A DNA stretch of 30,532 bases from a virus (lineage: Duplodnaviria > Caudoviricetes). The notes beneath the pieces were generated by a model. That model saw only the letters and a list, made by a program, of their open reading frames with translations. It did no database searches and was not told where the DNA came from. Made by a program: the position numbers and the translations under genes. The stretch spans positions 1-30,532 of IMG/VR virus record IMGVR_UViG_3300020045_005271, one strand, 5' to 3'. Shown one piece after another: positions 1 to 30,532 of this stretch; position 1 is the first letter of the stretch; the number at the start of each line of letters is the position of its first letter.

Positions 1-2
1 TG

Positions 3-122
3 GGACGGTATCTGTCGGACATTGGGTTTAATACTAAAAAAAGCAGTGGAATATTTAGAGTATTTGGAACTCTTGACGCGGCAATTGAAGCGTTTGAAGT
101 GTTCGAAAAGGTGAAAATCTAG
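3..122 (+). CDS. C-terminal end of an ORF running in from the left, possibly a primase/helicase
   Basis: Open frame GRYLSDIGFNTKKSSGIFRVFGTLDAAIEAFEVFEKVKI ending at TAG 120-122. The product is inferred only from its position next to the iteron array. Confidence 0.45.
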   Translation, partial: GRYLSDIGFNTKKSSGIFRVFGTLDAAIEAFEVFEKVKI

Positions 123-125
123 TCA

Positions 126-417
126 AACTATCCCAAAAAAACGCAAACTATCCCAACTTTTAGCCCAACTATCCCAAGTCATAAAAACGTAAGTTATTGT
201 TTAAAGTATATTAATTATTATTTTGGGATAGTTGGGATAGTTGGGATAGTTATAAAACGCATATACGCACACACACACGCACACGCACACGCACATGGAA
301 AAATCACCAAAAAACTATCCCAACTGTCCCAACTATCCCAATCCCTTGCTATTCGTGGCTTACAGACTGGGATAGTTTTGGGATAGTTTGGGAATTTGGG
401 ATAGTTTTGGGATAGTT
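126..417. repeat. Iteron array, candidate replication origin
   Basis: AACTATCCCA at 126, 146, 167, 313, 322 (one mismatch) and 331. Its reverse complement TGGGATAGTT at 224, 233, 242, 368, 379, 397 and 408. AT-rich spacer at 181-223. Confidence 0.85.
190..202 (-). promoter_or_regulatory. IHF-like binding site within the origin candidate
   Basis: TAAGTTATTGTTT matches the reverse complement of WATCAANNNNTTR with one mismatch. Confidence 0.5.
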
Positions 418-437
418 TATTAACAACAGGAAACATC

Positions 438-665
438 ATGACTTGCAAAAACTTTAAGCCAGACCACTCAACCGAATTAGACGGCTGGGGACAATGTCAG
501 AAAATAATCGATTTTAAAGCCAAAGGAGCGACACCAGCTATGTGCATATCAGTTATTCACGAAAAGCTCAATGGTGGGCAATTTTGCGCGGGAAATTACA
601 TATTTGAAAGGGCTTGTTGTGATGAAACGAAAGGCTGTGAAAAGTTTGAAGAATCGGATAATTAA
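438..665 (+). CDS. Cys-rich hypothetical protein
   Basis: 75 aa ORF with upstream AGGA. Starts TCKNF and ends GCEKFE, a common pattern in small phage metal-binding proteins. Confidence 0.75.
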   Translation: MTCKNFKPDHSTELDGWGQCQKIIDFKAKGATPAMCISVIHEKLNGGQFCAGNYIFERACCDETKGCEKFEESDN

Positions 666-680
666 TGGTAATTTAAAATA

Positions 681-709
681 TTGATAATTATCTTAAAAGC
701 GACTATCAT
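681..709 (+). promoter_or_regulatory. Sigma70-type promoter
   Basis: TTGATA (681-686), 17 bp spacer, TATCAT (704-709), in an intergenic gap. Confidence 0.65.
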
Positions 710-758
710 TTACCCAGCGTCACAACTGGTGGCGCGTTAATCAAAAATTGGAGATATT

Positions 759-944
759 ATGGGAATCGAAAAAAGAAAAGTCGGGAGACCGTCAAAGTAT
801 GAGCCTACCAAGCCAGTTAATGGAGAGTTAAGTCACAAGCAGTTTGATAGACTCAGCGCGTATTGTGCAAAGAATGAAGCTGTTAAGCAGCGTGTGGTGG
901 CGCGGGCGATACAAGAATTTTTAGATAGGGAGGAGCTGGCATGA
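759..944 (+). CDS. Small DNA-binding protein, ribbon-helix-helix-like, with an N-terminal GRP motif
   Basis: KRKVGRPSK, then a short strand and two helices (LSHKQFDRLSAYCAKN, KQRVVARAIQEFL). GGAG RBS. Confidence 0.65.
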   Translation: MGIEKRKVGRPSKYEPTKPVNGELSHKQFDRLSAYCAKNEAVKQRVVARAIQEFLDREELA

Positions 945-1396
945 TTCAAATATACGAAACAAAGCGACCCGCGAAAAGCATAGGGTGGAATAAACACATC
1001 ATCTACCTAGGAACAGTCAGATCATACAATGAGCACGGCATTAAGCGAGACCCGCCACGCCCAAGGTCATCTTTTACAGTTACCGACAATTATTACAAAA
1101 ACCTATTCGCAGAGTTTTTGCTAAATAAAAATGATTTTTTAAAGGACAAAGGTGGGCGCGAATTGTTTTCAGTCGCTGAAATAGCTGAAACTATGGGGGT
1201 GTCAGTAACTCGATTGTCACGACACATGGATGATAAGTACATGGCGGTTTTTAGAGGGGCTAAGATTTACATAAAATCATTTGCCTGTACCCAGTTGTAC
1301 GGCAATGCAATATCTCTAAAAAATCACGCTATGTGGGCTAGTGCATCGGTAAAAGAGTGTAATGCGCACCTTGATAAATATCGGGCGAAGCCATGA
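941..1396 (+). CDS. Hypothetical protein with an HTH-like motif
   Basis: FSVAEIAETMGVSVTRLSRHM. ATGA overlap with the previous gene and GGAGG RBS. Confidence 0.65.
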   Translation: MIQIYETKRPAKSIGWNKHIIYLGTVRSYNEHGIKRDPPRPRSSFTVTDNYYKNLFAEFLLNKNDFLKDKGGRELFSVAEIAETMGVSVTRLSRHMDDKYMAVFRGAKIYIKSFACTQLYGNAISLKNHAMWASASVKECNAHLDKYRAKP

Positions 1397-1629
1397 AATG
1401 CACAAATTGCAATCACTTTGATACTTGTGCAAACCGCAATAAGTACGGTAAAGGCAAGGAAATGTACCCACCAGCGACACGGCTTGGAGTAAAGCCGTAT
1501 TGTTATGAGTGCCTACATATTTGGATGGTGATAGCATCCAGAAGGATTAGACAGTGCGTGAATACCGATTGCGGTTTGATTAAGCCGCTAAACGATGATA
1601 GCGTGCAAATTAAGCACACAAGGGGATAA
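1393..1629 (+). CDS. Cys-rich (Zn-binding-like) hypothetical protein
   Basis: CTNC, CYEC and CVNTDC motifs; ATGA overlap. Confidence 0.75.
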   Translation: MKCTNCNHFDTCANRNKYGKGKEMYPPATRLGVKPYCYECLHIWMVIASRRIRQCVNTDCGLIKPLNDDSVQIKHTRG

Positions 1630-1632
1630 AAT

Positions 1633-1869
1633 ATGATAAACGTAAAATTATTGACACTGCTAACACATGAAGAATTAGGTCAGTATGCAACTCACATTAG
1701 AACTGTAATCGACTGCGAGACAATTCTAGGAGAATGTAATTTAAGTATAGATTTAGCTAAAATTATTTTTGCCCAAAAAGTTGATTCAACGCTTGCTTAT
1801 AAAAACCTAGAATGGGATTGCATTCAGCGCATTAACTCAATTTTGGATTTGTGTCATGGCAAAGCCTAA
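1633..1869 (+). CDS. Hypothetical protein
   Basis: 78 aa, tightly packed in the operon, GGGG RBS. Confidence 0.7.
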   Translation: MINVKLLTLLTHEELGQYATHIRTVIDCETILGECNLSIDLAKIIFAQKVDSTLAYKNLEWDCIQRINSILDLCHGKA

Positions 1870-2044
1870 CGAACAACAGCTTTTAAATGCACGCGCCCGT
1901 GCAGTTGGTCATCGAATCGAGAATCTAGGCGCAGCGGGTAGTTATCGGGTGCATAATAAGGCAACTGGCGCGTATTTTATCGTATCAAAGAACGCTGAAT
2001 TGAGAGAGTTAATTGGTAATTTGGAGAAAGAGGCGTTAGCATGA
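1856..2044 (+). CDS. Hypothetical protein
   Basis: 62 aa, overlaps both neighbours. Confidence 0.7.
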   Translation: MAKPNEQQLLNARARAVGHRIENLGAAGSYRVHNKATGAYFIVSKNAELRELIGNLEKEALA

Positions 2045-2307
2045 CAGCCACACACTGCACAAACACAGACTGCTTGATCAGACAAACATGCAAAAAAGGT
2101 CTACCGATGCAAGACGGGCAGAGGTTTTTATTTTTATACCCTAAAAACGGCTTTCTGCAATGCCAAGACTTTGAGTGCTTAGAGTGTCATTTTAACCACG
2201 TTCACTTAGAGACACGCAAGCAGTGCCGAAAGTGCGGGAAGTATGAGAATGATGGTATAGAGTATATTTGTGTATGGCAGTTGACACCTGACGCTAGAAA
2301 TGCTTAA
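2041..2307 (+). CDS. Cys-rich hypothetical protein
   Basis: HCTNTDCLIRQTC, CLEC and CRKC motifs; ATGA overlap. Confidence 0.75.
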   Translation: MTATHCTNTDCLIRQTCKKGLPMQDGQRFLFLYPKNGFLQCQDFECLECHFNHVHLETRKQCRKCGKYENDGIEYICVWQLTPDARNA

Positions 2308-2314
2308 ATACGTC

Positions 2315-2404
2315 TAACAGTTCTCCAGCCTGTTGTTTTTCTCTATAATATGCTTTCTCCTAAATTGACCGCTACTTGAATTCCAACAGGTAGCGGTTTT
2401 TTTT
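2315..2404 (+). ncRNA. Candidate small RNA with anti-Shine-Dalgarno seeds
   Basis: Non-coding gap with TTGACA at 2281 upstream, two TTCTCC motifs and its own intrinsic terminator. Complementary to several phage RBS regions (see findings). Confidence 0.55.
2368..2404 (+). terminator. Rho-independent terminator
   Basis: Stem ACCGCTACTTG / CAGGTAGCGGT followed by a T run. Confidence 0.85.
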
Positions 2405-2431
2405 CGACTAAATTTTAGATTGTGGTATGAT
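2403..2431 (+). promoter_or_regulatory. Candidate promoter for the lysis/packaging operon
   Basis: Extended -10 TGgTATGAT (2423-2431) with a weak -35. Confidence 0.5.
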
Positions 2432-2455
2432 TAATTTATTTTCGGGATTTTTGTT

Positions 2456-2746
2456 GTGTCAGAAAGCCATACTTTAAGTGAGCGTGTTGCAGTTACGGAA
2501 AACGATATTGAGCATATTCAGCTCGATATTAATGAGATTGCACGGCTTGCTAGAGAATCAAGCGCACGACACGATGAAAAGCTAGAGCAAGTTTTAACGA
2601 TTGCAGTTGAATTAAAACAAGAGCTTACTCGTTACAAGATTGTAAGCGGTACAGCAGTTATGATTTTAGGTGGATTATTAGCAGGTGCTAATTATTTGAT
2701 GGGCGTTTTTGGCGTGAGTATCGCCGATATTTGGAGCAAAAAGTGA
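2456..2746 (+). CDS. Coiled coil plus one C-terminal TM helix (XhlA/holin-like membrane protein)
   Basis: LSERVAVTENDIEHI heptads, then hydrophobic IVSGTAVMILGGLLAGANYLMGVFGV. Lies at the lysis-cassette position. Confidence 0.6.
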   Translation: MSESHTLSERVAVTENDIEHIQLDINEIARLARESSARHDEKLEQVLTIAVELKQELTRYKIVSGTAVMILGGLLAGANYLMGVFGVSIADIWSKK

Positions 2747-3054
2747 GTTTATTTGATTATTTTAGAAGAAAAAAAGACAAGGCAGCTATTGTTGCCTCAA
2801 AATCAGTTAATCCAGTAATAAAAACAACAACAACTGTAGTCAAAAGAACCAGCAAAGTGTCGCCATCTTTTGCATCGAGAGCTGATGACAATTATCAGCA
2901 AACTAATAATTTATTATTGTACGCCGCCGTAATGGATACTGCATCAACCGACTCATGCAGTCAGAGTTCGCATGACTATGGGTCAAGTTCATCAAGTTCT
3001 AGCTACGATTCATGTAGTTCTAGCGATTCATCAAGTGGAGGCGGTGACTGGTAA
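2743..3054 (+). CDS. Hypothetical protein with basic N-terminus and Ser/Asp/Gly-rich tail
   Basis: GTG 2743 follows GGAG and overlaps the previous stop (GTGA). Ends SSSYDSCSSSDSSSGGGDW. Confidence 0.75.
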   Translation: MSLFDYFRRKKDKAAIVASKSVNPVIKTTTTVVKRTSKVSPSFASRADDNYQQTNNLLLYAAVMDTASTDSCSQSSHDYGSSSSSSSYDSCSSSDSSSGGGDW

Positions 3055-3218
3055 TGAAGGCATATATAAAAAATCGATTGTCAGAGTCGTCAACTTGGCG
3101 CGGATTAGTGCTATGCGCCACAGCAGCAGGCGCGTCAATTAGCCCTGAATGGACAAATGCAATCATCACACTTGGAATGGCATTAGCTGGCGGTATTGGC
3201 GTGGTAAGTGAGGACTAA
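3054..3218 (+). CDS. Small two-TM holin-like protein (not in ORF track)
   Basis: 54 aa MKAYIKNRLSESSTWRGLVLCATAAGASISPEWTNAIITLGMALAGGIGVVSED. RLxExSTWRGL pattern recalled from small phage holin-like proteins; TAATG coupling at both ends. Confidence 0.75.
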   Translation: MKAYIKNRLSESSTWRGLVLCATAAGASISPEWTNAIITLGMALAGGIGVVSED

Positions 3219-3637
3219 TGACACAAGACACGATAGCAACAAAATGGGATGATGTAGAGAAACCTAATCACTATGAAGACCATCCAAGCGGTGTACCTTG
3301 TCGTGACATTAGTAAGCATCTAAGCGGGTTTTTATCGCAAGCATTTCAGTACGTATGGCGGTTCGATGACAAAGGCGGCACTCAGGATTTAGAAAAAGCA
3401 GTTAAGTGCATTAATATTGAGCTGACCATAGAGCAACCGATCCATTTACAACCATCTCTTATTATCGATAATCTTAATCTGGTTTTATCGAGCGAACCTG
3501 ACGCGCAAAAAGCTGAAGCACTGCGTCACATAGTCTTTGCTAACACGGCAGGACTACCAGAAAGACGGCAACATTTAGCACGAGCTATTAGCATTATTGT
3601 GGATATGGTTTTGATTGGGACCGGCGGGATAATGTAA
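3218..3637 (+). CDS. DUF3310 domain protein
   Basis: DDVEKPNHY...AFQYVWRFDDKGGTQDLEKA matches the DUF3310 signature. Confidence 0.85.
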   Translation: MTQDTIATKWDDVEKPNHYEDHPSGVPCRDISKHLSGFLSQAFQYVWRFDDKGGTQDLEKAVKCINIELTIEQPIHLQPSLIIDNLNLVLSSEPDAQKAEALRHIVFANTAGLPERRQHLARAISIIVDMVLIGTGGIM

Positions 3638-3783
3638 TGCCCCCTATTAACCTTTATTGCCTACCGAGCCAAGATTGGTTTGATAAATTGCAGACGAGAC
3701 CACACAGCCGCGAGACTGTGAACAGGCAGCCGATAAAAGCAGTTGAACGTAAACAGCCGCGTGAATTAATGAGGAGTAGATAA
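3637..3783 (+). CDS. Hypothetical 48 aa protein (not in ORF track)
   Basis: MPPINLYCLPSQDWF...ELMRSR. TAATG-coupled and fills the gap to terS exactly. Confidence 0.55.
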   Translation: MPPINLYCLPSQDWFDKLQTRPHSRETVNRQPIKAVERKQPRELMRSR

Positions 3784-3784
3784 A

Positions 3785-4168
3785 ATGGCAGCAGGCGCAA
3801 AAGGAAAATACTGCCCTGAAATCGTTGAAAAGATAGCCGGTTATGTTGCAGAAGGTAATTATGCAAGCGTAGCCTGTGCGCTTGCTGGGGTATCGGAAGC
3901 TAGCTATTACGCATGGTTAAAAGATGAAAGCAAGCCTGAATTTTTAGAGGCTATAAAAGAAGCCGAGGCGGTAGCCGAAGCAGAAAGCATAAAAAGCATA
4001 CGCGAAGCCGGGAACAATGGGAGTTGGCAAGCACACGCATGGTATTTAGAGCGCAAATTCAAAGACCGCTGGACTAAAGAAGAAACGAAGAATATCAACC
4101 ACAGCGGCTCAGTTGACCCAAGCAAACGAACACTAGACGACTATTACAAAGACAGTGGCACTACTTAA
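3785..4168 (+). CDS. terS: Terminase small subunit
   Basis: KYCPEIVEKI, HTH ACALAGVSEASYYAWL, WQAHAWYLER; directly upstream of terL. Confidence 0.8.
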   Translation: MAAGAKGKYCPEIVEKIAGYVAEGNYASVACALAGVSEASYYAWLKDESKPEFLEAIKEAEAVAEAESIKSIREAGNNGSWQAHAWYLERKFKDRWTKEETKNINHSGSVDPSKRTLDDYYKDSGTT

Positions 4169-5543
4169 TCCAGCACTACGTCCATTTTGGGAGGTCAGAG
4201 CAAGAAACCGCGTGCTAGAGGGCGGTAGAGCGTCATCAAAAAGTCACGAAGCAGCTGGTAAAGTGGTAGATATTGCCGCAAATTGCCGTGTTCGTGTTCT
4301 GTGTGTTCGCCAGTTTCAAAACAAAATAGCCGATTCAATTTATACGCTGTTAAAGGCAAAGATTGAGCAGTTCGGCTATGATCACCTATTTAAAATCACA
4401 GACAATTCCATTATTTGTTTAACGACAAAATCAGAGTTTATGTTTTATGGTCTTGCCAGAAACATCACTGAGATTAAATCGCTTGAAGGTATCGATATTC
4501 TTTTAAGCGAGGAATCGCATCTGCTAACCGCCGAACAATGGGATATTTTAGAGCCAACTATCAGAAAAGAGGGAAGCGAGTGCTGGTTATTATTCAATGC
4601 CCGCTTTGCTACTGATTTTGTGTGGAAACGTTTCGTAGTTAATCCACCACCAAACACAATCCACCGACATATTGATTATGATGAAAACCCGTTTTTGTCT
4701 CAAACCATGCTGGATATTATTGAAGCGGCAAAGATTGAAGACTACGAACGATACTTGCACATTTACAAAGGGCAACCACTTAGTGATGACGATGAAGCGG
4801 TAATAAAACGCTCATGGATAATTGCGGCGATTGACGCACACATTAAGCTAAATATTGACGTGTCAGGGCGCAAGCGGATAGGTTTTGACGTGGCAGATAG
4901 CGGCGAGGATGAATGCGCAACAGTCGCTACTTATGGATCACTAACAACAAAAGTGACAAAGTGGAAAGCTAAAGAGGATGAGCTTTTACAGTCATGTACT
5001 AAAGTGTGGACGATGGCAAGCGAGGACGAATCGCTAATCTTTTATGATGCCATCGGAGTTGGTGCATCTTGTGGTGCAAAGTTTAAGGAGATAAATGAAA
5101 TCAGGAAAGCAGACATAAAGCATAAAAAGTTTTTTGCCGGTGGTGGTGTCGATAATCCAGATGCTTTTTGCAAAGGGACAACAGTAACAAACCGCGATTA
5201 TTTTGCTAACATCAAAAGTCAAAAGTGGTGGGACGTGGCAAAAAGGCTAGAGAACACTTACAACGCAGTGATAAAGGGACAAGCATTTAAAGATGATGAA
5301 ATGATTTTTATCGATGGGAGTATTGCGCACCTTGAGCAGCTTACCGAGGAACTAAGCACGCCAAAGAAATCATTTGATAATGCAGGGCGCGTTATGGTTG
5401 AAAGCAAAAAAGATTTAAAGAAACGGGGTATTGCGTCACCAAACATAGCGGACGCATTTATAATGGGGCATTTGGTGCCGTTTGAAAGACCAGTACCGCC
5501 ACAACACACGCACAAAGGACACGCAACATCATGGCAAAGCTAG
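4155..5543 (+). CDS. terL: Terminase large subunit (PBSX / Terminase_3 type)
   Basis: Walker A GGRASSKSH, Walker B ILLSEE, PTIRKEGSE, nuclease motifs GFDVADSGED and SPNIADA. Confidence 0.97.
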   Translation: MALLNPALRPFWEVRARNRVLEGGRASSKSHEAAGKVVDIAANCRVRVLCVRQFQNKIADSIYTLLKAKIEQFGYDHLFKITDNSIICLTTKSEFMFYGLARNITEIKSLEGIDILLSEESHLLTAEQWDILEPTIRKEGSECWLLFNARFATDFVWKRFVVNPPPNTIHRHIDYDENPFLSQTMLDIIEAAKIEDYERYLHIYKGQPLSDDDEAVIKRSWIIAAIDAHIKLNIDVSGRKRIGFDVADSGEDECATVATYGSLTTKVTKWKAKEDELLQSCTKVWTMASEDESLIFYDAIGVGASCGAKFKEINEIRKADIKHKKFFAGGGVDNPDAFCKGTTVTNRDYFANIKSQKWWDVAKRLENTYNAVIKGQAFKDDEMIFIDGSIAHLEQLTEELSTPKKSFDNAGRVMVESKKDLKKRGIASPNIADAFIMGHLVPFERPVPPQHTHKGHATSWQS

Positions 5544-5707
5544 AAGAAGTAATATTAGACAGTGCGAATAACACCACCGAAGACCTTAGCGACGAACGTA
5601 GGGCAGAGTTAAAGCAGCTCTATCCAGACACTTTAACGCTTGAAGAATGCAATAGAAAGATGCTAATAGACATACTAACCGCACAAGGTGTAAATAATGG
5701 CAACTAA
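5531..5707 (+). CDS. 58 aa mini-protein resembling a portal fragment (not in ORF track)
   Basis: MAKLEEVILDSANNTTEDLSDERRAELKQLYPDTLTLEECNRKMLIDILTAQGVNNGN. Overlaps the terL stop and portal start; AAGGA upstream. Confidence 0.7.
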   Translation: MAKLEEVILDSANNTTEDLSDERRAELKQLYPDTLTLEECNRKMLIDILTAQGVNNGN

Positions 5708-7865
5708 AGACAAAGATAAAGCCGATGGCGACAAAGACGAAAAGCTAATCGCGCGCGCTAAACAACGATTTACGGACGCGATGAGCGAGGAAGCGACGCA
5801 GCGCGAGGAAATGTCACGAGATACTAAATTCGTTAAGCTGGGTGGAGTGCATCAGTGGGATGACGCAGCGGTTCAGTCACGGCAAATGGTGGGGCAGGAA
5901 CGCCCGATACTTACTATCAATAGACTATCAGCGTTTATTTTTCAGGTGGTGAATGAGTTAAGGCAAAACCGCCCCGCTATCAAAATACGCCCTTGTGATG
6001 ACCACGCAGATATTGAAACCGCTGAAATTCTACAAGGCGTAATTCGCAATATTGAAAGTCAATCAAACGCTGGCATAGCATACGAAACCGCAGCAGACGC
6101 AATGGTTACTCAGGGGCTAGGGTATTTCCGCATTATCCCGCAATACATCACTAATGATTCATGGGAGCAAGAGCTAGTTATTAAGCGTGTACCAGACACT
6201 TCCAAGGTGGTTTCCGATGCTAATAGCACAGAGCCAGACGGATCAGACTATCGCTGGGGTGGAATCATGGAAGAAATACCGCGCGATGACTTTGACGAGC
6301 AGTACCCTGAAGAATCACAAGGTTGGGTTGCTTCGGGCGCAACTGATAGCGAATGGACAAATAAAAAAGTAGTCCGTATTTTTGAATATTTTGAAAAGAA
6401 AGAAACGCCTGAAAAAATCCATGTTTTAACCGATGGTCGAGTTATTTGGGATAGTGAGTTAAAGGAAGGCGACGTTATCAAGGATAGTCGCAAGTCATCA
6501 AAAACTAGCGTGATGTGGTACAAGCTTGGCGCGGATTGCGTACTTGAAAGCACCGAGCTACCAATTACCTCAATTCCGATTATTCCTTGTATTGGCAATG
6601 AAGTCTGGACAGACGGCAAGCGAACTATTTACGGCTTAACACGACACGGTAAAAGCCCACAGCAGCTGTACAATTATCAGTCTAGCTGTGAAGCCGAATA
6701 CTTAGCTCTATCGCCATTATCGCCATTTATGGCAAGCGTTGAAGCGGTACAGGGTTATAGTGACGACTACGCAGTAGCAAATAGAAGCCCAAAAAGCGTT
6801 CTTTTTTACAATGCTTATGATGAAAGCGGCAGGGCATTACCAAAGCCCGAACGCCAACAGCCAGCACAAGTACCAACAGGCATAGTTAATGCAAAAGCAG
6901 CGGCTATCGATGACATTAAAAGCTCGCTTGGTATCTATGATGCTACGCTAGGGAACAACCCAAGTGATCAAAGCGGAAAAGCGGTTCTATCATTGCAGCG
7001 GCAAGCATCACAAGGCACGTTTCACTATTCGGCTAATATGGCGCGGTCAATCCGTCAAGCAGGCAGGATATTGGTTGAATGGATACCGAAAGTCTACGAC
7101 ACCGCGCGAATCATGCGCATTATTGGTGAAGATGACGAGATTGACCACGTTAAAATTGACCCAGAACTGCAAGGCGCGAAAGGAGAAATTGAAGATGAAC
7201 GCGGCGAAATACAGAAAATATACAATTTGTCAGTTGGTCGTTACGATGTTTATGCAGATGTGGGCGCAAGTTACGCAACCAAGCGACAAGAATCAGCCGA
7301 AAGCATGATGCAATTGGTACAATCGTATCCTGATATTATGCCGATTGCTGGTGACTTGATTGTAAAAAACTTGGACTGGGCGGGTAGCGACGCAATCAGC
7401 GAACGCATGAAAAAGATGTTGCCTCCTCCACTTCAAGAGCCAGAGAAAGGACAGCAAGCACCCGATCCAGCGGCACAGCAAGCTGAACAGCAAATGGGGC
7501 AGATGGCAGACCAAATGGAACACATGAGTCAAGAAATAGCACGGTTGAGTGATGATAAAGACCTGAAAATGATGGAACTTGATATTAAGCGGTACGATGC
7601 CGAGACTAAGCGCATAAAAACTATTGCTGATATTGAAGCGGGAACGCCAGAAGGCATTGAGCCAACAACGCTTGAAATTGAAGCGCACGCTAACCAAATG
7701 ATGAACGATGAACATGCTCGTGAACTTGCGATTAAACAAGAAATACACAGGCAGCACATGGATTTAAACCCACCACAACAAACGCCGCAGGAATCGCCAC
7801 AGGGTGAAGCGGCTGAACCAGTACAAGAACCGATAGCCATTGAACAAGCAGAACCTATACAATAA
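5697..7865 (+). CDS. Portal protein, P22 gp1-like, with C-terminal coiled-coil barrel
   Basis: 722 aa; RPILTINR...NELRQNRP, SGKAV...Q, YDTARIMRIIGED, GRYDVYADVGASYATKRQE; follows terL. Confidence 0.95.
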   Translation: MATKDKDKADGDKDEKLIARAKQRFTDAMSEEATQREEMSRDTKFVKLGGVHQWDDAAVQSRQMVGQERPILTINRLSAFIFQVVNELRQNRPAIKIRPCDDHADIETAEILQGVIRNIESQSNAGIAYETAADAMVTQGLGYFRIIPQYITNDSWEQELVIKRVPDTSKVVSDANSTEPDGSDYRWGGIMEEIPRDDFDEQYPEESQGWVASGATDSEWTNKKVVRIFEYFEKKETPEKIHVLTDGRVIWDSELKEGDVIKDSRKSSKTSVMWYKLGADCVLESTELPITSIPIIPCIGNEVWTDGKRTIYGLTRHGKSPQQLYNYQSSCEAEYLALSPLSPFMASVEAVQGYSDDYAVANRSPKSVLFYNAYDESGRALPKPERQQPAQVPTGIVNAKAAAIDDIKSSLGIYDATLGNNPSDQSGKAVLSLQRQASQGTFHYSANMARSIRQAGRILVEWIPKVYDTARIMRIIGEDDEIDHVKIDPELQGAKGEIEDERGEIQKIYNLSVGRYDVYADVGASYATKRQESAESMMQLVQSYPDIMPIAGDLIVKNLDWAGSDAISERMKKMLPPPLQEPEKGQQAPDPAAQQAEQQMGQMADQMEHMSQEIARLSDDKDLKMMELDIKRYDAETKRIKTIADIEAGTPEGIEPTTLEIEAHANQMMNDEHARELAIKQEIHRQHMDLNPPQQTPQESPQGEAAEPVQEPIAIEQAEPIQ

Positions 7866-7953
7866 CCCTGATTTTATCGAAGCAGCCGAATATGCCTATT
7901 TTTTAGGCGTACTAACTAAAAAACAGTATTATGATTTGCTGAAAGGTGTATAA
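7840..7953 (+). CDS. Possible 37 aa mini-protein (TTG start; not in ORF track)
   Basis: MNKQNLYNNPDFIEAAEYAYFLGVLTKKQYYDLLKGV overlaps the portal stop; no clear RBS. Confidence 0.4.
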   Translation: MNKQNLYNNPDFIEAAEYAYFLGVLTKKQYYDLLKGV

Positions 7954-7967
7954 TTAATTTGCAATAA

Positions 7968-8053
7968 ATGACGGTGCAACGTCATAACAATTTTTATCAA
8001 ACCCGCTATATTTCTCATCGTTGCACCCGATGAGCGATGTATGCGGGTTTTTT
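7968..8053 (+). promoter_or_regulatory. Structured leader: small hairpin plus terminator-like hairpin with complementary loops
   Basis: ATGACG-GTGCAA-CGTCAT, then AAACCCGC...CTCATCG-TTGCACC-CGATGAG...GCGGGTTT and a T run. TATAAT at 7949-7954 upstream. Confidence 0.75.
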
Positions 8054-8061
8054 ATTGGGGA

Positions 8062-8232
8062 ATGGAAGTGGAAGAATTACATAATCTTTGGCAAGATAAA
8101 GAATATATGGATATGGTAGAAGAATTACCGCTAGAGCCTTATTTGGCTTTAACTAATGAGCAGTTTGAAATAGAAGAATCGCACAGGGCAACACTTTTAA
8201 AAAGCAGTGAAGAATTTGAGGCAATGCCATGA
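8062..8232 (+). CDS. Acidic mini-protein resembling a portal fragment
   Basis: The track start at 8041 lies inside the hairpin, so ATG 8062 or GTG 8068 after GGGG is more plausible. ATGA overlap with the next gene. Confidence 0.7.
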   Translation: MEVEELHNLWQDKEYMDMVEELPLEPYLALTNEQFEIEESHRATLLKSSEEFEAMP

Positions 8233-8474
8233 AAGCAATACTATTAATCGGCTTACTGCTATCCAGCACAGCCAACGCAGAAGACCCGCATTACTCATGG
8301 GACGAGCCACAACAACGCAGTGACCAACACAACTACGCCCTTGATGACTTGGAGCGATACAACGAGCAAGCGCGGGAACGAAGACAATCGCAGCGAGACT
8401 ATGACCAGCGCGAACGGCAATACCAACAGCAACAAATGCAAATGCAGCAATTACTTAATGAGTTAAGACGATGA
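8229..8474 (+). CDS. Exported Gln/Arg-rich protein
   Basis: Sec-type signal peptide MKAILLIGLLLSSTANA with an A-x-A site; GAGG RBS. Confidence 0.8.
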   Translation: MKAILLIGLLLSSTANAEDPHYSWDEPQQRSDQHNYALDDLERYNEQARERRQSQRDYDQRERQYQQQQMQMQQLLNELRR

Positions 8475-8650
8475 TCGCCCTATCCTATCCCAACTTACGC
8501 AGTGAGATGGATGATAAGCAATTTGATGATTATCATCTTTTTTTAAAACAAATAAAGCTTGAGATGAAAGAAGAAAGAAGGAGGCGGGATATTTTACAAC
8601 ATGAGAGAGAGCAAAAATTTAAGGCATGGATTAATGAGTTGAGACGATGA
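8455..8650 (+). repeat. 20 bp direct repeat pair (8455-8474 and 8631-8650)
   Basis: TTAATGAGTTAAGACGATGA vs TTAATGAGTTGAGACGATGA, 19 of 20 identical. Confidence 0.9.
8471..8650 (+). CDS. 59 aa hypothetical protein (not in ORF track)
   Basis: MIALSYPNLRSEMDDKQF...KAWINELRR; ATGA overlaps at both ends. Confidence 0.7.
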   Translation: MIALSYPNLRSEMDDKQFDDYHLFLKQIKLEMKEERRRRDILQHEREQKFKAWINELRR

Positions 8651-8982
8651 CAGAACAATGGACAATAGCAGCGAACTATGAATTTCCAGAAATAAACAAA
8701 CCCGCTTTACCACAAACAAGCTATTTACCGCCTTATGGCTACCCGCGCAAATGCAAGCTAGTCCAGGATAAATCAGAAGCTGGAGACCCGTCTTTTGCGC
8801 ATGACCAGCAAATAGAGGTCGATGGTGAGCCACTGATAACTTGCAAAGAGTTTTTATTTGAAACTGAACAAGAGGCGCATGATTATTTGCGGCAAATACT
8901 AAGACCAATGAGACAAGATATTATTAGCGTAGTAGCTCGGTTGGTTACAATATTGGAATATATAAACGAAGAAGGTAAGTAA
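8647..8982 (+). CDS. Hypothetical protein
   Basis: 111 aa, coupled to both neighbours. Confidence 0.75.
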   Translation: MTEQWTIAANYEFPEINKPALPQTSYLPPYGYPRKCKLVQDKSEAGDPSFAHDQQIEVDGEPLITCKEFLFETEQEAHDYLRQILRPMRQDIISVVARLVTILEYINEEGK

Positions 8983-9170
8983 TGAAAATCACAATTGAAT
9001 TTGAGAACCCATGTGAATTAGTTGATTTATTGCGTAAATTATCGGCTGTAATTATTAATGATGAGCCTATTTCTGTGGTAGATTTTTCCTTTAAAGGTCC
9101 TCATCCAACAATGTACACTGAACAAGATGAAACACCGATTAGTCACGACCACACAAAGGTAAACAAATGA
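8982..9170 (+). CDS. Hypothetical protein
   Basis: 62 aa, TAATG and ATGA coupling, AAGGT RBS. Confidence 0.7.
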   Translation: MKITIEFENPCELVDLLRKLSAVIINDEPISVVDFSFKGPHPTMYTEQDETPISHDHTKVNK

Positions 9171-10009
9171 CCGAGCAAACAGCAGAATCAGAACAAACAC
9201 CAGAACCACGCTACACAATCTTAAACAATGAATCCCCAGCAGAGACCGTAGAAGTTGAGCAGATACCAGCAAGCGAAGAAGTGGCAGCGGTTGAATCAGA
9301 GCCAGAAGTCGAAAGTGACGTTGAGCAAACGCCAGAGGTACGCAAGAAAGACGCACAGTCGCGCATTAGAGAACTGGCAAACAAAGCACGGGCGGCGGAA
9401 GAGCGCGCCCAAGCGGCAGAGGCGGCACTTGCAGCAAGAGCTACCCCACCAGTGGATAAGCCTAACCCAGAAGATTATGCGGGAGGGCGTTATAATGATA
9501 GTTATCAAGATGATTTAGACGCATGGCGAGACGCACAGACAGAGCAGCGTATCAGTCAGGCGTTAGTGCAAGCTGAACGTGATAAAGCGATAAGCTCAAG
9601 AAAGTCAGTAATTGCCGAACGTGAAGCGGAATTTAAAGCAGTTACGCCAGACTATGATGAAATGGTAGTTCACGCTTTGCCATTATTTGACGACCCATTG
9701 ACTAATACAGCAATTACTGAGATTGAAAATATCACAGAAATAGCCTACGCAATCGGTAAAGACCCAGAATTACTAGCACAGTTTGAGCGCATGACTCCAA
9801 GTCAACGTCTTGTTAAAATGGGTATGATGGCAGCACAAGGCATCGCATCACCAACTCAAAAAACCGTAAAAATCAGTCAAGCAGCAAAACCAATTACTCC
9901 AGTTTCAGGCGGCAGTGCGGTTTTAACAAGCAACGCAGCAATGGAAGCGGCTTTAAAAGCCGGTGATTTTGAGGCTTATAAGGCGGCTAAGAAGGCGAGA
10001 AATGAATAA
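9167..10009 (+). CDS. Capsid scaffolding protein
   Basis: Acidic disordered N-terminus, AQSRIRELA coiled coil, KPNPEDY, short basic helical C-terminus (GDFEAYKAAKKAR); lies between portal and coat. Confidence 0.85.
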   Translation: MTEQTAESEQTPEPRYTILNNESPAETVEVEQIPASEEVAAVESEPEVESDVEQTPEVRKKDAQSRIRELANKARAAEERAQAAEAALAARATPPVDKPNPEDYAGGRYNDSYQDDLDAWRDAQTEQRISQALVQAERDKAISSRKSVIAEREAEFKAVTPDYDEMVVHALPLFDDPLTNTAITEIENITEIAYAIGKDPELLAQFERMTPSQRLVKMGMMAAQGIASPTQKTVKISQAAKPITPVSGGSAVLTSNAAMEAALKAGDFEAYKAAKKARNE

Positions 10010-10151
10010 TAGAGTAGAGAACGAAAATAAAGAGCGGTTGAATTTCCGCGTAAAGCACAGCAAAATGCCTATACTAACGCATCGTAAAATGTATAGAATC
10101 GTTAATAGGCGTATGTGGAAGCGGTTAGACGCTTGCTTCTCTAAAATATAA
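10002..10151 (+). CDS. Basic 49 aa mini-protein
   Basis: MNNRVENENKERLNFRVKHSKMPILTHRKMYRIVNRRMWKRLDACFSKI. ATG 10002 overlaps the scaffold end. Confidence 0.6.
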   Translation: MNNRVENENKERLNFRVKHSKMPILTHRKMYRIVNRRMWKRLDACFSKI

Positions 10152-10161
10152 AGGCGGCAAA

Positions 10162-10407
10162 ATGACAAAAACAATATCAGAAATCACAGCAGAAGCACTA
10201 AGTATATTTGATAATGCCACAAGAGCCGATGCTATTACACGAAAAGGTGTAGAACAACTGGGTTTTACTCTAAATATTGAAGATTTTAGAGAGCGGTTTA
10301 TTCAGCCAGTAATGCGACAAACGGCTGATATTTTGATAGATAAGCGCAAAAAGAAAATTAGAAAGACTAGGCTAAGAAATATCAGGTTATCAAACAGAGG
10401 CAGATAG
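10162..10407 (+). CDS. Mini-paralog of the major capsid protein with a basic tail
   Basis: TISEITAEALSIFDN and LNIEDFRERFIQP match coat TIAKITAETLEVLEN and LNIDDFRKRFIVP. Confidence 0.8.
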   Translation: MTKTISEITAEALSIFDNATRADAITRKGVEQLGFTLNIEDFRERFIQPVMRQTADILIDKRKKKIRKTRLRNIRLSNRGR

Positions 10408-10411
10408 TCTA

Positions 10412-10440
10412 TTGACAAAAGCTAATAAATAAAGTACATT
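10412..10440 (+). promoter_or_regulatory. Sigma70-type promoter for the capsid operon
   Basis: TTGACA (10412-10417), 17 bp spacer, TACATT (10435-10440). Confidence 0.8.
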
Positions 10441-10446
10441 TGTTTT

Positions 10447-10631
10447 AAGGTGTGTTTGCCGACGGAAATCAGGCATAGATATATGCAGGAAGGACGGGGG
10501 CGCACACCGCCAAACATATCGAAGCCTAACGCATAACAGGCACTGCTTTTACCACAGAACATTAAAAAAGCGTTATATCAAGGTGTCGCGTCCTAATGAG
10601 AAATTAACTTTTTTCAATAGGGAGCAGCCAA
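10447..10631 (+). promoter_or_regulatory. Long structured 5' leader of the capsid gene
   Basis: About 185 nt non-coding with nested and mutually exclusive stems; GGAG RBS before ATG 10632. Confidence 0.55.
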
Positions 10632-11885
10632 ATGGCTAACCAATTACTTACCATCGCCAAGATCACAGCTGAAACGCTTGAAGTCTTGGAAAACCAACTC
10701 ACATTCTCTAGTAACGTAAACCGCGAATACGACAGCCAATTTCAGGCTGGCGGTGGTCAAATCGGCGCGACTGTAAACGTCAGAAAGCCAACTCGCTACA
10801 TGGTCTACAAAGGCAAGCAGCTTGTACCTCAAAACAGTATTGAAACCTATGTGCCTGTCACACTGACAGAGCAAGCTCAAACTGCAATGTCTTTTTCAAG
10901 CGTCGATTTAGCTTTAAATATTGATGACTTTAGAAAACGCTTTATTGTTCCAGCAGCCGCAGCAATTGCTAACCAAATCGACTACGATGGGCTACAACTT
11001 TACAAATCAGTGTATAACTTTGTCGGCACTGTCGGCGAACTGACAGGCACACCGACCAGCGCACAAGCATTACTGGCAACGGCACGCGGTCAACAAAAGC
11101 TAGACGAAAACGCAGCACCACGAGACGGCAAGCGTTCAGCTATTATCAATCCAGCTACGCAATCCGGCTTAGTCACCGCTAACGCTACCCTGTTCAATCC
11201 GCAGCAAACCATTTCAGACATTTATAAAAATGGCAGAATGGGTTCAAACGTATTGGGCTTTGATTTTTACATGGATCAAAACGTACCGATGCACACAGCC
11301 GGCACACAAAACGGCACATTCGCAATCAGTGCAGCGGCTCAAGGAGGTAGTAATACTGTACAAGCGGATGCAACTACGCCATTCACATTGGCAACAGCGG
11401 CAATCACCGGCACATTGACAGCGGGTACAGTTTTCACTATTGCTGGCGTTTATGCGGTTAATCCACAATCTCGTGTTTCAACTGGCTCACTGCAAAACTT
11501 TGTTGTTATGGCTGATACTTTGGCAAGTGCAACATCTGTTTCAATTTTGCCGTACCCAATCTTTAGCGGTGCGTTCCAGAATGTTACCAGTACCACGAAC
11601 ACAATCGCAGCGGCGGCTACCTGTACCATTTTGAGTGGCTTAAACGCAGCACAAGCACCGCAAAACATCTTGATGCACAGAGACGCGTTTACGCTTGCAA
11701 GTGCTGACTTACCTTTGCCCGGTGGTGTTGATACAGCTTCACGCATGGCTTCAAAAGCGTCCGGACTGTCCTTGCGTATGATTAGTCAATATGACATCCA
11801 ATCAGACAATTACTTTACCCGTCTTGATGTATTGTATGGCTGGAAGGCAATCTATCCAGAATTGGCGGCTCGTCTTACAGGCTAA
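10632..11885 (+). CDS. Major capsid protein, P22 coat (gp5) family
   Basis: MANQLLT...LENQL, GATVNVRKP, DDFRKRFIVPA, GTVFTIAGVYAVNP, C-terminal RLDVLYGWKAIYPELAARL. Confidence 0.96.
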   Translation: MANQLLTIAKITAETLEVLENQLTFSSNVNREYDSQFQAGGGQIGATVNVRKPTRYMVYKGKQLVPQNSIETYVPVTLTEQAQTAMSFSSVDLALNIDDFRKRFIVPAAAAIANQIDYDGLQLYKSVYNFVGTVGELTGTPTSAQALLATARGQQKLDENAAPRDGKRSAIINPATQSGLVTANATLFNPQQTISDIYKNGRMGSNVLGFDFYMDQNVPMHTAGTQNGTFAISAAAQGGSNTVQADATTPFTLATAAITGTLTAGTVFTIAGVYAVNPQSRVSTGSLQNFVVMADTLASATSVSILPYPIFSGAFQNVTSTTNTIAAAATCTILSGLNAAQAPQNILMHRDAFTLASADLPLPGGVDTASRMASKASGLSLRMISQYDIQSDNYFTRLDVLYGWKAIYPELAARLTG

Positions 11886-11901
11886 AATCACGCAACCTAA
11901 C

Positions 11902-11924
11902 GCCACGTTTAACCGCGTGGCTTT
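11902..11924 (+). terminator. Weak hairpin/attenuator after the coat gene
   Basis: GCCACG / CGTGGC stem with only a short T run. Confidence 0.4.
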
Positions 11925-11947
11925 ACCAATTTTAAGAGGATTTAATC

Positions 11948-12319
11948 ATGCCAGATCAAGGCGCAGCTCCAAACGTAATTACAGCGGCAATTCCAAATTT
12001 TGAACATTTAACGATGGTCTCGCTCGCACTGTCACCCGCTGCGTGTGGTGCAGCAACAGCAACCGAACAGACCTTTACAGTAACAGGTTTATCAATGGGC
12101 GATTCTCTACAAGCCCGTGATGTGATTTTAAACGTGTATAAACCGACTGCACAGACTGGTTTATCCATTGGCTCGTGTCGCGTTAGTGCGGCTAATACCA
12201 TTTCTATTCAGTTTATCAATCCAACCGCTGGCAGCATCACGCCAACAGCGGCAGAAATTTATACGATTACCGTGTGGCGACCATGCCAATTGGCACAAGC
12301 TAACGCAACCGTAGTTTAA
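11948..12319 (+). CDS. Virion protein, probable capsid decoration protein
   Basis: Beta-rich 123 aa (ATEQTFTVTGL...GD, RVSAANTISIQFIN) immediately after the coat gene and before a terminator. Confidence 0.65.
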   Translation: MPDQGAAPNVITAAIPNFEHLTMVSLALSPAACGAATATEQTFTVTGLSMGDSLQARDVILNVYKPTAQTGLSIGSCRVSAANTISIQFINPTAGSITPTAAEIYTITVWRPCQLAQANATVV

Positions 12320-12331
12320 AAGCTAGACAAT

Positions 12332-12361
12332 CGCTCTCACTTTGCACGGTGAGAGCGTTTT
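12332..12361 (+). terminator. Rho-independent terminator
   Basis: CGCTCTCAC / GTGAGAGCG followed by TTTT. Confidence 0.75.
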
Positions 12362-12381
12362 AACATCAAAAAGGGCTAGTC

Positions 12382-13110
12382 ATGGCAACAAATACAGTAC
12401 GCGATTTAATCCAAGACAGTCTAACTCAGCTTATGGTTTACTCGCCCGATGTCATCCTGACGGCTGAAGAATCCAATACCGCGTTACGCACACTGAACAG
12501 TTTAATCGAGTCGTTAGCTAACGAATCATTTACGATTAACACGGTCACAAAAGAAAGCTTTAATTTAGTTGGCGGTCAAGCGACTTACACATTCGGCACT
12601 GGCGGCAATTTCAACAGCACGCGACCCATTAGCATTGAAGCAGTCACAACCGCGATCACTGGCACGGCTGGAAACATCGATTTCCCCGTTGTCTTAGTAA
12701 ATTATGACGACTACGCGGCTATTAAACTCAAAACACTGCAAACTAATTACCCTCAATACTGCTACCCTGACGGCAATTACCCACTAAATAATCTCACATT
12801 TTACCCTGTGCCATCGAGCGCGATACCTGTCACGATTTACAGCTATAAACAGATTAGTGAGTTCGCCACTGTGACAGAAACCGTAAGCTTCCCGCAAGGG
12901 TATTACCGTATGCTTGTGGCTTTGTTAGCGATTGAGCTCGCACCAAGTTACCAAGTGCAAGCAAGCCAAAACATCATAGATATTGCGCACCAAGCTAAAC
13001 GTAACATTATGCGCACTAATGCAAAATCGTTGACTATGCAAACAGATCCGGTTTTGATGGGAACAGGTGGGCGGTATAATATTTTTAGCGACAAGATAGG
13101 TTCACGCTAA
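12382..13110 (+). CDS. Head-tail adaptor (P22 gp4-like)
   Basis: TVRDLIQDSL...ALRTLNSLIES and FPQGYYRMLVALLAIELAPSY; position after the coat gene. Confidence 0.85.
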   Translation: MATNTVRDLIQDSLTQLMVYSPDVILTAEESNTALRTLNSLIESLANESFTINTVTKESFNLVGGQATYTFGTGGNFNSTRPISIEAVTTAITGTAGNIDFPVVLVNYDDYAAIKLKTLQTNYPQYCYPDGNYPLNNLTFYPVPSSAIPVTIYSYKQISEFATVTETVSFPQGYYRMLVALLAIELAPSYQVQASQNIIDIAHQAKRNIMRTNAKSLTMQTDPVLMGTGGRYNIFSDKIGSR

Positions 13111-14558
13111 TGGCATTTGACCTACGCATCTTCGGCAATAATGTAAAATCAAAGTCATCAACTATCACAGCCGAGGACAGAACCAACGTGTATTTTGATA
13201 TTCCGACAGAGCCAGACCGCGCACCTGTAGCAGCGTATGGAACGCCGGGGACAGAAGCGTTTTGCTATCCATCTGGAGCGGTAACGCGCGGAATGTACTA
13301 CATGCCTAGCACTGGCGGTGCGCTGGTATTGCAAGGACGCAAATTATTTTTGATTACTATCAGTACGCCCACGCTTGTTGCCACGTTGCCCAATAGCAAC
13401 GACACCGACGGAAGCGCACACTTTACCGACAACGGCACGCAGCTTTTAATAGTTACAAGCGGCTTTGGCTACATAGTCGATACTACTAACGCATATAAAA
13501 TTTACGACATAAGCGCAAAATTACCAGAGGGCGGCAGTGATTCGTGTACTTTTTTGGACGGGTATTTCATTGTTAACCGTCGCAATACTCAGCAGTTTTA
13601 TATTAGCTCTCCTTATAACGGATTAGTGTGGAACGCATTGGACTTTGCCAGTGCAGAGTCAAGCCCTGATAATCTGGTAGCAGTATCAGCTAACAACGGC
13701 TATTTGCATTTGTTGGGTGAACTCAGTACTGAAATTTGGGTGAACAATGGAGGTGCATTATTCCCATTTGACAGGATTCAAGGCGCGACAATCACTTACG
13801 GCTTGGTCAGTATCGATAGCTTAGCGGTTATCAATACGAGCCTTATCGGTTTAGTGCGTGACCGTTACGGTATGCTTGCTATCGGTACTATCGCAGGTGG
13901 GCAGTTTGCAGCGATTAGTACGCCTGACATTACCTACATAATCAATAAATACAGCGCAATCACCACAGCGGTAGGCTTTGTTTACGGCTTAAACGGTCGG
14001 TATTTTTATCAGATTACGTTCAACGGCAATGCGTCATGGCTTTATGACTTTAAAGCACAAGCTTGGAGTAGAATAGCGTCATGGGATTTAGACTATAGCA
14101 AGTATCAATTCGGACTGGCATTTGGGACCAAGTTTATTGTATCAAGCGCAACCACAGGTCAACTGGCATCGATAAGTGCCGATGTGTACACAGAGGAAGG
14201 ACAGCCAATTGTTAGAGAGATTACATTTAACCAAATCTTTGCACCCACACAGAATTTTAGTTTGATTAGTCGAATTAGGGCATGGATGGAAACGGGGCAG
14301 GGTTTAGTAGGTACTAATTTACTAACTACGCCACAAGGGATTAATCCAACTGTTTATCTACAGATTAGTCGGGACAGCGGGCATACTTGGGGTGAAAGAC
14401 TGCCTACAGAAATCGGACGGCGTGGCGAGTTTACCAGTCGGGCAGAATGGCGTAGGCTTGGACAGGCGCGGTCATGGTGCATTAGATTACGCATGACCGA
14501 TCCTGTAAAGTTCGTTTTAACGGACATTAGTTTAGCGATAGGCGAGGCTAATCAGTAA
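13110..14558 (+). CDS. Tail hub / packaged DNA stabilization protein (P22 gp10-like)
   Basis: YGTPG, FLDGYFI, ALDFASAESSPD, SRDSGHTWG, WRRLGQAR...MTDPVK. Confidence 0.92.
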   Translation: MAFDLRIFGNNVKSKSSTITAEDRTNVYFDIPTEPDRAPVAAYGTPGTEAFCYPSGAVTRGMYYMPSTGGALVLQGRKLFLITISTPTLVATLPNSNDTDGSAHFTDNGTQLLIVTSGFGYIVDTTNAYKIYDISAKLPEGGSDSCTFLDGYFIVNRRNTQQFYISSPYNGLVWNALDFASAESSPDNLVAVSANNGYLHLLGELSTEIWVNNGGALFPFDRIQGATITYGLVSIDSLAVINTSLIGLVRDRYGMLAIGTIAGGQFAAISTPDITYIINKYSAITTAVGFVYGLNGRYFYQITFNGNASWLYDFKAQAWSRIASWDLDYSKYQFGLAFGTKFIVSSATTGQLASISADVYTEEGQPIVREITFNQIFAPTQNFSLISRIRAWMETGQGLVGTNLLTTPQGINPTVYLQISRDSGHTWGERLPTEIGRRGEFTSRAEWRRLGQARSWCIRLRMTDPVKFVLTDISLAIGEANQ

Positions 14559-15115
14559 TGACCGTAAAAGTCCCATTACCACCATTAAGTAATCCAATCA
14601 CTGATAAGCCGGTCAGTTTAACGTGGGCGGCATACTTTAGTGGTCTAAAAAACTACATCGACACGTTGGATACAGCGGTACGGGTACGCTTACATAATGC
14701 ACTGGACGAACTACAGGGCGGAAGCACAACAGAACGCTATCACCTAACACAAGCAGAGCATGACAACACAACGCAATTACCCACTTTTAACGGTGACGCA
14801 ACCCAATTTTTAAACGGTGAGGCAGTATTTGCAACGCCAGACCATAGTTTATTATTGAGCTTGCAAGGCGGTGCGGACGGCGAGCATTATCATTTAACCG
14901 CTAGTCAATACGCTAATCTTGCTCCATTGGGTTACGATGGCAATGCTAGTCATTTTTTGAACGGGCAAGGCACGTTTAGCGCACCTAATCACAACGATAC
15001 GCTGAATATTCAAGGCGGTACGGTGGGCGATTATCAGCATTTGACCACAGCGCAAAAGAACAGCATTGTTAATATCAACTCCATTATTTTTGGATATATG
15101 AGCTTAGGACTATGA
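14558..15115 (+). CDS. Tail needle/fibre-like protein with His-rich repeats
   Basis: At the gp26 position. PLPP...TWAAYF start, three HxxxxxxQGGxxxxxxHLT repeats separated by two GxAxxFLNG repeats. Confidence 0.7.
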   Translation: MTVKVPLPPLSNPITDKPVSLTWAAYFSGLKNYIDTLDTAVRVRLHNALDELQGGSTTERYHLTQAEHDNTTQLPTFNGDATQFLNGEAVFATPDHSLLLSLQGGADGEHYHLTASQYANLAPLGYDGNASHFLNGQGTFSAPNHNDTLNIQGGTVGDYQHLTTAQKNSIVNINSIIFGYMSLGL

Positions 15116-16257
15116 TAGCTACCACCACGATCAGCTTACGCATAAAGTTACTAGCGGCGATAGCGACAGCGCAAAGTCCCATTACAGGGCATTATGTTGG
15201 CATGACCACGGCTGGTATTGTTTCTACCGTGCAAGCCATCCACATTAATACAAACAGCACGACAGCGGTTACGATTGTCCCAAATGCCACGGCTGGCAAT
15301 GTTAATATCCTTAAAAACTTGCAGGTATCAAACGCAGATAGTGCGACAATATCTGTTGTTGTTGAACAATGGGACGGCGTGACCGCTAAAGTGATGGCAA
15401 CGGTTCCGCTGGTTATTAATCAGTATTTGACGATTGATAGTGACGGTAAGATTACTGTTAGTACAACTGGAGGACTCGCTGGTACTGGCACGGTGACGCA
15501 AGTACAAGGCAATGGAACTGTAAACGGGCTAACACTGACGGGAAATATCACAACAAGCGGGAATTTGACACTTGGCGGAAACTTAACAGGCACAGCTCCT
15601 GCATTGACAGCGGGCAATGTTACCAATATTCCAAATCTGACCAATGCGATAACTGGGAATGCAACAGGGTACACGGTCTTAACGCCTAACGGTTTTTCAT
15701 CGGTTAATCTTTCCAACGCACTGACCAATAAAACAGGCACTGGATTAAATGTTTTCGACACCAATTGCACACTAAATACGCCTAATTTAACGACTCCAAG
15801 CGCGGTTAATTTAACCAATGGTCTAAGCTTGCCAATCCCGACCGGACTAAGCGACACTGCTTGGGTAAGCTGGACACCAACATTCACTAATTTTACGTTG
15901 GGTAATGGTACGGTTGATGCAAAATATAAGGTTATCGGTAAGACTGTATTTTTTAGAATGCAGCTTACATTAGGGACAACCTCTTCAATGGGTACAGCTC
16001 CATACTTTACAAATCCTGTAACTAGCATCGATTATGCAGACACACTTTATCAAATATCCTTTGGAATTATTAATAACTCTGGAGTAGCCAGCTATCAAGC
16101 TTTGATAAGATTTAGGAGTACATCGACTATAAGCATAGCTTACCTAGGAGCAACAGGAGCAACAGTATCAACAGCAGCAGGCATTACTTCAACAGCCCCT
16201 CACACATGGAAAGCAAATGACAAAATAAGCTTCCAGGGGTTTTACGAGATACCATAA
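15112..16257 (+). CDS. Tail fibre / receptor-binding-like protein
   Basis: Thr/Gly/Asn-rich shaft and a C-terminal head starting WVSWTPT...YKVIGKTVFF. Confidence 0.75.
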   Translation: MIATTTISLRIKLLAAIATAQSPITGHYVGMTTAGIVSTVQAIHINTNSTTAVTIVPNATAGNVNILKNLQVSNADSATISVVVEQWDGVTAKVMATVPLVINQYLTIDSDGKITVSTTGGLAGTGTVTQVQGNGTVNGLTLTGNITTSGNLTLGGNLTGTAPALTAGNVTNIPNLTNAITGNATGYTVLTPNGFSSVNLSNALTNKTGTGLNVFDTNCTLNTPNLTTPSAVNLTNGLSLPIPTGLSDTAWVSWTPTFTNFTLGNGTVDAKYKVIGKTVFFRMQLTLGTTSSMGTAPYFTNPVTSIDYADTLYQISFGIINNSGVASYQALIRFRSTSTISIAYLGATGATVSTAAGITSTAPHTWKANDKISFQGFYEIP

Positions 16258-16685
16258 TGAATAATGATATTACTAAAAACCAACTTTATGACCTAGGAAT
16301 GGCAGCAATGCACCAAGAGCCAATCGCCTTGGAATTATCCCATTTGTTTGCCGATGGATTGTATGGGCGGATTATAACCATGCCAGCCGAACCAGATAAA
16401 CCAACGCTAGTAATGACAGCAGTACACAAGCACGAAAACATCACAGCGGTGGTTAGTGGCGTATGCGAGATAGTCAAGCCGGACGGCACGCGCGAAACAA
16501 TTACAGCACCTGAGTTTTTTGTCACGCCTGCACACACTCAAAGAGCTGTTTTAGTGCTAGAGACATCAACATGGATAACAGTACACGCTTGCAACGAAAA
16601 GACAATCGAAGGTGCAGAAGCGCATATTGCTGAAATGCCAGATTTTTATAATGATTTTGTAGCACAACAGGAGCTATTAAAATGA
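16257..16685 (+). CDS. Cupin-fold protein
   Basis: HLFADGLYGRIITMPA...AVHKHENITAVVSG...APEFFVTPA...WITVH. Confidence 0.75.
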   Translation: MNNDITKNQLYDLGMAAMHQEPIALELSHLFADGLYGRIITMPAEPDKPTLVMTAVHKHENITAVVSGVCEIVKPDGTRETITAPEFFVTPAHTQRAVLVLETSTWITVHACNEKTIEGAEAHIAEMPDFYNDFVAQQELLK

Positions 16686-17851
16686 CAGTAGCAATAACGG
16701 CGGTAGGTGTTACGGTTGCGTCAACGGCGGCAACTGTTGGAAGCCAGATGTATGCAGCCAACAAGCAAAGCAAAGCAGCAGGTAAAGCCCAAAACTCGCA
16801 AGACCAAAACCTAGACCAACAGCAAAATTACGCTAAAGAAGCGCGGGACGCTAATATCCCTTTGCTGGATAACGCGGCACGGCAAGCAATGGGCTATGTT
16901 TCGCCTTACGCGCAAAGCGGTGAATTGGCTAACACTGCGTTACAACAAGGCATGGGGCTAATACCTGACTCTAACGGCAATCTATCCAATCCACTGACTG
17001 AAAACTTTAACGCACAGGATTATCAAAACAGCGTTGGTTATACACCATTAACACCAAACACATTAAGCCGTGATCAGTACAGCCAAATGAACGGCGTACC
17101 GGCTTTAGTTGATAATACTTTGACGGCAGAGCAGTACAAGCAAGACCCCGGTTACACGCCGATGGTCAATAGTTTGGCTGAATTGCAAGCAACACCAGGC
17201 TACCAATTTCAGCTTGAGCAAGGGCTACAAGGTATCGACCGCACAGCGGCGGCGCGCGGCGGTATGTTGTCGGGCAGAACACTAAAAGAGGCTAATAATT
17301 ATGCGCAAGGGCAAGCGAGTACAGGCTTTCAAAGCGCGTGGGACAGAAGCCAGCAAGCTTATCAAAACGCATTTAATCGCAAGCAAACCCAGTTTTCACA
17401 AGGACAACAAGGCTTAGCGGCTGAACGCGCCTACACCGGCGACGTTTATAACCAAGGTCAGACAGCTTTAGGTAATGAGTATAATCGTTTTACCAATAAC
17501 CAAAATAACGCTTACAGTAAACTAGCGGGTGTTGCTGGCACAGGAGCAAATGCAGCTCAAAACATGGGCAATATTGCGCAACAAAACGCCCAAAACATTG
17601 CCCAACAGAACACCCAATACGCACAAAGTGGCAGCGGCTCAAGCCAAAATTATGCGGATAACACGGGTAATATTGCCTATGGTCAAGGTCAAAATCAGGC
17701 GAACATGGCAATCGGTATCGGCAACCAAATCGGCAGCAGTTTAACTGATTTAGCTGGCAAGTATGCAGCCGGTGGTAACACGAGGCTTAATGGTGGCGGT
17801 ACGTTAGCCAATGGCGTTTCTAAATTCAAAACAGGTGCGGGAGTAGCATAA
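16682..17851 (+). CDS. Ejection (DNA transfer/pilot) protein, gp7-like
   Basis: Hydrophobic Ala/Gly N-terminus, SPYAQSG, TPGYQFQLEQG...AAARGGMLSGRTLK; Gln/Asn/Ala-rich. Confidence 0.85.
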   Translation: MTVAITAVGVTVASTAATVGSQMYAANKQSKAAGKAQNSQDQNLDQQQNYAKEARDANIPLLDNAARQAMGYVSPYAQSGELANTALQQGMGLIPDSNGNLSNPLTENFNAQDYQNSVGYTPLTPNTLSRDQYSQMNGVPALVDNTLTAEQYKQDPGYTPMVNSLAELQATPGYQFQLEQGLQGIDRTAAARGGMLSGRTLKEANNYAQGQASTGFQSAWDRSQQAYQNAFNRKQTQFSQGQQGLAAERAYTGDVYNQGQTALGNEYNRFTNNQNNAYSKLAGVAGTGANAAQNMGNIAQQNAQNIAQQNTQYAQSGSGSSQNYADNTGNIAYGQGQNQANMAIGIGNQIGSSLTDLAGKYAAGGNTRLNGGGTLANGVSKFKTGAGVA

Positions 17852-17852
17852 A

Positions 17853-19058
17853 ATGGCTTTAAATGTACCGATGCAAGCAGTTCAACAACCTATTGTTCAG
17901 TCATTGAGTGACGCGGTAGCTAAGTGGACAGACATCAATAACGCACAGCAACAAGGTCAACTGGCTAAGCAGCAAGAATCGAGATTGCAAAGCCAAAACG
18001 CACGGGAAAATAAACTCGGTGATTTGCAGTTTGGACAACACCAGCGCAAGGCACACAATGAAGTGATGACTGAATTTAAAACTGTATTGCAAAAGAAAGC
18101 GCAAGCGGCGGGGATTCAGCCCAATACGCCAGAATATCAGCAATTAGCGAACGCCACTTATGCCACTGGCTTTGATAAAATCATGCAGAACACCGGCGCA
18201 CCTCCTTATAAAATAGGAACTAATATTGATTTATCTGCGGTTGATGCTTTGATCACGCCAGCGGAAGCCCACGCTCAGGAAATGGAAACCGAAACGGCAA
18301 AGCAGAATGCCATGTTACAGCGTCAAATGCAGCTAGGGCAGTTTAATAATGAGCACAAGGACCGAGCAGACCAGCGGAATTATGAGCAGTCTGTGGGGTT
18401 GGAAGACAGGCGATATGGTCATGATTTGGAAAAGGCGCAGCTTGAAAACAAGTGGAATCTCGATACTAAAATGGAAACTGAGCAAGCCAAGCAGCAAGCG
18501 GCACAAGAAAAGCCATTGCCAGCAACTATTGTAAAAGAACAACAAAAACTACGCGATCAAATCGATACAGCATCGCAAATGAATAAAATGCTATCTACTT
18601 TTGAAAAACAACTGGATGATGGAAAGTTGAATTTGTCGCTAACTGGTAACCTAGCAAATAAAGCGCGTAATTATTTAGGGGCATCTACTGACGAAAGTAC
18701 GGCTTTAGCTAGTTTTCAATCCGGCATGGAAAAAATGCGTAATGATTCTCTGCGCTTAAATAGTGGCGTGCAAACCGAGGGCGACGCAACACGCGCGTGG
18801 AATGAGTTATTCGCAAATATCAATGATGAAAAAGTTGTTAAACAGCGGCTCGCTGAAATTAGAGGTTATAACGAATCGGCAATTAATTTTAAGAAAGCCG
18901 ATATTAACGCCATGCGGTCAGAATATGGCAAGGGCGAGTTTGATGATTCTTCTTATACAAAACAAACAACGGTAACGCCACAAGAAATACCACTAAAACC
19001 ACCTCATGCCACTCAAGAAGAATGGGATACTTTTTTAATCAAAAAAGGGCTTAAGTAA
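17853..19058 (+). CDS. Ejection protein, gp20 position
   Basis: Gln-rich helical protein between the gp7-like and gp16-like genes; SLRLNSGVQTEGDA motif. Confidence 0.7.
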   Translation: MALNVPMQAVQQPIVQSLSDAVAKWTDINNAQQQGQLAKQQESRLQSQNARENKLGDLQFGQHQRKAHNEVMTEFKTVLQKKAQAAGIQPNTPEYQQLANATYATGFDKIMQNTGAPPYKIGTNIDLSAVDALITPAEAHAQEMETETAKQNAMLQRQMQLGQFNNEHKDRADQRNYEQSVGLEDRRYGHDLEKAQLENKWNLDTKMETEQAKQQAAQEKPLPATIVKEQQKLRDQIDTASQMNKMLSTFEKQLDDGKLNLSLTGNLANKARNYLGASTDESTALASFQSGMEKMRNDSLRLNSGVQTEGDATRAWNELFANINDEKVVKQRLAEIRGYNESAINFKKADINAMRSEYGKGEFDDSSYTKQTTVTPQEIPLKPPHATQEEWDTFLIKKGLK

Positions 19059-21523
19059 TGGTCAGTTTAGCGGATGTTTTAGACGCAGTTGAACACCAAG
19101 AGAGCGGCGGCAATCGTAACGCTGTTAGCTCAGTTGGAGCGCGGGGTAATTTCCAGTTTATACCCGCGACTTGGAAGCAATATGGGCGAGGTAAAAGTAT
19201 TACCGATCCCGTAGCTAGCAGAGATGCAGCAGCGCGGTATTTGACCGACTTGTATAAAAAGCATGGCTCTTTACCGCTGGCATTAGCAGCATATAATGGT
19301 GGCGATGGTGGGGCGCAGTTTTTAGCTAAAAACCCTCACTTAATGCACAATCCAGTGCCAAGAATCAAGGGAAATGCAAAACATAATAGCTCCTACAAAG
19401 TTGAAACGGCGGATTATGTAAATAAAATTATGAGCAGATTACCTAATGATGGTATAGGGGGCGGACAGTCAAGCGGTGCAGGTGGGCAAGGACAAGTAAC
19501 GCCATCGTCAGACTTATATAAAGAGTTCGATAATTGGAAGGCTGAAAATAGCAATAAGTCACAACAAACACCGCAACCAGACCTATATAAGGAATTTGAT
19601 GAATGGAAGGCTAGCGAGCAGCCTCAACAAAAACAACCACAATCACTATTAGAAGCGACAGGAACAGGCGTTACTAATTTGCCATCGTCAACATGGAATA
19701 TGGTTAAGGGATTGGGCAATGCTATCGTTCACCCGATCGATACGGCGGGCGCGGCTCTTGATGTGGGCGCGGGTGCAATTAGTAATATGTTGCCAGAGTT
19801 TTTGCAACAGGAAGGAGATAAAAAAGGGCGTGAAATGGCGAGCCAACTCGCAGACGTTTACAAGCAGAGATACGGCACGATGGACGGATTCAAGGAAGTG
19901 TTAGCCAACGACCCCGCATCTATTATGATGGATGCTTCTATGCTTGCTGGCGGCATTGGAGCAGGCGCAAAGGCGGCTAATTTGCCGAGAACTGCAAGCC
20001 TAGCAAATAAAGTGGCAGTCAATATCAATCCTTTAGTTTTGCCAGTAAAAACCGCTCAGCTAGCAGGTAAAACTGTGCAGGGCATAGGCAGTAATATGGT
20101 AGCACCTATTTTAGGCAAGACCACAGGCGCGGGTACGGAATCAATCAGACGTGCGGCGGCGGCAGGCGCAGAGGGTGGTGACGCTGAACAGGCGTTAATT
20201 AGCACCATGCGCGGTAAGCAAGGCGCGGAGGAAACATTACAAGGCGCAAAAAACGCCCACAGCAATATGTACGGCGAAAACTCAGCACAATATAAAGCCG
20301 ACTTAGCCCCTTTTTTTGCGGATAAAACTGTATTGGATTTTAAACCGATACGCGCGGCAATGGATGATATTGACAACGCTGGACAGTATAAAGGTGTAAA
20401 CATTAACACTAAGACCAGCGGTATTAAGGGCGAGATTAAGCAAGTCATTGATGAATGGGAAGCATTACCGCCTGACCAGTACCACACTATTGAAGGGCTA
20501 GACAGTCTTAAAAAATCACTAGGCGAAGTGCGAGACGCTACCGAACCGCGCACACCGCAGCGTATTATTGCTGATAAAGCTTACAACGCAGTCAAGACGC
20601 AGATAGAAAAACAAGCCCCAGCCTATGGTGATGCTATGAAGCGGTATGGCGCGGCAGCGGCACTGAATAAAGAAATCAGCAAGGCGTTATCGCTAGGTGA
20701 CAAAGCGGCAGCCGATACGGCGATTAGAAAGCTACAATCTGTCATGCGTAATGATGCTAATACGAATTATGGGCATCGAATTTCATTAGTTGATAAACTG
20801 ACCGAAAACGGCGCGCCTAATTTAATGGAGGAATTAGCGGGAATGTCGCTCAACGCACCTATGCCACGCGGTATTGCTGGAGGTGTTTTACCGGCATCCT
20901 TAACAGGAGCGTCATTGCTTGGAGGTGCGGGGGTTCCGACAGCTATCGGTGCGGTATTGACTGGCAGTCCGCGCGTAGTTGGTGAATTGGCTTTGAAAGC
21001 TGGACAGGCTAAGCGAGTATTGACCGCGCCACAGAGAGCCGTTAGCAAGCTATTCAAGGGCAAGCAACCGCCCCCAGCAATAACACCAGATGAACCTATA
21101 AAACCAAAACCAGCAAGCTTAGCAGATGCTTTGCAATTAACGAGCAATACTGGGAGTGGTACAGTAATTAAACTGTCCGACGGCTCAACAATTACACGCG
21201 CCGACCGTGTTAAACAATTGACCGAAGATAAGGGCATGAGCAAAGCGGACGCAATAGCTAAGGCTGATTTTGAAGCGGCAAACCCAGCTAAACAGCCACG
21301 CGATAATGTTAGTATTATCGACCCACTAGGTAAAAAAGGCGTGTCTAATCGACTAGGTAGAGATGGAGAAGTTAAGCCAACTTTTACGGCGGAACAACTG
21401 AACAGCAAAGAGTTTGCTACACCAAAAGAAGCGCGTGATTTTATCACTGACAATCAGATAGCACATACCCATGACTATGTTAGAAAGCATAGTTTTTATG
21501 TTTTAAAAGAAAAAAGGAATTAA
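19058..21523 (+). CDS. Ejection protein (gp16 position) with N-terminal soluble lytic transglycosylase domain
   Basis: SLT motifs QESGG, GARGNFQFIPATW, AARYL and ALAAYNGG; the remainder is Ala/Gly-rich and helical. Confidence 0.9.
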   Translation: MVSLADVLDAVEHQESGGNRNAVSSVGARGNFQFIPATWKQYGRGKSITDPVASRDAAARYLTDLYKKHGSLPLALAAYNGGDGGAQFLAKNPHLMHNPVPRIKGNAKHNSSYKVETADYVNKIMSRLPNDGIGGGQSSGAGGQGQVTPSSDLYKEFDNWKAENSNKSQQTPQPDLYKEFDEWKASEQPQQKQPQSLLEATGTGVTNLPSSTWNMVKGLGNAIVHPIDTAGAALDVGAGAISNMLPEFLQQEGDKKGREMASQLADVYKQRYGTMDGFKEVLANDPASIMMDASMLAGGIGAGAKAANLPRTASLANKVAVNINPLVLPVKTAQLAGKTVQGIGSNMVAPILGKTTGAGTESIRRAAAAGAEGGDAEQALISTMRGKQGAEETLQGAKNAHSNMYGENSAQYKADLAPFFADKTVLDFKPIRAAMDDIDNAGQYKGVNINTKTSGIKGEIKQVIDEWEALPPDQYHTIEGLDSLKKSLGEVRDATEPRTPQRIIADKAYNAVKTQIEKQAPAYGDAMKRYGAAAALNKEISKALSLGDKAAADTAIRKLQSVMRNDANTNYGHRISLVDKLTENGAPNLMEELAGMSLNAPMPRGIAGGVLPASLTGASLLGGAGVPTAIGAVLTGSPRVVGELALKAGQAKRVLTAPQRAVSKLFKGKQPPPAITPDEPIKPKPASLADALQLTSNTGSGTVIKLSDGSTITRADRVKQLTEDKGMSKADAIAKADFEAANPAKQPRDNVSIIDPLGKKGVSNRLGRDGEVKPTFTAEQLNSKEFATPKEARDFITDNQIAHTHDYVRKHSFYVLKEKRN

Positions 21524-21526
21524 ATA

Positions 21527-22963
21527 ATGGCTATAACTACTTTCCTCAGCCCGTGGTTCAACGAATACAACGACCTAAACGACCTCCCAAACAGCGGCGG
21601 CTCAGTCACAATCTACCTAACCGGTACAACTACACCAGCATCGGTTTACGCAGACCACACGGGCAATGTTGCTAACACAAACCCCGTTGTTTTTAACTCG
21701 CAGGGTTACCCGATAGCCCCGATTTGGCTCGATGTAACGAACGACTATGACGCGATTGTAAAAGATGCTCTCGGTAATGTAGTCTATGAGCTGGATTTTA
21801 TTGGCTTGCCGCCACTTGTACCGGCAAGTACAACCGGTGCTGATGGCGCGACAATTATCTGGGTAGATACGCTATCAGCGGCTACAAAGACAAGTGCGAC
21901 TACTTTTACCATCGATGGGGTTTGGGACGTTATTTTTAGTCAAGGCAGACGCTTAAAAATAACTAGCGAGGCGATTAAATATTGCACGATTAAAACCGCG
22001 ACTTACAACAGCGGTACGAACTTAACCACTGTCGAGGTTGTCGTTGATGGCGGCGGGTCGGTCCCATCGATAACTTCTGTATTTTATTCGGCACTTGATA
22101 GCATCCATTTAGCCGTGCCATATATTAGTTACACAGCGGCTAATAACGGCACAGAAGATGCTTTGGTTGTTGACTTGAGTCCGGCGGTTTATGCGTTGAC
22201 TGACAAGCTGATGTTGACTGTTGATATGGGTGCGCTAACGAACTTAACGACTACGCCCAACATCGTTGTCAATGGCTTGTCAGTAACTAATATTGTGTCT
22301 AATAGTGGCGGCGCGGTTGCCATCGGTTCATTGCCGCGTTATACCGATTTAGTTTATGATGTTGCTACCAATGTTTTTACGCTAAAAAATCCTAGCACAT
22401 CGAGCAATGACGCTAAGTGGGCGGCGTTTCCCGTTGGCTATTATCAGGCATTTATACCGGAATTGATGGGTACTACATTGGCTTTGTGGCTTGCAGCACA
22501 TGCGGAATGGATAAAGCTAACTGATGCTCAGGTTGCGGATATTGAAGGAAGGGTAATAGCTGTATCAAGTGCCGCGCATTTGGGCAATACTCGAGCCGGT
22601 GCGGATGATTCTATAGTTCCGGCGCATGGTCATACCGGCACAGTAGCGGCACACGCGCATCCGGGGAGCTCAACAGCGGCACACAGTCATACCATTACCG
22701 ACCCCGGTCATACTCATTCTCTCACTAATGGCGCGGTTGCTGATCCTTCTAACTCATTTTCAGGCACGGCAGCGGTAGGCGTTTGGCTTGGTACAGCGGC
22801 AACAGCAAGTGCAACAACAGGGATTACAGTAAACAGTGCTAGTGCAGCGATTACTATCGCCAGTGACACTCCAGCGGTGACGGTAGCTAGTGCGGGCGTA
22901 TCGTCGGCAAATGGAAATATTCAGCGCACTGCTTATTATGATTATATAGCTAAAGTCGCTTAA
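21527..22963 (+). CDS. Tail fibre with head-binding-like N-terminus and HxH metal-binding tip
   Basis: GGSVTIYLTGTTTPASVYAD...NTNPVVFNSQG N-terminus; FPVG collar-like segment; HGH, HAH, HSH and HTH motifs near the C-terminus. Confidence 0.85.
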   Translation: MAITTFLSPWFNEYNDLNDLPNSGGSVTIYLTGTTTPASVYADHTGNVANTNPVVFNSQGYPIAPIWLDVTNDYDAIVKDALGNVVYELDFIGLPPLVPASTTGADGATIIWVDTLSAATKTSATTFTIDGVWDVIFSQGRRLKITSEAIKYCTIKTATYNSGTNLTTVEVVVDGGGSVPSITSVFYSALDSIHLAVPYISYTAANNGTEDALVVDLSPAVYALTDKLMLTVDMGALTNLTTTPNIVVNGLSVTNIVSNSGGAVAIGSLPRYTDLVYDVATNVFTLKNPSTSSNDAKWAAFPVGYYQAFIPELMGTTLALWLAAHAEWIKLTDAQVADIEGRVIAVSSAAHLGNTRAGADDSIVPAHGHTGTVAAHAHPGSSTAAHSHTITDPGHTHSLTNGAVADPSNSFSGTAAVGVWLGTAATASATTGITVNSASAAITIASDTPAVTVASAGVSSANGNIQRTAYYDYIAKVA

Positions 22964-22974
22964 TTTTTGGCAAT

Positions 22975-23001
22975 AAAAAACCGCTATCACTAGCGGTTTT
23001 T
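22975..23001. terminator. Bidirectional intrinsic terminator
   Basis: AAAAAACCGCTA-TCAC-TAGCGGTTTTT between convergent operons. Confidence 0.9.
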
Positions 23002-23020
23002 GTTTATCTAATTTTCATTT

Positions 23021-23371
23021 TTAACCTGTTGGCAGTGGCAGCCATTTTATTAATTTAACAACAAAATCGCCGCTTTTAATTACTCCGCTCTTATAAATAT
23101 AGCACTCAGCGATTTCGCCATTTTCAAGCATACCTATTACCTGTCCTTCTAGTTCGCCATCCATATCCCGCCAAGGCGCAACACCCCAAAATTCAGCGGC
23201 GGTTAGTGGGGTTAATTCGTCGGTGCCAAAATGATTCCTGCGTCTACAGTCATCCATCACCATGCTGTCAAGTAAATTCGATTTGCCCATGATTCTAACA
23301 ATCGAGCCACTTGATTTTTCTTTACACAACACCCCGTTTTCAGGGATATTTTCGTGCCATTCTTTACTCAT
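23021..23371 (-). CDS. Hypothetical protein (DUF551-like C-terminus)
   Basis: PWRDMD...IKWLPLP; GGAG RBS. Confidence 0.7.
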   Translation of the reverse strand: MSKEWHENIPENGVLCKEKSSGSIVRIMGKSNLLDSMVMDDCRRRNHFGTDELTPLTAAEFWGVAPWRDMDGELEGQVIGMLENGEIAECYIYKSGVIKSGDFVVKLIKWLPLPTG

Positions 23372-23771
23372 TTGATGCTCCTAATATTGATTTTGCTTTT
23401 ACATATAGGATATGAGACATTCCCATCTCAAATATCCTTTTAAATTTGTATCTTAGCTTTTTATCCTTCCCGCAAGTTATTAATAAGTCATTTAGTCCAT
23501 ACCTTCTGGCATTCGCCAACATCGCCACAATATCCCTTGCTTCTTTACCGCCTTTTCTGGGCTTGCGAATATATTTTATTTTATCTCCATCCTCCCAATC
23601 AACCGCACTAGAAAAGCCACATTCCTTGCCCGTTTTAAAAGAAAAAAACGATGTATTTCCGTCGCCGAATTCACATTCGGCTACCCTGTCCATTGCGCGT
23701 ACCGATATTACTATACCAATGCCTTTATTTTCTGATACAACCATATCACCTTTTTCAAAAGGTCTACTCAC
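23364..23771 (-). CDS. Hypothetical protein, SH3/KOW-like N-terminus
   Basis: FEKGDMVVSENKGIGIV; GGAGG RBS. Confidence 0.7.
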   Translation of the reverse strand: MSRPFEKGDMVVSENKGIGIVISVRAMDRVAECEFGDGNTSFFSFKTGKECGFSSAVDWEDGDKIKYIRKPRKGGKEARDIVAMLANARRYGLNDLLITCGKDKKLRYKFKRIFEMGMSHILYVKAKSILGASNE

Positions 23772-24099
23772 AATCCACCTCCTCGCCTAGCTTGCTTTTA
23801 ACAAAACAGCGGATTATTGCTTGTTTTGCGGTTGTCCCACTAACAGCATTAACTTTTCCGCAAAACGCTTGCCAGCACTGGAATTTATCGCTAAATCTAA
23901 CGCTTATTTTCTCACACTCCTGAATCGCCATACACTGCACTGCGTTGGCTGTAGGGTGGTAATTATCACAAAATATTTGCGTACCATTAGCCTTTATATA
24001 ATATGGGTTTGCGTAATTACTTATTCTTTTCCACTTCTGCGCAATCGCACAAAAATGGTCGAGTTGTTCGTCGGTTAGGTCTTCGATCTTAGTTTTCAC
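23764..24099 (-). CDS. NinX / DUF2591 family protein
   Basis: EDLTDEQLDHFCAIA, YHPTANAVQCMAI, AIIRCFVKSKLGEEV. GTG 24099 overlaps the upstream TGA. Confidence 0.85.
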   Translation of the reverse strand: MKTKIEDLTDEQLDHFCAIAQKWKRISNYANPYYIKANGTQIFCDNYHPTANAVQCMAIQECEKISVRFSDKFQCWQAFCGKVNAVSGTTAKQAIIRCFVKSKLGEEVDCE

Positions 24100-25094
24100 A
24101 ACGCCACCTGCGCATTCATGGCTTGCAGGGCGGATAGGTGTTGTTTTGCCGATTCTTCGGTTAGATGGATTAAACCATTTTTTAGCCACATATTTGAAAA
24201 CTCCACGTCATTCCATGTGCATTTTGAAATCCCTCCTTTATGTGTATTTATAACAAAATACTCCTGCCCAATCTTCAAAGCCTCCCGCACTGGCTCAGGA
24301 TATTCCATGCGCGTACCTTCTTGCAGGGTGATAAAGCAAACGCGTGGGCGTAGGCGGTATTCAACGTCATCGACCCATGCTGGTATACCAAAAATATTAC
24401 ACCGCTCGCCATCCTTGTCTTTTAGCTGCCAACGCTTTTTATCCACCTCGCTGCACGCATGAAATTTTATGATGTTTTCGCGGTGTGGGTGTTGGCGGTA
24501 TTTGTTAAATTCATAAAGAGTATCGGAATCAAATGGAACTCCATGCCAGTTATCTTCATTTAAGTTTGACCACTGAGTAAGCTCATGCCAAAACTCAGGA
24601 TAATCGATTTTATCCTGTTCGCATTGCATAATTAGGTCGGCGTGTTGGAGTCGGCGGTATTTTCGACCGTCGTTTTTTACCTCGCCAACTCTAATCCATC
24701 TACCTGTGTCATCATACAAAGTGGTCATTTCCCACCCGTAAGTCCACGTCAACGGATAAGCCTTTTTATCGGCTTCGGCTTGTGCGATCTGGTCTTGAAG
24801 TGAATCAGCATCAACAGGTTTTTGAATTGATTGCAGTGCATCTAAAACCGATTTTCGCGCCACTGGCATTATATGGTCACCAACAGCGGCACAAACACGC
24901 CCATAGTCGTCCACCAATTTCATTATTTCATTTACTGCAATTGGTGGGCTGGCTTCAACGGCTTTTGTTGGAATATAAACCTCAACGCAAACCCCGTTTA
25001 ACCATTTTGTTTGATTAACTATCGCACATTTATCGACAAACTCTTGTCCATTTGGCGCGGTTATTTCCAGCACTGCTTTTGTTTTATCACTCAT
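24096..25094 (-). CDS. Modular hypothetical phage protein with internal repeats
   Basis: Three related units ending KYRR, KYRQ and EYRL, then PEPVREAL...GLIHLTEESA. Confidence 0.8.
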   Translation of the reverse strand: MSDKTKAVLEITAPNGQEFVDKCAIVNQTKWLNGVCVEVYIPTKAVEASPPIAVNEIMKLVDDYGRVCAAVGDHIMPVARKSVLDALQSIQKPVDADSLQDQIAQAEADKKAYPLTWTYGWEMTTLYDDTGRWIRVGEVKNDGRKYRRLQHADLIMQCEQDKIDYPEFWHELTQWSNLNEDNWHGVPFDSDTLYEFNKYRQHPHRENIIKFHACSEVDKKRWQLKDKDGERCNIFGIPAWVDDVEYRLRPRVCFITLQEGTRMEYPEPVREALKIGQEYFVINTHKGGISKCTWNDVEFSNMWLKNGLIHLTEESAKQHLSALQAMNAQVAL

Positions 25095-25109
25095 ATTCTT
25101 TCCAAGTTA

Positions 25110-25129
25110 AGCCCCGCGTCTACGGGGCT
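25110..25129 (-). promoter_or_regulatory. Intergenic GC hairpin
   Basis: AGCCCCG / CGGGGCT stem without a strong T run. Confidence 0.5.
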
Positions 25130-25135
25130 GATTGA

Positions 25136-27202
25136 TTATTTAATTATTAGGCAAAATGCCGCTCTTAACGCCTTGCCCTGCTTATCACTATCGAACAAGT
25201 TATGTAAAAAACTCGAACGACTGTTTTGTGGCGTACTTTGAAAATCTACAATCTTGCCAGCAGCTTCAACGACTTTAGCGTGCAGAACGGGATTCATTGC
25301 CGCATACATTGCAACAATGTCATTATTCAGTACGCGATTAACCCTGTCTGTATCATCATTAGCATGGTCGTCAATATATGTTTGCTCAATAATCACAGGT
25401 ACAAGTGGCGTTTCGTCATCCAAAGAAGCAATAAAAGCACTAACTTCTTCTATTTTTTCAGGCGTTAAATTCACACTTGCATCAATAAAAACAGGCGATT
25501 CATTAACGATTAAAACCGCCGAATCTTTGACAGATTGCGCCGCTAATTCGTCCGCTTCGGCTTTTAGTTTTTCAGCTAAATCAATGGCGCGTTGTTTTGC
25601 CGCTGGTATCAAAATGCCATTCAGATTATCTAGCGTGACATTTCTTAAGTCTTGATATAAAAACTTATGCTCGTCATCGGGAGCGTTAAAGGCACCGAGT
25701 TTTTCGGCTTGTGACATGAGATATTCAACGCTGTGCATCGGGTCACTTAATGCCTCGCACTTGGCTTTAAATACTTCAAATGCGTCTAAGCACGCTCGTT
25801 TTGCAGCTTCTTCAATCGCCAGTTTCAACTCACTTTCTTTGCGCAAAAGATAACCAAGTGCATAGGATTTTTCTTCAATCGCTTTCTGCTCAAATTCGCC
25901 GAACATCACATCGATAATCACGCTTTCGACCTGCACACGCTTAGCGGCGATCAACTCAAGGCTCGATACATCTTGCGGCGATACCGTAAAGGTCTCGATT
26001 TTCGCAAGAATAGCCTGCTTCACCTGCTCGGCTTGTTCATCGGCTAACCGCTTTTTTTCAGCTTCGGCGATTAAAATATCGTCCTGAATTCGCTTTTGCT
26101 CGGCTTCCCATTCAGCGCGTTTTGAGCCGATATGCCCGACAATAGGGGTAATAAGTGACTCGATAAGTCTATCTGTTTTCGTGTATTTACGATGCTCGGC
26201 AAGTGCTTTTTCACGGAGCGGCGCGTTAGCCTTTTTAATCAATGGAATGATTTTTTTTATCCGCTTTTCCATTTTTTCTGATAATTCTCGACCCTCTTTA
26301 ACTTCGCAGTCGAACACCTCGCCGCCTTTGAGATGGTACGACACGACTTTGTCGTTTTCGATAACTAAATCGACAATTTCAACACCTATCGATTCGGCTA
26401 CTTTACGCGCAATTTCCTCACAACCCATTTCTAGGAGCGCGGGTGTTAGCATAAAATCATTCGATGCTTTAACGAGCTTGGTTTCTGGCATTACACCATC
26501 ATAAATCACTGAGGCACGGTCAGGTTCGGCTTTAATGGAGTCGTAAAGGTTACGCGCCAGTTTTGCCCGTTGCTTTAGTTTATTTCTAAACTCAACATCA
26601 ATAGACATGTAGTCGCCCGCATCGACTACAACAATGTAGTGTAGTTTTTTTACAGTTGAACGTGGATCATAAAAAACTATGATTGATGAAACTGATTTTT
26701 CATAGTACTCCTCGGCGCAAATATTTTGCGTGTGAACCTGACAGTATTTAGCCCAATCTTCGCGTTTTAATACTTCAGCACTGTCACCAACAGCGGTAAT
26801 AATGTAATCGTGGTTTTTTGTGTCGAGGCATTTAATTTCTGGAATAATGATAGAGCCATCTGCCATGATTAAATGCGCGTCACACAGTGCCGATATTATA
26901 TTACTGTACTCGAAACCAGCGTTCAACCGTAATTGATTTTCACCGTAAAACTGTATTTCAGCTCCAAATTCAGCGGCGATTAATTCAACCGCTTCAACTT
27001 CGTGTTCGCGCCCCCAAAGCACCGCAGGGGTATTGAGTTCATAGGCGTTTTCAAGGTCTTCGTCTGTGCCGCGACACATTGTAGAAACTAGAGATACCGC
27101 GCCTTTTGGTAGGTTATCGTGTTGTAGATACGACATGATTTTTGATACTTGACTCGCACCGATTGTTAGGCGGTGAGCTTGGGTTATATTTTCAGTAGTC
27201 AT
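25136..27202 (-). CDS. YqaJ / lambda-exonuclease-like nuclease fused to a long coiled-coil region
   Basis: IGASQV, WGREHEVEA, SALCDA, PEIKC and YCQVHTQ in the first ~200 aa; directly downstream of recT. Confidence 0.85.
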   Translation of the reverse strand: MTTENITQAHRLTIGASQVSKIMSYLQHDNLPKGAVSLVSTMCRGTDEDLENAYELNTPAVLWGREHEVEAVELIAAEFGAEIQFYGENQLRLNAGFEYSNIISALCDAHLIMADGSIIIPEIKCLDTKNHDYIITAVGDSAEVLKREDWAKYCQVHTQNICAEEYYEKSVSSIIVFYDPRSTVKKLHYIVVVDAGDYMSIDVEFRNKLKQRAKLARNLYDSIKAEPDRASVIYDGVMPETKLVKASNDFMLTPALLEMGCEEIARKVAESIGVEIVDLVIENDKVVSYHLKGGEVFDCEVKEGRELSEKMEKRIKKIIPLIKKANAPLREKALAEHRKYTKTDRLIESLITPIVGHIGSKRAEWEAEQKRIQDDILIAEAEKKRLADEQAEQVKQAILAKIETFTVSPQDVSSLELIAAKRVQVESVIIDVMFGEFEQKAIEEKSYALGYLLRKESELKLAIEEAAKRACLDAFEVFKAKCEALSDPMHSVEYLMSQAEKLGAFNAPDDEHKFLYQDLRNVTLDNLNGILIPAAKQRAIDLAEKLKAEADELAAQSVKDSAVLIVNESPVFIDASVNLTPEKIEEVSAFIASLDDETPLVPVIIEQTYIDDHANDDTDRVNRVLNNDIVAMYAAMNPVLHAKVVEAAGKIVDFQSTPQNSRSSFLHNLFDSDKQGKALRAAFCLIIK

Positions 27203-27216
27203 TTTATTTCTCGCAT

Positions 27217-27316
27217 AAAAAAAGGCAGTCTTTAATGGGGTGGAATTAGCCGAAAATTGAGCTACCCATTTAAAAAATGCCTTTGTTTAAATTTTCGTTT
27301 AAGCGATTCCACTCGC
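27217..27316 (-). promoter_or_regulatory. Structured leader: small hairpin plus terminator-like hairpin with complementary loops
   Basis: Minus strand GCGA-GTGGAA-TCGC, then AAAGGCA...AATGGG...ATTCCAC-CCCATT...TGCCTTT and a T run. Confidence 0.7.
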
Positions 27317-27324
27317 CGTGTGCA

Positions 27325-28284
27325 TTATACGCCTAATTCTTTTTCAAGTGCAGACATTTTTGCATTATACGCAGCGGTTATTTTTGGCTTAACCAGTGCG
27401 GACGCGGTATCCATTAGCTCATTTAACTTTTCGTCTAACGAGCCAAAATCAGCGCACGATTCAAACGCTTCTGTGAACTTATCGGCTGTTTTTACAGGCT
27501 CTGGCTGTGCGTTGTTCTGCACCCCGGTATCTGGCTGCTCATCCTGATATTGAGTAGATACCACCATTCCACCATCAATGTTTGCGACACCGCCAAATTC
27601 TGAAACACTAGCAACTTCTATTGCCATTGACATTTCAACCGAGCAAGGCATATATTTCAAAACCTGCAAAAGCGGTATTTTTCTAGCGTACATTTCCCAG
27701 TTTTGATATGAGTAATGGCGCGTACCAACTTTGTTATACTTGTTTCTGTGTGCGAGTAGTTTTGCGTGACTCCACAATTCAATAATCGGCATTGAAGCGT
27801 CTTTTACCCAGCCAATGGCGAATGTGTGTGTAATCTCTTTTTCGTCGAACAATGAGGACTGTCGTTTAATCAGTAGTTCACGCCGTGAACCGTCCATAAA
27901 TTCCCAGTCAACGCCTTGCACTTGATCGCTATAAATAACGCCTGTATAAACTGTTCCACGACCCGATCGATTAACTAAGTCAACGAGACCTTTCCAGCCG
28001 GGTACAAACGTACAGGTATCTTTGTACGGTATTAAGTAACCCGCGCCATTTACGTTCGGCTCTAATCCAAGCTGTACCGCAGTCATAATACTGGCTGCAA
28101 TGCTTTGGTGTGTGCATTTTTGCAGAGCTGGATTTGTGCTAAACGCAGTCAATGCTAACCGCGCCATTCTGTCCGCCGTCAAGTGCTTTGGCAGTGCTAA
28201 AGCCATCTGTGGCTTTAGCTTATCCATAAATCCGCTAAAAACAGCTACGGGATTTTGGTTTCTTTCTGTTAAATTCGCACTCAT
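27325..28284 (-). CDS. recT: RecT-family single-strand annealing protein
   Basis: QMALALPKHLTADRMARLALT...NPALQKC...QLGLEP...YLIPY...GWKGLVDLVNRSG and MYARK...LKYMP. Confidence 0.95.
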   Translation of the reverse strand: MSANLTERNQNPVAVFSGFMDKLKPQMALALPKHLTADRMARLALTAFSTNPALQKCTHQSIAASIMTAVQLGLEPNVNGAGYLIPYKDTCTFVPGWKGLVDLVNRSGRGTVYTGVIYSDQVQGVDWEFMDGSRRELLIKRQSSLFDEKEITHTFAIGWVKDASMPIIELWSHAKLLAHRNKYNKVGTRHYSYQNWEMYARKIPLLQVLKYMPCSVEMSMAIEVASVSEFGGVANIDGGMVVSTQYQDEQPDTGVQNNAQPEPVKTADKFTEAFESCADFGSLDEKLNELMDTASALVKPKITAAYNAKMSALEKELGV

Positions 28285-28289
28285 TTTAT

Positions 28290-28394
28290 TTATTCCTCTT
28301 CGTTATCGTTAAAATCATCATTTTCAGAGTCTTGCGTCTCTGGTTCGTCATCATACGGATTTGCGCCGTCATAGCTTGCTTGATCACAGTACAT
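28290..28394 (-). CDS. Highly acidic 34 aa peptide (not in ORF track)
   Basis: MYCDQASYDGANPYDDEPETQDSENDDFNDNEEE; TGATG-coupled to the upstream gene, GAGG RBS. Confidence 0.6.
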   Translation of the reverse strand: MYCDQASYDGANPYDDEPETQDSENDDFNDNEEE

Positions 28395-28570
28395 CACACA
28401 ACGCCCTCAATCTCTACTGCCGATGACCCACAAATCATCGATTGCGTTATCATTTCAAAATCGATTAATTTTTGAATAGCTTCTTCTTCACTATCGGCAA
28501 CCACCTTTTTATCATAAGTAAATTCTTTTACTGGATAACGAATGGTTATCTCTACCTCGTATAGCTTCAC
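28394..28570 (-). CDS. Hypothetical protein
   Basis: GTG 28570 after GGAGG; KLYEVEIT...VVADSEEEAIQK. Confidence 0.75.
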   Translation of the reverse strand: MKLYEVEITIRYPVKEFTYDKKVVADSEEEAIQKLIDFEMITQSMICGSSAVEIEGVV

Positions 28571-28571
28571 T

Positions 28572-28736
28572 TTAGCCTCCAATCTGCATAAAGCCAAAAA
28601 TAACCGCTGCAAAAACAGCCGAGACTCCGATCCAAAATGCGACTGCCATCCATCTTGGATAAGGGCGCGTGCTGATTGCCATCGGGTATTTAGTACCGAT
28701 GTGGTTAAAGTCCTGCATTGTTTTATTCGCTTTCAT
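28572..28736 (-). CDS. 54 aa single-TM protein (not in ORF track)
   Basis: MKANKTMQDF...WMAVAFWIGVSAVFAAVIFGFMQIGG; GAGGAG RBS. Confidence 0.7.
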   Translation of the reverse strand: MKANKTMQDFNHIGTKYPMAISTRPYPRWMAVAFWIGVSAVFAAVIFGFMQIGG

Positions 28737-28902
28737 TTTCTATCTCCTCTAATTGCAATAGATAATCATCTCGACACCCATCTCTTTCGCCAAAAATTGG
28801 GCATTTATTCCCGCAATTTCCACTCATTCCGTGTCGATGGCATTCATCACTACCGCCGTCCTGAATATAAATGTCGTACAGCCTTTCTTCTTTAGTTAAC
28901 AT
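28723..28902 (-). CDS. 59 aa Cys-rich protein (not in ORF track)
   Basis: MLTKEERLYD...CHRHGMSGNCGNKCPIFGERDGC; AAGGAG RBS. Confidence 0.7.
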   Translation of the reverse strand: MLTKEERLYDIYIQDGGSDECHRHGMSGNCGNKCPIFGERDGCRDDYLLQLEEIENESE

Positions 28903-28903
28903 T

Positions 28904-29083
28904 TTATGACTCCTTAAAAATTACGTTTCTGCCATTTATACACGATAAGATTCGTCTTGATTGAGCAGCGTATTCTTTCGGGCAAGTTTCAATCGGGTGA
29001 GTAAAGAAATAACAGCCTAAACATGAATCCACTGGCTTAGTCATTTCTAGCACTACGCCTTCTGGTAATCTATCATCACCCAT
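28904..29083 (-). CDS. 59 aa Cys-rich protein (not in ORF track)
   Basis: MGDDRLPEGVVLEMTKPVDSCLGCYF...NVIFKES; GGAG RBS. Confidence 0.7.
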   Translation of the reverse strand: MGDDRLPEGVVLEMTKPVDSCLGCYFFTHPIETCPKEYAAQSRRILSCINGRNVIFKES

Positions 29084-29175
29084 GTTCTTTTTCTCCAGCC
29101 TATCATTTGAGTGCTACGCGGTGATATTACCAATTGCTGAACCTGCTTAGGTGTTTTACTCACTTTCGTTTCCAT
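29053..29175 (-). CDS. Possible 40 aa protein (not in ORF track)
   Basis: METKVSKTPKQVQQLVISPR...; GAGGA upstream; fills the gap in the operon. Confidence 0.4.
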   Translation of the reverse strand: METKVSKTPKQVQQLVISPRSTQMIGWRKRTWVMIDYQKA

Positions 29176-29302
29176 TATAATTATCCTCACAATCCGCTAT
29201 ATCATAATCGACAGGACTACATTCATTGCACAACGATGATTTTTTGTCGTCATCATCGTCTAATAAACATCGGCACACCAAACAAAATCTATTTTTATTC
29301 AT
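29156..29302 (-). CDS. 48 aa CxxC...CxxC acidic protein (not in ORF track)
   Basis: MNKNRFCLVC...DDDDD...LCNECSP; ATGA overlap with the upstream gene. Confidence 0.65.
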   Translation of the reverse strand: MNKNRFCLVCRCLLDDDDDKKSSLCNECSPVDYDIADCEDNYNGNESE

Positions 29303-29442
29303 TTAAACTGTCCCGCTACTTGCCCACTTAAAATTGCAACTAAAAAACACAATTGAACTATATCCATAGTTGCGCCAATAATCATAAAGCAGACTGCTGA
29401 AATTACGCTTATTAGTCTGCAAATATATAAAATATCTCTCAT
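29299..29442 (-). CDS. 47 aa two-TM membrane protein
   Basis: MRDILYICRLISVISAVCFMIIGATMDIVQLCFLVAILSG; ATGA coupling favours ATG 29442. Confidence 0.65.
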   Translation of the reverse strand: MRDILYICRLISVISAVCFMIIGATMDIVQLCFLVAILSGQVAGQFK

Positions 29443-29552
29443 GACATCCGCCCCCACTGACCGCAATTCATTAAATGACTTAGCCAAAAACTAAGACCTG
29501 ATTTAATCGCCTCATGGCAGCTTAGGCGATTTTGTTTTCTTTGGTTTTTCAT
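29439..29552 (-). CDS. 37 aa hypothetical protein (not in ORF track)
   Basis: MKNQRKQNRLSCHEAIKSGLSFWLSHLMNCGQWGRMS; GGAG RBS. Confidence 0.55.
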   Translation of the reverse strand: MKNQRKQNRLSCHEAIKSGLSFWLSHLMNCGQWGRMS

Positions 29553-29604
29553 GATGTTCTCCAGTTGTAAAAAACGACCACCGTTTCCAGTTGGCTAATA
29601 GTGG

Positions 29605-29760
29605 TTAAATATCCAAAAATGGAAAAGCCCATTTTTCCAAAACTAAATACAAACCCCATAATGGAAATATTACTGCAAAAAATGTACTCCAGAACCCTTT
29701 AGCTATCACTATCCCGATAATCCAAATAGAAGCAACAATTAACCCACCTATTTTACCCAT
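29605..29760 (-). CDS. 51 aa membrane protein, first gene of the leftward operon (not in ORF track)
   Basis: MGKIGGLIVASIWIIGIVIAKGFWSTFFAVIFPLWGLYLVLEKWAFPFLDI; GGAG RBS. Confidence 0.75.
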   Translation of the reverse strand: MGKIGGLIVASIWIIGIVIAKGFWSTFFAVIFPLWGLYLVLEKWAFPFLDI

Positions 29761-29822
29761 CTTGTAACTCCAGTTGTTACGGTCTAGTCGCCGACCGCTT
29801 AGCGTTTTAAAAAGTATGACTA

Positions 29823-29851
29823 ATAATAAACTTGTTTTTTCATCTGGTCAA
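29823..29851 (-). promoter_or_regulatory. Leftward early promoter
   Basis: Minus strand TTGACC, 17 bp spacer, TATTAT. Confidence 0.75.
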
Positions 29852-29858
29852 CAAGTTT

Positions 29859-29886
29859 TTGACAATAAAAAAACAAGTGTTATACT
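29859..29886 (+). promoter_or_regulatory. Rightward early promoter
   Basis: TTGACA, 16 bp spacer, TATACT with an extended TG. Confidence 0.8.
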
Positions 29887-29917
29887 GTAGTCACTTTAAA
29901 CAGATAGGAGTAATGGA

Positions 29918-30046
29918 ATGGATGATAGTAAAGAAATTACAGAAAAATGGTTATGGATGATGAATTGGTGTAAAGAAAATAAAGTTGCGCCGGCAAATGA
30001 TGAAAACTGGAAAAGAGCGGAGGAAGAATGGATAAAAAAACGATAG
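29918..30046 (+). CDS. 42 aa Trp-rich protein (not in ORF track)
   Basis: MDDSKEITEKWLWMMNWCKENKVAPANDENWKRAEEEWIKKR; AGGAG RBS. Confidence 0.65.
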   Translation: MDDSKEITEKWLWMMNWCKENKVAPANDENWKRAEEEWIKKR

Positions 30047-30252
30047 TCAAACGGTACAAAGGAAAAAATCTTGCTTGCGTGATTTTTGAGAGCTATGCGG
30101 GTATTAGTCGCGCATTAGGAGGGAAGCCAAGTAAGCAGGCGGTAAGATTGTGGGGTAAAAGCGTGCCAGCAAAACATAGAGCTACGCTTGTGATTGAGGC
30201 TAAAAAGCGCGGGTTTGATATTGAAGAATTTGATTTGAGGGGGGATATTTAG
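30028..30252 (+). CDS. Cro-like HTH regulator
   Basis: FESYAGISRALG...SKQAVRLWGKSVPAKH; second gene after the rightward promoter, GGAGG RBS. Confidence 0.75.
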   Translation: MDKKTIVKRYKGKNLACVIFESYAGISRALGGKPSKQAVRLWGKSVPAKHRATLVIEAKKRGFDIEEFDLRGDI

Positions 30253-30444
30253 ATGGATAGATTACCAGAAAAAGTGCTTGTATCGAACGGGTGTCATGAC
30301 TGCCCTTTCGAGGGCAAAAGAGCAACGACATGGGCGTGCGTTATGTTAGATGATATTAGGATTGACATTTATGCGCATAACAGCGAAAGACACCCAGAGT
30401 GTCCGCTTAACACTAATATTATTCAGGTAGTCAAAAATGGCTGA
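30253..30444 (+). CDS. Cys-rich hypothetical protein
   Basis: GCHDCPF...C...RHPECPL; GAGG RBS. Confidence 0.75.
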   Translation: MDRLPEKVLVSNGCHDCPFEGKRATTWACVMLDDIRIDIYAHNSERHPECPLNTNIIQVVKNG

Positions 30445-30532
30445 TTTTGTATTTATAGAATTTAACCCGCGCCGTGCAGCTAGAGGAGTTGGAGCTGCTA
30501 GAATGGAGGTTACTGAAGACGGCACTAAGTAT
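30437..30532 (+). CDS. Hypothetical protein, truncated by the window end
   Basis: MADFVFIEFNPRRAARGVGAARMEV..., open to the edge; AGGT RBS. Confidence 0.55.
   Translation, partial: MADFVFIEFNPRRAARGVGAARMEVTEDGTKY

Follow-up and report, generated by a model that had tools for sequence, protein, structure and literature searches.

Genome setting and candidate host

The window, meaning the whole stretch of DNA that was analysed (30,532 nt), is a phage record of 30.5 kb whose terminase, portal, capsid and ejection genes are P22-like. An sRNA-like unit sits between its last rightward ORF (2041-2307) and its first late-side ORF (2456). The surrounding genes and signals are the following:

29760 down to 23021, minus strand: leftward early operon, RecT included
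29823..29851, minus strand: promoter-like site of the leftward early operon (TTGACC-17-TATTAT), recognised by its sequence
29439..29552, minus strand: 37-aa early gene, immediately behind the first leftward terminator
28904..29083, minus strand: 59-aa Cys-rich early gene, predicted target of the RNA, function not assigned
29918 onward, plus 438-2307, plus strand: rightward early operon
2041..2307, plus strand: 88-aa Cys-rich ORF, whose 3' end holds the putative promoter of the predicted RNA
2404..2431, plus strand: distinct promoter-like site serving the late-side genes that follow

The product of gene 29083 matched no PHROG or Pfam family, and that of gene 29552 matched no Pfam family, this 37-aa gene being kept in all seven family sequences that cover the leftward region (7/7). 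The predicted structure of the ORF 2041 protein was a poor model (pLDDT 38).

Neither a repressor nor an integrase was recognised among the 49 window proteins and most of the called proteins of two complete relatives. Between positions 29820 and 30250, divergent promoter-like sites occur without a CI-like gene and only a Cro-sized ORF (30028) follows, which suggests a lytic or non-integrating life style. Elsewhere, at 120-420, arrays of a repeat of about 10 nt (CTATCCCAA and its reverse) face each other across a CA-rich spacer and look like a replication origin with iterons.

Methylococcaceae are suggested as the host family. The closest genomic RecT was that of a Methylobacter MAG (77%), and genomes of the Methylobacter family (Methylococcaceae), the sole family searched, contained distant matches to the portal, capsid and ejection genes, with no CRISPR spacer among these matches. 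The junction of ORFs 2456 and 2743 (2728-2781) resembled the minD/minE junction of seven Methylococcaceae-family genomes over 35-56 nt (82-91% DNA identity; the gene context was read in L208, and L206 has an identical MinE start). The N-terminus of ORF 2743 begins like MinE, and this ORF is possibly a mimic of the MinE N-terminus or else a fragment captured from a host.

Anatomy, probable promoter and conservation of the predicted RNA

The preliminary description had proposed a non-coding unit of about 90 nt with TTGACA upstream, an imperfect -10 and its own terminator; TTGACA and the terminator were found where it had placed them. The parts of the unit are as follows:

2281..2286, plus strand: -35 hexamer TTGACA of the predicted promoter, doubling as Leu-Thr codons among the last codons of ORF 2041-2307
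2301..2309, plus strand: extended -10 (TG-n-TTAAAT), 17 nt past the -35 and overlapping the ORF 2041 stop codon
2316..2404, plus strand: predicted 89-nt small RNA with a putative start, kept in 12 sequences (73-94 nt) as a single copy per genome
2316..2334, plus strand: 5' hairpin of the consensus fold, with a pyrimidine-rich loop (UUCUCCAGC) holding seed 1
2337..2344, plus strand: single-stranded U/C-rich linker (UUUUCUCU), unpaired in the ensemble and variable in length
2353..2364, plus strand: seed 2 (CUUUCUCCUAAA), predicted partner of the 29552-family start region
2367..2404, plus strand: intrinsic terminator acting in one direction (stem 2367-2398, T run to 2404)

The 12 members comprised the window and 11 relatives obtained from protein and pattern searches (10 viral contigs that share a single dataset number, together with one metagenome contig), seven of the 11 having been retrieved independently of the 3' motif. 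All viral contigs encoding the ORF 2041 family also carried the unit (10/10). One member that keeps it is a myovirus, as its sheath and baseplate genes show, and another has a different portal type; the unit thus persists across differing virion modules and travels with the early module. Genes turned over on either flank, with PAPS-reductase-like genes upstream in L142 and L183 and morons downstream in five members.

Three further observations concern these flanks and modules. Near-identical early modules, compared between the window and G001, G002 and G004, were joined to podovirus-type and myovirus-type virion modules. Two different PAPS-reductase-like genes shared one insertion point, each being coupled to the stop codon that ends the ORF 2041 homologue (L163:13111-13890 and L183:4104-4844). 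Right behind the RNA terminator lay an insertion hot spot of 0.16-1.1 kb (L080:2900-3960, L083:11860-12640, L081:6550-6710, L145 and L183), where the insertions of L080 and L083 each contained their own promoter, small genes and a terminator.

A TG-n-hexamer was located 6 nt upstream of AACA in every member (12/12). The hexamer read TTAAAT in 11 of the 12, lacking the A at -11, and a consensus promoter scan did not pick it up. In L183 the upstream DNA was the end of an unrelated gene, yet TATAAT stood in the identical register, its TG coming from the stop codon of that gene. TTGACA was retained in 9 of the 10 members whose ORF end adjoins the RNA and had given way to an SD-like motif in the two members with an intervening gene; as it was lost where a gene intervenes, its Leu-Thr codons are dispensable for the ORF 2041 protein. 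On the basis of the register common to all 12 members, the TATAAT of L183 and the pattern of TTGACA, the start was placed near 2316, and the RNA likely has its own promoter. Because this promoter is of the sigma70 type, transcription of the RNA could begin as soon as infection does, with no built-in late timing. A second conserved element, TG-n-TAnnAT, preceded the first late-side gene in 12/12 members, including behind inserted morons. The TATAAT at 2344-2349 was rejected as a promoter, being missing in three members and variably spaced from any -35.

The terminator stem occurred in several versions, with three of its eight pairs changed on both sides (14 cells), so that the covariation sought by the preliminary description was found in the terminator but not in the 5' hairpin, where four of five pairs were invariant and none covaried, which is weak structural evidence. 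An apparent compensatory change in hairpin 1 (L081/L146) depended on the register and failed on alignment. The AACAG/CTGTT hairpin, in whose loop the first seed had been placed, is the consensus fold of the family and was present in 8 of the 12 individual folds, whereas the lowest-energy fold of the window RNA favours a different hairpin; UUCUCC is unpaired in either. The UCUCCU of seed 2 was invariant in 12/12, although this motif formed part of the search patterns for five of the 11 relatives.

The earlier argument against a gene on the opposite strand held, as the unit contains no minus-strand ATG in the window and no start codon was conserved among the homologues. A CsrA sponge on that strand was likewise rejected, the terminator facing the opposite way and the GGA loop being missing in two members. 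Judged from sequence alone, the unit has the general attributes of an sRNA (own promoter, intrinsic terminator, 50-300 nt, non-coding), and it is very probably a real, conserved sRNA-like gene.

No Rfam family was matched at the gathering level, the only two sub-threshold matches in 2150-2550 belonging to unrelated families. Among GenBank phages there was a single 34-nt match, inside a Clostridium phage gene, which was regarded as chance. A 16-mer seed pattern gave 57 matches, with L138 as the sole homologue among them, and zero matches across 185,579 prokaryote genomes. L174 and L179 have the 3' motif and terminator in common with the family, but were rejected as members at 26-27 bits and without the 5' part. 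Model R1 matched one of 121 candidate-host-family genomes, and this match was discarded: it is a U-rich terminator that follows minCDE and a small downstream gene, and the UCUCCU core is missing from it. The RNA had no match in four genomes carrying distant related prophage pieces, no sequencing run was listed as holding it, and Atlas searches returned merely leads below 0.9.

Predicted pairing with start regions

Two start regions of the leftward operon stood out as predicted targets:

29091..29108, minus strand: start region of gene 29083 (-25 to -8), covering GGAG; best predicted target
29556..29564, minus strand: Shine-Dalgarno region of gene 29552; second predicted target (9-bp match, rank 6 of 54)

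The pairing with gene 29083, described earlier as 11 consecutive pairs, proved to have been understated: with G-U pairs it forms an unbroken 18-bp helix between 2321-2338 and 29091-29108, in which all three non-Watson-Crick positions are G-U. This site was the sole exact 11-mer match for the 5' part of the RNA in the remaining genome, on both strands, and its ungapped helix (-25.6) was the best trans match on either genome strand. With accessibility included, it scored -18.1 kcal/mol, compared to -9.0 for the next of the 54 start regions. Among 1350 start regions taken from 59 unrelated phage loci, 484 of them with GGAG, there was no equal to this pairing. Its score was matched by 0/1000 shuffles preserving UCUCC (both cores) and by 1/1000 dinucleotide shuffles; a rerun gave 1/400.

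The three other matches of the preliminary description were all present, with less behind them. That of gene 29552 recurred in the orthologues but was modest, being equalled by 28 of the 484 unrelated GGAG sites. The match before ORF 438 ranked 13 of 54 and was weakened or lost in both orthologous genomes; only 1% of shuffles equalled it, a figure that applies to this one site picked among 54. The match before ORF 2041 (rank 12 of 54) was at chance level, with 19% of shuffles equalling it, and its GGAG lies 14 nt ahead of the ATG, within the upstream ORF. The matches of 438 and 2041 were unremarkable. As 9-mer matches were frequent (21 in the genome), the matches other than 29083 are, by this comparison of sequences, the ordinary yield of a U/C-rich RNA among 54 purine-rich start regions. 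Of the pairing with several early and middle genes first proposed, that with leftward early genes is supported (above all 29083 here and the 29552 family across genomes), but not that with 438, 2041 or the rightward early genes generally.

Six genomes contain both the RNA and the leftward operon, namely the window and five relatives, the gene starts of the relatives being those of the analyst's own caller. The leftward early class was defined from the window, and the five relatives were scored against core-preserving shuffles. Their best leftward sites gave p = 0.37, 0.017, 0.15, 0.018 and 0.032 (Fisher 0.0013, a value that treats closely related genomes as independent in a test framed after the relatives' rankings were known), compared to 0.48 for rightward and 0.22 for late sites; in G001 and G003 the leftward match was not significant. 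Across the six genomes, sites within the best 2% tail of the unrelated sites numbered 7/77 leftward, 0/110 rightward and 1/179 late, one of the seven leftward sites (G003) being a doubtful ORF without an SD core. GGAGAA was present in 1/164 late, 10/76 leftward and 73/1279 unrelated start regions.

The steadiest partner was gene 29552, whose orthologues ranked 4 of 58, 1 of 69, 7 of 76 and 3 of 38; the ranks of 1 to 7 cover five genomes, as the G004 orthologue was missed by the gene caller and is unranked. Pairing with this family was predicted in 6/6 genomes, mostly via the seed preceding the terminator, although the G004 RNA paired more strongly with the 29552 sites of other genomes than with its own. 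The 29083 site is private to the window, equivalents in the five relatives reaching -9 to -15 kcal/mol compared to -27. The claim that pairing extends beyond the CUCC core better than at random ribosome-binding sites is borne out by gene 29083, which surpassed all 1350, but not by the leftward GGAG class, whose median percentile among unrelated GGAG sites was 0.49 (n = 38; rightward 0.47, late 0.50).

In G002, CUCCUG replaces CUCCAG in the 5' loop, and UAGGAG replaces UGGAG at the first three leftward sites (A, not U, before GGAG), whereas the other five genomes have U before GGAG in 14 of 15 sites. This co-change represents one lineage, and two of its three sites resemble a duplication. When cognate and swapped combinations were compared, a preference for the cognate RNA appeared with the first three sites per genome (p = 0.02-0.03, with these sites chosen post hoc and the result owed to G002 and the window); over all listed sites there was no preference (p = 0.35 and 0.47). 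Taken together, the private 29083 site, the class-median GGAG sites and the weak cognate preference point to a few strong leftward targets per genome and to no uniform operon code.

Interpretation and alternative readings

The reading we prefer, with about as much doubt as confidence, is an anti-Shine-Dalgarno sRNA acting in trans, which likely turns down the genes at the head of the leftward early operon. Host sigma70 polymerase would initiate near 2316, and rightward early read-through would contribute transcripts with the same 3' end. First contact would be made by the 5' loop or the pre-terminator seed with sites of the CUGGAGAA or UAGGAGAA type, followed by extension of the helix, to 18 bp on gene 29083 and, in the 29552 family, across the SD towards the AUG. 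The extended helix would keep the 30S subunit off GGAG ribosome-binding sites and so block translation, and the accumulating RNA would cap or shut off the early leftward proteins. U tails are a possible Hfq-binding feature, and that of this RNA (U7-9) may bind Hfq. The best-pairing gene would vary among genomes because genes are swapped in the leftward operon. Capping of early expression is as good a fit as the switch proposed in the preliminary description. If true, a trans-acting RNA silencing several of its own phage's early genes through their ribosome-binding sites would give the lytic timetable a further, post-transcriptional level of control.

The same RNA might instead be aimed mainly at host mRNAs, specific ones or broadly through GGAG, the phage matches being a side effect. 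This is unlikely, though it would suit the invariant UCUCCU seed, a generic anti-SD, the change of best phage partner between genomes, and the precedent of lambda LPR1/PreS, which pairs chiefly with host RNAs (10.1101/2024.10.31.621285). Exact seed complements, however, stood before an ATG in only 11 and 3 of 201 candidate-host-family genomes, at mostly unrelated genes, in a strict test on a host family that is merely suggested, and the leftward-operon excess of matches would be left unexplained. Nor does it seem probable that the unit is simply the conserved 3' UTR and terminator of the rightward early operon, its complementarity arising by chance (pyrimidine tract versus purine-rich starts) or as an inverted-copy relic. 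The promoter hexamers do share bases with coding sequence and with a stop codon, the 5' hairpin lacks covariation, there is no class-wide pairing excess, and on its reverse strand the unit looks like the leftward start regions of this family; but such an origin sits poorly with the in-register TATAAT of L183 on unrelated DNA, the sharp conserved 5' boundary at AACA, the loss of TTGACA on displacement, and an 18-bp helix that falls on an SD with G-U at every non-Watson-Crick position.

The location at the early/late boundary, with promoter, leader and terminator directly before the late genes, recalls a lambda pR'-tR'-type late leader (cf. 6S RNA, StxS), which would be constitutive and read through by an antiterminator, any regulation being secondary. 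Its geometry is that of lambda pR' (-35, 17 nt, -10, 6 nt, AAC start), and A at +2 and T at +6 occur in 12/12 members, comparable to the lambda pause element AACGAT (PMC4005639), although the hairpin accounts equally for their conservation. We nevertheless consider this reading quite improbable, since in 12/12 members the late-side genes are preceded by a sigma70-type site of their own and morons of up to 1.1 kb lie between the late-side promoter site and the RNA in five of them (with terminators of their own in the three read, and also in L183). Lambda Q binds the -35/-10 spacer, which here is wholly replaced in 2/12 members. No Q was found, although a remote one is possible; the complete genome G002 lacks the only HTH candidate (941-1396), which also gave no Q match by profile or fold (low-confidence model). 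A decoy that binds protein or sponges RNA (Hfq, S1, a purine-rich host sRNA) in place of silencing mRNA would make sense of the mostly unstructured U/C-rich body, the repeated motifs and the long U tail, and VpdS competes for Hfq (PMC12197685). This is very improbable, as the transcribed strand has no GGA loops and the 18-bp SD match would be left unexplained.

Returning to an anti-SD RNA acting on the leftward operon, its mode of action would resemble that of P1 c4 or LhrC. The c4 RNA of P1/P7 pairs around the RBSs of its own phage's mRNAs via loops and blocks translation (PMC12197685). Like c4, the unit is phage-encoded and has loop sequences predicted to pair at own RBSs, but c4 governs an antirepressor in the immunity region, whereas generic anti-SD seeds and predicted targets in a distant operon are involved here. 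The unit did not match the Rfam c4 model, and neither among the genes of the window nor next to the RNA was there an antirepressor of an icd/ant operon (a Rha-like regulator of G004 lies elsewhere, within the late region). LhrC of Listeria is a short RNA of two hairpins that pairs with the SD through redundant CU-rich motifs, one kind displayed in a loop and the other single-stranded (PMC4132741, which cites RsaE and RNAIII alongside it). The hairpins and the placement of the CU-rich motifs are similar here; LhrC differs in being chromosomal, with UCCC, five copies and LisRK control, as opposed to a single phage copy with UCUCC and no sequence match, and neither three UCCC motifs nor a match to the LhrC family model was found in the unit. 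The Cuckoo RNAs of Alphaproteobacteria, with 2-4 hairpins each bearing CCUCCUCCC (PMC4615179), also display an anti-SD-like pyrimidine motif in loops, but such hairpins (Cuckoo / CcsR test) are absent from the unit.

With lambda 6S RNA and StxS the unit has in common a short promoter-to-terminator RNA at the early/late boundary and a similar promoter geometry (10.1101/2024.10.31.621285; PMC12197685), but differs in the downstream promoter of all members, the absence of a Q homologue among the proteins searched and the lack of positive sequence similarity. T4 RegB reaches the same end, the inactivation of early phage mRNAs via GGAG (PMC1702504), as a protein nuclease, whereas the RNA would act through base-pairing. 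In the review PMC12197685, characterised phage sRNAs are mostly cis-antisense, lysogeny regulators or host-targeting, and its Supplementary Table S1 contains 38 uncharacterised phage sRNAs, which could affect novelty. Literature searches, whose coverage leaves out most subscription journals, listed no report of an anti-SD RNA with which a phage silences its own early operon.

A broader proposal, possible yet doubtful, is that in a phage without a recognisable repressor or integrase one anti-SD RNA would serve as an operon-level switch, with CUGGAG/UAGGAG signatures placed on the first leftward genes and avoided by late genes, and with RNA and sites changing together. It would be an RNA counterpart of T4 RegB and one example of a possibly widespread undescribed class of phage early-gene silencers. 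The family provides natural experiments, in the rebuilt promoter of L183 and in the loop variant of G002 with its matching site variants.

Other elements were observed near the starts of the leftward operon. A conserved GGA-containing leader of about 90 nt, absent from the window, precedes the first leftward gene in three relatives (L165:2520-2640, L168:2760-2860 and L083:2480-2580) and is possibly a structured leader or a CsrA-type site. In the window (29765-29800) and its relatives, a conserved hairpin lies ahead of a leftward start region near the operon head. The repetition of GGAG...GTCATG start regions suggests gene cassettes swapped via short homology.

Follow-up and report, generated by a model that had tools for sequence, protein, structure and literature searches.

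The 81-codon open reading frame (ORF) that lies between the scaffold and coat genes of an uncultured P22-like phage is, judged from sequence comparison, a real, selected, coat-derived mini-gene, and one of at least two types of cut-down coat that occupy a variable slot in a single clade. The window was the whole 30.5-kb contig of this phage, and its head module was analysed, in which the order is terminase, portal (PF16510), scaffold, coat, adaptor, closure and ejection genes; a gene for a RecT-like annealing protein lies on the strand opposite to the head module. The slot and its surroundings comprise the following features.

9167..10009, + strand: head scaffolding protein (phrog_8865, E 2e-25; also phrog_648), the left border of the slot
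10002..10151, + strand: 49-aa basic ORF, a separate slot cassette that is not coat-derived
10151..10164, + strand: cassette junction motif including the mini start codon, with a single exact match in the window
10162..10407, + strand: type-1 mini-coat ORF, 81 aa, coat-derived, between scaffold and coat
10412..10440, + strand: sigma-70-like promoter directly 3′ of the mini stop, the right border of the slot
10632..11885, + strand: P22-like major capsid (coat) protein, 417 aa (PF11651, E 2e-38; phrog_283, E 2e-79)

The promoter was the best site (10/12) within 7800-12400, and its −35 box could be aligned in 13 relatives, with a single change in one. The junction motif also ends the scaffold gene in relatives and was seen at slot-gene starts in L001-L004 and L146 (L-numbers denote relative loci; P0002 and P0004, below, are type-1 relative proteins). 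The 49-aa basic ORF, for which Pfam and PHROG scans gave no match, has a dN/dS of 0.10 and a second copy in L003 (3618-3767), where no mini gene accompanies it. A second run of small ORFs that differs among relatives lies between portal and scaffold at 8041-9170 of the window; coat-derived pieces were sought in this run and none were found.

Coat origin of the 81-codon gene

The alignments show that the ORF was copied from the coat gene of this phage and has since lost an internal part. The counts given in a preliminary description of this DNA proved exact: residues 4-18 of the mini match coat residues 7-21 at 8 of 15 positions, residues 37-49 match coat 95-107 at 10 of 13, DNA at 10271-10302 is identical to that at 10915-10946 at 27 of 32 positions (the gene's best 32-mer match elsewhere in the window), and 12 of the last 21 residues are K or R. 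The Smith-Waterman score of mini against coat was 58, a value that none of 2000 shuffles reached (maximum 50), the next-best frame in the window scoring 39. BLASTP of mini and coat returned E values of 3e-5 and 8e-4, a hidden Markov model (HMM) of 85 coats, run over 27,276 six-frame segments, picked out the mini ORF with an E value of 0.0017, and profile-profile comparison matched mini residues 34-56 with coat 92-114 at 94.9%. When a 56-coat profile was scanned at family level, the N-arm block fell at coat 7-16 and that of the spine at coat 95-108, in each case with 0 of 300 column shuffles as good. The parts of the gene are as follows.

10171..10215, + strand: mini residues 4-18, a copy of the coat N-arm helix (coat 7-21), predicted as a helix at low confidence
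10264..10329, + strand: mini residues 35-56, a copy of the coat spine-helix start (coat 93-114), from sequence and profile comparison
10342..10404, + strand: mini residues 61-81, the Arg/Lys tail ending in NRGR, conserved in all three type-1 members

The spine segment retains the coat-family residues L95, F100, F104, I105 and P107. The Arg/Lys tail is predicted to continue the spine helix; a coat origin for it, including descent from the C-terminal strand of the coat, was ruled out (268 and 98 of 300 shuffles).

A further block had been matched to coat 40-50. Mini residues 29-39 agree with this stretch at 5 of 11 positions, and across the three members the linker block is at chance (212 of 300 shuffles), its best place in the family scan being coat 77-89 and the linker of the third member aligning with coat profile positions 78-92, on the strand that precedes the spine; in these alignments the likeness to coat 40-50 holds for the window sequence only. 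The deletion, previously put at about 45 residues, is better drawn from about coat 22 to 78-94, or 55-70 residues, and by P22 domain limits the skipped part covers the E-loop, as had been inferred, plus the F-loop. Coat parts beyond the first half of the spine helix are also missing, and the mini is without a complete HK97 fold, having no E-loop, P-sheet, A-domain or I-domain. No Pfam family was found for the mini at E 0.01 or 1, the gathering score of PF11651 not being reached (the window coat itself scores 132.8 bits), and PHROG gave no match to type 1. AlphaFold2 modelling of type 1 from three sequences produced two helices without confident packing (pTM 0.41), the N-terminal helix at pLDDT 50-60 and residues 39-78 as one helix at pLDDT 87-97; a search of BFVD with this model returned nothing under E 5. 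A special residue-level likeness of the mini to its own coat was considered and rejected, other coats of the clade matching equally well. On the evidence of these comparisons, the mini descends from the coat family yet is not a coat-family member by fold.

Type-1 relatives and selection

Two further type-1 proteins were recovered. P0002 (88 aa, 61% identical to the mini) was the sole match in a word-based search of 5.8 billion proteins, and its gene lies in L001 directly after the scaffold stop and upstream of the coat gene. P0004 (75 aa, 38% identical, E 6e-6) came from HMMER, run in full over 1.84 billion representatives; its source is a different one, and it is encoded on a 624-base contig. 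A profile of the three type-1 members found no others in protein databases, scans of viral and metagenome contigs gave nothing beyond L001, no type-1 relatives were present among 50,697 annotated phage records, and the best ESM Atlas match to type 1 (0.85) fell under the bar and gave no family. The N-arm piece and the start of the spine are present in all three members, as is a tail that ends in NRGR, and the final 22 residues of every member have a net charge of +10 to +11.

A dN/dS estimate had been suggested, and for the window and L001 mini genes it was 0.39 (bootstrap 0.19-0.66; Fisher p 0.002), that is, below 1, compared with 0.12 for the coat and 0.14 for the scaffold; codons 1-50 alone gave 0.52, on few changes. 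Between these two genes the fewest changes fall in the spine segment, with two amino-acid changes and no synonymous change in 14 codons, synonymous sites in the tail are saturated, and a 21-base indel is in frame. In neutral simulations (3000 runs, transition bias up to kappa 4) both frames stayed open in 7-13% of runs and pN/pS was as low in 0.4-4% of those, so that the joint neutral chance of open frames and low pN/pS is about 0.5% or less. Taken together, these values argue for real purifying selection on the mini, weaker than on core genes and strongest in the tail, as estimated from one DNA pair. Decay in relatives, which had been named as the mark of a recombination scar, was absent from two of three relatives; the third copy, in L002, is frameshifted.

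An improbable alternative is that the protein works through a single long basic helix, which would bind nucleic acid or an acidic protein of the host, and that the coat pieces mimic nothing and supplied only a start site and a helical frame. It would suit the prediction of residues 39-78 as a single helix, the charge, hydrophobic spacing and last four residues of the tail, which are conserved in all three members, and the saturated synonymous sites there, and small size, basic charge and selection are likewise features of the 49-aa cassette next to the mini. However, coat-like motifs persist in the 38%-identical member, a three-sequence search matching the coat family at E 3.7e-7, and it is the spine segment that has changed least between the window and L001.

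The slot in relatives and the type-2 mini-coats

Loci were gathered by searching viral, metagenome and genome collections for the coat, with the best 80 of 112 and the best 80 of 321 taken in two of these searches. At least 140 distinct loci with 700 or more bases upstream were obtained, of which 14 have coats that are at least 70% identical and 126 are more distant; L064, with 678 bases upstream and its slot fully visible, was added, giving 15 close relatives with the window counted. One dataset number is common to seven of the 15 contig names, and these are therefore not independent samples. A clear coat-derived slot gene was present in 6 of the 15, type 1 in the window and L001 and a longer type 2 in L002, L004, L064 and L146. 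L002 additionally carries a frameshifted type-1 hybrid, the type 2 of L004 has a stop near its end, and that of L146 is fused to another slot cassette. Weaker coat scraps (E 0.24) were found in the slot of L007 and a 20-codon remnant in L062, while the slot is empty in four relatives (L005, L148, L149, L150) and holds unrelated ORFs only in three (L003, L006, L063). The slot is swappable and the mini dispensable in the clade. Each of the six clear slot genes has both the N-arm and the spine start, and slot-gene starts overlap the scaffold stop in L001, L002, L004, L064 and L146.

Other variable elements were observed in these relatives. A slot cassette of about 120 aa with a weak GatB/Yqey-like end occurs in L003 (3244-3621), in L063 (2416-2778) and as the C-terminal half of the L146 gene, where it is joined to the type-2 mini; its match to PF02637 (E 4.5e-4) is below the cut-off. 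The 123-aa gene that comes after the coat has three tandem paralogs in L006 (5330-6421) and L007 (5339-6430), and inserted between the coat and the next gene of L004 (5721-6458) is an ORF which, from its motif, we take to be HNH-like.

The scan of the 126 distant loci covered frames under 260 residues within 3-4 kb, and a separate coat-derived ORF upstream was found only in L135.

L135 1545-1838: ORF of 97 codons before the scaffold, a leader joined to the coat spine-helix start

The leader of this ORF is presumably a twin-arginine-like motif. Candidate mini genes in L017, L020 and L082 were set aside and read as the first parts of interrupted coats, and MW202674 (L043 2501-4016) was rejected as a coat duplicate and is likewise an interrupted coat. 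In these four loci the coat is interrupted near its N-terminus by inserts of a few hundred bases, possibly introns. One bacterial genome (G356:C45; L229, L233, L234) contains three full-length P22-like coat paralogs in tandem.

The type-2 mini-coats are located as follows.

L002 3719-4147: type-2 mini-coat
L004 3722-4126: type-2 mini-coat
L064 76-507: type-2 mini-coat
L146 2043-2480: type-2 mini-coat

By the coat HMM, type 2 (134-146 residues) consists of the N-arm, the spine helix and C-terminal coat strands, and its profile-profile match to the coat was 98.1%. The four members are 27-33% identical, with dN/dS about 0.2. AlphaFold2 modelling from the four sequences gave pLDDT 85 and pTM 0.82, and a structure search was topped by HK97-fold shells (Z 8.1, rmsd 3.5, 117 aligned), with a VIA Z of 7.7 against Sf6 (rmsd 5.2, 122 aligned) and a Z of 6.9 against P22. 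These Z values are middling, yet consistent with the sequence evidence, and type 2 is predicted to be a bare HK97 P-domain without the A-domain and E-loop. The matches of the minis fall on the N-arm, the spine and, for type 2, the C-terminal P-domain strands, not on the A-domain.

The type 2 of L002 was the only slot mini with a PHROG match (phrog_283, E 1.5e-4). The four type-2 members were placed beside the coats of the clade and apart from 76 distant coats (SH-aLRT 98), with terminal branches of 0.8-2.7 compared with 0-0.14 for the coats of the same phages, in a quick tree of 98 columns with long branches in which type-2 monophyly had a support of 52 and is not claimed. Types 1 and 2 may share one origin (56%). 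Only full coats matched type 2 among the 50,697 annotated phage records, and in 401 + 401 bacterial genomes (one unscored) all matches to the type-2 profile lay within full-length coat frames. The ESM Atlas returned 26 PF11651 matches to type 2, the top three of which (127-144 aa, at 0.93-0.94) may be free-standing minis or contig-end fragments, and a fold search of BFVD matched small unnamed phage proteins of 116-191 aa, such as A0A6J5NY35 and A0A6B9WTQ7; both sets are to be taken as leads only. Type 2 is arguably a stronger target for study than the window ORF.

The damaged copies bear on another reading, to which we give little credence: that illegitimate recombination of the slot with the coat gene beside it gave rise to the ORF as a by-product, which now drifts without function. 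The frameshift in L002, the stop in L004, the remnant in L062 and the scraps in L007 are in keeping with such an origin, as are the RecT-like annealing protein of the phage, spine-segment DNA without synonymous change, the pattern expected from gene conversion, and a family of just three members in 5.8 billion plus 1.8 billion proteins. A drifting relic is harder to square with the dN/dS of 0.39, the open frames and in-frame indel, the low joint neutral chance, the same ends in the 38%-identical member, and a type 2 that keeps a confident fold at 27-33% identity under a dN/dS of about 0.2.

Candidate functions and known systems

Tentatively, and with somewhat less than even confidence, we favour the interpretation that the mini, dispensable and unable to assemble, imitates the face of the coat on which the scaffold docks. 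An assembly-incompetent coat mimic had been proposed in the preliminary description, and this proposal is supported by the missing A- and I-domains, E-loop and P-sheet together with selection in relatives. Among the three functions suggested there, scaffold binding fits best because the coat elements touched by the scaffold in P22 are the N-arm and, where the spine helix begins, R101; immune decoy suits type 2 better, and the case for a regulator of leader RNA is weak. According to the available text of PMC9965877, scaffold R293 and K296 bind coat D14, E15 and E18, S285 binds N4 and Y292 stacks on R101, and the same coat residues (N4, D14, E15, E18 and R101) are given there and in PMC12005531 as the contacts of the scaffold hook. 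The spine helix has R101 at its amino end, and binding to the scaffold is impaired by the change R101C, as described in 10.1101/2022.12.13.520362. Profile positions 102-394 align with 98-416 of P22 chain 8gn5_A, which, from alignment ranges only, places R101 inside the stretch that the mini retains. Acidic residues are preserved in the mini at coat E14 and E20 but not at coat E17, and the third type-1 member is without an acid at coat E14; coat positions 101 and 103 are R in the window mini and K/Q and R/T in the other two members. Since the retained pieces are those contacted by the P22 scaffold and are kept in every clear slot gene, and since slot-gene starts overlap the scaffold stop, mimicry of the docking face is favoured.

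Under this docking interpretation, the mini would be translated by coupling to the upstream gene and would bind the C-terminal hook of the scaffold while being unable to build a shell. The outcome may be a tuning of prohead nucleation, or the basic tail, which probably binds nucleic acid, may be carried into the prohead. Several observations speak against such a role. The selection signal comes in large part from the tail, which does not stem from the coat, and the helices of the model are unpacked, so that one joint surface is not supported (pTM 0.41). The acidic N-arm residues are partly lost, and relatives include empty slots, unrelated genes, the frameshifted L002 copy and the L004 stop. 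The motive for a phage to soak up its own scaffold is not obvious, and genes that evolve so fast and patchily are more typically engaged in conflict with a host.

The RNA between the promoter and the coat gene was also considered.

10445..10631, + strand: structured coat leader (z −4.45, 0 of 200 shuffles), with a conserved core at 10519-10631

This leader, a candidate new cis-regulatory RNA, shows compensatory changes in 3 of 16 pairs and has no match in Rfam. It lies upstream of the coat in the window, L001-L006, L062-L064, L146, L148 and L150, and its 5′ part takes swappable inserts, one common to the window and L003 and a longer one to L004 and L005. That the Arg-rich tail binds the adjacent leader and regulates coat translation strikes us as very unlikely. 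The leader is structured and covarying, the tail is rich in Arg and Lys, and the P22 scaffold is reported, in the available text of 10.1101/2022.12.13.520362, to autoregulate translation via its N-terminus. Nevertheless the leader core occurs in 13 of 13 aligned phages, just two of which have an intact type-1 gene, and this independence of the mini makes the reading weak; in addition, the 5′ insert of the window is also found in L003, which has no mini, and is absent from L001, which has one.

A role in host conflict would follow if the minis were decoys that, made from the upstream operon, occupied host sensors of unassembled capsid protein without triggering them, an account that we consider rather unlikely. 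The slot genes are indeed accessory, exchangeable and, from the type-2 branch lengths, fast-evolving, and type 2 keeps the P-domain sheet and spine that CapRel-SJ46 is modelled to contact, and where escape changes lie, in PMC9712102. There is also a precedent in DSAD1, which, as summarized in the available text of PMC10973363, blocks the tail-tube sensor DSR2. Type 1, however, is without the P-sheet and far too small for the CapRel interface of about 1,800 square angstrom given for that model; it also lacks the A-domain bound by Avs7, Avs8 and Avs10 (10.64898/2026.01.04.697583, available part) and the P- and E-loop whose residues Thoeris depends on (PMC12578639, available part). In terms of sensor-bound surface, type 1 retains none for Avs7/8/10 and Thoeris and half for CapRel, and type 2 retains the P-domain contacts of CapRel. 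A fragment could, moreover, trigger a sensor instead of blocking it. More broadly, it is possible, though doubtful, that the clade keeps a swappable slot of cut-down coats as soluble decoys of unassembled capsid, directed against host sensors or rival scaffolds, and that this is one case of an undescribed, repeatedly evolved class of viral capsid mimics.

Capsid proteins are among the main triggers of bacterial immunity and have little freedom to change, and type 1, as a proposed docking face, and type 2, as a bare P-domain, could serve as small reagents for the coat surfaces read by scaffolds and sensors. The minis show the HK97 fold pared down and reused within phage genomes, and the results suggest that the short 'partial capsid' matches usually discarded as fragments include real genes.

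An internally deleted coat copy or a capsid-derived decoy was not found in the open-access literature, that was searched, including the available text of the counter-defence review PMC13728456. DSAD1 is described in the accessible part of PMC10973363 as a small phage protein that imitates the tail tube protein and occupies the same DSR2 pocket, its likeness thus being one of pocket occupancy, whereas the minis descend from a coat gene. P22-like coats (PF11651, phrog_283; Sf6 5l35/7sp4, CUS-3 8skg, P22 5uu5/8gn5) are the source family of the mini's two segments; type 2 keeps their P-domain fold, and the mini departs from them in its length (81 versus 417 residues), its added basic tail and its want of a Pfam or PHROG match. 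The cellular Family 4 'A-domain' encapsulins consist of a free-standing A-domain of the HK97 fold. Type 2 is likewise predicted to be a single domain cut from this fold, but the minis are without the A-domain and occur in phage, type 2 being the complementary P-domain and type 1 two helices. T4 gp24 (PDB 1yue) is, we assume, a vertex protein and a full-length capsid paralog within the shell. The Ccm of SaPIbov5 is, in the available text of PMC8569155, a full-length capsid paralog that is encoded by a satellite against its helper and enters the shell. The minis resemble Ccm and gp24 in being a second, diverged copy of a capsid protein, and those two act on head assembly. Unlike Ccm and gp24, which have the whole HK97 fold for capsomers and enter the shell, type 1 has no such fold, type 2 is predicted to be without the A-domain and E-loop, and both are fragmentary, accessory and encoded beside the phage's own coat gene.
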